Assembly: GCF_001447785.1 (NCBI RefSeq)
Contig: NW_015175421.1
Coordinates: 1-64,000, forward strand
From: Gekko japonicus
Taxonomy: Eukaryota
Direction of reading: 5' to 3'
Length of the DNA: 64,000 bases
Shown here: piece by piece, positions 1 to 64,000 of the stretch
Position numbering within the stretch: the first letter of the stretch is position 1
Layout: each line of letters opens with the position of its first letter
Program-made: the position numbers and the translations under genes
The notes under the pieces: model-generated
The model's input: the letters and a program-made list of their open reading frames with translations, nothing else
Told to the model about the DNA's origin: nothing
Database searches by the model: none

Positions 1-460
1 CTTGAAAGCCCCTTGTTGGGGTTGTCATAAATTAGCTGTAACTTAGCAGCACTACACACACATTTAAAATCTGTACACTGAAAAGAGTAATGGCTTGGGT
101 GGGAAAGAGGTGTGTATTACCTGGTCAGAATGTGGGGTGTTATCTGAGGGGAGAGAACATTGGGTTGGATCTAACCAGCTTTTCTGCTGGTGAAAAAGGA
201 AATAGGGTCCTCATTGACCTCCCAAAAGTGCTTGTGAGTGTTTCTCTCTGGGCTTCCATTTTGCCAGGTAATATCTGTCTGAGCTTATCATGTGTAATAT
301 TTCTAGGACCACAATTCAAGTCCTAGCAGGATTAGGAATGGCTTAAAACAACTAAGCCTTGGGATCTTGGGGGAGACCAAAACTACCTGTTCCCCTTCAC
401 TGTTATATATAAAAGAATGCCTTTAAATTGTAAGCGCTATCATAAAATCATGTACCTTGC

Positions 461-877
461 CAGGGGTCATTTCCTGCAGGAGCGCACAGGAGCGGAGCTC
501 CGGCAGGAAAGAGCCCAGGGGGTGGGCACATGCAACAAGCCCCACCCCCTGCTCCCAGCAGCCCTCAGTCAGAGCAAGAAGCAGCCAGGTAAGTTGCAGA
601 GCCCACCCAGGCCCCCCAGTCCAAAACAGTCCAGTGGCACCTTTAAGACCAAGTTTTATTCAGGTACAAGCTCTCCCTCCTCTGCGAGGACAGATCTGCA
701 CGTTTCCCCCCCCCCCAATAGGTAGCAATCCAAAACAGTCCAGTGGAGCCTGAGCAGTGGGGGTTGCCTTCTGCCACACTTCCGGTGATGTCAGGGTGTG
801 TGGCATATGCAAGTAAGTTGTGCTAATGAGTTATACTAATGAGCTCCTGCACCTCTTTTTCTACAAAATGACCCCTG
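461..877. mobile_element. hAT-like non-autonomous element (CAGGGGTCATTT TIR); relatives at ~1939-2296, ~10449-10862, ~58493-58855
   Basis: CAGGGGTCATTT...AAATGACCCCTG termini. Internal sequence shared with the other copies. Confidence 0.75.
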
Positions 878-3127
878 TATAACCTTGCACATTCACTTGA
901 ACACAAGAAAATATGAAGCAGCTTCATATTGAATCAGACCGTCCATCTGGTCCATCACTGTCCACCAAGGAATTGCCTACTCAGACTTGCAGTGGTTCTG
1001 TCGTCGGGTAGACATCTCTCACGTCACCTATCTGGCCTTTGGATTTTCATGTCTATGATGAGATTAGCCCAGAACTCTGTTCCCACCTGTTCCTCTTCTA
1101 ACTCACTTCCCATTATTCTTCAAAAATAGTCCCAAAATAAGCTTGCAAGACTCCGAGTACGGCAAAAGTCTGGCTGGTCATGAGACAGTAGCCAACTCAA
1201 TGGATGCTTGAGGGACACAACAACCAAGTTTACTTTGAAATGCTCAAAAACAGTTTAGTGCAAGAATTGTGATGCTGTATTCTACCCATCTGCTCCACTA
1301 AGGGCAGAGCCTTCTGGTGGTGTGAGAACTTCTTCCACTGGACAAGGCCATTTTCTGCCAGAGTGGTAGGATATAACCCATGAAGCTCAAGGGGACCCAC
1401 AGAGACTTTGGGGACAAGAAGCCAGTGTGGCGTAGGGGTTAGGAGTATGAAAAAAACGAGTTATCTGGAAGACCCAGGTTCAAATCACCTCTCGTACCAT
1501 GGAAGATCACTAGGTGACCTTGTGCCAGTCATTAACTCTCAGCCTAACCTACCTCGCAGGGTTGTTGTGAGGGTAAAATGGAGGAGAGGAGAATGATGTA
1601 AACTGCTTTGGGTCTGCACTGGGGAGAAAGGTGGGGTATAAATGAATTAAACAAAGAACATGCCCGTTGTCCCATTACTCTATATTTGTGTTGGTTTTTT
1701 TATTCCACAGATCTTTGTATCTTCACACACGTGGATTATTACACACATGGGCATTCAAATTCCACACAAAAAGAATCATCTTGTTTGCTGTGCCTGGAAT
1801 ATATTACAAAACCCTGGCAAATATACACAATATGTAGATTTTATTCTGTTTCTTTGATTTGCAGTTTAGCTGTTTTGGTTTTACTGCAGAAATGAGGAAC
1901 TTTTGCCCTACTGTTTTATATTATTGTCATGGGTCCAGCCAGAGCTTTTTTTGTAGAAAAAGCCCAGCAGGAACTCATTAGCATGATAGGCCACACCCAA
2001 CTTCAGAAACTCATTAGCATATTAGGCCCCACCCCCATGCCTTCCCTTGGCTTGCCTGGGTGCCCTGTGGCAAGCCAGCCCTTGGATAGGTCGGGGAAGG
2101 CAGGCATTTAAATGCATCCCCGATCTTTGCAGGGGGCCCCAGCCCGCCTGCCTCGGAGTCGCTGCGGGGGGGGGGTGGCTCTCCAGGCCTTCACTCTGTA
2201 GCTACACATGCAGAGGTTTTGGCTGTAGTGGGCGTGGCCATCTCTGAAGCCAGCCGGAACTCCGTTCCTGTGCGTTCCTGCCCAAAAATAGCCCCAGCGA
2301 AGATAGCTTGGGACTCAGCCATCTGCTCCACCCAAAGTCCCACATGATTCCAAAGCACATGCTGAGCGACGTATGAGCCAGGATTGCATCATTCACAACA
2401 ATATTGTGGAAAATGAGATTGCATCCCTCTCCTGGGATTATCCTGGAATAACTAACTGTGTAATCAGAGCCTCATCTTGAATACATATGTTTGTATGTGC
2501 TGGCAAATTGCAACAGACTCATGGCGACCCCAGCAAGGGGCTTGCAAGGCAAGTGAGAAGCAGAGGTGGTTGGCCATTGCCTTCCTTGGTGGTCTCCCAG
2601 CCAAGTACCCACCCTGCTTACTTTCTGAGATCTGATGAGCTCGGGCTATACCATATCGCTTCACATAACATACACTCATTTCTGTTAAAATTCAGAACTT
2701 GTAAGCTTGGATGCCCAGGGATCTCTTGAGGTCAATGGAAGAATGGAACACTTAGCTTATGACGTTTATCCTGTCTTTTCTTCGCAGTCAAAGGGTAGTT
2801 ATTGTCCTTTAACCCAGTTTGCCAGTAACATCTTTCTAAATCCACTGGACTCAATGGGCTTAGAAGGGTATCACTCTTTTTAGGATTACACTGTGAATAC
2901 CTTATTGGTTGATAATTCAGGAACATGAGTTTCTTCTTGATATGACATATAAGGAAGTTGCCTTTAAAATAGCTATATTAGCACTTCTGAAGTAAAAGCT
3001 AATTTAGCTAGCATGGCAGATGGTTACATGCATATGGGAAACAATTTACTTAGGTACAGGATTTTTAACACCCTTCTTATGGCAAAGAACTAAGGCACAA
3101 TCCGTTGACATGGCAGCTACCACACAG

Positions 3128-3304
3128 TGGGTTGGATCCAACCAGTTTTTCTGTAGATGAAAAGGGAAGGAGGGGTCCCCTTTGACCACCTAAAAATGCT
3201 GGAGGTCATGAGAACTACATGGACAAAAGCCACGTGTGACAAAGGCTGCAATAGGGAGGGGAATTGGGTGTGGAAAAGTGAAAAGGCTGTTTGGATCCAA
3301 CCCA
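3128..3304. mobile_element. TGGGTTGGATCC-TIR MITE; relatives at ~9830-9993, ~15612-15784, ~27800
   Basis: TGGGTTGGATCCAA...TTGGATCCAACCCA inverted termini. Confidence 0.6.
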
Positions 3305-3503
3305 TGCATCCTCTCCTGTTTTATCCTCACCATAACCCTACGAGGTAAGTGAGGCAACGTGAGAATGATTGGCTCAGTCAATCCTTATGCAGAGTGGGGC
3401 TTGAACCCAGGTCACTCCAGTCCTAGGCAAGTGCTTTACCCACTGGCTCTTCTCCTGTGGCACTCAAGGCAGTTTACATAGGACTCCCAAGAGGTCTCCT
3501 ATT

Positions 3504-3768
3504 GAGAGCCAGTTTGGTGTAGTGGTTAAGAGTGTGGACTCTAATCTGGGTGAATTGGGTTTGATTCCCCACTCCTCCATGTGCAACTGTTGGTGTGATC
3601 TTGGGTCAGTCACAAGGTCTTTCAGAGCAGTCCTTGAAAGAGCTCTCTCAGCCCCCTCCCACCTCACAGGGTGTCTGTTGTAGGGAGGGGAAGGTAAAGG
3701 AGACTGCAAGCCGCTCTGAGACTCTGAGTGAAGGGTGGGGTATAAATCCAAACTCTTCTTCTTCTTCC
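3504..3768 (+). mobile_element. tRNA-derived SINE (Squam3-like); copies also at 13380-13665+, 19649-19931-, 32032-32303-, 32774-33045+, 39191-39455+, 40718-41005-, 49680-49955-, 50014-50250+, 63322-63562-
   Basis: A/B-box head GAGAGCCAGTTTGGTGTAGTGGTT...GGGTTTGATTCCC, core GTGACCTTGGGTCAGTCAC and (CTT)n tail. The family name is from recall. Confidence 0.75.
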
Positions 3769-4870
3769 TATTCAGGCACTGGTCAGCCTCAGCTAAGTTG
3801 TCATGTCACGTGCCCTTTGATCAGAACTTGGGATCTCATGGACTTCAGCTTATTCTATATAACATGTAGGATGTGCCTTGTAACACCCCTGCCCATAACA
3901 ACTCAGCATCAGCACAAGGGAATGATGATACAAGAGTCCTTTTCAGACATTATATCCACGCACACTGGGAACCCAGCAACAGTTTGTAGATCGTACAAAC
4001 CCATGCTGTCACCATGTTGTCTGAAAAAGGGGGCAAACACTTATTTTCCATATGCATACAGCTTCAGCACATAGGACTCCCAAGAGGTCTCCTATTGAGA
4101 GCCAGTTTGGTGTAGTGGTTAAGAGAACTTGGGATCTCATGGACTTCAGCTTATTCTATATAACATGTAGGATGTGCCTTGTAACACCCCTGCCCATAAC
4201 AACTCAGCATCAGCACAAGGGAATGATGATACAAGAGTCCTTTTCAGACATTATATCCACGCACACTGGGAACCCAGCAACAGTTTGTAGATCGTACAAA
4301 CCCATGTGGTCACCATGTTGTCTGAAAAAGGGGGCAAACACTTATTTTCCATATGCAGACAGCTTCAGCACATGTAATGTGCCTGCTGATTTTTCCGGAG
4401 CTCTCATTCATGCACACCAATACACACATGCAAAATACATATGGCGCCTCTATTCAGATGACATGGCAACTGTGGATATCAAGGGTATTGTGGGCAGTGT
4501 GTGTTTCTGATATGCACTTGCCAAGCAGATGTAATATCTGAAAATAACAACTGTTGAGCATCTACTAATTTATACCTCAAGTGATGTATATTGGGGTTGC
4601 CTAACCTCCAGGTAGGACCTGAAGATCTTCCAGAATTACCGCTGTCCATACTACAGAAAGCAGTTCCCATGGAGGAAATGGCTCCTTTGGAGGGTGGACT
4701 GTATGGTATTGTAGCCCACTGAGGTCCTTCTTATCCTCTCCTCAAACTCCAGCATCCCAAAATTTCCAGCAATTTTCCAAACTAGAGTTGGCAACCTATA
4801 TAACTGAGGTGCTCAGGCTATGACAGGAGCAAGCTTGCAGGGCTTAAAACAATTTGGCTCATACTTAGAG

Positions 4871-5827
4871 CTAGAGAGATGGTGGCGTTTTGAGACCGAG
4901 CACCCGTCTCATAGCCTCCTGCATTTCTTTATTCCTCAGGCAGTAGATGATGGGGTTCAGCGTTGGGGTCACCACATTGTAAAGCACAGAGGCCAGGGTG
5001 TCTAAATATGCAGGGTAACTGGAGCCAGGCCGGTTATAATTAAACATTCCACTGGTGAAGAACAAGGTGACCACTGTGAGATGGGAAGCGCAGGTGGAGA
5101 AGGCTTTGCGGCGACCCTGGGACGTTCGGATCCTCAAGACCGCCACGACAATATGAACGTAGGATAGCATGATGCAAAGAAAAGGGCTGACGCCAAGCAG
5201 CATGGTTACCACCACCAATGTCATTTGGTTGGGGAAAGTGTCTGCGCAAGAGAGCTTGAGCAACTGGGGGACATCACAGAACACGTGGTCCAGCTCGTGA
5301 GAGGCACAGAAGGGCACGAGAGAGGTCATGGCTGTGTGCAGGACCGAGTTGAGGAGGCCACAGACCCATGAGGCTGCCACCAACTGAGTGCACGATGTTT
5401 GGTTCATGAGGAGGGTGTACGTGAGGGGACGGCAGATGGCGACGTATCGGTCGTACGCCATCACGGCCAGCAGGAGACACTCGACTCCCACAAAGGCCAC
5501 CAGGAAGTAAAGCTGGGCCAGGCAGCCCTCGAAGGAGATGGCCTTGGACTCTGCCAACAAGTTTTTCAGCACGTGGGGCAGAGTGACCGAGGTGTAGCAC
5601 ATGTCCAGGAAGGAGAGATGCCGGATGAAATAGTACATGGGCGTATGCAGGCTGGAATCCAGGAAAGTGGTGGCCAGGATGAGGCCGTTTCCAAACAAGG
5701 TGGTGACGTACATGGTCAGGAACAAGACGAAGAACAGAGAATGGGGCTTGGGGAAATGGGAGAAACCCAGGAAGACAAATTCCCTGATTGCTGTTTGATT
5801 TCCCATCTGCTCCTGCCAGGATGACAT
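4871..5827 (-). CDS. Olfactory receptor (class II), intact single coding exon
   Basis: ORF has OR motifs LHTPMYYF, MAYDRYVAIC, KAFSTCASHL, PTLNPIIYCLRN and an N-terminal NQT glycosylation site. First ATG is at 5827 (MSSWQEQM), just after a CCCCATTTCAG acceptor; alternative ATG at 5806. Confidence 0.96.
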   Translation of the reverse strand: MSSWQEQMGNQTAIREFVFLGFSHFPKPHSLFFVLFLTMYVTTLFGNGLILATTFLDSSLHTPMYYFIRHLSFLDMCYTSVTLPHVLKNLLAESKAISFEGCLAQLYFLVAFVGVECLLLAVMAYDRYVAICRPLTYTLLMNQTSCTQLVAASWVCGLLNSVLHTAMTSLVPFCASHELDHVFCDVPQLLKLSCADTFPNQMTLVVVTMLLGVSPFLCIMLSYVHIVVAVLRIRTSQGRRKAFSTCASHLTVVTLFFTSGMFNYNRPGSSYPAYLDTLASVLYNVVTPTLNPIIYCLRNKEMQEAMRRVLGLKTPPSL

Positions 5828-6069
5828 CTTGCATCTGAAATGGGGAAGTCGGTTAGAAAACAAAGAGGCTGGTTTGTGCTTACTTTATGACATTATGGGG
5901 GCTGTCCCCCCCAATTGTCTGCCTGCATTTATTTATTTGTTTGTTTATGTGATGGCTCCAGCATGTAAATCAGCCACCAGGCTCAAAGTGCCACCAGCAC
6001 ACAGCGTGCGCGCCGCAATGATGTCACCCGGAAGTTATGTCATTACACTGGGCACATTCTACAGTAAGG

Positions 6070-7840
6070 GGGGAGTGAAAATTTAAAGTAGTGAAGTTAC
6101 CTTTTGGGGAATTTGTGAAAGCGAAGAAAAGGGATTGTTTCCCAAGCAGTGCAGCATGGACTTTTTAAAAGTAAACAAACAGCCAAGATGTCGGGGCCCA
6201 AACAGGACAAGGAGAAGGAAAAGCAAGCGAAGAAACTGATAGCAACTTCCGGTCCTAGCTCCCTCTGCTGGACCAGATGCAGAAAAACAGCCAAACTCTA
6301 GTAAGCATGGAAAGTGTTCTCAGCAGTCAACAGACACAATTAACAGATGCAGCCAAGAAAATGGAGGAGATTGCAAAGAAATGTCTGGTATCAACAGAAG
6401 ATACACAGAAAATCAAGAAGAAGGTCAGTAAAATGGAAAAGAAGCAAGACATGCATGAAAATAAGTTATTGATGTTACAAATGGAAAAATCAAATCTGAC
6501 TCTCCGGTTTCAAGGAATCCAGGAGGTTGAAAAAGAAGATCTCAGAAGTATACTAACGGAAGCATTGACACCACTGATGGGCAGTGAAGTGGATAAATTA
6601 AGCGAAGAAATGGATCTGGTATACAGATCCTATTCTAACTTTACAAAGAAAAATAATCTGCCAGCTGAAGTGGTTGTCAAATTTACTAAACAATGTGTCA
6701 GAGATCAGATTTTGAAAGTGACGTCAGCAACACCCTTGAAGATTGGAGAACAAGCTATAAGGATATTAAAAGATGTACCATTTGAAATTCGACAGAAGCG
6801 GAAGGCAAATAAAGGACTGACCACATTCTTGCAAAATCGTCAAATTAATTACAGATGGTTGATTCCAGAAGGACGGGTCTTTAAGTTTAAAGACAAGAGA
6901 GAGAAGATTGACTCCATTTTCAAAGCTCAAGACTTTTTGAAGAGACACGCCAGTTCAGAGGAAGAGGCAGAACTCGCTAAGTGGTAAGTTTTTGGTAGCG
7001 ACGTGGACAGCAACCTGGAGGGAGGAGACGGAGAACTGGAGGAAAAAGGAGCGGTAGGAGGTGTCTCCTATAACTTGAGAGAGAGAAAAGGCAGACCCCC
7101 CAACGCCTGATGAACTTTTGAGAGTGCTGCAGAAGACAATACTAATACTAACCCAAAAGGACTTTACTAACCTAATTAATTTTTTATCTTTGACAGATAA
7201 AGAAGCAAGAAGATCAACCACTCACGGTTGAAGCTATGGACTGTACTAATACTGATAAAAGATTAATATACTAATTTACTCATCACTCACCACTTTTCTT
7301 AATCCCCCTATATACCCGCCCCTCTTTCTGAAAAATTTAAAGCAATAAAGTTCTCTCCTTTTGAGGAGAGTTTAATAATACATATATATATTTAATAATA
7401 CATATATATAGAATTAAAATCCGTTTTAAATGTAACATCTCAAATTCAAATGGGTTCTTGATATGAGATATATAATAGACCTTCCTTTACACCTTGATAT
7501 ATTTTTTATCTGTTAAAGGTTCTAATGAATATGTAGAGTGGCAAAAATATGTAATATTTAATATGTAGTAATAATGAAACTAATGATGTAGTCAAAAGAG
7601 AATACAATCATATACCAATAGAAGTAAGACCTATTGTATATTATAGATATTATAGATAATACCTTAAAGATTTTAACAAAGGGGATGTAAGAGAAAATAT
7701 TTTCTGTCATACATTTTGTATTATATGATTGTCCTTGACCAATGCATTTATGTTGTATAAACACTCCCTTTTTTCCTTTCCCTTTTCTTTCCTGTATTCC
7801 CACTGTCTTTCTAAATAAATAAATACATTTTTAAAAAGAA
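6070..7840 (+). mobile_element. ORF1-only L1 derivative (HAL1-like); L1 ORF1p frame at 6188/6277-6987
   Basis: Coiled coil followed by NLTLRFQGIQE...EVVVKF...RILKDVPFEIRQKRK...YRWLIP, typical of L1 ORF1p (RRM/CTD). ATG at 6188 is out of frame with 6277 (one frameshift). Followed by an AT-rich 3' UTR and AATAAA/A-tail at about 7815-7840, with no ORF2. Confidence 0.75.
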
Positions 7841-8046
7841 AATATCAAATGGCCAACCCAAGACCATACGTGTTTTGGCCACAAAGGCCTTTCTCAGTGG
7901 TCAGTAATACACATCATAGGTTTAGAAACACATCTGGGAAATCTCGACATTATAACAGCTTATGTCAAGCTTGTATGAGTCACTGCTCACTGCTTCAGAT
8001 ACCTTCTGCATTTGGTGAGAAAGGTGATACCTCTTTGTACCTGTGC

Positions 8047-8553
8047 AACCTAAACAGCATGATAAAAAGTAGAGACATCACTCTGCCAACAAAAGTCCGC
8101 ATGGTCAAAGCAATGGTATTCCCAGTAGTCATGTATGGCTGCAAGAGTTGGACTATAAGGAAGGCCGAGCGCCGAAGAATAGATTCTTTTGAACTATGGT
8201 GCTGGAGAAGACTCTTGAGAGTCCCTTGGACTGCAAGAAGATCAAATCAGTCAATCCTAAAAGTAATCAACCCTGACTGTTCCCTGGAAGGCCAGATAAT
8301 GAAACTGAAGCTCAAATACTTTGGCCACCAAATGAGAAGGTAGCACTCACTGGAGAAGACCCTGATGCTGGGAAAGATTGAAGGTCAAAGAAGACGGGGA
8401 CGGCAAAGGATGAGATGGTTAGACAGTGTCATAGATGCAACGAACATGAAGTTGAGCAAACTTCAGAGGACGGTGGAAAACAGGAGGGCCTGGCGAGATC
8501 TTGTCCATGGGGTCGCAAAGAGTCGGACTCGACTGTGCGACTGAACAACAAAA
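8047..8553 (+). mobile_element. BovB (RTE LINE) 3' fragment
   Basis: KSRDITLPTKVRMVKAMVFPVVMYGCKSWTIRKAERRRIDSFELWCWRRLLRVPWTARRSNQSIL... and a CTGAACAACAA tail. Confidence 0.92.
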
Positions 8554-9152
8554 AGCAGTAGGAAAGAGCAAGAGTACAGTAGCACCTTAAAGACTTGCAA
8601 AACATATGGCAGGGTATGAGACATACTTCTTCAGACTCATGAAAGCTCATACCCTGCCACGTATTTTGTTAGTCTTGCTCTTTTCTACTGCTACAAACAG
8701 ACTAACGTGGCTGCCCATCTCGATCTATGTCAAGCTTGTTTGAGATTATTCTTAATGTAGCCTGATATCCAGGCCCTTTTTTTAAATTATATTTTTGTGT
8801 ACACCATATAGTAACTATTTCTTTTGATATGCATTTTATTTGCTGTATCTTGACCCTTGTAGCGTTCTCAGTATCTTTTGGGTTGAGTTTGTTTCCCCTT
8901 CCTCCTTTGTTTGAGCCATTTGTTAAGACCAGAGATACTAATGAATACGAATTCAGGGGTTTCCCACCAAATTCTCCCTTTGAAATAGGGTAGGGAAGAG
9001 TGTGATGATATTTGTTGTTCCCCATCACCCTATACGCATAGAAAGGGAGAGTGGAGTAGAATAGTCATGGACTGAATTCCTTCCATGCACTTTCGCTTCT
9101 GCTACCTGCATTTGTGCTTCCTTTCTCTGCTTAGTTTCAGGGCATTTCTACC

Positions 9153-9860
9153 TTTTCTGCTGGATGACTCTTCTTTGCTCCTTCTGAATCCTTTTCTTTC
9201 TGTTACTCATTCATACCTGGTTGGTCATGGCTGGTTTCCCTCCTGCCACTCTCTGCCTTTCTGCTGGATGACTCTCCCTTGCTCCTTCTGAATCCTTTTC
9301 TTTCTGTTACTCATTCATACCTGGTTGGTCATGGCTGGTTTCCCTCCTGCCACTCTCTGCCTTTCTTCCCTTTTGCTTCCCCAGCCCCAGTCCCACTTCA
9401 CTCCATCAGGCAGACCGACTGCCCCTGTCAAAAATACTCACCCCTGCAAGTAAACAAATAGCTTGCAAACCACGGTTCCTTGTAATATCTAAAAATATCT
9501 AAACAGAGTCAACGGATTAGAGCACACCAGCTTTTCCACCTGCAATAGAGGTAGAAGGGGCCCATTTTCACCTCTGAAAGGGCTTTGAAAGGAATCATGG
9601 CACTGGCATGGACAAGCCAAACGGGACTAGCATTGCAGTGAGGAATGGAATCGGACAAGATCAAGGAGAAGAGTCGATAGGGCTCAATCTTGTATTCATG
9701 AAACTCAAAATTCTGCTCTAATCCTCAATATCCCTGCCATCTTTTTCACTCAACAGTCTCACCCAATTCCTGTCTGTATTCATGAAACTCAAAATTCTGC
9801 TCTAATCCTCAACATTCCTGCCAGCTTTTTCACTCAACAGTCTCACCCAATTCCTGTCCT
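9153..9860. repeat. Two short tandem duplications (~105 bp at 9153-9366; ~85 bp at 9691-9860)
   Basis: Adjacent near-identical direct copies. Confidence 0.8.
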
Positions 9861-10120
9861 TACTGCATCCCCCATCCAACCTGGTTTTTGTCCATGCAGG
9901 TCCCATGATTTCCAGCACATAATCTTTTTGGATAGACAAAGGAGACCCCCCCCTCCCTCCCCACCGGCAGAAAAACTAGTTGGATCCAACCCATGTTCTT
10001 GTAGCTGCAATGACAGGAAATATTTTGCATACATTGATATTGGGATCTTTTAGTCTAAATGGAGACGACAAAATAATGCAAACTGAGAGAGAAAGAGAGA
10101 GGGAGGGAGGGAGGGAGGGA

Positions 10121-10393
10121 NNNNNNNNNNNNNNNNNNNNNNNNNNNNNNNNNNNNNNNNNNNNNNNNNNNNNNNNNNNNNNNNNNNNNNNNNNNNNNNN
10201 NNNNNNNNNNNNNNNNNNNNNNNNNNNNNNNNNNNNNNNNNNNNNNNNNNNNNNNNNNNNNNNNNNNNNNNNNNNNNNNNNNNNNNNNNNNNNNNNNNNN
10301 NNNNNNNNNNNNNNNNNNNNNNNNNNNNNNNNNNNNNNNNNNNNNNNNNNNNNNNNNNNNNNNNNNNNNNNNNNNNNNNNNNNNNNNNNNNNN
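10121..10393. other. Assembly gap (273 N) next to a (GA)/(GGGA)n microsatellite
   Basis: Run of N. Confidence 0.99.
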
Positions 10394-11350
10394 AAACCCC
10401 TTTCCCGCTCCCTGCTACAGAATGTCATTATAGTTAATGGTAGAACCCAGAGATCATTTCGGGGGGGAACGCGGGGGAACGCAGTTCCCCCGGGTGAGGT
10501 ACGGGGGGTGGGGCACATGACAAAGCCCTGCCCCCTGCTTCCGGCCCTCATTCAGCCAGGAGGAGGCAGGAGAAGAGGGAGGGTAAGTTGCTTCCTCCCC
10601 GCCTCTCCCCACCCCTGCCTGCCTGGGGCCAGGGAGGGCCTTCGCGGGGCTTCCTTGGACTCCCGCCGGCCTTGCAGGTCCACTGCCGGGCCCCTCATGG
10701 GGCTCGGCAGTGGAGCTGCAAGGCCGGCGGTGGCGGCCGGGACCATTGGGGGTGGGGTGTGTGGCCTTATGACACACTTCCGGTGATGTCAGGGGGTGTG
10801 GCATATGCTAATGAGTTATGCTAATGAGTTCCCCTAGCTCTTTTTCTACGAAACGACCCCTGCAGAAACCCAATAATAAAATGGGAGGGATTGCTGGTGG
10901 GAAGTCATTCACCATAGTGGGGAACCTGGCAACCCTAGCTGTATGCTTGGTTGGTTATGTGTTTGATTCTGTAACCAAATTTTGTTGATGCTTCAAGGCC
11001 TCAGTTCGAAGAGGCTATAGCAACAAACAGCATAGGTGGAGGACAGCACAGATGGAGTGATAACTTCAACCACTACAGTAAGTCTTCCTCTTAGGTATAA
11101 CAGCAACTGTAAGTGTTGTAAGGACTGTGCGACATCTTTTTGCACCAGGAGCACCAGTACTCCAGGGCAGCAGAGCAAGAAAGATGGATAGGTCCGAATT
11201 CCTCTGTCTGCTTCCTCTTGTCTGTTGTGCTCCTGTGTCTTTATTTACCCAGGTCACTACCAAGGGTGGCCAGGTCCTCCTGGCAACAGGTGTTTGGGGG
11301 GACTTACTGGGTAGTGGGGGCCCTTGCTGGTAATGCACTGACATCACTGC

Positions 11351-11556
11351 CAGTGCTCCCTCTAAGATGAGTTAGTGTGAGCTAGCTCACAGTTCTTTAG
11401 CCTCCGGCTCACACATTCTTGTCTTAGCTCAGGAAGGATGGCTCCAGAGCAAACTAATTTATGCAATAGCCAAATCGCCTGCTCACAACTTTAATTCCAG
11501 TAGCTCACAAAGTAGAATTTTTGCTCACAAGACTCCACAGCTTAGAGGGAACATTG
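11351..11556 (+). mobile_element. hAT-type MITE (CAGTGTTCCCTCTAAG family)
   Basis: TIRs plus 8-bp TSD ATCACTG[C/G]. Confidence 0.85.
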
Positions 11557-11806
11557 ATCACTGGTGATGCGCTATCATCACTTCCTGTGCACACCAGAAC
11601 TTATGGCAGTGTCTTAGCGGCTTTACTGGCAGCATTCTGGCATTTGGGCAAAACTCTACCATAGAGTTTTGCCCAAATAACAGAGTATCCCTGGTATCTC
11701 CCAGCAACATGCTGATGTCACTTCTGGGCACATGGGAAATGACGACATGCATTTTAGTACTATCCCCCCCCCCCCTGTCGGAGGGGAATGTTAAGCCTGA
11801 TCCCTT

Positions 11807-12228
11807 GCTAAGTTGCAGAGTGCACTAGGCTCAACGCGCAGCAGAGCTCCTTCGTTAAGCATATGCTTGTAAGACTACAAAGTTACACAGAGAGCCACTT
11901 ATCATTTTGAAAGAAAATAAGAACCGGTTTATTTAGGAAAGACATGTTGGATAGCGCAGTGTGGAGAAACGGACAGATTCTGTTCTACCTAGCTAGTGAT
12001 GGATGCGGATGCAGAGAGGCATCTGGCACCCATAGTACCAAAGATGGAGAAATGTGTCTTCCCTCTTTGTATGCCTGCGGGAAGAGAAAGAAAAGGAGAT
12101 GGAAGGAAATGCTTTTCCCTAAGAGTAGCAATCTGCACGTCAAAGGGTTCAGTGACAGAAGAGTAAACAGGAAGATGCTTAGTGTCTTCCTATCTAGCTG
12201 TAACTCTCTGGTCACTTGCTTCTTAGAC
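11807..12228 (-). mobile_element. Possible solo LTR
   Basis: TGCTAAG...CTTAGACA imperfect inverted termini and a minus-strand AATAAA. TSD unclear. Confidence 0.35.
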
Positions 12229-15200
12229 ATCGCATCTGGTTCTTCTAACACTGCCAACCAGCTGAGTGGTGGCAAGGAGTACCAGCTGGAGACAGGGAAC
12301 CCTGCTACTCTCAGAGACCTCCTTCCCACTAGTTGCCTCTCCCTGCTTCTTTGTTTTACTTCCACGACTGCAAGATGTGCCCTCAGCATCTCTCTCCATC
12401 CTTGTGTGGACTTCATTCCTAAAGCAGCCTTCTCCTTCTGCTGAGCCAAAAACCAGGCCACAGTTAGGAAGGGTTCTGCTTTTAGAATGTGACTTTAGAA
12501 CGACAGCAACCATCAAAGTCAAACTGAAAGCTTTTGCAGGCAATTCACCCAGTTCTGGTGGAGGAGAAATTGATTGCTTTCCCTGGAAAGCTAGAAAGCG
12601 CTAGAGAAAGATTGTGGTATTCTAGAAAGCATCAAGAAAAGGACAGTGATGACAAAGTGGAAAGAAAACTAATGTGAAGTTTTGCATGAAAAAGGAAAGT
12701 AACAGCAGAAAGAGCTGTCCATTTTTGAAGGAAACAGAAAGGACTCCCAGAAACTATACAGGATATGGAATAAACTGGAGGCAAAGTGTTTGGAAACTGA
12801 AAAGTAATTACCTAGATTAAAGATGACCAGACAGAAATCAGGAGAGCGAAGTGATAGAAGGACGCCAGCCCTGACATTTTCAGAAAGACAGGTGGTCAAT
12901 TATGTCTCAAATTCATGTATGAGAACCATAATGGATTTAACTGTGGAGAGCTGGGAATTGTGTCAACCCACCTAAGACAACCAAAGGGCATCAAAAAACT
13001 CCCCAGCCCACCAGCGGAACAAGAGCGGTCAATTTCTAGGGAAGCTGCCTACAGTAATGCTAGAAGCCAGTTTGCCTCTGAGAAAGGCACCTCTGCCCTG
13101 ACTGATCAGGAATTAATTCAGAGGTGACTAGGGCCGGCTTACAACAATCACATGCTTTTGAATCAAAGGTTGTGCCCATGCCAAATTATTTGATTTATAC
13201 CCCACCTTCCCTACCAAGGAGGTCAAATAGACACAGGGTCTCAAGTAACAACTTTTTATCAAGAGCACTTATCTCATGACAACCAGTGTGGTATAGTGGT
13301 TAGAGTATTGGGGCTCTTCCACATTCTCATTGTCATCGCTTGTGTGTCCCTGTTGCCTTTTTTAGGGGGGGGGGCAGATGAGAGCCAGCTTGGTGTAGTG
13401 GTTAAGAGCACGGACTCTAATCTGGGAGAACCGGGTTTGATTCCCCACTCTTCCACGTGCAGCTGCTGGTGTGACCTTGGGTCAGTCACAAGTTCTCTCA
13501 GAGCTGTTCTCTCAAGAGCAGTTCTTCAAAGAGCTCTCTCAGCCCCACCTACCTCACAGGGTTTCTGTTGTGGGGAGGGGAGGGGAGGGGAAGGAGATTG
13601 TGAGACTCTGAGACTCTGAGTGAAGGGCAGGGTATAAATCCAGTCTCCTCCTCCTCCTTCCTTTTCCACATGCATTTGCTCCCTCTAGTGGTCAATTTGA
13701 TATTAGATTGCTGTGCATCTAGCATATTTCCCTGCACTTTAAAACTACAGGGAAATATGCTGTACAATGATGTAATATTGAATTGTCCACTAGAGGGAGC
13801 AAAGGTAAAGGTTCCCTTGCTCGAAAGCCAGTCGATTCTGACTCTAGGGCAAAACACATGTGGAAAAGAAAAAAAAAACCCAAACCAAAGCAATAGGGAC
13901 ACACAAGTGACAAAAATGAGAATGCGGAAGAGCCCTTGGGCTAGGATCTGGGAGACCATTCTGTCATGGAAGCCTACTGGATGACATTGGGCCAAGTCAA
14001 ACACTCGCAGCCTCACTTACGTACCTCACAGCGTTGTCCTGAGGATAAAATGGCAGAACGGAAAATAATGCAGAAGGAGCTGGAGGATAACTAGTGCCTT
14101 ATTTTGGATTCGTAGTTGTTGAAGGACAAGAACCTCAAGAGGCTGATGGAATTAATGAAAAATACAGTGTTTTAGGTCTTGTGCGGGCCAAGCAGAATTC
14201 CCAAATACTGGACTAGATTTCATTACCAAGTGAGTGGAGAAGAGCTAGGAGCCAAAATTGGAGAAGTCAGAATTCTGAAGCTGGAGATGGAAAGGACACG
14301 ATCCTGAAGAATAAGAGGCCAGCCATTCTACTTCCTAGGAGCTCCTGGGTCCTAACTAGATTGTTAACAACTTCCGGATGAGGAGCCCGAGCCCATTCAA
14401 AGGTCTTATCATAAGTAAGCTGTCACAAGAAGCCCCATCTAAGAAAGAGTTGATCACATCTTTATAGGTTTTCAAAATCATCTTCCAGCAATAGCTAACT
14501 GCCCCAACTGTTAGGGATCACACCCTTGGCAAACTAATTATCTTGTTACTTCAAACACTGTACAAAGTTATCTATATTTATATATCTTGTAAAAATATAA
14601 ATGCTATGCATGTTATGTCTTGTTACTCTTAATCGTAACCAAAAATATGAAAATAATGATTACAATTTTCTAATGCATAAGACTGTCTGTTGAAACCCAA
14701 CAAATGTGCTCCATCTTTTAACTGTATCTTCAGTTCTATTAGTCAGCCATTCTTCCCATTCTTAGATGTTTCTCACACTTGGATCTCGATACATATTATA
14801 TCTATCGATATAAATTGTACTAATTCTAATTTACTAGAGGCCATATTAATCTGTAGCTCCTGCTTAAGTAGATGCCTGTATATGAATCAAACTTGAACTG
14901 TGTTACCCAGAACAATTTGAATATATAGACTTCTGTAATTGCCTCTCATTTTCTTTGGTAAAAGTCTCAGAGAGTACCCAGAGAACATAAGTAGAGGTTA
15001 CAAAAACATGATTAGATTGGACTGAAAGTTTTCTGAAATGGAAAGTGCTACTCAGAAAAAAAATATGCATTGGAAGGGCTAATGCTGTCATATGAAATCA
15101 AACAGTGTCTGTATTTATTGCATTATGGAATATGATGTTATGCTAGGTTTAGTTAAACTAACTATGAAATCTTCTGGGTCCAAATCAAGAAACTTTTTCC

Positions 15201-16149
15201 AGAAAAAGAAAACAAACCATCTTAGTGGGTTGGGAATCATGTAATAATCCCTGGGTGAATCAATCCCGGTGGTACCAAGATATGTTTATACAGTCTGTGT
15301 CTCACTTACATGGCGGAGACATGGGAATATATATATTAATTTGATGGCAATCTGAATACAAAATAACTATTGAAATATACATGGATTTATTCATTTGGTG
15401 TGAAGCAGAACAGATGAAGAATTGTATGGAAAATACAAAATGGACTCTGCATCATTGTGAGATTCTTTGGTAATATATTTCTGTAATGCCATTTCCTTTC
15501 TACCACCCTGTCAGTCTGTTTGTCCATCTCTGTGTCTTTCATTTTGCATTACTTTGCCATCTCCATTTACAATGAAAGGTCAATGTAAGCACAAAGTCAG
15601 CTACAACACAGTGGGTTGAATCCAATTTTTTTTTCTGCTGGTGAAAAAGGGAGGAGAGGGTTGCCTTTGACTACCCATGGATTATGGGACCTGCAGAGAC
15701 AAAAACACAGCTGGGATTGGGGGGGGGGGAGAGAAGGGGAAATTTGAGGCGTTTGAATGAAAAAGCTGACTGGATCCACCCCAGTATTGCAAAAGGAACA
15801 GTTGGCAGAAATGGTGAAGATTAGAGCATATTTTTCAGTTCTGCACAGGGACTGGGTTCTACAGCTTTTCTGCTTGGGATTGGCCAATTCTCCCACCCCA
15901 TAGCCCTCATTCTGTGTGGCTTTTATCTATGGATCTTCCACAATACCCCTCATAGCTTTTGCAGAGGTCAAAAAGGGCCTTTTCTCCCTTGGTCACTCAG
16001 GGAAGAGCCAGAGGGTTCAAACCCATTCAGAGTTCATGACAAAACCATTATTAGTGTGTGGCAAGACCAAGAAAGGAAGTTTCCTGATGCACTACAGGAG
16101 CAAATGTCTGTTGACCAGGTACAGTTAAAGCTTTTCACATGGAGCTTTC

Positions 16150-16940
16150 CCGCAGGTTTGGGTGCTGAACTGCGGCATTCCCCCCTCCCCTCAGCAATAA
16201 CCTTCTCTTTTTTGTTTTCTTCACTGTGTCCCCGTGCTTTCTCAATCTGGTTTGAGAAAGCATGGAGAAACAAGGAGGACAACGCACACAAATGGACGAT
16301 GACATTGGCCCAATCTGCATCTAGCATTTATTCCACTGTTTTACCAAACCCACACTGGAACAGAAATCCCCCTCTACATTGCATGCCACTTCCACTTAGA
16401 TTGATTGTCGGTTTTTATGGCAGTGTCCAAACTGCATGCCGCTTTCACTTCGTTTGATCTCTCGGCTTTATGGTAGCCCTCTGCATAGATTTATGGCTGT
16501 TTTATGGCTATTCAGGGGTGACTCTGCATTCAGTGTGCTGTTGGCCTGGGGTATTTTTGGCCCATTCTGCATCTAGCATTTGCTCCATTGTTTTACCAAA
16601 CTACCATACTGGAACAGAAAAAGATACGGCTCAAAGCCGCATTCAAATACCCCGGGGCCAATGCCATACTGACTGCAGAGTCACCCTTGAATGGCCATAA
16701 AGAGGCTATAAATCTATGCGGACAGTACCATAAAACGGAGAGAAATGCAGACTGGACCCTGCCATCAAATCCGACAATCAATCACAGTGGAAGTGGCATG
16801 CAATGTAGAGGGGGATTTTGGTTCTAGCGATGGGTTTGGTAGAACAGCGGAGCAAATGCTAGGTGCAGAATGGGCCATTGTCAGGAAGCTTTTTGGGGTG
16901 GAGGGGAACTGCAGCAGTTCTCAGCACCCAAACTGCAGGA
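16150..16940. repeat. Long imperfect inverted repeat (foldback/MITE-like); related sequence at ~62513-62920
   Basis: 16300-16440 pairs with 16745-16883, and 16150-16190 pairs with 16900-16940. Confidence 0.7.
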
Positions 16941-17440
16941 ACCCTCAAAAGACACGTCCGTCTCTTAAGGGTGAAGTTAGGCTGGAGGTGAGGGGAAGGT
17001 AACGTAAGAAAGGGAGAGCGTGGCAGAAGATAAACCGGCCGCAACTAACTAGCCAGAAAGGGGTACGAGATTTCAGGAGGAGCAGGGGAGAGACACCCAG
17101 AAAAAAGACTGGACATGCAGAAGAGTTAAAGAGAGAGGGAAGATAAATGCAGATTGCAAGCAGGAGCTAGTGGAACACATTCTGGAACAGAAGGAACGGA
17201 GGTCCTGGTGGTTCTACTCCACTTTCCCTTTAGGTGGAAACAAAAACGTGCACATTTATTTAAGTGTGTGTATAAGGAGCAACGCATGCCGTTACAGAAG
17301 GGGCACACTCTTCCCTAGAGAAGAACTCCAAAAGGAGAATCCAATGGGATGACTATGCAGTCTCTCAGACAGGACCTGCGGCTTCTGACTCAGTATAGGG
17401 GCTAACAACTTAGCACATACCCCTCCTAACAAATGTTACT

Positions 17441-17979
17441 TTTTAAAAAATAAGTTTATTTTTGTAGGTTTTCTATTTATTACACCATATCTTTTGTCTC
17501 CTTACTTTACATAAATCATTAAATTCCCCCCTCCCTCCCTCTACCCCTTGTTCGTTGATCCTTTATTCACAGCCACGGGCACAAAGTCTGAATCTTCCAC
17601 CAAATGTCCTGTCTTCCTTCCAATGTTATCCACTTTAGATAGGTCTTCCATCTAGTTTTAATTTCTTCGGCTTTATCCTCCCATGTGGTCTTCTGGCACA
17701 GCTTCTCGATGATGTCAGACTGCACAAAATCAAACAAATAAGTGTGCCAGGTATCTATTGCCCATTTACTCTTATCTTTCCAGCCCAGAGCTATCACTGC
17801 CTTGCCTGCTAACACCATAGCTTTGAGTATAGCCTGGGCTTCCTTATTGACTGCCTTACTTCCTAATATACCCGTTAACATTAGTTTGAAGTCTACATTC
17901 AATGAGATTTTACATATTTTCTTTATAGTTTGTATTATTTTTAACCAAAAAACTCTAACCTCTGGACATTCCCACCACT
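17441..17979 (-). mobile_element. L1 ORF2 3' fragment with TSD
   Basis: ORF 17567-17902 resembles the L1 ORF2 C-terminus (WWECP...LAGKAVIALGWK). Flanked by duplicated CTAACAAATGTTACTT. Confidence 0.75.
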
Positions 17980-18064
17980 AACAAATGTTACTTGGATCAG
18001 CATTACCTCTGTACTTTTCTAAAGGGATCTGGCAAGGCAAGTGACCAAGAAGAGGTGCAGCGAC

Positions 18065-18273
18065 CAGTGTTCCCTCTAAGCTGAGTTAGTGTGAGCTAGC
18101 TCACAGTTTTTTAGCCTACAGCTCACACATCTCTGTCTTAGCTCAGGAAGGGATGGCTCTGGAGCAAACGGATGGATGCAGTAGCCAAATCGCTCGCTCA
18201 CAACTTTAATGCCAGCAGCTCACAAAGTAGAATTTTTGCTCACAAGAAACTCCACAGCTTAGAGGGAACATTG
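18065..18273 (+). mobile_element. hAT-type MITE (CAGTGTTCCCTCTAAG family)
   Basis: TIRs plus exact 8-bp TSD GCAGCGAC. Confidence 0.9.
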
Positions 18274-18602
18274 GCAGCGACCCTGGACTTCCTTGGTGGA
18301 CTCTCCCATCTGAGTACTAACCCAGGGCTGAGCCTGCTTAGTTTCCAAGCTCTGGTGAGATCAGGCTCGCCCGGGCCATCATCCCCTGCACTCGCCCTAT
18401 TTTATGTTAAGCCTACTGTGCCTTTCTGTCAAAAGCCGGGTGTGGTCTTCATCCACTCAGGTGGAATGATTACACTTTTGATTGACTCTCATTTCAGTCT
18501 GGCATCTCTTTTGACCACCCCAACACCTTTCTATTGTCTGTACCTTTGAGTATAGAAGTGTTTCTGCATTGTGGATGTACATGCATCTGAGGAAGTCAGC
18601 TC

Positions 18603-18960
18603 TGATGAAAGGAAGTACTTCTTCACCCAAAGAGTGATGAACACATGGAATTCACTGCTACAGGAGGTGGTGGCAGTTACAAGCATGGACGGCTTCAAAA
18701 GGGAATTAGATAAGCATATGGAGCAGAGGTCCATCAGTGGCTATTAGCCACAAGGTATAGATAGGGGCTCTGGGGCAAGTGATGCTCTGTCTTCTTGGTG
18801 CTTGGGGGGGGGGGTCAACAGTGGGAGGGCTTCTAATGTCCTGGCCCCACTGGTGGACCTCCTGATGGCACCTGGTATTTCTGGCCACTGTGTGACACAG
18901 AGTGTTGGACTGGATGGGCCTTTGGCCTGATCCAACATTGGCGTCTCTTATGTTCTTATG
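18603..18960 (+). mobile_element. CR1 LINE 3' fragment
   Basis: RKYFFTQRVMNTWNSL...GFKRELDKHME, CR1 3' UTR and TTCTTATG tail. TGATGAAAGG is duplicated at both ends. Confidence 0.85.
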
Positions 18961-20298
18961 ATGAAAGGTTATGTTGGAATAAATGTTGTTAAGTCTTTAG
19001 GGTGCCACTCAGTCCCTGTTTTATTTTGCTGCTACAGGCTAAAATGGCCTAAACGATCACTTTTTTTTTTTAACCTGCAGTATTAGAGCTCCATGTTCAA
19101 ATAATGTGGTGGCTGATTGACATGCCAGTGGGTTGCATTCATCCAGCCAGTGCACCTGTTTTCTTGTGTTTCCCACTGAACTGAGTGTGACTTTCAAATA
19201 AACATACGTGGGGTTGCATGGCAAGACAATTAGGATCCAAGAAGATCCCAGTTCAAATATCCGTTTGGCTGTAGTTTCACTAAGCAGTGCAAACTATGTA
19301 GAACAAGGCTATAAGAAGGAGGGAAACTGGGCAAGATATAGTGGGAAAGCTAGCTGGATCCAGCCCTGTGTCATCACAAAGGAAATAAATGTGGGCAGGA
19401 AAGAGTAGAACAAAATTCATAATATTATCAGATAAGCCTCAGGTTCAATTGTACAGATAGCCCTGTCAGGCTAGCCTGATCTCGTCAAATTTCAGAAGCT
19501 AAGTAGGGTTGGGCTTGGCTAGTATTTGGAAGGGCGACCTGCAAGGAATACCAGGGTCATGATGCAGAGGCAGGCAATGGCAAACCACCTGTGAAACATC
19601 TCTTGCCTTAAAAACAAGTCTAGCTCACCACCTTTTGGTGCATAACACAGAAGAAGAAGAAGATTGGATTTATACCTCACCCTTCACTACCCAAAGGAGT
19701 CTCAGAGCAACTTACAATTTCCCATTCCTTCCTTTCCCCACAACAGACACCCTGTGAGGTAGGTGGGACTGAGAGAGCTCTTGTGAGAACATGCTCGTCA
19801 GAGAACAGCCCTGAAATAACTTGTAACTGACCCAAGGTCACACCAGCAGCTGCTTGTGGAGGAGTGGGGGATCAAACCTGGCTCTCCCAGATTAGAGTCC
19901 AAACTCCTAACTACTACACTAAATGGCTCTCCAGCTAGACCTTCTGGCTGCCAGACAATCTTAGGATCTCCTGGTTTTACTACACACACTGCCATACAGT
20001 AATTATTATTATTCCTGCTTCATCATCACCTTTTTTATATAGCCAACAGAGCTTTCTTTAAAAAACAAATGACAGGTTTTAAAAATGTTTGGTTAACAGT
20101 GCTTTCAGCATCTAGGATCTAGTATCAAGGGCTGCATTTAAAAAGGTAGGTTCTTTCCTCATGACATGTACATTGTCCTCAGTAAGAAAAAGAGTAAGTG
20201 GCTCTTCTGCTGAATAGCCTGTTATAAAAGCCAAAAGTGAACCAGTGACAAAATTGTTCTTTTTGTTTTCTAACCTTCTTCCCCATTTCAGATGCAAG

Positions 20299-21264
20299 AT
20301 GTCATCCTGGCAGGAGCAGATGGGAAATCAAACAGAAATAAGAGAATTTGTCTTCCTGGGTTTTTCTAACTTCCCGGAGCCCCATTCTCTGTTCTTCATC
20401 TTGTTCCTGACCATGTACGTCACCACCTTGTTTGGAAACGGCCTCATCCTGGCCACCACTTTCCTGGATTCCAGCCTGCATACGCCCATGTACTATTTCA
20501 TCCGGCATCTCTCCTTCCTGGACATGTGCTACACCTCGGTCACTCTGCCCCACGTGCTGAAAAACTTGTTGGCAGAGTCCAAGGCCATCTCCTTCGAGGG
20601 CTGCCTGGCCCAGCTTTACTTCCTGGTGGCCTTTGTGGGAGTCGAGTGTCTCCTGCTGGCCGTGATGGCGTACGACCGATACGTCGCCATCTGCCGTCCC
20701 CTCACATACACCCTCCTCATGAACCAAACATTATGTGCCCAGTTGGTGGTGGCCTTGTGGGTCTGTGGCCTCCTCAACTCAGTCCTGCACACAGTGATGA
20801 CCTCCCTCGTGCCCTTCTGTGCCTCTCACGAGCTGGACCATTTGTTCTGCGATGTCCCTCAGTTGCTCAAGCTCTCTTGCGCAGACACTTTCCCCAACCA
20901 AATCACATTGGTGGTGGTAACCATGCTGCTTGGGGCGAGCCCTTTCTTCTGCATTGTGGTTTCCTATGTCCATATTGTCATGGCGGTCTTGAGGATCCGC
21001 ACATCCCAGGGTCGCCGCAAAGCCTTCTCCACCTGTGCGTCTCACCTCACAGTGGTCACCTTATTCTACACCACTTGCATGTTTAATTATAACCGACCCA
21101 GTTCTAAGCACCCTGCATATATAGACACTCTGGCTTCTGTGCTTTACAATGTGGTAACCCCAATGCTGAACCCTATCATCTACTGCCTGAGGAACAAGGA
21201 AATGAAGGAGGCTCTCAAACGAGCGCTCAGCCCCAAAAAGTCACTGTCCCTGTGGCTCCAATAG
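20299..21264 (+). CDS. Olfactory receptor (class II), intact; close paralog of 4871-5827
   Basis: Same OR motifs (LHTPMYYF, MAYDRYVAIC, KAFSTCASHL, PMLNPIIYCLRN). ATG at 20299 follows the acceptor ccccatttcag (ending 20291). Confidence 0.96.
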   Translation: MSSWQEQMGNQTEIREFVFLGFSNFPEPHSLFFILFLTMYVTTLFGNGLILATTFLDSSLHTPMYYFIRHLSFLDMCYTSVTLPHVLKNLLAESKAISFEGCLAQLYFLVAFVGVECLLLAVMAYDRYVAICRPLTYTLLMNQTLCAQLVVALWVCGLLNSVLHTVMTSLVPFCASHELDHLFCDVPQLLKLSCADTFPNQITLVVVTMLLGASPFFCIVVSYVHIVMAVLRIRTSQGRRKAFSTCASHLTVVTLFYTTCMFNYNRPSSKHPAYIDTLASVLYNVVTPMLNPIIYCLRNKEMKEALKRALSPKKSLSLWLQ

Positions 21265-21679
21265 TGGGTCAAATTCCTAAAAGCTCACTGCTGGAGAATA
21301 TTGTAGGCCTGTTAATGACATAAGCTAAGGACCTCAGATACATCACCAATGTCTTTGCACTATGTTAGTTTTCGTCCTATGAGGCGTTTCCTTATCTCTA
21401 AAGCACATCATATCTTGACATATGTTCCTTTCTTTTATACAATGAAGCAATTTTATCCACTGGACCTGTGGTTTTAACACAGGAATAAAGCATGCAAGGA
21501 AGGGGAGTTTCCTCATGTGTGTTTTTTGTATGGTCCTGTTTCTGTTCTTTCAGTATGCTCTGTTAAGTAGTTACCCTTTATATACTTAAAATACTTGTAC
21601 CGCCATAAAATATTTTGAGGTGGCTCAAGATTCCATGAAAACAATTATATCTATTATGTCAGTACTATTTTAAACAAAT

Positions 21680-22310
21680 ATTTTTTTAAAAAAATCTATT
21701 TATTTAGGAAGACATTGGGAGTACAGAAAAGAAAAGGGAAAGAAAAAGGGAGGTTATAGAACATAATTGTATTTGTCAAGAACAATCATGTAATACAAAA
21801 TGTATAAGACAGAAAACATTGTCCCTCACATTCCCTTCATTATCATTTTAAGCCATCCCCTTTTTGATATCATTTTAAAGCTATTATCTATAATATACAA
21901 TAGTTCTTACATCTATTGGGATACGATGTAACTGATCTATTTTTGAGTTTGACTACATCATTAGTGTATCTAGTGCTGTTCATTTTATAGATTGTGATTT
22001 TGTTGTCAGATACTCCCAGACTTGAAAGGGGACTACATCATTAGTGTATCTAGTGCTGTTTGTTTTATAGATTGTGATTTTGTTGTCAGACACTCCCAGA
22101 CTTGAAAGGGGTTTTATCAGTCTGACCTCCTAGTCCATTTATTCCCAGTGTGGCACCTCCGGGGTACCCTCCCCATGTCCTTCATCCCCAAAGAATCTCT
22201 TCCTGATGCAATCCTGGTTTTCCTCCATCTCACTAGAAGACGAACAAGAGCGCAGGAGGCATCACTTCTCTGTGTGCCAGGAGTATTTGTCTAGAACTGC
22301 TACTTCCGTC
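21680..22310 (-). mobile_element. L1/HAL1-family 3' segment related to the 3' UTR of 6070-7840
   Basis: 21697-21850 is the reverse complement of a diverged copy of 7680-7820. Contains an internal ~80-bp tandem duplication at 21951-22112. Confidence 0.6.
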
Positions 22311-22548
22311 TTAAGAGGGCACCTTGTTTGGAATCTCCAGCATTTTGTGATTGGCCCCAGCCTACGGTTGCTAACGGTGGCTTGGAAAATCCCTGGAAAT
22401 TTGGGGCCAATGTTTGGGGAGGGTGGAGTCTGAAGAGGGAGGTTGCTCAGTGGAGATGTAACTCCCCCGAGTCTGACCTTTTCTCCAGTGAAACACATCT
22501 CTATAGTCTGGAGATTAGTTGGCATTCTAAGTGAATTCCAGGTACCAT

Positions 22549-23360
22549 CTGGAGATTTGAAACCCTACCTTTTCCCCATGGCATCCATTTTGTGTTCAGC
22601 TGAGCCTCTTCCTGGCACCCATTTTGGGTGCTGCTAAATTACAATAGCACCCATAGCCTCGAAAGGTTTGAGGGACCATCATCCAAGTCAAACTCCTTGC
22701 TTGATGTAAGAACAAAGATACAGGCTGTCCAGAAGCTCTTGGAAGACCTCCAGTGAAGAAGAATCCACCCTTATTTAGATGGCCCAATTATCAAATTGTT
22801 CTCCTAATATTCCACCAAAATCCACCCTCCCATAGGGTTGCCAGGTCTGGGTTGGGAGGTGGAATGGGGAGGGTGGGGTTTGGGGAGGGGATGGACCTCA
22901 GTTGGTATTGATATATGTCACAACAGCCATTTTCACCAGGGGAACTGCTGGAGATTTGAAACCCTACCTTTTCCCCATGGCATCCATTTTGTGTTCAGCT
23001 GAGCCTCTTCCTGGCACCCATTTTGGGTGCTGCTAAATTACAATAGCACCCATAGCCTCAAAAGGTTTGAGGGACCATCATCCAAGTCACTCCCTGCTTG
23101 GTGAAAGAATCCAAAGCTACAGGCTGTCCAGAAGCTCCTGGAAGACCTCTAGTGAAAAAGAATCCACCCTTATTTAGATGGCCCAATTATCAAATTGTTC
23201 TCCTAATATTCCACCAAAATCCACCCTCCCATAGGGTTGCCAGGTCTGGGTTGGGAGGTGGAATAGGGAGAGTGGGGATATGGGGAGGGTGGGGTTTGGG
23301 GAGGGGATGGACCTCAGTTGGTATTGGTATATGTCACAGCCATTTTCACCAGGGGAACTG
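22549..23360. repeat. Tandem duplication, ~400-bp unit x2
   Basis: 22549-22947 is repeated at 22948-23360 with high identity. Confidence 0.85.
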
Positions 23361-24206
23361 ATCCCTTTCATCTGGAGACTAATTGTAATTCCATGAGGTC
23401 TCCAGGCCCTACCTGGAGACTGGCAACCCTGTGCCATTACATAAGCTTATTCTTGTCTTGCATTCTGGGGCAAGATCAAGTCTTTACTGTTTCCCTTGCT
23501 TTTTAAAAAATAAGTTCCATTTTGAATTGACTATTGGAAACTGCTTCAGAGATGAAGCTTCTTCCTGATGTCTGGAAACATCTGATCTGTAATTGAACTG
23601 GAGAAACCTGAGCCCTGTTTGATCTGGTCATTTCGGATTGCAGACAGAAGAAAACAAAAAGTATTTTGTTCATCAGTAAAAACCCCTCCCCCCAAAAAAC
23701 CCTGCTTTTGCTATTCCTTTAATTAAAAAATAAGTCACTAAGATAACGGTGGGGGGGGGGATGAATCCTTATTTGTTTATTTTTAAAAAGCCAAAATGCC
23801 AAAATTGAGAGCCATTCTTCATGTATTGAATAGTTTCTTTCATTTCATTTTTCTTCCCAGCTCGGACCCTCAGTGGCTTAAAAATACAGTTTACAAAAAT
23901 GCAATCTACATAAGGAAACAGAAAATCTCCTAGAAAACAAAACAATATGCTAAAATGCAGGGATTTAAGAGTCAGACTGGGTGATGCGGGAAATCCCCAG
24001 TGCTATGAAGCTGGATCCCAACTCAATTACATGACACACTTTTCAGGAGAACAGGAAATCAACCCCATATATGGGTAGAAATGGCCAATATCGTTCTATA
24101 AGCTTAAATAGCTTCACCATGTGAGAATTTGTCATTCACATCCCCTGAGGATTGCTGGATGTATACTGAAGAAGCTTCTGCAGAGAGGATTCCCCCAAGA
24201 AACACA

Positions 24207-24593
24207 CGTGCTGCTGTAATTATATATCCCAAAGCATAGTTTTCCTCCTTTTTATACTTCTCTGGTATCACGTTTAACAGAAAAAGTTCTGGATCATATG
24301 GTATCTCTATTTCTAATATATCGCCCAGCATTATATGTACTTTATGCCAATATCGTTGGGTCATAGCACACCTCCACCACATATGGTAGAAGGTGCCTAC
24401 ATTGTTTTTGCACTTCCAACAGTTCTTAGACATATTTGGATAACATTTCGCTAGTTTATCTGGCGACCAATGCCAACGGTGGAACATTTTAAATAAATTC
24501 TCCTTGTAAGGAATAGATCTCAAGTGCTTTGCAGCTGTCCATATTTTAGACCAATCTTCAATGATGTAACCAAAGTCTTGCATCCATGTGATC
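24207..24593 (-). mobile_element. L1 ORF2 internal fragment (Cys-rich domain)
   Basis: KMFHRWHWSP...CWKCKNNVGTFYHMWWRC zinc-binding motif of L1 ORF2. Confidence 0.8.
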
Positions 24594-26245
24594 ATTTATT
24601 TATTTTTAAAAGGCCAAAATTGAGAGCCATTGTTCATGTACTGACTAGTTTCTTTTATTTCATTTTTCTTCCCAACTCAGACCCTCAGTGGCTTAAAAAA
24701 ATACAGTTTACAAAAATGCAATCTACATAAGGAAGCAGAAAATCTAGAAAACAAAACAATATGCTAAAATGCCGTGATTTAAGTGTCAGACTGAGTGATG
24801 CGGGATATCCCCAGTCTGCTATGAAGTGGGGTCCCAACTCAATTACATGACACTTTTCAGGAGAACAGGAAATCAGCCCCATATATGGGTAGAAATGGCC
24901 AATATTGTTCTATAAGCTGAAATAGCTTCACCATGTGAGAATTTGCCATTCACAGCCCCTGAGGATTGCTGGAAGTATACTGAAGAAGCTTCTGCAGAGA
25001 GGCTTCCCCCAAGAAACACCCATCCAAACAATACTTTCTTGCTGGAATCCACAAAATGACTTAGTTTGGATGTTCCCAAGAAGCCAGAAATGATGGCCCA
25101 GGCCTTGTAGCCTTTGAAAACTGACCATATTGACAGCCCTCAATGTGGCCCTCTCGACAATGAGTTGAGGACTAAACAGCAGCAGTTACCCTTAGGATTG
25201 ATCACGGGGAAGGAGAGGCAATGCTGTGTAGCGGTTATAGAGTGTTTGGACTAAGCCCAGGTTCAAATCCCCACTCTGCCATGGAAGCTTGCTGGGTGAC
25301 CTTGGGCCAGTCTCTCTCAGCTTCATCTATCTCAAAGGGTGATTGTTGTGAGGATAAAATGGAGGAGCAGAAAATGATGTTTACTGCTTTGAGAGGAAAA
25401 CTTGAGTACAGATATCTCAGTAAATAAAACCCCCAGCAGGCAAAATGAGTCAAGCACAGAGTGTTCCGGAGCCATTTCGCTTTTCAGTCTTGTCCTCTTG
25501 AGACGCCAGAAAGCACTTTGACCCAAACATCTCCCCTCTAACCGTACAGCACTAGCTCAATAAATACCAGAGAGTGCTACAGTTAGAGTGAGTCTTCAGG
25601 GAATTTCTAGACATTTTGAAGGGGGGGGGGTTTCATGTCCGATCTTCCTACTGATGGAGAAACCTCTGCCCTGCAAGAAACACTTGCCCTAGGTTTTCTA
25701 CCCAGAAAAAGAGATTGCTGAGCTTGGATTTGTCCTTGCTTAAGGGAAACAGAATGAAGAGGGAGAGGCGGCCCCTCACAAGTGGAGCAGGACAGTGATG
25801 CCGTTTCCTCGGAACCCAGACTTCGACATTAGCATGCACCGTTAGCAAATATATGGAGCATGTGCCTCAGCTGAGGTGATGGGGCAGAGAAGGCTCAGGA
25901 ATGAGAAGCCTGTTGCCAACAAACATGGAAGCCTAGCCAGTCCTTCAGCTGTTCAAAAAACAAAAAACCCTCCTCTTTATTCCCAAACTTTAGCACACAA
26001 ATCCTCCCATGATTTCTTAGCAACACATTCAGAGTATTATTTCAACTTTGATATTGTTCTGTAGCCTCCCAAAAGGCAGCCAGGATCAGGAGCCTTTCCA
26101 AATCAAAATATGTCCACACCTCAAATCCTTTCAGAGATAGGAGAGGTTTTCAGGCAAATGGCAGAAATTATTGGGTGGATCCAAACTGGAGGAAAAAAGA
26201 CCATTTTAAAAAGTCTATGCTGGGGATCCTAGGACCAGCATGGAC

Positions 26246-27229
26246 TGTACAGGATTAGCCCACCCAGCCCAGTCCAGGGATGGGAGGGAATCCTGTACTT
26301 TTCAGTACATTAAACAACAAGCCACGAGACAGTCTGTACCATCTCTGGTCTTCACAACAATTTGCCACCAGAACCTCTTTTCACTAGTCCCTGCCTTTCC
26401 TAAGGGAGAGATTCCAGCCCTTAGTTAGCATCTGGGATTTAACACAGTAGCAACTCTATCCAGAGATGCACGCTTTTTACCCTCCCATGGTAGCGTATGT
26501 GGTCAGGATTCGGCACAAGACTTAGACTTGGAATCCAAGTTACAACATCAAAGACAAATTAGCAATAAGAAGGATCTTTATTCAGTACAGAGCACAGCAA
26601 ACAGACTAGATTACAAAATAACAAAGGCTAGGGCAATTTGCCTTAACTACACATTGAGGATACATAGTTACCACATCAGGAACATCCACAGTCCAGAATA
26701 GTCCAAGGGATTTTGAAGGGAAATCCCATTTTTCCACACCCATGTGCTCCAAGTCACAAAGCAGGTCTTTGTTTTCCAAGATACAGCATTTCAGGTGCAA
26801 TAAAACAGACAATGACAGGGGAGAGAGCAAGAGCAAGAGAGCTTACTCCCATAGGAGTCACAAATTAGATGTGGCCATCAGCCAATTGCGAGTGGGCATG
26901 GGTGTGCCCAATTGTTGGTTGCCATGGTTGCTAACATCAGGTTTGTGGGATTGGCTGGAAGTTTGGAGACCCTGCCTGCAGTCAGCTGACCCAAACTCCA
27001 GCTACTTCATTGTGTACGTGACTTGTTGCATGTGGGCCAGAAAGTGTAGCCATGAGGTCTCGCTTTTGGCATGAAAGTGTGAAAGAATGTGGGTTTATGG
27101 AATGGATATTGAGGCCATGTGGCCTCACCATTTGGCTTGCAACAGGAAATAAGACACAGCATGTTATCATAATGTAATCACAGGAGAAGGCATGTGGATA
27201 TAGAAAGCAGAAAGCAATTTTTCTATACA
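26246..27229 (-). mobile_element. Solo LTR-like insertion
   Basis: TGTA...TACA termini and 5-bp TSD TGGAC. The paralogous duplicate at about 33695-33710 shows the empty site. AATAAA on the minus strand near 26577. Confidence 0.7.
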
Positions 27230-28579
27230 TGGACAAAAGCCATTTGGAACAGCAGGAAGAAAAGTGGGTGAGACCAAGTAAAAATGACGGCTGAATCCAA
27301 GCCATTATTTCACCAAGTATAGGTTTCACCAAGTATAGGAAGTACTTTTTCTGGCATATGTTACCTCTATTCAAAGCGAAGGTTTCCTCAGGCTTATTCC
27401 TCACAGGAGATAGCATCCAAAAAAGCACTTTCCCATATGCAGTACGGAGAGTGAGGGTTGTTTGGGTGTTATCGCCTGGAAATGTGTGGAGAATCCCAAC
27501 ATCCTTCTGTTTCAGAGAGTATTTTCTCCAGGAAACATAGATCTCAAAGACAGCTCTTACCTGTTGTCTTGCAAGCGTTTGGAGGCAGTTCTGGAACAAA
27601 TTTCTCTCTTCTCAAAATATTGGCTGGTGTTTTCTCCACAAAAAGACCCATTCTAATCTGTAGCACTTTCTTAACAAATCACAGACAAGAGCAGCAGATA
27701 GAATGGGACTTTCCAGGAATATCTTGGCACATTGGAGAAAAGCTAGAGTTTCATCTTTTTTCTTTTCAAAAGATCCACAGAACGCCTGCTAACAGGATAG
27801 GTTTGGATCCAGCCATTTTTCCACTGGGGGGATTAGTGAGATAAAGTGAAGAACTGAACAAGCTTTCGAGAAAAGGGTGGCTGGATTTGTGGTATTTTTT
27901 AAAAAATTACCATGCATGGGTGACCTTGAGCCAGTCATTCTTTCCCAGTCCAACCTACCTCACCAGGTTGTTGTTCTGAGGATAATAATAGAGGAGGGAA
28001 GAACAGTGTTGTAAGCCATTTTTGGGTTTCAATGGGGAAAAGAAGGGTATATCTAAATATCTTTATCCCACTCTTCCTCCAAGAAGCTCAGGGTGCCTCC
28101 TCATTTTTCCTTTCAACCTCCCTGTGAGGTAGGCTATGCTGAGACAGGGACTAGCTCAAGGTTACCTACTAAACTTCATGGCACAGTAAGGATCTGAACT
28201 GGGTCTTCCCAGTCCAGTGTTCTAACCATTAGGGAGCACTCCCCTGAATTGACACACACCATTGTTCCATTATCCAGATTCCTGGATGACTTATTCTCTA
28301 AGAGGTGAGCAAACTGAAACCTGCTACGCTAAAGAGAAACGGACTGTTAACAGGTACTAGAAGACAGAAGCAATGAAGTTTCCACATAACTTGACCCTCA
28401 ACAAGGAAGCACTCACCGTTTAATGCTTACAAAGTACATGCTTCTGTTGAGGTGGAAAGTTAATGGGAATGGATCTGGTGAAACCAGCCTGAGTTGAGGC
28501 AAACCCCGAAATTTCTCGTGTCTTGTAATGGCTAAGACCCTTCACTTTCTCCCAACAGCTTGCTCCCAAGCAACAACAT

Positions 28580-30063
28580 CTCAGCTAAAACCTCTCTCAC
28601 AATCAGCACTTGAGGTGTGAAAAGTTCCACAAACATCTAGGAGAAGATTTAGTTCACTGAATTTTTCTTGTCTTTGTGTAAAGGTTAGTATGTCTTGAAA
28701 AGTCTTCATTGCTCCAGCTTTTCATCTTCTCTGCAATGATTAGTTTGAAGTCTGAATACTCTTTATGAAGTTCCTTATCATATGATTGTTCATCTTTCTG
28801 GAACAAAATGCAGTAACACTTAGCTAATCTTGAAAGCTCTTGATTCCCAAAAGAAAAAATCATCCAGGTTGGAGGGGTCTGATGAACATTCTTTGTCAAA
28901 TATACACCAATCCTGTATCGTTCTCTGGAAATCTTTTATCCATGTGAAATTTGCCTAATAAAACAGAGAATGGCTTCGATATTTACTGTAGAGTTGTAAG
29001 ATGAAATCAAATCTTGTACAGTTTTGCTGAAATGGACTTTTCTCCCAGATATTGAGATCTAATTTTCCTGATTTTGGCTTTGGTGAACTGAAATGCTTCC
29101 ACAGTGGTCAAAGAGTTTTTCTGAAGAATTTCGCGAATTTCTGCTAAATCACAAAGAACATCACAAAGGATAAATAATGCTGCCTTGTATTGTAGTTTAC
29201 TTGCGATTAATGTCCAAATGATTTTAGTTATAAAACTTCCTTATAGAATCAACTATTGCAGCACTATTGCAAGCAGCCAATTTTACAATGCCAGCAAAAA
29301 CAGTTTTATGAAGTTCTCCAGCAGTTCTTCTGAATTTGATATACATAATAAGCATCTTTGACACAGTGATGTCAGTACTTCCATCAATTATGAGGGTATG
29401 GAAAGGAAATTCACAGATTTCATTTAAAATTTCACTTTTAACACTATTTATGCAATCAATGAATTCAAAGACATAGTTTTTGCTCCGCCAGCTAGCAGGA
29501 ATTTTGCCAAGTGGTTGTGAATTTGCTGCACAGACAGAATGGATGCATTCAACTTAACTGCAAGTAGCACATTGTCAATTAAAATCTTGACCACTTTTGG
29601 ACTTGACCTATCTCGATTCGCATATCCAGTTCTGGTGTTCTGATCTTCAGGTGTTTCTCGTAAGAAATTCAGTAGAGATCCATGGTTCTGATTCTGAAGT
29701 TTTGTTACTGCATCCAAGTGACATTTGTGATTCACATAACACTTTAAGACTATCTACTTTCCACTCACCCCATTTCATTCCGGTGCTCCAATTCCCATCA
29801 ACGTCTGCTTTTGAGACATGTTTTGCAGGCTACTACGTTTCACGATATTCAAACATTTCTTTTAGTTGCACATTCTTACGTCCACTCACGTGTGGCATCA
29901 CAGCTGCAATGGAAAACTCCGAGACATGTTTTGCAGGCTACTACGTTTCATGATATTCAAAAATTTCTTTGGAAAACGCTGTCAACCATTCACTCTTGAA
30001 ACAATTATGTTTTTCCTTTGTAAATCCGCCAAACTGTTGATTGTCAGGTTTTCGCCTCGACAT
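28580..30063 (-). pseudogene. Decayed hAT-superfamily transposase
   Basis: Fragments read NHKCHLDAV (zinc-finger end), FHTLIIDGSTDIT (first catalytic Asp), AALLSFCDVLCDL and CGTFHTSSADCERGFS (hAT dimerization motif). Many stops and frameshifts. Possible terminus CAGTGTTCC on the minus strand at about 31431. Confidence 0.8.
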
Positions 30064-33000
30064 TTTCAAAGACTCCTGGTCCCTAGGATGCTAACAAAGA
30101 AGGGAAAGTGTCTTTAAAGCTTCCAGTTTAACAGGTGCATGTGCTTGCATTTTTATAGCACACAGGGTGCTGAACTCATTTGTTACAAGGGACAAAACAA
30201 GGAAGTCTCTAGGCACTGTCACACAATCTGTTGATATTACATCCAGAATTATTATGAAGTAAAGCATTTTTTAATCTCCCTAAACAACTTTTTTAGTAAA
30301 ATGGACTTGTGTTTACTTGTATTAGTTACACTAAATCTGACTTTGGAAATAAACAAGAATAGCTGCTAAAGAAATGAGAAAAAGTATAAATTAATTCAGT
30401 ACCAACGTTCACTTTTGAACCACATTGACTTCAATCAGATGCATGTTTGTATATAATCTTAGATACATGACTGACACATTCAACCCTATAGTACTGTAGA
30501 TTAATACTCCTCTCTGGCAGGTCTTCTTAAAAGTTGGCTAACACAAATGCAGTGGAAACTCAAAACAGGAATAGTAAAGACATCCTCCCCACTCTTTTTA
30601 ACCATCCTTTTTTCAAACAAGAGTTTTCACATCCCCCCCAAAAAAAACCCAGAGTAGTGCAGTTCTCCTGCGTGCAGTCTTCATTTCCTCCTCTTCTTGC
30701 CTTCAGAGGGTTCCCCAGCAGCTTCACTTCCACTAAATGAAAGTGTGATTTGTCCTACTGAGGGGGTCACTGCTTGGCTTCAAGCTACCCATTTATGCTA
30801 TTCATTTTAATACAGGGTGAAGGTGGACCCTTGTCAGGCTTTGGTAGCATTTCCAAGCATGGATTTACAGGACACGCACACAGCAGCCAAAATAAAGCAA
30901 TGAATCCCAAACACAAAAGATTGTACACAAGCCCACATGACCTCTCTGAAACAAATACATGCCTTCCCTTCCAGCTTGGGCTCTGGCAGGTGCATTAATA
31001 AAGATCTGAAGAGATAAAGGGTTGGAGATGGAGTGTTCGTTTGGACAGCACAGGCACCAGCAGGCTCAGCACCTCCAGCCACATGCAGCCAGCAGCAAGG
31101 ACCAAAAAGTGGCACTTTTGAGAACCCATATGGAAGAAGAACCACTAGGTGGGTGGGCAGCCACTGTGACTGATTCTGCAAGAGACGGGGCACACCTGAG
31201 TCTTCCTCTGAACAGGCTCCTGTGAAGCTGATTAATAAAACAAGAAAGAGGCAGCTCGAGATTAAAAGGCACATGCATGACTGGGCGGGAAAGAGACTTC
31301 TCTACCTCTCACCACGTGACTCCACACCTGTTCACTCCCCCCCAGAAGCTTTCGTTGCCCTGTGCCAAGCTAAAAATCTCTGCTAAAATTTGTGCACCAG
31401 CATACGCTAGAGCAGTTTCACAGGAACACTGGTTTTGACCCAAACCGCTCCACCCTAACCATACAGCACTATCTCAATAAATACCAGAGAGCACTGCAGT
31501 TAGAGTGAGTCTTCAGGGAATTTCTGGACATTTTTGAGGGGGGTGGGGGGGAGTTTCATGTCCGATCTTCCTACTGATGGAGAAACCTCTGCCCTGCAAG
31601 AAACACTTGCCCTAGGTTTTCTACCCAGAAAAAAAGATTGCTCAGCTTGGATTTGTCCTTGCTTAAGGGGAGAGGCCCCTCAGTTCTTTTGGTGGAGCAG
31701 GACAGTGATGCTGTTTCCTCGGAACCCAGACCTCGACATTAGCATGCACCGTTATCAAATACACGGGAGCATGTGCCTCTGTTGAGGTGATGGGGTAGGG
31801 AAGGCTCAGAGAAGGAATGAGAAGCCTGTCGCCAACAAACATGGAAGCCTAGCCAGTCCTTCAGCTGTTCAAAAAACAAAAACAAAAAAACCCTCCTCTT
31901 TATTCATGTCCCATCCTTTTACATTGCATTTTGCCAAGAGTCCTGACAAGAAAGTAACAGCCATTCTATTTTAGAAAAAATTAAAAGCTATATTCTGATG
32001 TTACTAACGTATACCATGCTCATTACTAATAGAAGAAGAGGAGATTGGATTTATACCCCGCCCTTCACTATCCAAAGGAGTCTCAGAGCGGCTTAAAAAC
32101 TCCTTTCCTTCCCCCTCCCCACAACAGACACCCTGTGAGGTAGGTGGGGCTGAGAGAGCTCTGACAGAAACTGCTCTATTTCAAGAACTGCTCTGACAGA
32201 ACTATGGCTTGCCCAAGGTAATCCAGCAGGTGCAAGTGGAGGAGCGAGGAATCAAACCTGGGTCTCCCAGGTTAGAGTCCACACACTTAACCACTACACC
32301 AAATATTTTATAGCTCTCTCCTGTTTGTTTATGTGATCTGAGAAAGAGTACTGAGATGTTTTATTGTGATTTTCAGCTGTCCCAAAAGTATTACCCTACA
32401 ATTGATGCAGCAATAGACCAACAAGCAACTTAATTCTGTTTGCCTTTTCAAATCGTGACTGGTGTTTTTTTGTTTCAGAAGAACAATTAGTTCTTACTCT
32501 TTTGGCAAAACAACGTAATAATAACTGTGCTCAGGGGAGTTAGGCCAATGTTAATTGTGTGTTGAACATGGCTTGAGGATGATCCTATCTGTGAAGAAAC
32601 TAAACTCCTGGAAAAAGATGAATTTCCATGGATCATGTAACAGCCTAATAAGTTTGTTTTTAAGTAAAATCTCTGAAGCCACTAGAATATATTAAGATAA
32701 TTGGCACCTGTGGAACCCACCTCCTTAGGATGATTCTCCGGCTGTCATGAAAATATCAATACCTGGAATATTTTGTAGTGGTTAAGTGCGCGGACTCTAA
32801 TCTGGGAGAACCGGGTTTGATTCCCCACTCCGCCACTTGCACCTGCTGATGTGACCTTGGGTCAGTCACAAGCTCTGGCACAGCTGTCCTTGAAAAAGAG
32901 CAGTTTGTGTCAGAGCTCTCTCAGCCCCACCCACCTCACAGGGTGTCTGTTGTGGGGAGGGGAAGGGAGAGGAGTTTGTAAGCCGCTCTGAGACTCCGAG

Positions 33001-34115
33001 TGAAGGGCGGGGTATAAATCCAATCCCTTCCTCTTCTTCTTCTCTTCTTTCTGGAATATAATTGTGTTATAATAAAATATTTTAAAGATTAAAAAGAAAA
33101 ACATTAAAAAAGAAAGAGAAACATTTGCCCTAGGTTTTCTGACCAGAAAAAAGATTGATCAGCTAGGATTTGTCCTTGCTTAAGGGAAACAGAACGAAGG
33201 GGGAGAGGCCCCTCATTTCTTTTAGTGGAGCAGGACAGTGATGCCGTTTCCTCGGAACCCAGACTTCGACATTAGCATGCACCGTTAGCAAATACATGGA
33301 GCATGTGCCTCAGCTGAGGTGATGGGGCAGAGAAGGCTCAGGAATGAGAAGCCTGTTGCCAACAAACATGGAAGCCTAGCCAGTCCTTCAGCTGTTCAAA
33401 AAACAAAACAAAACAAATCCTTTTATTCCCAAACTTTAGAACACAAACCTTCCCATGTTCTATTACCAACACATTCAGAGTATTTCAGCTTTGACTTTGT
33501 TCTGTAGCCTCTCAAAAGGCAGCCAGGATCAGGACCAGCCTTTCCAAATCAAAGAATGTCCACGCTTCAGATTCTTTCAGAGATAGGAGAGGTTTTCAGG
33601 CAAATGGCAGAAATTATTGGGTTGGAGCCAAACAGCTTTTTCAATGGGGAAAAAAACGAGACCTTTTAAAAAGGTCTATGCTGGGGATCCGAGGACCAGC
33701 ATGGACAAAAGCCATTTGGGACAGGAGGAGGAATAAGGAAGAAAATTGGGTGAGACTGAGTAAAAAATGACCAAGTATAGGAAGTACTTTCCTGGCATTT
33801 GTTACCTCTGTACAAAGCAAAGGTTTCCTCAGGCTTTTTCCTCACAGGAGATAGTACCCAAAAAAGTGCACTTTCCCATATGCAGTACGGAGAGTGAGGC
33901 TTGTTTGGGTGTTATCGCCTGGAAATGTGTGGAGAATCCCAACATCCTTCTGTTTCAGAGAGTATTTTCTCCAGGAAACGTAGATCTCAAAGAAAGCTCT
34001 TACATGTTGTCTTGCAAGTGTTTTGCAAGTGGAGGCAATTCTGCAACCAATTTCTCTCTTCTCAATATATCTCACAGGGTTGTTGTTCTGAGGATAATAA
34101 CAGAGCACCCCAGAC

Positions 34116-34321
34116 CAGTGTTCCCTCTAAGCTGAGTTAGTGTGAGCCAGCTCACAGGTTTTTAGCCTCCGGCTCACACATTTCTGTCTTAGCGCAGGAA
34201 GGATGGCTCCAGAGCAACCCAATTTATGCAGTAGCCAAATCGCTCGCTCACAACTTCAATGCTGGAAGCTCACAAAGTAGAATTTTTGCTCACAAGACTC
34301 CACAGCTTAGAGGGAGCATTG
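34116..34321 (+). mobile_element. hAT-type MITE (CAGTGTTCCCTCTAAG family)
   Basis: TIRs plus exact 8-bp TSD CCCCAGAC. Confidence 0.9.
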
Positions 34322-36752
34322 CCCCAGACCCCTTTACAAAAGTTACCCCCATCCCCTGCAAGTGCCATGCCATAAGGAGATCCCCCGCTATTACTGCTGA
34401 TCTCCAGAAGACCAAGATCAGTTCCCCTGGAGGAAATGGCTGCTTTGGAAGATAGACCGGCATTATACCCTGCTGGGGTCCCTGCCTTCCCCAAAGCATA
34501 CCCTCCCCAGGGCTCCACTTCCAAAATCTCCAGGGGTTTCCCAATCCAGAGCTGGCAACCATAGGGTGAAGTCCCCCCTGTCGCCAACCGTTAATTATGC
34601 AGAATTACTCCAGCATTTGAGACCTTTGACTGGAGTAACTCTGCACAGGGTCACAATGTATATAAGATGATTTTTTTTAAAAGTCAAAGATTCTCTCAGT
34701 GCCCTGGCTTTCTTAAGAAACAAACAAACCAAAATACCAGCCATTTAGTTCAAAGTATTTGCAACGAATTCTCCAAGACACTTGATCTTCATGCATTCAG
34801 TCTCAGCCTCTCTGGAGAGGAAGGTAAACGCTAAAGAGCTGGCTTGTTTTGGTGGAGGGGGTCGCGGCAGAGGTCCCCGCATGACTGTAGCCACAACATG
34901 ACCATACACCAGTCACAGATACAAGGCGTATGACTCAGTTGGGGCAAAAAGCCAAGGAAGGGGTCTTTGGAGAAACAAGAGAAAGCTTGGAAGCCACCCA
35001 GACTGAGGCAAACAAAGGAAAATCTTGTCGATTTTAGCAAGGGAGATGGTACCCACCGAAGCTACACTATCCCATTTGTAACACAGAAAGTGATGCTTGT
35101 TTGGGCACCATTTTCTCCTTCCGGAATCATTTCTCTGTTGAGCAGCATGGTTCCCTCCAAGTGCTCTAAAGGCATGGCATGGCGGTTTCTCCCAAGCAGC
35201 TCTATCCCAAACGGCCAGCACTATCTAAAGATAGCCAGAGAGTGCTGCCGTTTAGGGCAGGCCTGTCAGGAATTCGTTGGCTCCTTTGAGAAAAGCCAGA
35301 ACATCTTTCCCCAACCTTCTTAAATCACAAGTTATAGAGACCCCCCCTTAAAAAAAACCCCTCTTACCAAGAGGACTGGAGCTTCCGCAGTGAGGCCTTT
35401 CCTGGAGATGTCCAAAGAGATCTGTAGAGTGGATCTTCTCCTTCTGCCTGTTGGGTCTCCTCAGCCTTTCTTTTATGGCCTGGCTGCTGAGGGTCCCTCT
35501 AAACACACCCTCCCTAATCCTTTCACTCTAATTGCATCACTCAATTCATCAAGAGCCCTGAAATGGCTTTAGGGTCAGCAATCTTTTCAGGATGCAAATT
35601 ACTGGGCCAAACCCTCCTGGAAGGAGAAGGACCCATGGAAACCCACCAGAGAGGAAAAGCTTCCATGCAGAGGCAAGGAATACAGTTTCTTAGGTTCATT
35701 CACCAGGCATAAGCATACAGTACAAAACATAAGCCATGTTACACCGAGACAGAGAGAGAAAATCCCTCAGCTAGAGTGAAAAAATGACAAGGAATGCCTT
35801 TCAGCGGCAGGGAGAATCCTGAGAATCAAGCTCCCTTTGAATAAGAGAAACAAAGAAAAAATCAGGAAGAGAGGTTGGACACGCCACCCCCCACCCCCCC
35901 AAGCAAAGATCTGGCAGTTAGGCAACATTGTGTCTCATTGTCTGTTGATGCCATTAACTTAAAGAGGGGGATGATTCATTTTCATTCTTTTCTTTGGATT
36001 AGATCAGATGGTGATTCAACAGAAAAAAGGTGTCAGAAATGATCCATAGGAATTAAAGTGATGCAAGGAGGTGCTTCCCGGTTATTAGAAGGTCCTCTTC
36101 TTAGAAATATCATCATTCTAATTTCAAGTTACATTCCCTAAATTGTCTTAAGCCTATGAAGTTGTAATTAGTAATCAACAGCTCAGGATGACTGGTTCCG
36201 AAGTGCCACCAAAGTACCCCAAGCAGTGTGATAAGACCCAACCATATCTAACCCTCTGCTGGAAGCCAGCAGATTGGTGCTGATTAAATCGGTGAATTTT
36301 GTTTATGCCTCACTGTACTGAAGAAAGGCTTGGATTTTTCTCTTTGTGAGTTTGGTTTCATTATTCTGAAGTGATTTTCTTGTTTGGGATTTATGACTAG
36401 AGCTTTCAGGATAAGTGTGAGGCAAATATTGATTTATGTCTAACTCCTCCCCAATAGATGATAAAATAAATGGCACGACTTTATATATCTCTACAGCAAA
36501 AAATTTATAATATTTAAACAGCAGCAGTAAAAAATAACCCATATCATAAGAGAGTTAGCATCATGTAGTGGTTAGAGTGTCAGACTGGGATCTGGGAAGA
36601 CCAGGTTCGAATTCCTGCTCTGCTTTGGAACCTTGTCAGGTGGCTGACCTTGGACCAGTCTTAGCCAAACCTACCTCACAGGACTGTTGTGAGAATAAAA
36701 TGGAGGAGGGGAGAACATTCTATGCCACTTTGTATCCCCTTTTAGGAGGAAA

Positions 36753-37046
36753 AAGGTAAAGGTAAAGGTTCCCTTGCTCGAAAGCCAGTCGAATCTGACT
36801 CTAGGGTTGCGGTGCTCATCTCCGTTTCAAAGCCGAAGAGCCAGCGCTGTCCGAAGACGTTTCCGTGGTCATGTGGCCGGCATGACTAAACACCGAGGTG
36901 CACGGAACGCTGTTACCTTCCCACCGAAGTGGTCCCTATTTATCTACTTGCAATTTCTTGCTTTCGAACTGCTAGGTTGGCAGGAGCTGGAACTAGCGGC
37001 ACCCGGGTCTTGAACTGCTGAACTACTGACCTTCCACAGCCTGCAG
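36753..37046 (-). mobile_element. Sauria SINE
   Basis: High identity to 39548-39890; AAAGGT-repeat tail. Confidence 0.85.
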
Positions 37047-37423
37047 TAGTAAATATTTATTTATGGCACTATTTACAAATATTAATATTTACATGCAGAT
37101 TTTTCTGCAGTAATTAAACCACAGGGAACAGTTGAACTCAACCACACAAATAAGTAAAGGGAGGGGGGGACACTTTTTAAACATTATTTTTATATCACTA
37201 CCAATGCTCTTTGAAAAATAAGTTTTATTTATTTATCTTAGTCACAATGTTTGATGGCTGCCTCTGGACAGAAAATGTCATAATTGTTACAGTCTACAAA
37301 ACTAAAATGTAACCTTAACAATGGCAAAAGCCGCTGCGTAGAAAGAGGATTTAAAGTCAATTACAAAACCATATGAGCAAAAAATCCATTTGAAATACAA
37401 TGCAGAAAAAGATATCAGGTGGT

Positions 37424-37651
37424 GTAAAGGTAAAGGTTCCCTTGCTCGAAAGCCAGTCGAGTCCGACTCTAGGGTTGCAGTGCAGATCTCCGTTTCAAAG
37501 CCGAAGAGCCAGCGCTGTCCGAAGACGTTTCCGTGCTCATGTGGCCGGCATGACTAAACACCAAGGCGCACCTTCCCACTGAAGTGGTACCTGTTTATCT
37601 ACTTGCAATTTCTTGCTTTCGAACTGCTAGGTTGGCAGGAGCTGGAACTAG
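37424..37651 (-). mobile_element. Sauria SINE (5'-truncated)
   Basis: High identity to 39548-39890. Confidence 0.85.
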
Positions 37652-39547
37652 GTGGTGAGAAACACAGAATTCAGGCAAACCCCCAACAGCTCAAACTTAA
37701 TGAGGAAGAGCCAGACAGAGTGTTGGGGGAAATGGTCTCCCACAACTGAGGTGCCACCACAAAGAAGGTCCACTCCTGACTCTGGTCACCTACAGTTGCC
37801 AGCTCTGGGTTAGAAAATACTTGGAGATTTAGGGTGTGAAGCCTGGGGTGGACAGGGTTTTTGGGGGGAGACCTCACCTGGGTACAATGCCATAGAGTCC
37901 ACCTTCCAAAGCAGCCCTTTTCTCCAGGGAAACGCTATTGTCTGGAAATCAGTTGTAATAGTGAGAGATCTCCATGCCCCACCTGGAGGCTGGCAACCCT
38001 ACCCAGTGGTTGCCAGATGTCGGTCTATGGAACAGGGTTTCAGTTGCTGATCTCAAAAGCCAGGCAGGTTCTTACGAGAACCAGTTCTCGTTTCTTCCAG
38101 ACAAACTCCCTAGACATTTCACATTTTAGAATGTCGTTATTTTTACATTCAGTAATTTGTTTCCTTCGGCAGAAGATTATTCTCTGGAGAACAACAGTCA
38201 CAGAAATAAACAACATGGAGCATCTTCGGGGGCCTCAGGGAGGGGATTATATTTTCTCCTCCTTGACAGGGGCACCAATTTCACTTCTGAACAAGATGAG
38301 AAAAGAATTCTTTCTGTATACCAGGTATATTACGGTTATAACTAGATGAAAAGGGAAGCACATCTGACACTTTCTGTTGAGGATTTGTACAGTTTGTTTC
38401 TCTTTATTTACAACTGCCAGATATTACAAATGGCAGGCTTGCAATGCTGGAAATGACTAGCAGTGTAATCCTACGCACGTTTACTCATACATTAGTCCTG
38501 CTATGTAGAACGGGCTTACATCCAGGACAGTGTGAACAGGACGACAGCCTTAGGTCTGGTTCACAGGAGAAGGGCGTGCCCTGGATCAGCCAAGAGGGGC
38601 CAATAAGGGTAGAAAATTCTAGGGACCTGAGGAAACAGGTAAGCTTCCTCTGGAAGATACCTGTAGCTGCCCTCTTCTTGTATATATTCTGAATATTGTA
38701 TATATTCTGAATATATTCTTCTTGTATATATTCTGCCCTGAGCCTGCTTGCGGGGAGGGCGGGGTATAAATCGAATTAAATAAATAAATATGGGGGGCAA
38801 GGACCTATTTATCTGGGGTGCATGTTGGTTCTTGGCAGCCTCGATGTGGCAATAAGGTGACAATATGCTGAGGGGGTCAAATGGATGACCGCACCGCTTC
38901 AAAACTCCCTGTGAATAGGTAAGCAGACCAGCAAGGTGAGAGGACAAAAGCTTTCTCTCATTTGTGCTAGTTTTCAACTTGCAGGGTGGTTTTCTGAGAA
39001 GGAGGATGGAAAGCTGGAATCTCCCTCCCATAGGACTGAGTTCTTTCAGGACCTGGATGGCCATATGTCCCCTTTTTTCAGAGGACAGTCCTCTTTCTGT
39101 TGTTGTGGAGACCTTTTTGCAGAGGACAGTGCTCTTTCTGTTGTTGTGGAGACCTGTCCTCTGAAGCTGTTGGGTTCCGTTTGGTGTAGTGAGAGCCAGT
39201 TTGGTATAGTGGTTAGGAGTCTGGAACTCTAATCTGGGAGAACCGGGTTTGATTCCCCACTCCTCCACGTGCAGCTGCTGGTGTGACCTTGGATCAGTCA
39301 CAGTTCTCTCAGAGCTGTTCTGGAAAGAGCAGTTCTCGAGAGAGCTCTCTCAGCCCCACCTACCTAACAGGGTGTCTGTTGTGGGGAGAGGAAAGGAAAG
39401 GAAATTGTCAGCCACTCTGAGACTCCTTCGAGTAGTGAAGGGCAGGTTTAGAAATCCGTTTTTCATAAACATTTGAGTGACAGGCTGCCAGTCAAGGAGC
39501 TGAGCTCCATCTGCTTCTCCCAGCAAAGCTGGCGCTGTGGTGACTTA

Positions 39548-39890
39548 GGTAAAGGTTCCCCTGCTCGAAAGCCAGTCGAATCTGACTCTAGGGTAGCGGT
39601 GCTCATCTCCGTTTCAAAGCCAAAGAACCAGCGCTGTCCGAAGACGTTTACGTGGTCATGTGGCCGGCATGACTAAACACCAAGGCGCACGGAATGCTGT
39701 TACCTTCCCACCGAAGTGGTACCTATTTATCTACTTGCAATTTCTTGCTTTCGAACTGCTAGGTTGGCAGGAGCTGGAACTAGAGACGGGAGCTCACTCC
39801 ATCATGCGGCACACCCGGGTCTCGAACTGCAACTACTGACCTTCCACAGCCTGCAGTTCAGCGTCTTAACCACTTGAGCCACCGCAGCTC
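39548..39890 (-). mobile_element. Sauria SINE, full length
   Basis: tRNA-like head GAGCTGCGGTGGCTCAAGTGGTTAAG, (ACCTTT) tail, 13-bp TSD CTGTGGTGACTTA. Confidence 0.9.
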
Positions 39891-41328
39891 CTGTGGTGAC
39901 TTACATCGCTATATAAATCATAGAACAAAGTTGTATCTGAAGAAGTGTGCATACACACAAAAGCTTATTCCCAGAGTTGAACTTTGTTGGTCTTAAAGGT
40001 GTCGTTGGACTCAAACTTTGTTCTTCTGCTTCAGACCAACACGGCTACCCACCTGAATCTATATAAAATCATAGTCATTGTGTGTAAATTTGTATCTATG
40101 AATGGAAACTGGTGTATGGAAATGTTGCCCTCTTCTTAGATCATCCACAAATGGTCACTCTCTTCCCTGTCATAATCCTACTCCCTATTTGTCTGGCTTG
40201 AGGGAAGATGCATTTCTGTAAGGTACCCAAGGAAACCGGGTTTGATTCCTCACTCCTCCACATGAAGCCAGCTGGGTGACCTTGGGTCAGTCACAGCTCT
40301 TTTAGAGCTCTCTCAGCCCAAAAAATAAGTCTAGCTTGCCACCTAGCATGACACTAATTAGCTAGAACATAAGGCTGCCAGACAGTCTTCGGATCTCCTG
40401 GCTGTACTCCACACAATGCCATACGATAATTATTATTTATCTGTACTCAGCCTCAGCCTGGGCTTCAGGCAACAGGAGAAATGCTGCAGTCCAAGCTTGC
40501 TTAGATGCAAGACTTCCACCTTCAAAGCTCTCCTGTTTCTTATCTAGAATGAGTGGGAAGCAGTATGTGGTTTCTCAGAAGCAAGGCAAAAACATTTGCC
40601 ACGTGCTCAGAGGCACTATCATGATTTCTCAGGTGCTGAAAAACAAGATAAACACACATGGAGTTATCTTTCAAGGAAGGGTGTAGTGACAGCAATGAAT
40701 TTTGCATTGTTGTAGAGAAGAGGAGGAGGAGGAGGAGATTGGATTTATACCCTGCCCTTCACTACCTGAAGGAGTCTCAGAGCAGCTTACAATCCCTTTC
40801 CCTTCCCCTCCCCACAACAGACACCCTGCGAGGTAGGTGGGACTGAGAGAGCTCTCTCTCGAGAACTGCCCTTGAGAGAACAGCTCTGAGAGAACTTACA
40901 ACTGACCCAAGGTCACACCAGCAGCTGCATGTGGAGAACTGGAGAATCAAACCTGGTTCTCCCAGATTAGAGTCCACGCTCCTAATCACTATACCAAACT
41001 GGCTCTGTTTAGGGGTTACTAACCGCCTGGAAGGAAAAAAAGTCCTTTCCCTTTAATAGAGTCTTAATGGGATACTATTTACTTGTGGAAAATGCCATCA
41101 AGTTACAGCCAATTTAGGGCAAAGCCATTGCCTGCCTCTGGGTAGTGACCCTGGACTTCCTTGGTGGTCTCCCATTCAGGCACTAACCAGGGCCGACCGT
41201 GCTTAGCTTCTGAGATCTGACGAGATCAGGTGAGCCTGGGCCATCCAGGTCAAGGCAGGATGCTAATTATCTCTTGATGTTGTTCACTTCCACACCACAG
41301 AAAGTGTCAGTTACTCATTTTGACGCAT

Positions 41329-41674
41329 GGTAAAAGGTAAAGGTTCCCTTGCTCGAAAGCCAGTCGAATCCGACTCTAGGGTTGCGGTGCTCATCTCAGT
41401 TTCCAAGCCGAAGAGCCAGCACTGTCCGAAGATGTTTCCATGGTCATGTGGCCGGCATGACTAAACACCAAGGCACACGGAACGCTGTTCCCTTCCCACC
41501 GAAGTGGTACCTATTTATCTACTTGCAATGTCTTGCTTTCAAACTGCTAGGTTGGCAGGAGCTGGAACTAGAGATGGGAGCTCACTCCATCGTGCAGCAC
41601 CCGGGTCTTGAACTGCTGAACTACTGACCTTCCACAGCCTGCAGTTCAGCATCTTAACCACTTGAGCCACCGCA
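41329..41674 (-). mobile_element. Sauria SINE
   Basis: High identity to 39548-39890. Confidence 0.88.
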
Positions 41675-42616
41675 CCATGAAACTTCTACTAAAGAGACAG
41701 GGCCAGGACATTCCCCCCCCCCAGGTGTGTTGGCATCCCTAGCTGCAGTAATAAGTTTGATTAAGACCACCCAGAATATCACAATACTTGGTGTGAGCTT
41801 TCCACTTCTCCAGAGCTGTTCATGTTAAAAGGCAATCCAAGATTACCTGGATGGGCTGCAATGCAATGAGGGAAAGATAAGATTGGACCCAGAAGTATAG
41901 GAAAAGATAATCCTTTCCAAAGGAAAGCCTCTTATTCTTAAAACACTTATCAACCTTTCCTGCTATCTCTTGACCAATCTCATTTTGCTTATGGATTGGC
42001 TGCTCAGGGAGAGTCACCCTCTCAATTTTCCCCTCTAGGCGTTGCTTTCACCATTAGCTTTGTTGAACTAACCTCATCAGGGGGAACTTAGCTCCGCAAC
42101 CCCTGTTATGCAAATACCAGGGCAGGTTTCTCTTTGGGGGTAGATTTGCAAGTCTACAGGAGAGAAACTACCCCTTTGTGGGAGATGAGTTTCTCAAGGG
42201 TGTAACGCTTTAGAATAGATCCAGAAGTGTGAGCCCTGTTGCTGCAAAACAGTAAAAAGCTCAGTAGCACCTTTAAGACTAACAAAACTTTATTGTAGCA
42301 TAAGCTTGTAAGAAACACAGCTGTCCTCTGACCAAGAGAGCTGTGTTTCTTGACAGCTTATGCCACAATAAAGTTTGTTAGTCTCAAAGGTGCTACTGGG
42401 TTTTTTTCTGTTCTGTTTAGGAAGGCACTGTTACAGTCCAGCATTTATTTATGAATTCATTTCAGCATCTGTTTATGGATCAGCTTGATTCGAGTCCAAT
42501 AAGATTTGGGGGTATAAGATTCTCAGGAGTCACAGCTCCCTTCGTCTGGCGCTCTGACTCTCAAGAATCTTGTTGGTCCTGAAGGTGCTACTGGACTCAG
42601 AATTAGCTGTTCTACT

Positions 42617-43017
42617 TTTTGTTGTTGTTCAGTCGCACAGTCGAGTCCGACTCCTCGCGACCCCATGGACCAGATCACGCCAGGCCTTCCGGTCTTCCGC
42701 CGTCCTCTGAAGTTTGCTCAACTTCATGTTCGTTGCATCTATGACACTGTCTAACCATCTCATTCTTTGCCGTCCCCGTCTTCTTTGACCTTCAATCTTT
42801 CAAGGTCTTCTTTGGCCTTCAACCCCCCTCATGGATCACTGCCTTGTCGTGGCGAAGGGGCTTGCGTGGTTCGATGAGGCTGTGGGCTACGCCGTGGAGG
42901 GCCACCCAAGATGGACAGGCCACAGCAGAGAACTCAGACCAAGCGTGATCCCCTGGAGAAGGAAATGGCAACCCATTCCAGTATTTTTGCCAAGAAAACC
43001 CCATGGACAGTATCAAA
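42617..43017 (-). mobile_element. BovB insertion with inverted 5' segment
   Basis: Minus-strand BovB 3' end (42617-~42812) joined to a plus-strand BovB 5' region (~42826-43017). 12-bp TSD AGCTGTTCTACT at 42605-42616 and 43018-43029. Confidence 0.8.
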
Positions 43018-43700
43018 AGCTGTTCTACTACAGACCAACAGAGCTAACCCTCTGAAACTATTTATGGACGGAGAGCTGGCCTGAGCATATTTCATTTCAT
43101 TTATAGACTCCATCAGTATGTTGACATGTAGGGACTATAAAACACTCCGACTCCTCCCCCAGATTTCACTGCCCCCTCCCAAGATTTCCCCATAGCAAAC
43201 TGGTTGCCCCCTGTGCAGATAATGTGTGACAAGGCAGCAGTTTTGCCTATGCAGGGGAGATGCAGAGAAATATATGATTTTGTGAATTAACCAGAAAAGG
43301 GGAAAGAATAAAAGTAAAATGTGAAGGACTGAAAACGCGGCTGAAAGCCAGATAAAGGGGAGGTGGGGTTGGCAGGAATCAGCCTGCTTTAAGAGTCTCA
43401 AAGCTTATAAAATACAATGCATCCAGCCTGGATTGAATTGAGACCCAGGTTTCCTGTCTCACCAGTGCTGATTTCTCCATGCCTACTGCCTCTCTGCATA
43501 TCACACCTGACCCAATCACACCTGCAACTATCATTTGCCTGTTAATGTCATTCAGCATCTGAAATCACTCCATTTTCCAATGTATAAGACAGATGGACTC
43601 ACATTCTAGCTGTATCTGAAGAAGTGAGCAGCGACTCACCTTTAAGGTGCCACTGGACTCTTGTCTACCGCTAGACAGACAGACTAATACAGCTATCCTT

Positions 43701-44135
43701 TTTTTTAATAATAATTTTTATTTTCTTAACATAATATATAAACAGGAATTAAACCAGAACTAAAACAATTTAACAATAACATTAATACAATTAACAATGT
43801 TGTTTTATAGGTATATACTGTACAAGCGTTTTTCTAATATAATCTTTTTTTTTACGAAATCAAATCTATAATAATACAATTTATTACATTGACCACTCGT
43901 TCTGAATAAAAGAATAATACTGAGATTTCTGACTAGGTTTAATCTGTTCGAGAATATTTTCTAAATTTTCCAGTATTGGGTGCCATCGACCATAAAAAGC
44001 CTGCGATCTTGTTTCATCTTCAGCACTGGTAAGTCTGTCAGAGATCTTATCCATAAGGATAGGTTGCCACACCTTTGAATACCATGACTTAATATTTAGT
44101 AAACTGTTATTTTTCCAACTTTGTGCAATAGTTAC
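43701..44135 (-). mobile_element. L1 3' fragment with TSD
   Basis: IAQSWKNNSLLNIKSWYSKVW-like ORF2 end and poly-A. GCTATCCTT is duplicated on both sides. Confidence 0.7.
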
Positions 44136-44669
44136 GGCTATCCTTCTTGATCTATCTTATACAATCCTGAAAGGGAAAATTGTGTGTGTGTGTGTGTGTC
44201 TTTGTGAATAGATAACCAGATCAGCAAGGTGAAGTGTTATTTATTTCGCATATTTTTATTCTGCCCTTCTTCCAAATAGATCAGGGCAAAGGTACATCAT
44301 TTTCCTTTCCTCAGTTTTACCTTCACAACAATAAGCCTTTGAGGTCGGCTAGACTGGGAAAGAGTGACCGGCCCAAGGACACCCATTGAGCTTCTGCAGC
44401 AGAGTGGGGATTTGAGCCTAGGTGAAGTGGGGTCTGACTCACAAAAGCTTATGATGGGGTAAATTTCATCAGTCTTCAGGGTGCCACCGGATCCCAGGTT
44501 TAGCTTTGCCTGGAACGATAACCACTGCTTAGCACCGTCTCATTCTGCCAGTTGAATGGGGGCTTCTCTTGATTTATCTGTTACATTCTTTAAAGATCCA
44601 TTTTCCAGTTTGTTTTCATACGCATGGATTGTACCTTTTTTGTTTTTCCAGGGCATAATAAAAGCAGAG

Positions 44670-45629
44670 ATGGAGACGACTAACGAGACCAGGGTGACCG
44701 AGTTTGAATTAGTTGGATTCCAGGATCTACAGCATTTTCACACGCTCCTCTTTGCCTCCTTACTTCTCACTTATTCACTCATTCTCCTGGGCAACACGGT
44801 CATCCTGTCCCTCATTCAGACCAGTCCCCGCTTCCATGTCCCCATGTACCACTTTATTGCCGTGCTGGCTACCCTCGAGATGTGCTATACCACCGTCACC
44901 ATCCCTAAGATGTTGGTGGATCTGCTGCAGAGGAAGAACCACATCTCTTTTGGGGGTTGCCTGGTGCAAATCTATTTCTTCCATGCCCTGGGCATCACAG
45001 AAGCCTGCTTGCTCACCGTGATGGCGTATGACCGCTACTTAGCCATCTGCACCCCATTGACCTATCCGTCCACCATGACAACCAAGCTCTGCTTGCGGCT
45101 AGTGGCCGGGTGCTGCATTTGTGGCTTTGCATGCCCTTTGCCTGAAATCATCCTGATTTCCAAACTCCCGTTCTGTGGGCCGAGTCGCATCAAGCATATC
45201 TTCTGCGATTTCCCTCCATTGTTTCATCTCCCTTGCGCTGACGTGTCCCGTATCGTCATGACAGACTTCATCATCCATTCCTCGGTCATCCTTGGTCCCG
45301 TCTTCCTGATCGTCCTCTCTTACGTCAAGATATTGACCGTCGTAGCCAAAATCCAGAGCCCTGAAGGCCGCCAGAAGGCCTTTTCTACCTGTGCTTCACA
45401 TCTCATTGTGGTTTTTGCCTTTTTCGGGACAACGGGGTTTATGTATGTCCGACTGACTCAATCCAGCTCCCTACAGTATGAGAGAGTCATTGCAGTGATC
45501 TATGCTGTCCTCACTCCTCTCTTCAACCCAGTTGTCTATAGCTTGAGAAACAAAGAGATTCAGGAAGAGATCAGAAAAATCACTAAGTGTCCCGGTCTGT
45601 CATTCAGGACAGTCATGCGGCTCAGATAG
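44670..45629 (+). CDS. Olfactory receptor, family 6 (OR6N/6K-like), intact
   Basis: METTNETRVTEF start after a polypyrimidine/CAG acceptor ending 44651. Motifs FHVPMYHF, MAYDRYLAIC, HIFCDFPPL, KAFSTCASHL, PLFNPVVYSLRN. The ORF-track start at 44556 is probably intronic. Confidence 0.95.
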   Translation: METTNETRVTEFELVGFQDLQHFHTLLFASLLLTYSLILLGNTVILSLIQTSPRFHVPMYHFIAVLATLEMCYTTVTIPKMLVDLLQRKNHISFGGCLVQIYFFHALGITEACLLTVMAYDRYLAICTPLTYPSTMTTKLCLRLVAGCCICGFACPLPEIILISKLPFCGPSRIKHIFCDFPPLFHLPCADVSRIVMTDFIIHSSVILGPVFLIVLSYVKILTVVAKIQSPEGRQKAFSTCASHLIVVFAFFGTTGFMYVRLTQSSSLQYERVIAVIYAVLTPLFNPVVYSLRNKEIQEEIRKITKCPGLSFRTVMRLR

Positions 45630-45799
45630 AATAAAATGCATGAGAAGATCCACATGGTCCATCATGTGCTATTTAGGGCATTTTCAGTTCATTGGGATGG
45701 GTGAGAGAGAATCCTGTATTTTTTTTAAAAAAAAGATCAAATAGCAGTTATGTGAATGGACCTAGAGTCAGTCTTTGTGATGTCATAGCCTCAACTGAC

Positions 45800-46023
45800 T
45801 AGGCTTGCCAGCTCTGGGTTGGAAAATACCTGAGGACTTTGGGGATGGATCCAGGAGAGGGTGGGGTTTGGGGAGGGGAGGGGAGGGCCCACAGCATGCT
45901 ACAATGCCATAGAGTCCGCCCTTCAAAGCAGCCATTTTCTCCAGGGGAGCTGACCTCTGTCAGCTGGAGATCAGTTGTAAAAGCAGGAGATCTCCAGGAC
46001 CCAGCTGGAGGCTGGCAACCCTA
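45800..46023. mobile_element. TAGGGTTGCCA-TIR MITE; further copies at ~4592-4799, 22363-22570, 23232-23430, 34340-34562, 37792-38001, 48223-48417, 51140-51492, 53672-53893, 59580-59796
   Basis: Recurrent ~200-bp unit with TAGGGTTGCCA/TGGCAACCCTA termini and a conserved aaagcagccattttctccagggg core. Confidence 0.75.
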
Positions 46024-46565
46024 CAATTGATTCACAAACAATAGTTCAAAGAACTTTAAAGACAAAATAGGTAATGTGCTACCTTTGGGAAAGGGCAGGC
46101 CAAGAGAGACAAACACTTTTGAGTTATGCAGAATGCTCCAGACGTGCTTCAAAGGTAACAGGTTGGTACAGTGAAAGACACTGGGTTGAATCCGCGGGCT
46201 GGATCTGCTGGCAAAATAGTGAAGAGGGTCCCCACTGAACTGGCTGCACCTGGGGACTGTGGAACCTGCTGTATTGGGGCCCATTGTGTTTAAAATAATC
46301 CCTTCCCCCACCCTGTATTTCCATTTAGTAAAAACAGTCTTGCTTTTTCTCTGAGGTGAACTCCCATCGGTGAATTACAGTCTTTGCAATAACCATGTCC
46401 CCCGTGGAAGGCTGTTGGGAAAGGCTTTATTTCCCCCTCTTTGATGAAAAAGCTCGATTCAAATGGTTTTTTCTTTTTCTTTTGAGGAAGATGTCCTATC
46501 TCAGTCCCAGTTGCCAAGTGCCGTTATACATAAAAGGGTGAGAGTCTGAGATAGGACAGCTCACC

Positions 46566-47108
46566 CAGGGCCGGCCCCAGCTTATTTTGCACCCTACGCG
46601 AGGATCCCTTCTGGCACCCCATACGCCCACCATGGCTTGGACCCATTAATTGGATCTGTACCCCAGACCTCCCGTTCCCCTGGCACCCATGCTCTTAACA
46701 CTCACTTTTGCTTTTGTAACTTTGCCTGCTTTGCACATCTGGCTTCCACCAAGGAAGACTCTGCAAAAAAAGGCACTCGTCACAAACAATCTCTGCTTCT
46801 CACTTGCCTTGACAGTTCCTTCCTGGGGTTGCCATAAGTCAGTTGCAACTTGAGTGTCCTTGTGTAATAGCCCCCCTACTTAGATTCTTCTTTGACTCAG
46901 CTGAGTGACCCTTCTGTGCCCAGAGGGCTAAGTTCTTTGGTGGAATTGGTGTTTGTATCATCAGAAAGATCATAACATGTTTAAAACTCAGTAGTGTTTG
47001 CAGCTGAACCAGGACAGCAGGAGGAGGGGGGTGCGTCAGTTTGGTGCCCCTAAGGGCCGGCGCTCTCTAGGCGAGTGCCTAGTTCGCCTAGTGAGTGAGC
47101 CAGCCCTG
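46566..47108. mobile_element. hAT-type non-autonomous element (CAGGGCCGG...CCAGCCCTG)
   Basis: Inverted termini plus exact 8-bp TSD AGCTCACC. Confidence 0.85.
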
Positions 47109-47245
47109 AGCTCACCGTGAGGCCTAATACAGTTTTTGGAGTATGCCCGCTAACTTCTTTACTCTGTGTTCGGATTCCCTTAAATGAGAAGCTTCGAGAG
47201 GGTGGAAGGCTGCTGGCTTCTACCTTTTGCTTCCGTGGTTGAAAG

Positions 47246-47451
47246 CAGTGTTCCCTCTAAGTTGAGTTAGTGTGAGCTAGCTCTCAGGTTTTTAGCCTCC
47301 AGCTCACACATTTTTGTCTTAGCGCAGGAAGGATGGCTCCAGAGCAGACTAATTTATGCAATAGCCAAATAGCTCGCTCATAACTGTAATGCCAGTAGCT
47401 CACATAGTAGAAGTTTTGCTCACAAGACTCCACAGCTTAGAGGCAGCATTG
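47246..47451 (+). mobile_element. hAT-type MITE (CAGTGTTCCCTCTAAG family)
   Basis: TIRs plus exact 8-bp TSD GTTGAAAG. Confidence 0.9.
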
Positions 47452-47946
47452 GTTGAAAGGTATTATTGGCAGCCAGGAAAGTCAGAGAACCTCTCTATGT
47501 ACCCCATCAGCAGAAAATGTTGAGAGGTGCTGGCGCTTACCCCTGCTCTGAAGCCACATCTCCTGAAAGTGAAACCTCCTCGTTAATCCCAGGTACGTGG
47601 GGATGAGTTGTAGTAGCTTGATCATGTTGGGAAAGGCACTCTGTACGTGTTCAGATGACCTCCATTTTATTTCACACGTTCTCGGTCAGAATACTGGCAT
47701 TCTTGGTGGCCGAGCTCTGATAAACGCCTAACGTCAGCGAAGGGTTGCACCTAATTCATTGTCATCCTTTGCAGATCTGGAACCCACGTTGTCTATCCAG
47801 CCATGCAATATGGAACCCATTTCTAAATTTTGTGTCATATAGATTCTGATGGTGCCATAATTAGCACCAGTGGCAGTATAGGTCCTGATGTGACTTTGCA
47901 GTGAACCCTGACCCAGTTGCTGCAGGCCTGTGAATTAGATTGAGCT

Positions 47947-48186
47947 TTGTTGTTGTTGTTCAGTCGCACAGTCGAGTCCGACTCTTCGCGACCCCATGGA
48001 CTAGATCACGCCAGGCCCTCCTGTCTTCCGCCGTCCTCTGAAGTTTGCTCAATATCATGTTCGTTGCATCTATGACACTGTCTAACCATCTCATCCTTTG
48101 CCGTCCCCGTCTTCTTTTACCTTCAATCTTTCCCAGCATCAGGGTCTTCTCCAGTGAGTGCTCCCTTCTCATTTGGTGGCCAAATT
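47947..48186 (-). mobile_element. BovB 3' fragment
   Basis: FGHQMRREHSLEKTLMLGKIEGKRRRGRQRMRWLD and a (CAA)n tail. Confidence 0.9.
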
Positions 48187-48641
48187 GAGCTACCACAGTG
48201 GTAAAAAAAATAGGATAATGCATGGGGTTGCCAACTCCAGGTTGGGAAATACCTGGAGAGTTTGGGGGTAGAGCTTGGGGACGGGAGAGACCTCAACAGG
48301 CTGTAATGCCATAGGGTCCACTCACCAAAGCAGCCATTTTCTCCATTTTCTCCTTGGTCATCTGGAATTCAATTGTAATAGTGGGAGATCTCCAGCCACC
48401 TGGAAGTTGGCAACCCTCCTATGAAAAGGAGAGGAAAATCTATGAATGCTCTCTTTCCTGGGTCTTTGGGGGGTCGTCATGCACAACTGGGTCACTCCAG
48501 TCCAAGATGGATTGCAAATCTAAGGTTGCCAGCTGGCCAGGAAAAAAAGAATGTTGTGTCCCTTCAACAGAAGATTAATGAGTGGAACTGAGCAGCTGAA
48601 ACTTTTCAGGGCATGGAGCTTCATCAGATCACCTCATCATC

Positions 48642-48645
<4 letters not shown>

Positions 48646-48685
<40 letters not shown>
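48646..48685. repeat. (TG)n microsatellite
   Basis: About 20 TG units. Confidence 0.95.
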
Positions 48686-48688
<3 letters not shown>

Positions 48689-50259
48689 CAAAGTGATATC
48701 AAATTGCAGTCACTTATGGTGACTCCCATCGGGTCTTCAAGGCAAGAGACTAACAAAGGTGGTTTGTCATTGCTTTCCTCAGCATAGCAACCGTGGAATG
48801 CCTTCATGGTCTCCCATCGAAGTACAAACCAGGGCCAACCCTGCGTAGCTTCCAAGAACTGGCGAGATTGGGCTATCCTGGCTACCTAACTTTTGCTGTA
48901 GATCATTCGGATATTAATGGCGCAGGTAGAGGAACCAGTTTAAAAGCGGGGAGCCCTCAGGGACCTCTGTTATTGTTGCTTTGGCAAAGAAGAAAAGATG
49001 GAGTGTGAGGAGAGAGGAATATGTGAAGGAAAAAACATCTGAATGGATGAGGTAGAAGGGAGAACAGACATCACAAAACTAGAAATGAGGCCTGTGTTTG
49101 GGGTTACAGCTCTGATGGCTCAGGAGTAAATACCTCACATGTAGAGTGATCACGCACATATAAGTAAAGCTGCCAACTGGCCAGGAAAAAGTGTCCTGTC
49201 CACTGACAGTGTCCACAGGCAGTTTTCCTAGCCTGAAGGCAAGTTTAACATTGGCAGCCCTATCTGTCAGAGTTGAGTTGCTTAACTCTCTAGTAACTGA
49301 CTTTTGTTAGGCTTTAAGGTGCTACTGGACTCTTGCTCTGTATTACTGCTACAGACAGACTAACATGGCTACCCATCTTGAAATTTCAACTGAATTGTTT
49401 CTGCAGGAACTATTTGCATTCAGGATGGGTTCCTTGGATTTTGCCACTCATGGGGGGGGGGGTCATCCTTCCTTTGTCCCCGTCTTGCATCTGATTAATC
49501 AAGTTTCTGCTTAAGCAAGCACACCTCCCAAGGAATGTGCTGGTTTTTTGGGGAGTAGGGGGATATAAACAATTCACTCTGCCCTCTAGGTTTCCCCCTT
49601 AGGGTTGCAAACTTTGAAAGGGGTCACTTTAATATCAAAAGTTTTTGCTGCCCATTTCCACATATTAAAGCCCCTATTGAAGAAGAAGAAGAGATTGGAT
49701 TCCTGCCCCGCCCTTCACAACCCGAAGGAGTCTCAGAGTGGCTTACTATCTCCTTTCCCTTCCCCTCCCCACAACAGACACCCTGTGAGGTAGGTGGGGC
49801 TGAGAGAGCTCTTTTGAGAACTGCTCTTTCCAGAACAGCTCTGAGAGAACTTTTGACTGACCCAAGGTCACACCAGCAGCTGCATGTGGAGGAGTGGGGA
49901 ATCAAACCCGGTTCTCCCAGATTAGAGTCTGCACTCCTAACTACTACACTAAACTGTTGACAGCATGAATTATCATCTCCAGTAGCACACAGAGATCCAT
50001 ACAAACCACCAGTGAGAGACAGTGTAGTGCAGTGGTTAAAGGCAGCAGACTCTAACCTGGAGAACCCGGTTTGATTCCCTACTCCTCCACATGCAGCTGC
50101 TGGGTGACCTTGAGTCAGCCACAGTTCCCTCAGATCTGCTCTCAGCCCCACCTACCTCACAGGGTGTCAGTTGTGAGGAGGGGAAGGGAAGGAGATTATA
50201 AGCCGCTATGAGACTCCGAATGAAAGTGGGGTATAAATCCAATCTCTTCTACATCTTCT

Positions 50260-50388
50260 GGTGGACCTCCTGGTGGCACCTGAGTTTTGGCCACTGTGTG
50301 ACACAGAGTGCTGGACTGGATGTGCTGGACTGGATGGGCCTTTGGCCTGATCCACCATGGCTTCTCTTACTGTTCATATGTTCTTATT
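50260..50388 (+). mobile_element. CR1 3' end fragment
   Basis: Matches 18850-18960 (ggccactgtgtgacacagagtg...ggcctgatcca). Confidence 0.75.
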
Positions 50389-51551
50389 GTGTGGGAGGAG
50401 TTGTGGAGCTGTGCCCAAGGGTCCTTGGCTCCTGGGTGGCTCCCTTACTAGCAGTTCCATCAGCAGCAGTTAGCAGGTCCTTGATAAATATTGCAGTGTA
50501 GTAGTTCATGTATTAGAATATGAGTGGGGAAACCCAGCTTCAGATCCTTATTTAGCCCAGAAGCTCACTAGCTGACCTCGAGCCGATAATTCAGGCTAAC
50601 CTACCTTACAGGGTTGTTGTGGGGATAACATGAAAGGGGGGGGAGAATCGGTTGGTCCTGAATTCTGTGGAGCAATGGGAACATAAAAATATGGCAAGGG
50701 GAGGATTAATGCAGATTTCTATATATCAAAGATCTGTTAAGAGCACAGGAGCAGGCTGTTCCTGGAGTGTTGGCAACCCCCTAAATCCCACCGAAGTGGA
50801 TGTGATGGGAGAGTTTGTGGGACTAGAGCCATGTCACAGAGTGTGTGAATGAGAAAGCAGATGGAAGGGGGGAGATGTATGCGTTTGATGCCCTCTAGAT
50901 CTCTTTACCACAGGTCTTCACACTTACCCGCACATGTCTTCATGAGAGGATCTTTATGTGAAAACACCACTCAAAACAGCAGGTTCACACTTGATGGGGG
51001 GGAGAAACCTAGCTAGGGTTGCCAGCTTTTAATCTGGTCCTTGTAGCTGTCCCTTTAACATCAGTGTGCTCTGTGAGCAATCGTCAGATAATGTGATGGC
51101 GCTCCAGGCCCCGGAAAGCTCCAACTGCCCACTTCCTTGGGATGCCAACCTCCAGGAAGGTACAAGAACAAAATTACACCCTCGCGAGTACTAATCACTC
51201 ACGGTCAGATTACACTCAGATGCTGCTTAAAGGCTTGTGTCTCAAATACAATGAATGAGGAAATCAGACATTGAAATGTGAATCCTTTAGTATGATCCGC
51301 AGTAATTGTCCTGGAATTACTGATCTCCAGACTACAGAGATCAGTTCCCCTGGAGGAAATGGCAGCTTTGGAAGCTGGACTCGATGACATCACATCATCG
51401 CTGAGTTTCCACACTCCCCAAACACTGCTGGCCCCAGGCACTCCCCCCCCCCCAAATCTCCAGGAATTTCCCAAGCCAGAATTGGCAGCCTTACTTGTCT
51501 GTGCACGTTACCGATAAAGAGAAAGGAGGGCACAGAAAAGGGTTACAAAAT

Positions 51552-51941
51552 TGTTGGGTGTTACAAGTCAAAACACTTCAGTATTTACAGGGTTGATTAT
51601 GTTTGTTAAGTCACATGTTTGTTTGTAACCAATCTGTTTAGACAACAGAATGCCCGGGAACTTTGGAGCTGATTTGCTAGTCCGATTGGAAACCAAGGTG
51701 TCAAGTATTTAGCATATTGGCTTCTCCTCCCGGTCTTTGTTCTGACTGAGAAGGAGACGCCATTCGGCTCTTCCCGTTTTACCTTTTAGCTGCAAGGATG
51801 TAGGCATATTAGCTCTTTGTTATTTTATATCCTGTGTACCTTTTTCCCATGTTAGGTTTATAGTAAACTTTTATATTTTAATACACACCATGGACTCAGT
51901 CTCTTAATACTCTGCTGACTTACTAAAAAGGAATCCCAACA
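51552..51941 (+). mobile_element. Solo LTR (390 bp)
   Basis: TGTTGGG...CCCAACA termini, 5-bp TSD AAAAT, AGTAAA poly(A)-like signal at about 51862. Confidence 0.75.
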
Positions 51942-52134
51942 AAAATGCTGCCCCAAAGTAGTGTGCTTCTTGCTCTAGGAGCTTTATCGGCAAGAACTTA
52001 TTTCAGTAGATAATGCAAAGGAACTGTGAAAAGGATGGAGCCTGTGAATGGCAGTAATTCACAAGATATTTTTTTTAAAACCATGTTGAAAGCAAGAGAG
52101 ACTCAGCTTTATGTTATCCAATCAGCTGAAGTCT

Positions 52135-52265
52135 GCAAAATTCAATCACTAGGAGTTCAGAAACCTATGAATGGAGAATGCAAAATTCAGTCACTAGGAG
52201 TTCAGGAACCTATGAATGGAGAATGCAAAATTCAGTCACTAGGAGTTCAGGAACCTATGAATGGG
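52135..52265. repeat. 39-bp minisatellite, 3 copies
   Basis: TGCAAAATTCAGTCACTAGGAGTTCAGGAACCTATGAATGGAGAA-like unit repeated three times. Confidence 0.85.
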
Positions 52266-52604
52266 AAAACCCCAGACTCACCCTATGTATGCAAAGTGGT
52301 CAGAGTTTAAAACTGATTGATTTAGTGGGCACCAGCAGCTGCATCTCCTGGCCTCTAATCTATTTACAACTGTATTTTCCCAAAAGATGACCTTGAAGGT
52401 AAGATCCTGAATGCAAGACAATGACCCTAATAAAGGCTATACACAAAAGAGTTGGGTTTATCTACTTACCATGCCTAGCCTTCACTGTTCCCTGAGGCCA
52501 TTTGCTTTAGATGGGGGGGGGGGTTGTCAGCAGAGAAGGAGAGACATCAATCTGATTTAATGTGGCTATTAAACAGGATTAGGCCTTGACTCCAGGACTA
52601 TGAC

Positions 52605-52810
52605 CAATACTCCCTCTAAACTGTAGAGTCTTGTGAGCAAAAATTCTACTTTGTGAGCTACTGGCATTAAGGTTGTGAGCGAGCAATTTGGTTACTGCAT
52701 AAATTAGTTTGCACTGGAGCCATCCTTCTTGAGCTAGGACAAAAATGTGTGAGCCAGAGGCTAAAAAACTGTGAGCTAGCTCACACTAATACAGCTTAGA
52801 GGGAACACTG
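52605..52810 (-). mobile_element. hAT-type MITE (CAGTGTTCCCTCTAAG family)
   Basis: TIRs plus exact 8-bp TSD ACTATGAC. Confidence 0.9.
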
Positions 52811-54742
52811 ACTATGACTACTCTAGTCTAGAAAACATGAAGGGAAAATGGGATTCACTTGGCTCTATAAGGTGGGAAGTCTCATTACATCAGCAGATGT
52901 GTGTTACCCAACTCTGATCGCTGGGAACAGGAATGCAGAGAAGGGTGGTAGAATCTTCTACTGGGCAGAACCATGGGGTCTCTCCTGCAATCGCAAAAGA
53001 CCAGCTTGGGGGGAGAATTGGCAAGAAGAAGATTGACAACCCTGATATTTTTGAACTGTGTGACCAAATCTAGCAACTGCAGGCTGGGGGTGGGGTGGGG
53101 TTATGTATTAATATATATTTTTATGCATTCATAAAAGCAAGATTGCACAGTTCACTCGAAACCTTGTTTGTTTGTTTTTAAAATGAAATCTGAGAATTCA
53201 AGTACCTGCTTTCCTTAATTGTGTGCTCTGGACACAAAGAATAGGAAGAAATTTCTGGAGCTCTGATATATATATTTTAAGACTTCCCTGTTGTACATTC
53301 TCCCCCTCACACACACACACACACAGACACACAACCTATGCTGTTTCTGCTTCGGGTCTGAGGAGATAAGGCGGGGTAGAAATATTCTGAATGAATTAAT
53401 ATGTGCTAAGGATTCTCAGATTATTTTGGAACTGTTGTGTTTGTTTGCATTATTTATTTAGACATTTTTGCCCCAGTTTCCCCCCGATGGAGAACCAAAG
53501 CGGCTTACAACATCATTCTCCTATCTCCCACCGCTCCTACAGGAGGTGGGGGTGGGTGGGCTGGCAACCCTTTATCCTCCATTTTGTCGACATGATGATG
53601 GCAACAAGATCCCCGTGAGGTTGGTTAGGTTGAGAGAGAGACAGTAGATGGCTCAAAGTCACCCAATGAGTTAGGGTTACCAACTCCTGGTTAGGAAATA
53701 TCTGGAGCTTTGGGGGTGGGGCCTAGGGAGAGTAGGGTTTGGGGAGGGGACGGACCTCAGCGGGGTATAATGCCATAGAGTTCACCCTCCAAAGCAGCCT
53801 CTCTTTATTTGCAGGGGAACTGATCTCTGTCGTCTGGAGATCAGTTGTAATTCAGGGAGCTCTCCAGGCCCCACCTGGAGGCTGGCAAGCCTAGTTAGGC
53901 AGATTGGGGATTTGAACCTGGGTCTCTCAGATCCTAGTGTGTCATACTAACCATTGTACCATCTCAGGGACACGGTCAAAGTCTCATAGGCAATTGAAAC
54001 CCGTGTCTGCTCATTTGCCAGAGTCCCGTCTTGTTTCATCTGGAGAAGTAGAACCCACCAATTCCACGTCAGTCACTGAATTTGAGCTGGTCGGTTTCCC
54101 GGTGTAACAGGCCGGATTAACCCCCCGGCCAGAGTAACCCCGGGGTTATTCTGGCCTAGCCTAGAATAACCCCGGAGGGGTTATTGAGGGGTTATTCTGG
54201 CCTAGCCTAGAGTAACCCCGGGTTAATCTGGCCGGCTGTAACAGGCCAGATTCACCCCCCCCCGGCCAGAGTAACCCCGGGCCTAGCCCAGAGTAACCCC
54301 TGCCAGGCCGGGCCAGAGTAACCCCGGGGGTTAGTCCAGACGGGGGGTTACTCTGGGCTAGCCTATACTAACCCCCACCTGGCCAGAGTGGTAAGTTAAA
54401 TGTCAGCTGAATCCAATCTCTTCTTCTTTTTAACTTATTTTTTTTTTAACTTCTTTTTAACTGCACAACACAACAACCTGTAACCCCGGGCTTAGTTGAG
54501 TGGTAACTTAGATGTCAGTGTAACCAGCACAGTGTCAGCTTCTGAGGGTTTCAGGTCCATGAGAAACTTGTCAGGCAATCTGAGATTCCTCTTGGTAGTG
54601 AAGAACAGGGTATGAATCCAATCTCATTAGTCAACAGACCCAAATATCAACAGTACTACGACTGACATTTCTTTGGAGAGCCAAATTTTTTAAACTTAAA
54701 CTATATAGGTAGGTACTTTGTTATTAACTTAATAATGGGACT

Positions 54743-54958
54743 CCTAGCAGTTCGAAAGCAAGAAATTACAAGTAGATAAATAGGGACCACTTTGGTGGGA
54801 AGGTAACAGCGTTCCGTGCGCCTTGGTGTTTAGTCATGCCGGCCACATGACCACGGAAACGTCTTCCGACAGCGCTCTTTGGCTTTGAAACGGAGATGAG
54901 CACCGCAACCCTAGAGTCGGATTCGACTGGCTTTCGAGCAAGGGAAACTTTTACCTTT
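54743..54958 (+). mobile_element. Sauria SINE (5'-truncated) nested in the Ginger-like element
   Basis: Reverse complement of the 39548 copy; ends in TTTTACCTTT. Confidence 0.85.
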
Positions 54959-55355
54959 AAGGCGGCCTTTGCTGAAAACGTCCTCGATCTGATTGAGGTA
55001 CGTTCACTGAAGTCGACCCCTTCCAACTCTCCCTTCCCTCTTTTTTTTTAAAAAAGGTTGCCCACAGCTTTAGATTAGAAAGAAAGAAAGAAAGACGGGA
55101 AGAGCATAGAGGGAGGGAGGGCAGTGAGACAGAAAGAGGGAAGAAAAAAGCAAAGCGGGAAAGCTGATTGACTTCAGTCTTAGAACTCTGCACACATAGA
55201 ATTTTATTACTTCAACCAGGAAAAAAACCAACAGTAAAAACATTAGACTTGATGTTCACTTAACTTAGCTGTCCATAATGTAATATAAGTCATAACATCC
55301 TGAAACTTCTACTTTGATGGCTACCAAGTACCCACAGAGATATAATTATTCAAAG

Positions 55356-56090
55356 CTAAACACTAATGACAACATCAAAATGATCATGCTTGTTTCCAAG
55401 ATAAAGTGCATGCTCTGTTGTTGACTGCAGATTGAAGCTTGCGGGATAGGTCAACCATTCCATGGAGTGACCAGCTTTTGTGTGGATGAGGATGTCGCAA
55501 CTCAGCAGATTCGCTGTGGCCATGATCTCTGCATCAGTTGCCCAGACTCCATCATGAGAGATGCCAGAAGTGCTCACATATTCACTCACATTCCGGTTCA
55601 AGTAGTCCTGTAGTTTCTCTGTCAAGTCAGTGTTCATGTGGTGGATGACTTTATTTCTAAGAAGGGAGTGGTTGTCCTCTGATCCTGTCAGGATGTAGCT
55701 GATGGCCCGGAAGTAGCAGTTCCCATCACCTTTGGTTTTATACATACGCCGTGGATGCCCAAGCTCCCTTGTGCGTCCACAGTACACAACCTTTACAAAT
55801 GAAAGGCCAAGAGTGGTGCTAAGATACTTTCTTACAGAACTTGGTAGTGGGTTGAAAGTCTTCATCTGCTGGCATCTCTGTGAGATGTTGATGTCATCAT
55901 TGTCTGGTCCCTCACATGGTCTTTTGAGTGTCTTCTGCTTCAGGCTGTCATTTGCAGAGTCACTAGGATAATCATCATGGGACTTGGCTGCCTTCCTTGG
56001 CCTGAGTCCTGTGAGTCTCTGGGTCAGGTTATAAGTGGGGTGCCCTCGGTATTGGGGCTTCCCAAGAGTAAAAGGCAGCGCCTCTGGCAA
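55356..56090 (-). CDS. OTU-family cysteine protease/deubiquitinase domain (transposon-encoded; C-terminal part of a Ginger1 transposase)
   Basis: Uninterrupted 244-codon frame with KGDGNCYFRAIS (catalytic Cys), VWATDAEIMATANLL and HDHFDVV (catalytic His). First in-frame ATG at 55865 would give 169 aa. Expression unknown. Confidence 0.8.
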   Translation of the reverse strand: MPEALPFTLGKPQYRGHPTYNLTQRLTGLRPRKAAKSHDDYPSDSANDSLKQKTLKRPCEGPDNDDINISQRCQQMKTFNPLPSSVRKYLSTTLGLSFVKVVYCGRTRELGHPRRMYKTKGDGNCYFRAISYILTGSEDNHSLLRNKVIHHMNTDLTEKLQDYLNRNVSEYVSTSGISHDGVWATDAEIMATANLLSCDILIHTKAGHSMEWLTYPASFNLQSTTEHALYLGNKHDHFDVVISV

Positions 56091-56788
56091 CAGAAGGTGG
56101 TTCTCTCTGGTTATTGGGGAAGTATCTCTCTCAGTAGGAAAAGACAGCAGCCCCAGAAAGCAGGCCTGGGGGGTTAATCTGGCCTGGGGGGTTATTCTAG
56201 CCTAGGCCAGAGTAACCCCGGGGTTTCTCTGGCCGGGGAGTGAATGGGAGGGTTACTCTGGCCGGGGGGTTAATCTGGCCTGTTACACCGGACCTGCAGA
56301 ATTTTCACAGGCCCATCTTTGTCATCTTGCTGGTGATTTACCTGCTTATCCTCAGCGGAAACAGCATCATCTTCACCCTCATCTATGCCCACCCCCACCT
56401 TCATATCCCCATGTACTATTTTGTCGCCATATTGGCTGTCCTGGAGGTCTTCTACACCACTGTCACCATGCCCAAGATGCTGGCCGACCTTCAGAAAAGC
56501 ACTCCATCCATCTCTCTCCATGGCTGCCTGCTGCAAATCTATTTCTTCCACTCGCTGGGGATCACAGAGGCTTGTTTGCTCACAGTCATGGCTTATGACC
56601 GGTACTTAGCCATCTGCACCCTGTTAAAATATTCCACCACGATGACCACCAAGCTTTGTTTCCAGCTAGTGCTGGGATGCTGCGCGTGTGGCTTCACTTG
56701 TCCTTTGCCGGAAGTCATCCTGACTTCCCAGCTGCCGTTCTGCGGCCCCAGTCGCATCAAGCACATGTTCTGTGATTTCCCTCCACTG

Positions 56789-56974
56789 AGGTACCACTTC
56801 AGTGGGAAGGTAACAACGTTCTGTGTGCCTTGGTGTTTAGTCATGCCGGCCACATGACCATGGAAACGTCTTCGGACAGCGCTGGCTCTTCGGCTTCGAA
56901 ACAGAGATGAGCACCGCAACCCTTGAGTCGGATTCGACTGGCTTTCCAGAAAGGGAACCTGTACCTTTACCTTT
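56789..56974 (+). mobile_element. Sauria SINE (5'-truncated) at the OR pseudogene breakpoint
   Basis: Matches the Sauria SINE 3' half; ends ACCTTTACCTTT. Confidence 0.85.
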
Positions 56975-57936
56975 ATTTATCACCTCACCATGAATGACTT
57001 GGCTCAGGCAGCTAATGACCACTGAGGCAAGTACTAAATCTGCATACCAGGGATCCAAGGCTATGCAATGAAAACAGATATCCCAAGGCAAGGGGGAACC
57101 AGGTCGAGTGCTGATAAAATGTGGAGTGAATGCCAGATGCCGGATGGACCTTGGTTCCCTACCCCACCACACCACCAGAGGGCTTCTGGAGGTTTTTAAA
57201 ATTGTTAATTGACATATTGATGGAGCCGTGTATCGAAGTCAATTACTAATTTTTTTAAAATACCTCTAAACAAGCCCCCCCCTCCCCGTGTGGCATGGGG
57301 GGAAAATGATTACTGCAGGGCACAGCATCAGGAAAAACAAAGGGAAATCCACTCTGTGGAAGACCCGGCAGCAGCTGCAGTAACAGGGAAACCACAGAAA
57401 AGCATTTCTGGGGGGGAAAGACTGCCGTCTGGTGGATATGTTTTGTACCTCATGTGGACACACACAGCCTTGTACTAAAAGGCTCAAAGAACATAATACC
57501 AAAAATAGCATTTTAAAAATCCCCCCGATGATTTTATTTATTTACTTTTTTATATCCTGCCTTTCTTCCGAACGGGGACCCAAAGCAGCTTACATTGTTT
57601 TCCTCAGCTCCACTGTATTTTCACATCAACATTCGCCCTGTGAGGTAGATTTAGGCTGGGTATGTGTGATTGATCCAAGGTCACCCATCAAGATTCCTCC
57701 ACAGAGCAGGGATTTCGACCTGGAGTTACCCAGATCCTAGTCTGACACTTTAACCACTGCACCACTTGTCATGAAGGATTTTCAACTACACACACACCCA
57801 CACCACACAACATCTCCCAGTCAGGTCCGAGATTATAAATGAATCTGAGGTGTTCTCTCCCCCCCCCCCCCCCCAATCACAAAGTTCAGAACTGTAGTAG
57901 GACACCATCATCCGCCACTGTGCCTGGATGCTTTCT

Positions 57937-58113
57937 TCATAGTTTCCGTCTCTTCTCTACGATGGAGCTATAGATCTGTTGAGTCATAGGTACATAGCGC
58001 TTCTCCGACACATCCAGGAAGAAGAGAGGATCGCTGATGACTGCAGGATCGAATCCGTCCTTCACCAGTTGGCCTTTGATGTGTTTGAAACTTCCTGTGA
58101 TCTCCAGGGCTTT
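57937..58113 (-). CDS. SLC27A2/SLC27A5-like very-long-chain/bile acyl-CoA synthetase (FATP), last coding exon
   Basis: KALEITGSFKHIKGQLVKDGFDPAVISDPLFFLD...YVPMTQQIYSSIVEKRRKL* matches the FATP C-terminus. Acceptor ttttgtttttgcactcAG ends at 58114. Confidence 0.93.
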   Translation of the reverse strand, partial: KALEITGSFKHIKGQLVKDGFDPAVISDPLFFLDVSEKRYVPMTQQIYSSIVEKRRKL

Positions 58114-58217
58114 CTGAGTGCAAAAACAAAATGGCAGTGACTTACAAGCAACCCACAACAGTCATCCCCAATAGGAGAGTTAAAAGAAGGCCAAGAGGCC
58201 AGAGGGAGGGAAAGCAG

Positions 58218-58385
58218 TCGGTATAGCCTGATCTTGTCTGATCTCGGAAGGGTTTGCACTTGGATGGGAGACCATCAAGTAAGGCTCTGCATAGGAAGGC
58301 AAAGGCAAACCACCAATACTTCTCACTTGCCTTGAAAGCCCCATGCTGGGCTTGCCGAAAGTCATTTGAAACTTCACACCACTTA
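58218..58385 (+). mobile_element. 5S rRNA-derived SINE-like repeat with RTE/BovB-type tail; relatives at ~2490-2655-, 18280-18380-, 19465-19610+, 41090-41255-, 48690-48880-
   Basis: Head GCCTGATCTTGTCTGATCTCGGAAG...ACTTGGATGGGAGACC resembles 5S rRNA. Tail GGCAAACCAC...CTTGCCTTGAAAGCCCC resembles RTE elements. Confidence 0.6.
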
Positions 58386-58492
58386 CATACATAAGGGACC
58401 GGGACTGTGTGTGGTGTTGACAGGACTGCAAGGCAGGTGGGTAGAGAATTTGGCAATTGGACTTCTAGCAGAGAGAAATAACATGGGGGGGC

Positions 58493-58855
58493 AGGGGTCA
58501 TTTCATAGAAAAAGAGGTGCAGGAGCTCATTAGCATAACTTATTTGCATATGCCACACCCCCTGACATCACCGGAAGTGTGTCAGAAGGCAACACCCACC
58601 GCTCAGGCTCCACTGGACTGTTTTGGATTGCTAGCTATGGAGGGGGGGAGGAAGCGCAGATCTGCTCTCACAGGAGCTTGTACCTGAAGGTGGGATTGGG
58701 GGGGGGCTCTGCAACTTACCTAGCTGCGTCCTGCTCCTCGTGGCCCAACTGAGGGCTGCTGGGAGCAGGGGGTGGGGCTTGTTGCATGTGCCCACCCCCT
58801 GGGCTCCTTACTGCCGGAGCTCCGCTCCTGTGTGCTCCCACAGGAAATGAGCCTT
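58493..58855. mobile_element. Copy of the CAGGGGTCATTT hAT-like element, inverted relative to 461-877
   Basis: Reverse-complement match to 461-877. Confidence 0.7.
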
Positions 58856-59293
58856 GGGGGGGGGGATAATCTGCGGATGCTCAGTGGCAGGGCTAAGCAA
58901 GTGTTCAGGACTGGTTTAAGGCCCTCCGTTGCCTTCTCTTACTTCCCGCCTCTTTATTGTATGGACACAGCCAAGTCTTAGAGTTCTTCCTTTCCCTCTT
59001 CCTGGATCAGCCACCCACATTTCTTTCAGGGGCACAGACTATGGTACAAAAGTACCGGGGCTTCAGTCACCCTGGAGTGTCGGCCTGTGTCATGGAGGGA
59101 CCCTAGCAGCATACCTGTCCAAATGGGGCATGTTGTGTGTAGTGCTCTCTGAATAGATGGGTGGAGGGGGTGAGAGGATCTTTGTTTGGGAAGCAGCCCT
59201 GATTTCTTTGGGCAGAGTTGGGTGTTGATACCCAGTCTTGTCATACACATTGTTCTGTGGGCCACAGAACAACGCAACGGAGAGATGCCTCAC

Positions 59294-59424
59294 CTGGATG
59301 CGGATGAAGTGTGGGATGGCATAGTTTGGCAGGTAATCTGTGGCATGCCTGTACATCTCCTCTCCGTCAAAAGGCAGCCCCTCTTTTAGCTGGATGGCTG
59401 CCATCCCGATCTTTCCTTCATGGC
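59294..59424 (-). CDS. SLC27A2/SLC27A5-like FATP, penultimate exon (131 bp)
   Basis: HEGKIGMAAIQLKEGLPFDGEEMYRHATDYLPNYAIPHFIRIQ, bounded by ccacAG and GTGAG. Phases fit the neighbouring exons. Confidence 0.93.
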
Positions 59425-59915
59425 CTGTGGCAAATCAGAAAGGGGGCTGATGATCAGAATATTAGAAGAGCTCTGCCAAAGCAGACCAGCATCCTGTTTC
59501 GCACAGTGGCTAAAGAAGCTGCTCTGGAAGGCCAACAAGCAGGGCACCGAGGTTGAGGCTTTCCCTTAATATTGGCTCCTAGAGTTGCCAGTTCTGGGTT
59601 GGAAAATTCCTGGAGATTTTGGGGATGGAGACTGCGGAGAGTGGGCTTGGGGAGGGGAGGGATCTCTCTGGGGCACAATGCCATAAAGTCTGTCTTCTAA
59701 AGCTGCCATTTCCTCCAGGGGAACTCATCTCTGTAGCCTGGAGATCAGTTGTAATTCCGGGAGATCTCCAGGCACCAACTAGAGGTTGGCAACCATACTT
59801 AACATCGGTATTTAAACCGCTTACTGCCTCTTCATATGGATGTTTGCCTTAATCACTCTAACTAGTGGCTTGTATTTAGTTTTTAGATGGTACACTGAAA
59901 TGCTTTACATGATTA

Positions 59916-60260
59916 AAGTAAAGGTTCCCTTGCTCGAAAGCCAGTCAAATCCGACTCTAGGGTTGCGGTGCTCATCTCTGTTTCAAAGCTGAAGAGCCAG
60001 CGCTGTCCGAAGACGTTTCCGTGGTCATGTAGCCGGCATGACTAAACACCAAGGCGCACAGAACGCTGTTCCCTTCCCACTGAAGTGGTACCTATTTATC
60101 TACTTGCAATTTCTTGCTTTCGAACTGCTAGGTTGGCAGGAGCTGGAACTAGAGATGGGAGCTCACTCCATCATGCAGCACCCGGGTCTCGAACTGCTGA
60201 ACTACTGACCTTCCACAGCCTGCAGTTCAGCGTCTTAACCACCTGAGCCACCGCAGCTCC
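59916..60260 (-). mobile_element. Sauria SINE, full length, intronic
   Basis: Full head-to-tail match; TSD TTTAC[A/C]TGATTA. Confidence 0.88.
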
Positions 60261-60595
60261 TTTTACCTGATTAGCAGAATACATATGTTTACAAAGTCCT
60301 TTCATGTAATTGTACACAGTTTTGTAACAGGACAATTATTTTGTATCTTATTAAGAAGTCTGTACCAATTAGCTTGTACAAAAATTTGATGGACCAAGGG
60401 TCTGATTCAGTATATGGCAGCTTCATGTGTTTATGTGTTCAACCTGCAATATCCAAGTTGGGGTGGTAAAAAAAAAAAAATCCTAACCAGCTTTTCCTTT
60501 CGCATACTACTGCGGAAGCAGAACAACTATTGAGGTTCGTTCTTTGGACTACATGTGGCAAAGACTTGTAGGGCGGGGAGACATTTCAGACTCAC

Positions 60596-60693
60596 CTGGC
60601 ACGGGCACCCCATATACATTGACTTGTTGAATAAAGTTCACTGTGGTCAGGATTTTCTCAACCTCCGTAGTGGCCACGTTCTCCCCTTTCCAG
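60596..60693 (-). CDS. SLC27A2/SLC27A5-like FATP exon (98 bp); upstream exons lie beyond the window
   Basis: [33 protein letters not shown] (FACS/VLACS signature region), bounded by catgcAG and GTGAG. Confidence 0.93.
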
Positions 60694-60744
60694 CTGCATG
60701 AGAGAGGAGCCATTACCACTGGGTTCACTATCCAGGACTGATTT

Positions 60745-62392
60745 TTTAAATTGATATTTTATTATCTTTTATATCTCCAGATATTTTTATGCATATCTTA
60801 ACACTTCATTTTTCATATTCTCCTCTTTCTAAGAATCAAACTAAACATTGAAAGCATATAAGTACTCTCTATCCTCGTTATCTTATTCCCTTTCTTTACC
60901 CGCCTGCCCAAACCGCCATACAACTTCCTCTAATTCATGATCTAAACGTTATTGCATTCTTCTTTAAGTTATTCAGGACTTCTATACTTCTTTTGCTGGA
61001 TTCCCTCCGTGCATCCTTATTTTATACTTCTAGTCTTTCTTCCATACCTATAAAGGAAAGTTGAAGAGGGTTGCCTCCGAAACTGGGTGCTGCAGAGGAA
61101 GCCTCTGCAACAGGAGGAAACCCTCCTCCCTCTTATCAGGGGTCTTGGGGGGGCACACCCTTCCCCTCCTTGCTATGTCATTGGCTTTAACTATTCCATT
61201 CCTATTGTCTATTTTCCATTATTTTTATTCCCACTCATCCTATCTACTAACTCTAACTTACTCTATATACTAACATACTATCATACTAACTCTAACTTAC
61301 TTTATGGATTACATTCTATCTCTCTGCTTCAAAACATAATATCACAGTTCAAACACTTCCATTCCTTAATTTGGTTACTGCCTCTACTGAATTTTTCCCT
61401 GCAATTTCATTAGGTGCAGTGAACTTTTTGTTTTCCAAATTAACCACGAGATGTCAGAGCGGCAACCATCTGTATTGAATTCCTTTGTCTCTGAGAATTT
61501 TTGCTGTTTCCTTAAGACGTCTTCTTGCGATGATTGCCTCAGCTGGAATGTCAGGAAACAGATACACAATCGTGTCCTCCAGGCTCAGTCCCTGCTTGTC
61601 TCTCGCGATTGCAAAAAGTTTATTCTTCGTCTGAACCTGTTTAAATTCGATGATAATATCAGGTGAAGCGTTTTCAGGAGCCTTTTTGGGGATATTTAGC
61701 CAGAAGACACTGCTTCACCTGCTCCTAGAAGAACCTGAGTCAGCCATTTATTTAAAGCTGCAGCGAGATTTTCTTTTTCACCAAAGTTTACAGATACTCC
61801 ATGGAGTTTAACATTCTTTTCTCTCCGTTTTGTTTTCTGGAGTATGATCTTATTTTTGACCCATATCTCAAATTCCTGGAATTCTTTAATGTTGTCTGCA
61901 TTCTTTTTTGCCAAGTGAAATGCTGATTCAGCTTTCCTCTCTGTCATTTTCAACGCTGCGATGAGCTTGTCTAATTTCTTATTTATAGGCTCAATTGTTT
62001 GTTTGAGCAGCCAAGTTCATTTTTGAACTGTCCAACCTCTCCACTCAGAGACTTTAAATCATTCTTGATTTTGTTCCTTATCTCTGTTAAGGCATGCAAT
62101 AACACAGCCTGTTCACTTTGGTCAGAGTTACTCCCCCCTGCCACCATTTCCTCTAACAGAGATGCCTCTAGGTCTGAATCATCTGAGTGTTCAAGGTCAG
62201 TATTACTCTTTTTGGGAGGTCTATAAGGAGGATTTTTAATAGCTTTCTTTGCTCTGGTCCTTCCCATAGCTAGCATTTGTATTTGTTCCAAACTTGGCTG
62301 TATTTTCTGGAAGTAGAGCTCTAATTTTCCATGGGAATAGCAGGAGTTGGAAGAGATGCAGCCAGCCAGAAGCTCAGCCACCACGCCCCCCG
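60745..62392 (-). mobile_element. Full-length ORF1-only L1 derivative (HAL1-like), decayed, in an SLC27A intron
   Basis: Frameshifted ORF1 pieces (61983-62384 and 61696-61953: RREKNVKLHGV...). A-rich tail at about 60745. 14-bp TSD TCCAG[G/A]ACTGATTT at 60731-60744 and 62393-62406. Confidence 0.78.
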
Positions 62393-64000
62393 TCCAGAAC
62401 TGATTTCATAGAGGTGAACATCCATCGTTTGCTCTACAACCAGGAGAACTATGCAGCTTGATAGCACTCAGGTTCCTGACTGTACATCCTAGGTATCCTA
62501 TGTATTGTTATAGGGCTATTCTGCATCTAGCATTCGCTCCACATTTTCTCAACTGGGAGGAAAAGGTGCAGCTCAAAATCACATGCAAATACCTTGGGGC
62601 AATGCCGTACTGACTGCAAAGTCACCCCTGAATGGCCATAAATCTATGCAGAAAGTACCATAAAACCCAATGACCAAAGAAAGTGAAAGCAGCATGCAAT
62701 GCAGAGGGTACCATAAAAATCCGATGATCCACCCTTGAACAGCCATCAATCTATGCAGAAGGTACAATAAAATCCCACGATCAAAGAACTCAAAAGTGGC
62801 ATGGAGTGTGGATGCTACCACAAAATCCAGTGATCAAAGGAAGTGAAAGCAGCATGCAATGCAGAGGGGAATTTCTGTTCCAATGTGGGTTTCGTAAAAC
62901 AATGGAGGGAAAAGCCAATGAAGAATTGCCCATAGTTTGAATTCTGATTAGTACAGATGAGTCTATCCTGCATGACAAAAGGAATGGCAATGTGTCTTAA
63001 TGACTGTAGACATCTTTTCAGTGGGCCTTAAATGAGAGGAAATGATCTGACCAAGGACCCATCAGGGCCTGAGATGAGGGGACCCACTCAGCTGAGGGGA
63101 AGGGGTGTGTATCTGGGAGACCCAGGTTTGAATCCCCACACATGCCATGGAAGCTCACTGGGTGACCTTGGGCCGGTTGCATATTCTCCGCCTAACCTGC
63201 CTCACAGGGTTGTTGTGAGGATAACATGCTGGAGAGCAGAACAACGTAAGCTGCTTTGGGGTCCCCATTGGGGAGAAAGGCTGGGTATAAATGTATTAAT
63301 AAATGATAAGTATCCATATGAAAAGAAGAAGAGAAGAGATTGGATTTATACCCCGCCCTTCACAGCTTACAATCTTCTTTCCCTCCCCCTCCCCACGGAC
63401 ACCCTGTGACTAGGTGGGGCTGAGAGAACTCTCTCAAGAACTGCCCTTGAGAGAACAGCTCTAAAAGAACTTATGACTTATCACACCAGCAGCTGCATGT
63501 GGAAGCATGGGGAATCAAACCCGGTTCTCCCATATTGGAGTCCGCCACACCAAACTGGCTCTCCAAAAAAACCCCACAATTTTTATTTGGGGGTAGGGCA
63601 AGAAGCAGAACACATCTGGCAGTTGGGTGAAGCACCTTACACACAAGCTGGCAATCCCCCCCCCTCAGGTATGTGATGTGGGGTGGCAGATCTGCTGCTG
63701 TATAGGAGTTCCTCTTTGGCCCCTCACCTGTGCTCTGTTTGTACATATATAAATAAAGCAAAGGCTACAAAAAAACTGGTGGCTTCCAGTGTTCTCTTCT
63801 CCTAAGGGAACCAATCCCTGGAATTCTTCAGTGCTCAAGAAAATGGAGAGTGCATCAGCTGCATAAGGCCTCCTTCACCTGCCATGGTCTTGATTCAAAT
63901 CGGTGCCCTGCGGGCCTGGGAACTGAGTTCCTAGAAGGGAACTCACAGCATGCATCTGATAGAAAGTTCTCCTGGTGGGCCTAGAAAAGACCCAAGGACT

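What the first reader, a model, noticed from the sequence alone, without database searches (positions are those of the whole stretch)
54103..56287. Ginger1-type DNA transposon in a reptile, inserted into an olfactory receptor gene
Seen: a 2185-bp insert with TGTAACA/TGTTACA ends, a 38-bp TIR (1 mismatch, extending imperfectly to about 70 bp) and an exact CCGG duplication. Deleting the insert plus one CCGG restores the OR reading ...VGF-PDLQNFH, so the boundaries are precise. It contains an OTU ORF. Established: Ginger1 elements (Gypsy-integrase-like cut-and-paste transposons) have TIRs, CCGG/CCGT-specific 4-bp TSDs and C-terminal OTU or Ulp1 protease domains. They were described mainly from invertebrates, while vertebrates are known mostly for the domesticated GIN1/GIN2 genes. 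Inference: this is an internally deleted, integrase-less member of a Ginger1 family that was mobile in a squamate. The retained CpG-rich ends and intact ORF suggest it is young, so horizontal transfer is possible.
Basis: partly seen in the sequence, partly recalled or inferred. Interest (0 to 1): 0.92.

Follow-up and report, generated by a model that had tools for sequence, protein, structure and literature searches.

The report
Young Ginger1 transposon in a gecko
A 2.2-kb cut-and-paste DNA transposon of the Ginger1 type, which has lost its integrase but kept its OTU protease part, sits inside an olfactory receptor gene of a gecko; it belongs to a family of a few hundred near-identical copies, which shows that Ginger1 was mobile recently in an amniote.

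Summary
The insert is at 54103-56287. It has TGTAACAGG ends, a 38-nt inverted repeat with 1 mismatch, and CCGG on both sides. Removing the insert plus one CCGG restores the receptor frame.

A related species carries the same locus without the insert (a contig joins 54100 to 56291), so the boundaries and the 4-bp duplication are real.

The minus-strand OTU reading frame matches the C-terminal third of full-length 640-aa Ginger1 transposases (zinc finger, DDE core, GPY/F module, OTU) at 62-63% identity. It matches shorter relatives that still carry the GPY/F module at 77%. No integrase is present here, only a displaced 43-nt fragment. The copy is therefore non-autonomous.

The host is Gekko japonicus or a very close relative: the receptor piece is 99% identical to an NCBI protein of that species. 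Raw reads from three runs give about 1x depth on the flanks and about 200-260x across the whole element, OTU part included. This deleted form has itself multiplied to a few hundred copies.

A nested SINE is secondary. Horizontal transfer is neither shown nor excluded: the closest named relative is in a frog at 73%.

The scan noted another such copy in this genome (unchecked). Verdict: a new, young member of a known kind.

The parts
54099..54102 (.). Left copy of the CCGG target site duplication
   Evidence: The related species' contig has a single site here (table 8).
54103..54140 (+). Left terminal inverted repeat, beginning TGTAACAGG (the TGTNR type)
   Evidence: 37 of 38 positions complementary to 56250-56287.
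54103..54375 (.). Left subterminal region. It holds 11 copies, in both orientations, of the 15-nt motif GGCCAGAGTAACCCC, and a second degenerate copy of the terminus at 54237-54258. These are probably transposase binding sites.
   Evidence: 17 motif matches in 64 kb, all inside the two ends, 0.17 expected; 54103-54219 resembles 54237-54375 at about 70%.
54528..54570 (-). 43-nt remnant of integrase coding sequence (the region just after the DDE core). It lies on the far side of the OTU, so the interior is a rearranged patchwork.
   Evidence: 84-85% nt identity to L001:370-412 and L003:468-508, both inside integrase reading frames.
54745..54957 (+). Nested SINE fragment, 5'-truncated. It is secondary and not part of the transposon.
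   Evidence: six further copies in the window at 86-94%; depth about 55,000x; 65-120 reads per run skip 54744->54958, so most family copies lack it.
55356..56090 (-). Open frame of 244 codons encoding the OTU cysteine protease part of a Ginger1 transposase. The GDGNC cysteine motif is at 55716-55730 and HFDVV at 55368-55382. The first ATG is at codon 76. Homology to relatives runs from about 55985 (weakly from 56063) to the stop.
56165..56287 (.). Right subterminal region with 6 copies of the 15-nt motif
56250..56287 (-). Right terminal inverted repeat
56288..56291 (.). Right copy of the CCGG target site duplication
54040..54102 (+). Olfactory receptor coding sequence upstream of the insertion (...NSTSVTEFELVGFP)
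   Evidence: P0215 aligns across the site.
56288..56788 (+). Olfactory receptor coding sequence downstream of the insertion, cut again by a second SINE copy from about 56789

Best explanation
This is a non-autonomous Ginger1 DNA transposon in a gecko (Gekko japonicus or a very close relative).

Shown: it has TGTAACAGG termini, a 38-nt TIR, arrays of a 15-nt subterminal motif, and a CCGG target duplication. It was inserted precisely into the first part of an olfactory receptor coding exon after the split from a related species. It retains only the OTU protease third of the ancestral integrase-OTU transposase gene, plus a displaced 43-nt integrase scrap. This deleted form is present in a few hundred very similar copies.

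Inferred: the copies were moved in trans by a Gypsy-integrase-like DDE transposase from an autonomous Ginger1 elsewhere in the genome. That enzyme would bind the subterminal motifs, cut at the TGT...ACA ends and integrate with a 4-bp stagger at CCGG. The deleted interior arose by abortive gap repair. The OTU frame is open because the copies are young, not necessarily because it is used. The insertion, together with a SINE further downstream, inactivated the receptor gene.
For: Structure and precise boundaries.

Empty orthologous site: a related species' contig joins 54100 to 56291, with flanks about 7% diverged (37 differences in 544 nt) (table 8). An uninterrupted 331-aa orthologue-like receptor, P0215, reads through the site.

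OTU: Pfam 5.7e-12.

Relatives:
- P0001 is 77% identical and has the GPY/F (SH3_Tf2-1) module upstream.
- P0338 and P0339, 640 aa, carry an H2C2 zinc finger, DDE core, GPY motif and OTU, and are 62-63% identical over 201-206 aa.
- P0038, P0183 and P0192 have the same architecture.

Copy number: flanks are at about 0.8-1x and the element at about 175-265x in three raw-read runs, uniform across the OTU part and the deletion junction (table 2).

Youth: there is 1 TIR mismatch. Only 8 positions are listed where nearly all family reads differ from this copy. No indel at 10% or more of reads falls inside the ORF (tables 3 and 4).

Target site: L002, a related element, also has CCGG directly before TGTAACAGGCC.

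Family definition: Bao et al. 2010, PMC2836005.
Against: No integrase is present in this copy or anywhere in the window, so the transposase that moved it was not seen. Target duplications were read for one complete copy and one end of a relative only; an unchecked scan note adds one more. The list of variant positions from the reads was truncated, so the 0.4% private divergence is a minimum. The single-copy depth is low (about 1x), so the copy number is good only to a factor of about two.
Confidence: 0.9

Rival explanations
1. Origin by horizontal transfer. The family entered the gekkotan lineage recently from another animal, rather than persisting vertically in tetrapods.
For: Ginger1 is known in amniotes only as old relics (PMC9004415), whereas this family is young and multi-copy. 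Close relatives (70-77% aa, about 80% nt, dS 0.33-0.6, dN/dS 0.19-0.55) occur in unlabelled run assemblies and JGI metagenome contigs. In the OTU tree, the well supported clade holding the gecko copy also holds a frog copy and has no resolved internal order. More distant relatives are in molluscs and a sponge.
Against: The hosts of the closest relatives are unknown, so no incongruence with host phylogeny was shown. The nearest named relative is a tetrapod (the frog Anomaloglossus, 73% over 154 aa), which also fits long vertical persistence. A related species also has the family (short contigs 3-8% diverged). No relative was found in viral contigs.
Confidence: 0.3
2. The OTU-only form is not a mere deletion product. 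It is kept because its protease acts in trans, for example as a deubiquitinase that protects the transposase, so copies that keep the OTU frame spread better.
For: The amplified unit keeps an open 244-codon frame with the GDGNC and HF motifs intact. A second element, L002 in another host, is also integrase-deleted and keeps the OTU, with a breakpoint within a few tens of bases of this one. dN/dS between them is 0.28.
Against: There is no ATG before codon 76 and no promoter or RNA evidence. An open frame is expected by youth alone. The low dN/dS may have accrued in autonomous ancestors. L001 has a broken frame.
Confidence: 0.12
3. The element belongs to another TIR superfamily, or is a Helitron or LTR derivative that merely captured an OTU gene fragment.
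For: OTU domains also occur in animal Helitrons (PMC2836005). TG..CA ends and 4-bp duplications also occur in LTR elements.
Against: The ends are inverted, not direct, and there is no reverse transcriptase. Helitrons make no target duplication and have no TIR. The OTU groups with integrase-OTU fusion proteins, and an integrase scrap is still inside. The CCGG target together with TGTNR ends is the published Ginger1 signature. Ginger2 prefers AT-rich targets, and GingerRoot makes 6-bp duplications with TA ends.
Confidence: 0.03

Closest known systems
Ginger1 elements with OTU-type transposases (Ginger1-1/2/3/11_HM of Hydra, Ginger1-1_AC of Aplysia; Bao, Kapitonov and Jurka 2010, PMC2836005)
   Same: TGTNR termini, TIRs of tens of bp, a 4-bp CCGG target duplication, and an OTU domain that in full-length relatives follows the H2C2-DDE-GPY/F integrase.
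   Different: The host is an amniote. This copy has no integrase, only an OTU part and a 43-nt scrap. The deleted form itself has reached a few hundred copies. The left end carries a duplicated terminus.
Ginger1 protein fossils in alligator, turtle, coelacanth and frog (Frith 2022, PMC9004415)
   Same: Ginger1-derived sequence in sarcopterygian genomes.
   Different: Those are ancient degraded relics found by sensitive protein matching. This family has intact ends, an intact duplication, an open frame, an empty site in a related species and about 200-fold depth.
GIN1 / GIN2 domesticated genes of vertebrates
   Same: Descent from a Ginger1 transposase.
   Different: Those are single-copy host genes that keep the integrase part and have no TIRs. 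Here the integrase is lost and the sequence is a mobile multi-copy element.
Ginger2/TDD and GingerRoot
   Same: Cut-and-paste transposons with integrase-related transposases. Ginger2 also has TGTNR ends.
   Different: Ginger2 targets AT-rich RTATAY and lacks GPY/F and YPYY. GingerRoot makes 6-bp duplications with TA...TA ends.

Membership tests
Ginger1 | Termini follow TGTNR ... YNACA | tested here: met
   TGTAA at 54103 and TTACA at 56283-56287.
Ginger1 | Terminal inverted repeats of about 40-270 bp | tested here: met
   38 nt with 1 mismatch, continuing imperfectly (63-nt arms at 89%). This is at the short end of the published range.
Ginger1 | 4-bp target site duplication, CCGG or CCGT/ACGG | tested here: met
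   CCGG on both sides, and a single site in the related species' empty locus. The one visible flank of L002 is also CCGG.
Ginger1 | Target specificity holds across the copies of the family | not testable with these tools
   Only one copy lies in the window. An unchecked scan note reports a second copy with CCGG.
Ginger1 | The element encodes a Gypsy-like integrase (YPYY, H2C2, DDE, GPY/F) | tested here: not met
   tblastn with nine transposases that carry an integrase core finds only the OTU part. A 43-nt integrase scrap remains. The copy is therefore filed as a non-autonomous derivative.
Ginger1 | The retained coding part is homologous to transposases that have that integrase | tested here: met
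   P0338 and P0339 (640 aa: H2C2, DDE core, EPRWIGPY, OTU) are 62-63% identical over 201-206 aa. P0038, P0183 and P0192 have the same domains.
Ginger1 | C-terminal OTU or Ulp1 protease domain | tested here: met
   Pfam OTU 5.7e-12, score above the curated cut-off.
Ginger2/TDD | AT-rich RTATAY target; transposase without GPY/F | tested here: not met
   The target is CCGG, and relatives carry GPY.
Helitron carrying OTU | No TIR, no target duplication, Rep/helicase protein | tested here: not met
   A TIR and a duplication are present, and the relatives are integrase fusions.
Gypsy LTR retrotransposon | Direct long terminal repeats, reverse transcriptase | tested here: not met
   The ends are inverted. 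No other coding similarity was found in the element.

The most novel reading that the evidence does not exclude
Ginger1 is or was very recently active in an amniote. It arrived in geckos by horizontal transfer, and the form that spread is an OTU-only derivative whose deubiquitinase-like protein contributes in trans to its own mobilisation. That would be the first hint of what the OTU or Ulp1 modules of transposases are for.
Probability: 0.1. Interest if true: 0.75.

Novelty: new member of a known kind. Interest (0 to 1): 0.45.

Why it matters
In the literature I could search, Ginger1 in amniotes appears only as domesticated genes (GIN1) and ancient protein fossils. A family with intact ends, a precise empty site in a related species and a few hundred near-identical copies shows that this integrase-type cut-and-paste transposon was mobile in a lizard lineage in the recent past. 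It offers a vertebrate source for a Ginger1 transposase and its recognition sequences, a test case for horizontal transfer, and a natural experiment on why such transposases carry an OTU protease. It is also a plain example of a receptor gene inactivated by transposon insertion. It is not a new kind of element, and it may already be listed in Repbase or Dfam, which I could not search.

Tried and rejected
The genomic context of the protein hits, and therefore the autonomous partner and further target duplications, could not be fetched.
- The listing of cluster members gave no accession or organism for the closest relatives.
- The protein-atlas search gave only loose OTU look-alikes and nothing on taxonomy.
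- A viral-contig scan found no relative.
- Three papers fetched for 'Ginger' in squamates matched only the author name Gingeras. Two large repeat surveys do not mention Ginger. 'Ginger' plus 'Gekko' returned only herbal medicine papers.
- The reading that the nested SINE is an original part of the element is rejected, because many family reads skip it.
- The idea that the window copy and L002 share one deletion breakpoint could not be settled. The alignment there is too noisy, and the breakpoints seem about 30 nt apart.
- The host of L001-L003 could not be identified. I recall those sample numbers only vaguely, so I make no claim about them.
The 273 N in the window were left alone.

Full report
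**What is there**

The window reads ...GGTTTCCCGG then TGTAACAGGCCGG... at 54099-54115, and ...GGCCTGTTACA then CCGGACCTGCAG... at 56277-56299. The repeat finder gives arms 54099-54140 and 56250-56291, 42 nt and 98% complementary. That is the CCGG plus a 38-nt terminal inverted repeat with one mismatch, followed by a 63-nt imperfect arm pair at 89%.

A 22-nt terminal pattern with up to three mismatches occurs only at the two ends and once more inside the left end, at 54237. None is expected from 100 shuffles.

A 15-nt motif, GGCCAGAGTAACCCC, occurs 17 times in 64 kb with up to two mismatches. All 17 lie inside the two ends, in both orientations, against 0.17 expected. These are the kind of subterminal repeats that transposases bind.

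**The boundaries are exact**

Upstream, the frame reads ...NSTSVTEFELVGFP. Downstream of the insert it reads PDLQNFHRPIF..., with strong Pfam olfactory receptor hits.

When reads and contigs were laid on 53800-56600, a 1304-bp contig from a run of a second, related organism aligned to 53867-54100 and to 56291-56600 at adjacent contig positions. It showed 37 differences in 544 nt (table 8). That is the orthologous empty site with a single CCGG.

A 331-aa receptor from a public run assembly is 91% identical and reads ...TEFVLVGFLDLQNVH... straight through the site. The insertion therefore happened after the two species split, and it made a 4-bp CCGG duplication.

**Host**

The downstream receptor piece is 99% identical to the NCBI protein 'olfactory receptor 6K2-like [Gekko japonicus]', a partial 175-aa model that starts just after the insertion. 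The next best named hits are other squamates at 79% or less. The 'reptile/squamate' part of the finding is right: the host is a gecko.

**The coding part**

The minus-strand frame at 55356-56090 is open for 244 codons and hits Pfam OTU at 5.7e-12. The GDGNC cysteine motif and the C-terminal HFDVV are intact. There is no ATG before codon 76, so calling it an 'intact ORF' overstates it. It is an open fragment of a longer gene.

Its relatives show which gene that was:
- P0001 is 77% identical and carries the EPRWVGPY module of Gypsy-type integrases directly upstream of the OTU.
- P0338 and P0339 are 640-aa proteins with an H2C2 zinc finger, a DDE core, EPRWIGPY and then the OTU. The window matches their residues 436-635 at 62-63%.
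- P0038, P0183 and P0192 have the same domain order by Pfam.

This is the transposase architecture that defines Ginger1 (Bao et al. 2010, PMC2836005).

Homology in the window begins at about 55985, with a faint trace to 56063, roughly 220-300 nt inside the right end. tblastn with fifteen relatives, nine of which carry an integrase core, finds nothing else in the 64 kb. blastn does find a 43-nt piece of integrase coding sequence at 54528-54570(-), 84-85% identical to L001 and L003. It lies on the far side of the OTU. The interior is therefore a rearranged remnant, as expected from abortive gap repair.

**The family**

In three raw-read runs labelled as the same species, the unique flanks are covered about 0.8-1x. 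The element is covered about 175-265x at 90% likeness or better. The depth is even across the OTU part and across the deletion junction (table 2). The deleted, OTU-bearing form is thus itself a family of a few hundred copies; the estimate is good to about a factor of two.

Only eight positions were listed where nearly all reads differ from this copy. No indel shared by 10% or more of reads lies inside the frame (tables 3 and 4). The variant list was truncated, so this is a lower bound on divergence.

The related organism also has short contigs of the OTU part, 3-8% diverged (table 8).

This is therefore not the scan's first sighting.

**Secondary events**

54745-54957 is a 5'-truncated SINE with six more copies in the window and about 55,000-fold depth. 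In each run, 65-120 reads join 54744 to 58958-side directly (the 54744->54958 joint), and a further 23-48 reads show a 54746->54964 variant. Most family copies therefore lack the SINE (table 5). Another copy of the same SINE cuts the receptor again from about 56789.

**Relatives elsewhere and horizontal transfer**

A scan of JGI metagenome contigs gave L001-L003 at about 80% nt and 70-74% aa identity. L002 is also integrase-deleted, keeps the OTU, and starts CCGG|TGTAACAGGCC next to an exon of a kinase-like host gene.

dS to these loci is 0.33-0.6 and dN/dS is 0.19-0.55.

In a tree of the OTU part, the gecko copy falls in a supported clade (96/97). The clade also holds unlabelled sequences, the 640-aa transposases, and a frog sequence 73% identical over 154 aa that is fused into a 'CD226' gene model of Anomaloglossus. 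Named relatives further out are in Haliotis, Nucella and the sponge Oopsacas.

Horizontal transfer is possible but not shown. No viral contig carries a relative.

**What is known**

Bao et al. described Ginger1 from Hydra, Aplysia, lancelet and aphid. Frith (2022, PMC9004415) states that Ginger1 had not been found in sarcopterygians, and reports relics in alligator, turtle, coelacanth and frog.

I found no paper on Ginger1 in squamates. Repbase and Dfam could not be searched, so this is absence from the papers held, not proof of novelty.

**Verdict**

This is a non-autonomous Ginger1 element, young, from a family of a few hundred copies in a gecko, inserted in an olfactory receptor gene that is now a pseudogene. 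It is a new member of a known kind. Its interest lies in recent Ginger1 activity in an amniote, and in the open questions of where the autonomous copy is, how the family arrived, and whether the retained OTU matters.

Noticed in passing
window 54745-54957 and about 56789-56969: Two copies of the same SINE, seven in the window in all at 86-94%, with about 55,000-fold read depth. One is nested in the transposon and one cuts the same receptor gene further downstream. The nested one is 5'-truncated, has no A-rich tail and shows only a 2-nt overlap at its junction.
   Followed up: partly
window 54237-54375: The left end carries a second, about 70% similar copy of the terminal unit, starting with TGTAACAGGCC and preceded by CCGGC. 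Contigs of the related species and a few reads skip about 160 nt here (54126/54128 -> 54288), so some copies have a single unit. Thirteen of the element's 17 CCGG sites lie in its own ends, so self-insertion is conceivable.
   Followed up: partly
window 54528-54570 (-): A scrap of integrase coding sequence lies downstream of the OTU rather than upstream. The order of the ancestral gene is therefore scrambled in this family.
   Followed up: partly
window 54365-54549: In each run, 10-34 reads 'go back 185' (54549 -> 54365). This implies a subfamily with a tandem duplication of this segment.
   Followed up: no
L002:417-1426: A metagenome contig from an unknown animal holds an independently integrase-deleted, OTU-keeping Ginger1 element. 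It has the same terminus and a CCGG flank, and is inserted beside a kinase-like exon. L003 looks like its longer, integrase-bearing version.
   Followed up: partly
protein P0343 (NCBI, Anomaloglossus baeobatrachus, 'CD226 antigen'): A frog gene model ends in a Ginger1-type OTU that is 73% identical to the gecko one. It is probably a transposon fragment merged into the gene model.
   Followed up: no
window 53800-53893: Another high-copy repeat, with about 6,400-fold read depth, lies just upstream of the receptor gene.
   Followed up: no
window 54579-54625: A 47-nt piece inside the element matches two other places in the window (40735-40781 and 32041-32087) at 83-85%. It is very deep in the related species' contigs. 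It is an unidentified repeat fragment in the interior.
   Followed up: no

Follow-up and report, generated by a model that had tools for sequence, protein, structure and literature searches.

The new analysis indicates that the intact OTU deubiquitinase-like frame in the window, by which we mean the whole 64-kb stretch of DNA that was analysed, probably lies in a Ginger1 copy that is internally deleted and non-autonomous; this copy stems from a young, high-copy transposon family of a reptile and is inserted at a CCGG site in an olfactory-receptor exon. In full-length relatives, a single protein combines an N-terminal Gypsy-type integrase (an H2C2 zinc finger, a DDE core and an SH3/GPY-F module) with a C-terminal OTU domain. 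Here the integrase has been lost through a deletion near 55988, which brought the 5' non-coding region of the element up against the linker and the OTU part. Such a copy would be mobile only with integrase supplied in trans by an autonomous relative, and any OTU protein that it might yield would be made by accident. The likely reason why the OTU frame is intact is thus the youth of the copy rather than its upkeep as a separate gene.

The OTU frame sits in an element of 2185 bp at 54103-56287 which, judged by its ends and its target-site duplication, is a Ginger1 DNA transposon. Its parts are as follows, in positions of the window (TIR, terminal inverted repeat).

54099-54102: target-site duplication CCGG, left copy
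54103-54140, plus strand: left TIR, beginning TGTAA (TGTNR pattern)
54103-54390: left subterminal array of direct and inverted motifs of ~14-22 nt, on the 3' side in the sense of the gene
54525-54570, minus strand: remnant resembling the segment just past the integrase core (KLPMDL...), downstream of the OTU
54746-54964: SINE inside the 3' region of the element, lacking in other copies
55203-55208, minus strand: AATAAA polyadenylation signal, ~150 nt past the stop codon
55356-55865, minus strand: 169-codon OTU module and stop, the OTU core being preceded by a conserved N-terminal extension
55866-55987, minus strand: linker joining the SH3 tail of the integrase to the OTU, with a homologous linker in longer relatives
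55988-55990: internal deletion breakpoint, with the H2C2, DDE core and SH3 parts gone
55991-56160, minus strand: 5' region of the element, in which no coding homology was detected and which happens to be open in the OTU frame here
56160-56287: right subterminal repeats and TIR (the TIR being 56250-56287), on the 5' side in the sense of the gene
56288-56291: target-site duplication CCGG, right copy

The TIRs measure 38 nt, at the lower edge of the published Ginger1 range, or 42 nt with the CCGG, in which case the left one pairs with 56250-56291; they are 98% complementary, and TGTAA stands at both ends of the element. The terminal 22-mer occurs three times in the 64-kb window against 0 expected, each time at this element, and the subterminal motif families D1-D5 give 9 motif matches against 0.02 expected. 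A second, internal terminal 22-mer (TGTAACAGGCCAGATTCACCCC) is found at 54237-54258, ~134 nt inside the left end and with CCGGC before it; it could be either a duplicated terminus or part of a binding-site array. The 218-bp SINE is skipped by a 217-nt joint in contigs or reads of the sequencing runs X3, X22 and X23. In summed DNA depth it exceeds single-copy sequence ~4e5-fold, and it also predominates in RNA reads.

The frame itself is as an earlier note on this DNA had described it. On the minus strand, 55356-56090 comprises 244 codons without a stop, in which the GDGNC box (Cys codon 55716-55718, codon 125 of the frame) and the HFD box (His codon 55380-55382, codon 237) lie where they had been placed and the announced helix reads W-A-T-D-A-E-I-M-A. 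The ATG at 55865 opens a frame of 169 aa, as proposed, and the openness reported upstream extends to 56180, where the right subterminal repeats have their inner edge. The proposed OTU identity is likewise confirmed by the Pfam profile PF02338, with 46.7 bits against a cut-off of 23.3 (E = 5.7e-12). The 64-kb window contains 273 N, which were left as they stand.

The residues required of a cysteine protease of this type are in place. Specifically, the catalytic residues Asp47, Cys50 and His162 (169-aa numbering) are all present, each of them conserved in 90% or more of 66 homologues. Among solved structures, the closest in sequence is OTUD1 (4bop), with E = 4e-8 for the window sequence and E = 6.5e-13 for a profile built from the 66 homologues, and in the profile alignment the Asp-Gly-Asn-Cys and His motifs of the window fall on the DGAC motif and the catalytic His of OTUD5. 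The structure prediction that had been suggested as a check, run in AlphaFold2 on the 169-aa module with 66 homologues, returned an OTU fold (mean pLDDT 97.7, pTM 0.92), with a family-specific N-terminal extension of ~45 residues that is also confidently folded in the model. In a Foldseek comparison with the PDB, the top matches are all OTU domains (probability 1.0, TM 0.6-0.72, E down to 7e-9), the list including OTUD3, OTUD1, nairovirus vOTUs, OTUD5, OTUD2, A20 and yeast Otu1. These data support the identification of an OTU-fold cysteine protease domain with its catalytic residues in place. The OTU domain of the window copy looks catalytically competent, and, judged by its fold, in the full transposase it would presumably act as a ubiquitin or ubiquitin-like hydrolase during transposition.

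The relatives of the domain connect it to the transposase. A protein search without length limits returned 2214 proteins at E<=0.001, including many longer homologues in which the match is C-terminal and stands behind integrase domains. The 668-aa protein P0038 carries Integrase_H2C2, rve and OTU, and P0080, P0037, P0052 and P0063 are similar; P0030, P0036 and P0001 have an SH3 tail (GPY/F; SH3_Tf2-1) and an OTU. The closest proteins are 61-83% identical, hold the SH3 tail, linker and OTU in one frame and end at the window's own ...VISV stop, and the position of the native stop codon matches that in P0001 and P0004. A protein from Haliotis (abalone) was also matched, with 51% identity. This architecture supports the view that the OTU of the window is, by homology, the C-terminal domain of a Ginger1 transposase.

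At the DNA level, the relative used for comparison is L001, a 4858-bp JGI metagenome contig (Ga0056126_10003302) that holds an integrase tail, the linker and the OTU, with one in-frame stop. Its nucleotide identity is 82% across the linker, the OTU and the beginning of the 3' UTR. At its 3' end stands ...CTGTTACA, then CCGG; the terminal octamer and the CCGG target, seen in L001:1-2005, are common to it and the window element. L001 either derives from a related animal or gives a hint of horizontal spread. The contigs L002-L005, from the same sample series, are more distant OTU relatives. A further relative, P0174, comes from a Logan contig of another data set and is a predicted protein of 169 aa, 72% identical to the 169-aa module. 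It has a Met at exactly the start position of the module (MKTF...), where most other relatives have Thr or Ser.

The integrase, which the earlier note had taken to be lost, is indeed missing from the whole 64 kb. A tblastn search with five full-length or partial transposases finds matches only at 55374-55973, which is the OTU part. Since the integrase is absent both from the copy and from the entire window, the copy is non-autonomous. It thus lacks the integrase by which Ginger1 is recognized, and the homologues with the same OTU, which have H2C2, rve and SH3, place the family only. The DNA homology to L001 (81-82% identity) spans 55252-55990 and ends there. From the same organism, a 1146-nt contig aligns to 55222-55987 (3 differences, 1 gap) before going on for 379 unlike nt, and another same-organism contig matches 56092-55989, followed by 93 unlike nt. 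The divergence of these contigs at 55987 and 55989 indicates that longer forms exist and that the window copy is internally deleted at ~55988. The breakpoint at 55988-55990 is thereby given by two independent lines that agree, the end of the L001 homology and the same-organism contigs.

Upstream of the breakpoint, the idea that the first 64 codons are a true transposase N-terminus fused in frame was tried and rejected: BLASTP against the N-termini of P0038 and P0031 gave E values of at least 0.6, a self-comparison with shuffles gave no signal, and there are stops in this part in other copies. Specifically, these carry TAG stops at codons 11 and 14 of the upstream extension, the TAG alleles making up ~53% and ~25% of DNA depth and ~88% and ~72% of RNA reads, respectively. 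Given the missing transposase homology and the stops in other copies, the extension is open here by chance, and the ancestral coding sequence is only the part of the 244-codon frame from ~codon 37.

A short piece with integrase similarity does stand elsewhere in the element. The remnant at 54525-54570 is 84% identical to L001 370-412 over 43 nt (blastn, E = 3e-6), and 9 of its 15 amino acids are identical to the L001 ORF. It stands downstream of the OTU and the 3' region, outside the native order, which suggests a past rearrangement in the subfamily, for instance by template switching in gap repair. Because a same-organism contig runs across 54209-54716, this arrangement is not unique to the window copy.

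Copy numbers and private changes both speak to the age of the insertion. DNA depths were taken from run X1 of the same organism, in which summed contig depths are only rough copy numbers. The single-copy flanks have a depth of ~71-104, the OTU segment 21,000-95,000 and the termini 250,000-536,000, and one 112-nt contig identical to 55517-55628 of the window has a depth of 13,860. As an order of magnitude, the X1 depths correspond to OTU-bearing copies in the hundreds and ends in the thousands, many of them near-identical, and this combination of abundance and near-identity points to a recent burst. Most derivatives have lost the OTU, since termini outnumber the OTU segment 3- to 10-fold. An amplified deletion subfamily that retained the OTU is nevertheless possible, because hundreds of OTU copy equivalents are more than is usual for autonomous copies.

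Among the 40 best-supported of 253 differences, the window copy departs from nearly all others at at least 15 positions outside the SINE, a private divergence of at least 0.8%. In the ancestral coding part, the private changes within the same 40 of 253 differences are R59C and R73C in the linker, both of them non-synonymous CpG transitions, and none lies in the OTU core, which fits youth or constraint. Of all possible substitutions in the ORF, 4.05% make a stop, and the chance that a 732-nt frame stays unbroken is 0.74 at 1% divergence and 0.55 at 2%. With a chance of 0.74 of escaping a stop at 1% divergence, the intact frame requires no selection. Measured against L001, dN/dS is 0.19 for the OTU core (dS 0.48) and 0.23 for the 169-aa module, values that cover the transposase-borne history and not the time after the deletion; for the linker it is 1.34. 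From these ratios, the linker evolves neutrally, and the 0.19 of the OTU shows constraint on the domain while it rides in transposases. The very young insertion that had been offered as one of two readings of the intact frame therefore agrees with the near-perfect TIRs, the perfect target-site duplication, private differences of at least ~0.8% and the hundreds of near-identical OTU segments.

The flanks of the element are two halves of one olfactory-receptor exon, the left of which ends in ...TEFELVGFP at 54102. When the element and one CCGG are taken out, the flanks align without gaps with a paralogous receptor gene at ~44.7 kb in the window, so that the insertion is precise, with a 4-bp duplication. 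The window as a whole is an olfactory-receptor gene cluster, its genes marked by the motifs MAYDRY, KAFSTC and PMLNPxIY.

~4900-5800, minus strand: olfactory-receptor gene, by receptor motifs
20300-21200, plus strand: olfactory-receptor gene, by receptor motifs
44650-45560, plus strand: olfactory-receptor gene, by receptor motifs
54050-56790, plus strand: olfactory-receptor gene hit by Ginger1, by receptor motifs
56292-56790, plus strand: body of the disrupted olfactory-receptor exon (Pfam 7tm_4, E = 2.9e-30)

The receptor hit by Ginger1 seems to be without an ATG ahead of ...EPTNSTSVTEF, and a second SINE copy at ~56790-56960 in the gene body ends the receptor frame after ...FCDFPPL. In view of the apparent lack of an ATG and of the SINE, this receptor is a pseudogene with at least two transposable-element insertions. 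The Ginger1 copy either knocked out an olfactory-receptor gene or landed in one, and the insertion accordingly records the death of such a gene by transposable elements or a landing in it. Just to the left of the receptor gene, 53700-53930 is occupied by a very abundant repeat with a DNA depth of up to 6e6 and good RNA-seq coverage.

Expression data are available from the RNA-seq runs X22 and X23 of the same species, of which 3-12% of the raw reads were sampled; the equal orientation of mates indicates that both are unstranded. Over the ORF, X22 has a depth of 16-95 reads. The ratio of RNA to DNA depth is ~2-9e-4 over the ORF, as compared with 2.2e-4 for both the SINE and an unrelated repeat in the flank, and zero reads fell on the unique flank in the 3-12% of X22 and X23 reads. 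The RNA level of the ORF is what passive co-transcription of repeats or trace DNA in the libraries would give. The search for an OTU transcript that had been proposed as a check thus yielded an unstranded RNA signal at repeat background. The context of the ATG at 55865 is weak (C at -3, A at +4), and seven out-of-frame ATGs with short ORFs precede it. As regards a transcript and a translation start of its own, then, a stand-alone gene would have background RNA, a weak ATG and an upstream frame that is broken elsewhere. In X3, a small run labelled 'RNA?', 56063-56846 is covered continuously with zero differences at a depth of ~13-29, and the left flank is almost bare. This could reflect enrichment in the library, for open chromatin or otherwise, or read-through RNA, and the right-flank coverage of X3 was not counted as evidence of transcription.

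These observations bear on whether the OTU has a function apart from the transposase. The earlier note had also entertained a non-autonomous subfamily that spreads a stand-alone deubiquitinase, as anti-silencing cargo or raw material for domestication. This proposal gained no support and is unlikely, as neither a usable start context, nor a conserved upstream frame, nor RNA above background was found, and nothing found here shows expression or selection of the OTU leftover as a protein of its own. One form of the idea is that an OTU-only Ginger1 subfamily was amplified because its protease, made in trans, strips transposition or silencing factors of ubiquitin or a ubiquitin-like modifier and thereby favours copies that keep the OTU. 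The hundreds of copy equivalents of the OTU segment would fit such a history, as would a domain that is structurally perfect in the model with its catalytic residues intact, the retained native stop and downstream AATAAA, an ORF RNA coverage that is low but stems from several copies, and P0174, whose ORF in another lineage also has 169 aa and starts at the same position. A protein that acts in trans, however, confers no advantage in cis on its own source copy, the translation signals are poor, the RNA is at repeat background, the visible private changes are non-synonymous, and with termini at 3-10 times the OTU segment most derivatives have lost the OTU, so that we regard this explanation as unlikely. 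The fuller version, a recently active squamate Ginger1 family with an amplified subfamily that codes only for a catalytically intact OTU deubiquitinase, made in the germline and working in trans to aid integrase-mediated transposition or to blunt ubiquitin-dependent host silencing, would be quite improbable. If it were true, the OTU-only subfamily could be compared, as an element with 'protease cargo', to the KI-MULEs of plants, which carry ULP1.

Incipient domestication as a host gene, with a stand-alone deubiquitinase expressed from this very locus, is far harder to reconcile with the data and must be considered highly improbable. The 169-aa module is intact, and the right junction is spanned without any difference by contigs of X3, a run of uncertain library type; yet intact TIRs and the target-site duplication still flank a copy that lies within a dead olfactory-receptor exon, is without a promoter or good start context of its own, has zero RNA-seq reads on its unique flank, shows private non-synonymous CpG decay and is one of hundreds of similar copies. 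The chance that the element is autonomous after all, with its integrase elsewhere in the element, spliced or in another frame, is close to negligible. Some Ginger1 genes have introns (PMC2836005), and the 15-aa remnant at 54525-54570 resembles the segment behind the integrase core. Against this, the five transposases match the OTU part only in tblastn, which effectively refutes the proposal; the 2185 bp, including the 218-bp SINE, are too short for a transposase of ~550-690 aa; and close relatives carry SH3, linker and OTU in one continuous frame. The reading as a deletion derivative of a young Ginger1 family thus remains the preferred one.

For the OTU itself, this reading changes little, as such a leftover is expected of a young deletion derivative. 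The Ginger1 family behind the window copy, by comparison, looks recently active and very abundant in a reptile. According to Frith 2022, Ginger1 had previously not been found in sarcopterygians, with only relics in alligator, turtle, coelacanth and frog (PMC9004415), and the genes GIN1 and GIN2 are the vertebrate legacy of Ginger1 (Kojima 2018; Bao 2010, PMC2836005). In the literature searched, with Repbase and Dfam outside its scope, amniote Ginger1 appears only as ancient relics (PMC9004415) or as the domesticated GIN1 and GIN2. An amniote Ginger1 that is alive today, or was until recently, would offer a useful system. Copies with and without integrase, together with RNA data, could tell whether the OTU of Ginger1 and Helitron elements is needed in cis, acts in trans or is dispensable.

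Among known systems, the cellular and viral OTU deubiquitinases (OTUD1, 4bop; OTUD3, 4bou; OTUD5, 3tmo; nairovirus vOTUs) have their fold in common with the window domain, and their Asp-Gly-x-Cys and His motifs align with it. Sequence identity is only 16-24%, however, and the N-terminal extension of ~45 residues is the window family's own. The window OTU is furthermore part of a transposase, whereas OTUD1, OTUD3, OTUD5 and the vOTUs are host or viral proteins.

For the idea of protease cargo, the closest precedent is a group of plant elements. The Kaonashi (KI) MULEs of Arabidopsis, an account of Hoen and colleagues from 2006, reportedly carry ULP1-like protease genes without a transposase, and are said to show transcription and signs of selection across many copies. 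Like the window copy they are non-autonomous, and they keep only a ubiquitin-like-specific cysteine protease, but they belong to a different superfamily and their protease is a different clan member (Ulp1 as opposed to OTU); transcription and selection across copies of the kind described for them have no shown counterpart in the window element. Animal Helitrons are a second case of a DNA transposon that carries an OTU protease, as in the family of the window element (OTU domains in animal Helitron proteins, cited in PMC2836005). Their enzyme is a Rep/helicase and not a DDE integrase, and the ends and target-site duplication of the window element are of the Ginger1 and not of the Helitron type.

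The nearest counterparts are other Ginger1 elements, whose hallmarks are a GC-rich 4-bp target-site duplication (CCGG in 75%), TGTNR termini and TIRs of 40-270 bp (Bao et al. 2010, PMC2836005). Their transposase consists of an N-terminal Gypsy-like integrase of ~400 aa (YPYY, H2C2, DDE, GPY/F) and a C-terminal OTU or Ulp1 domain; OTU-bearing members are known from Hydra, Aplysia and aphid, and non-autonomous copies with the same ends have been described (PMC2836005). The OTU-type elements Ginger1-1/2/3/11_HM of Hydra and Ginger1-1_AC of Aplysia share the CCGG target-site duplication, the TGTNR termini and TIRs of ~40 nt with the window element, and they carry their OTU C-terminally behind a Gypsy-like integrase, as do the relatives of the window element. 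In comparison with these Hydra and Aplysia elements, the window copy stands out by its reptile host and by a coding region from which the integrase is wholly gone and in which only the linker and the OTU are kept.
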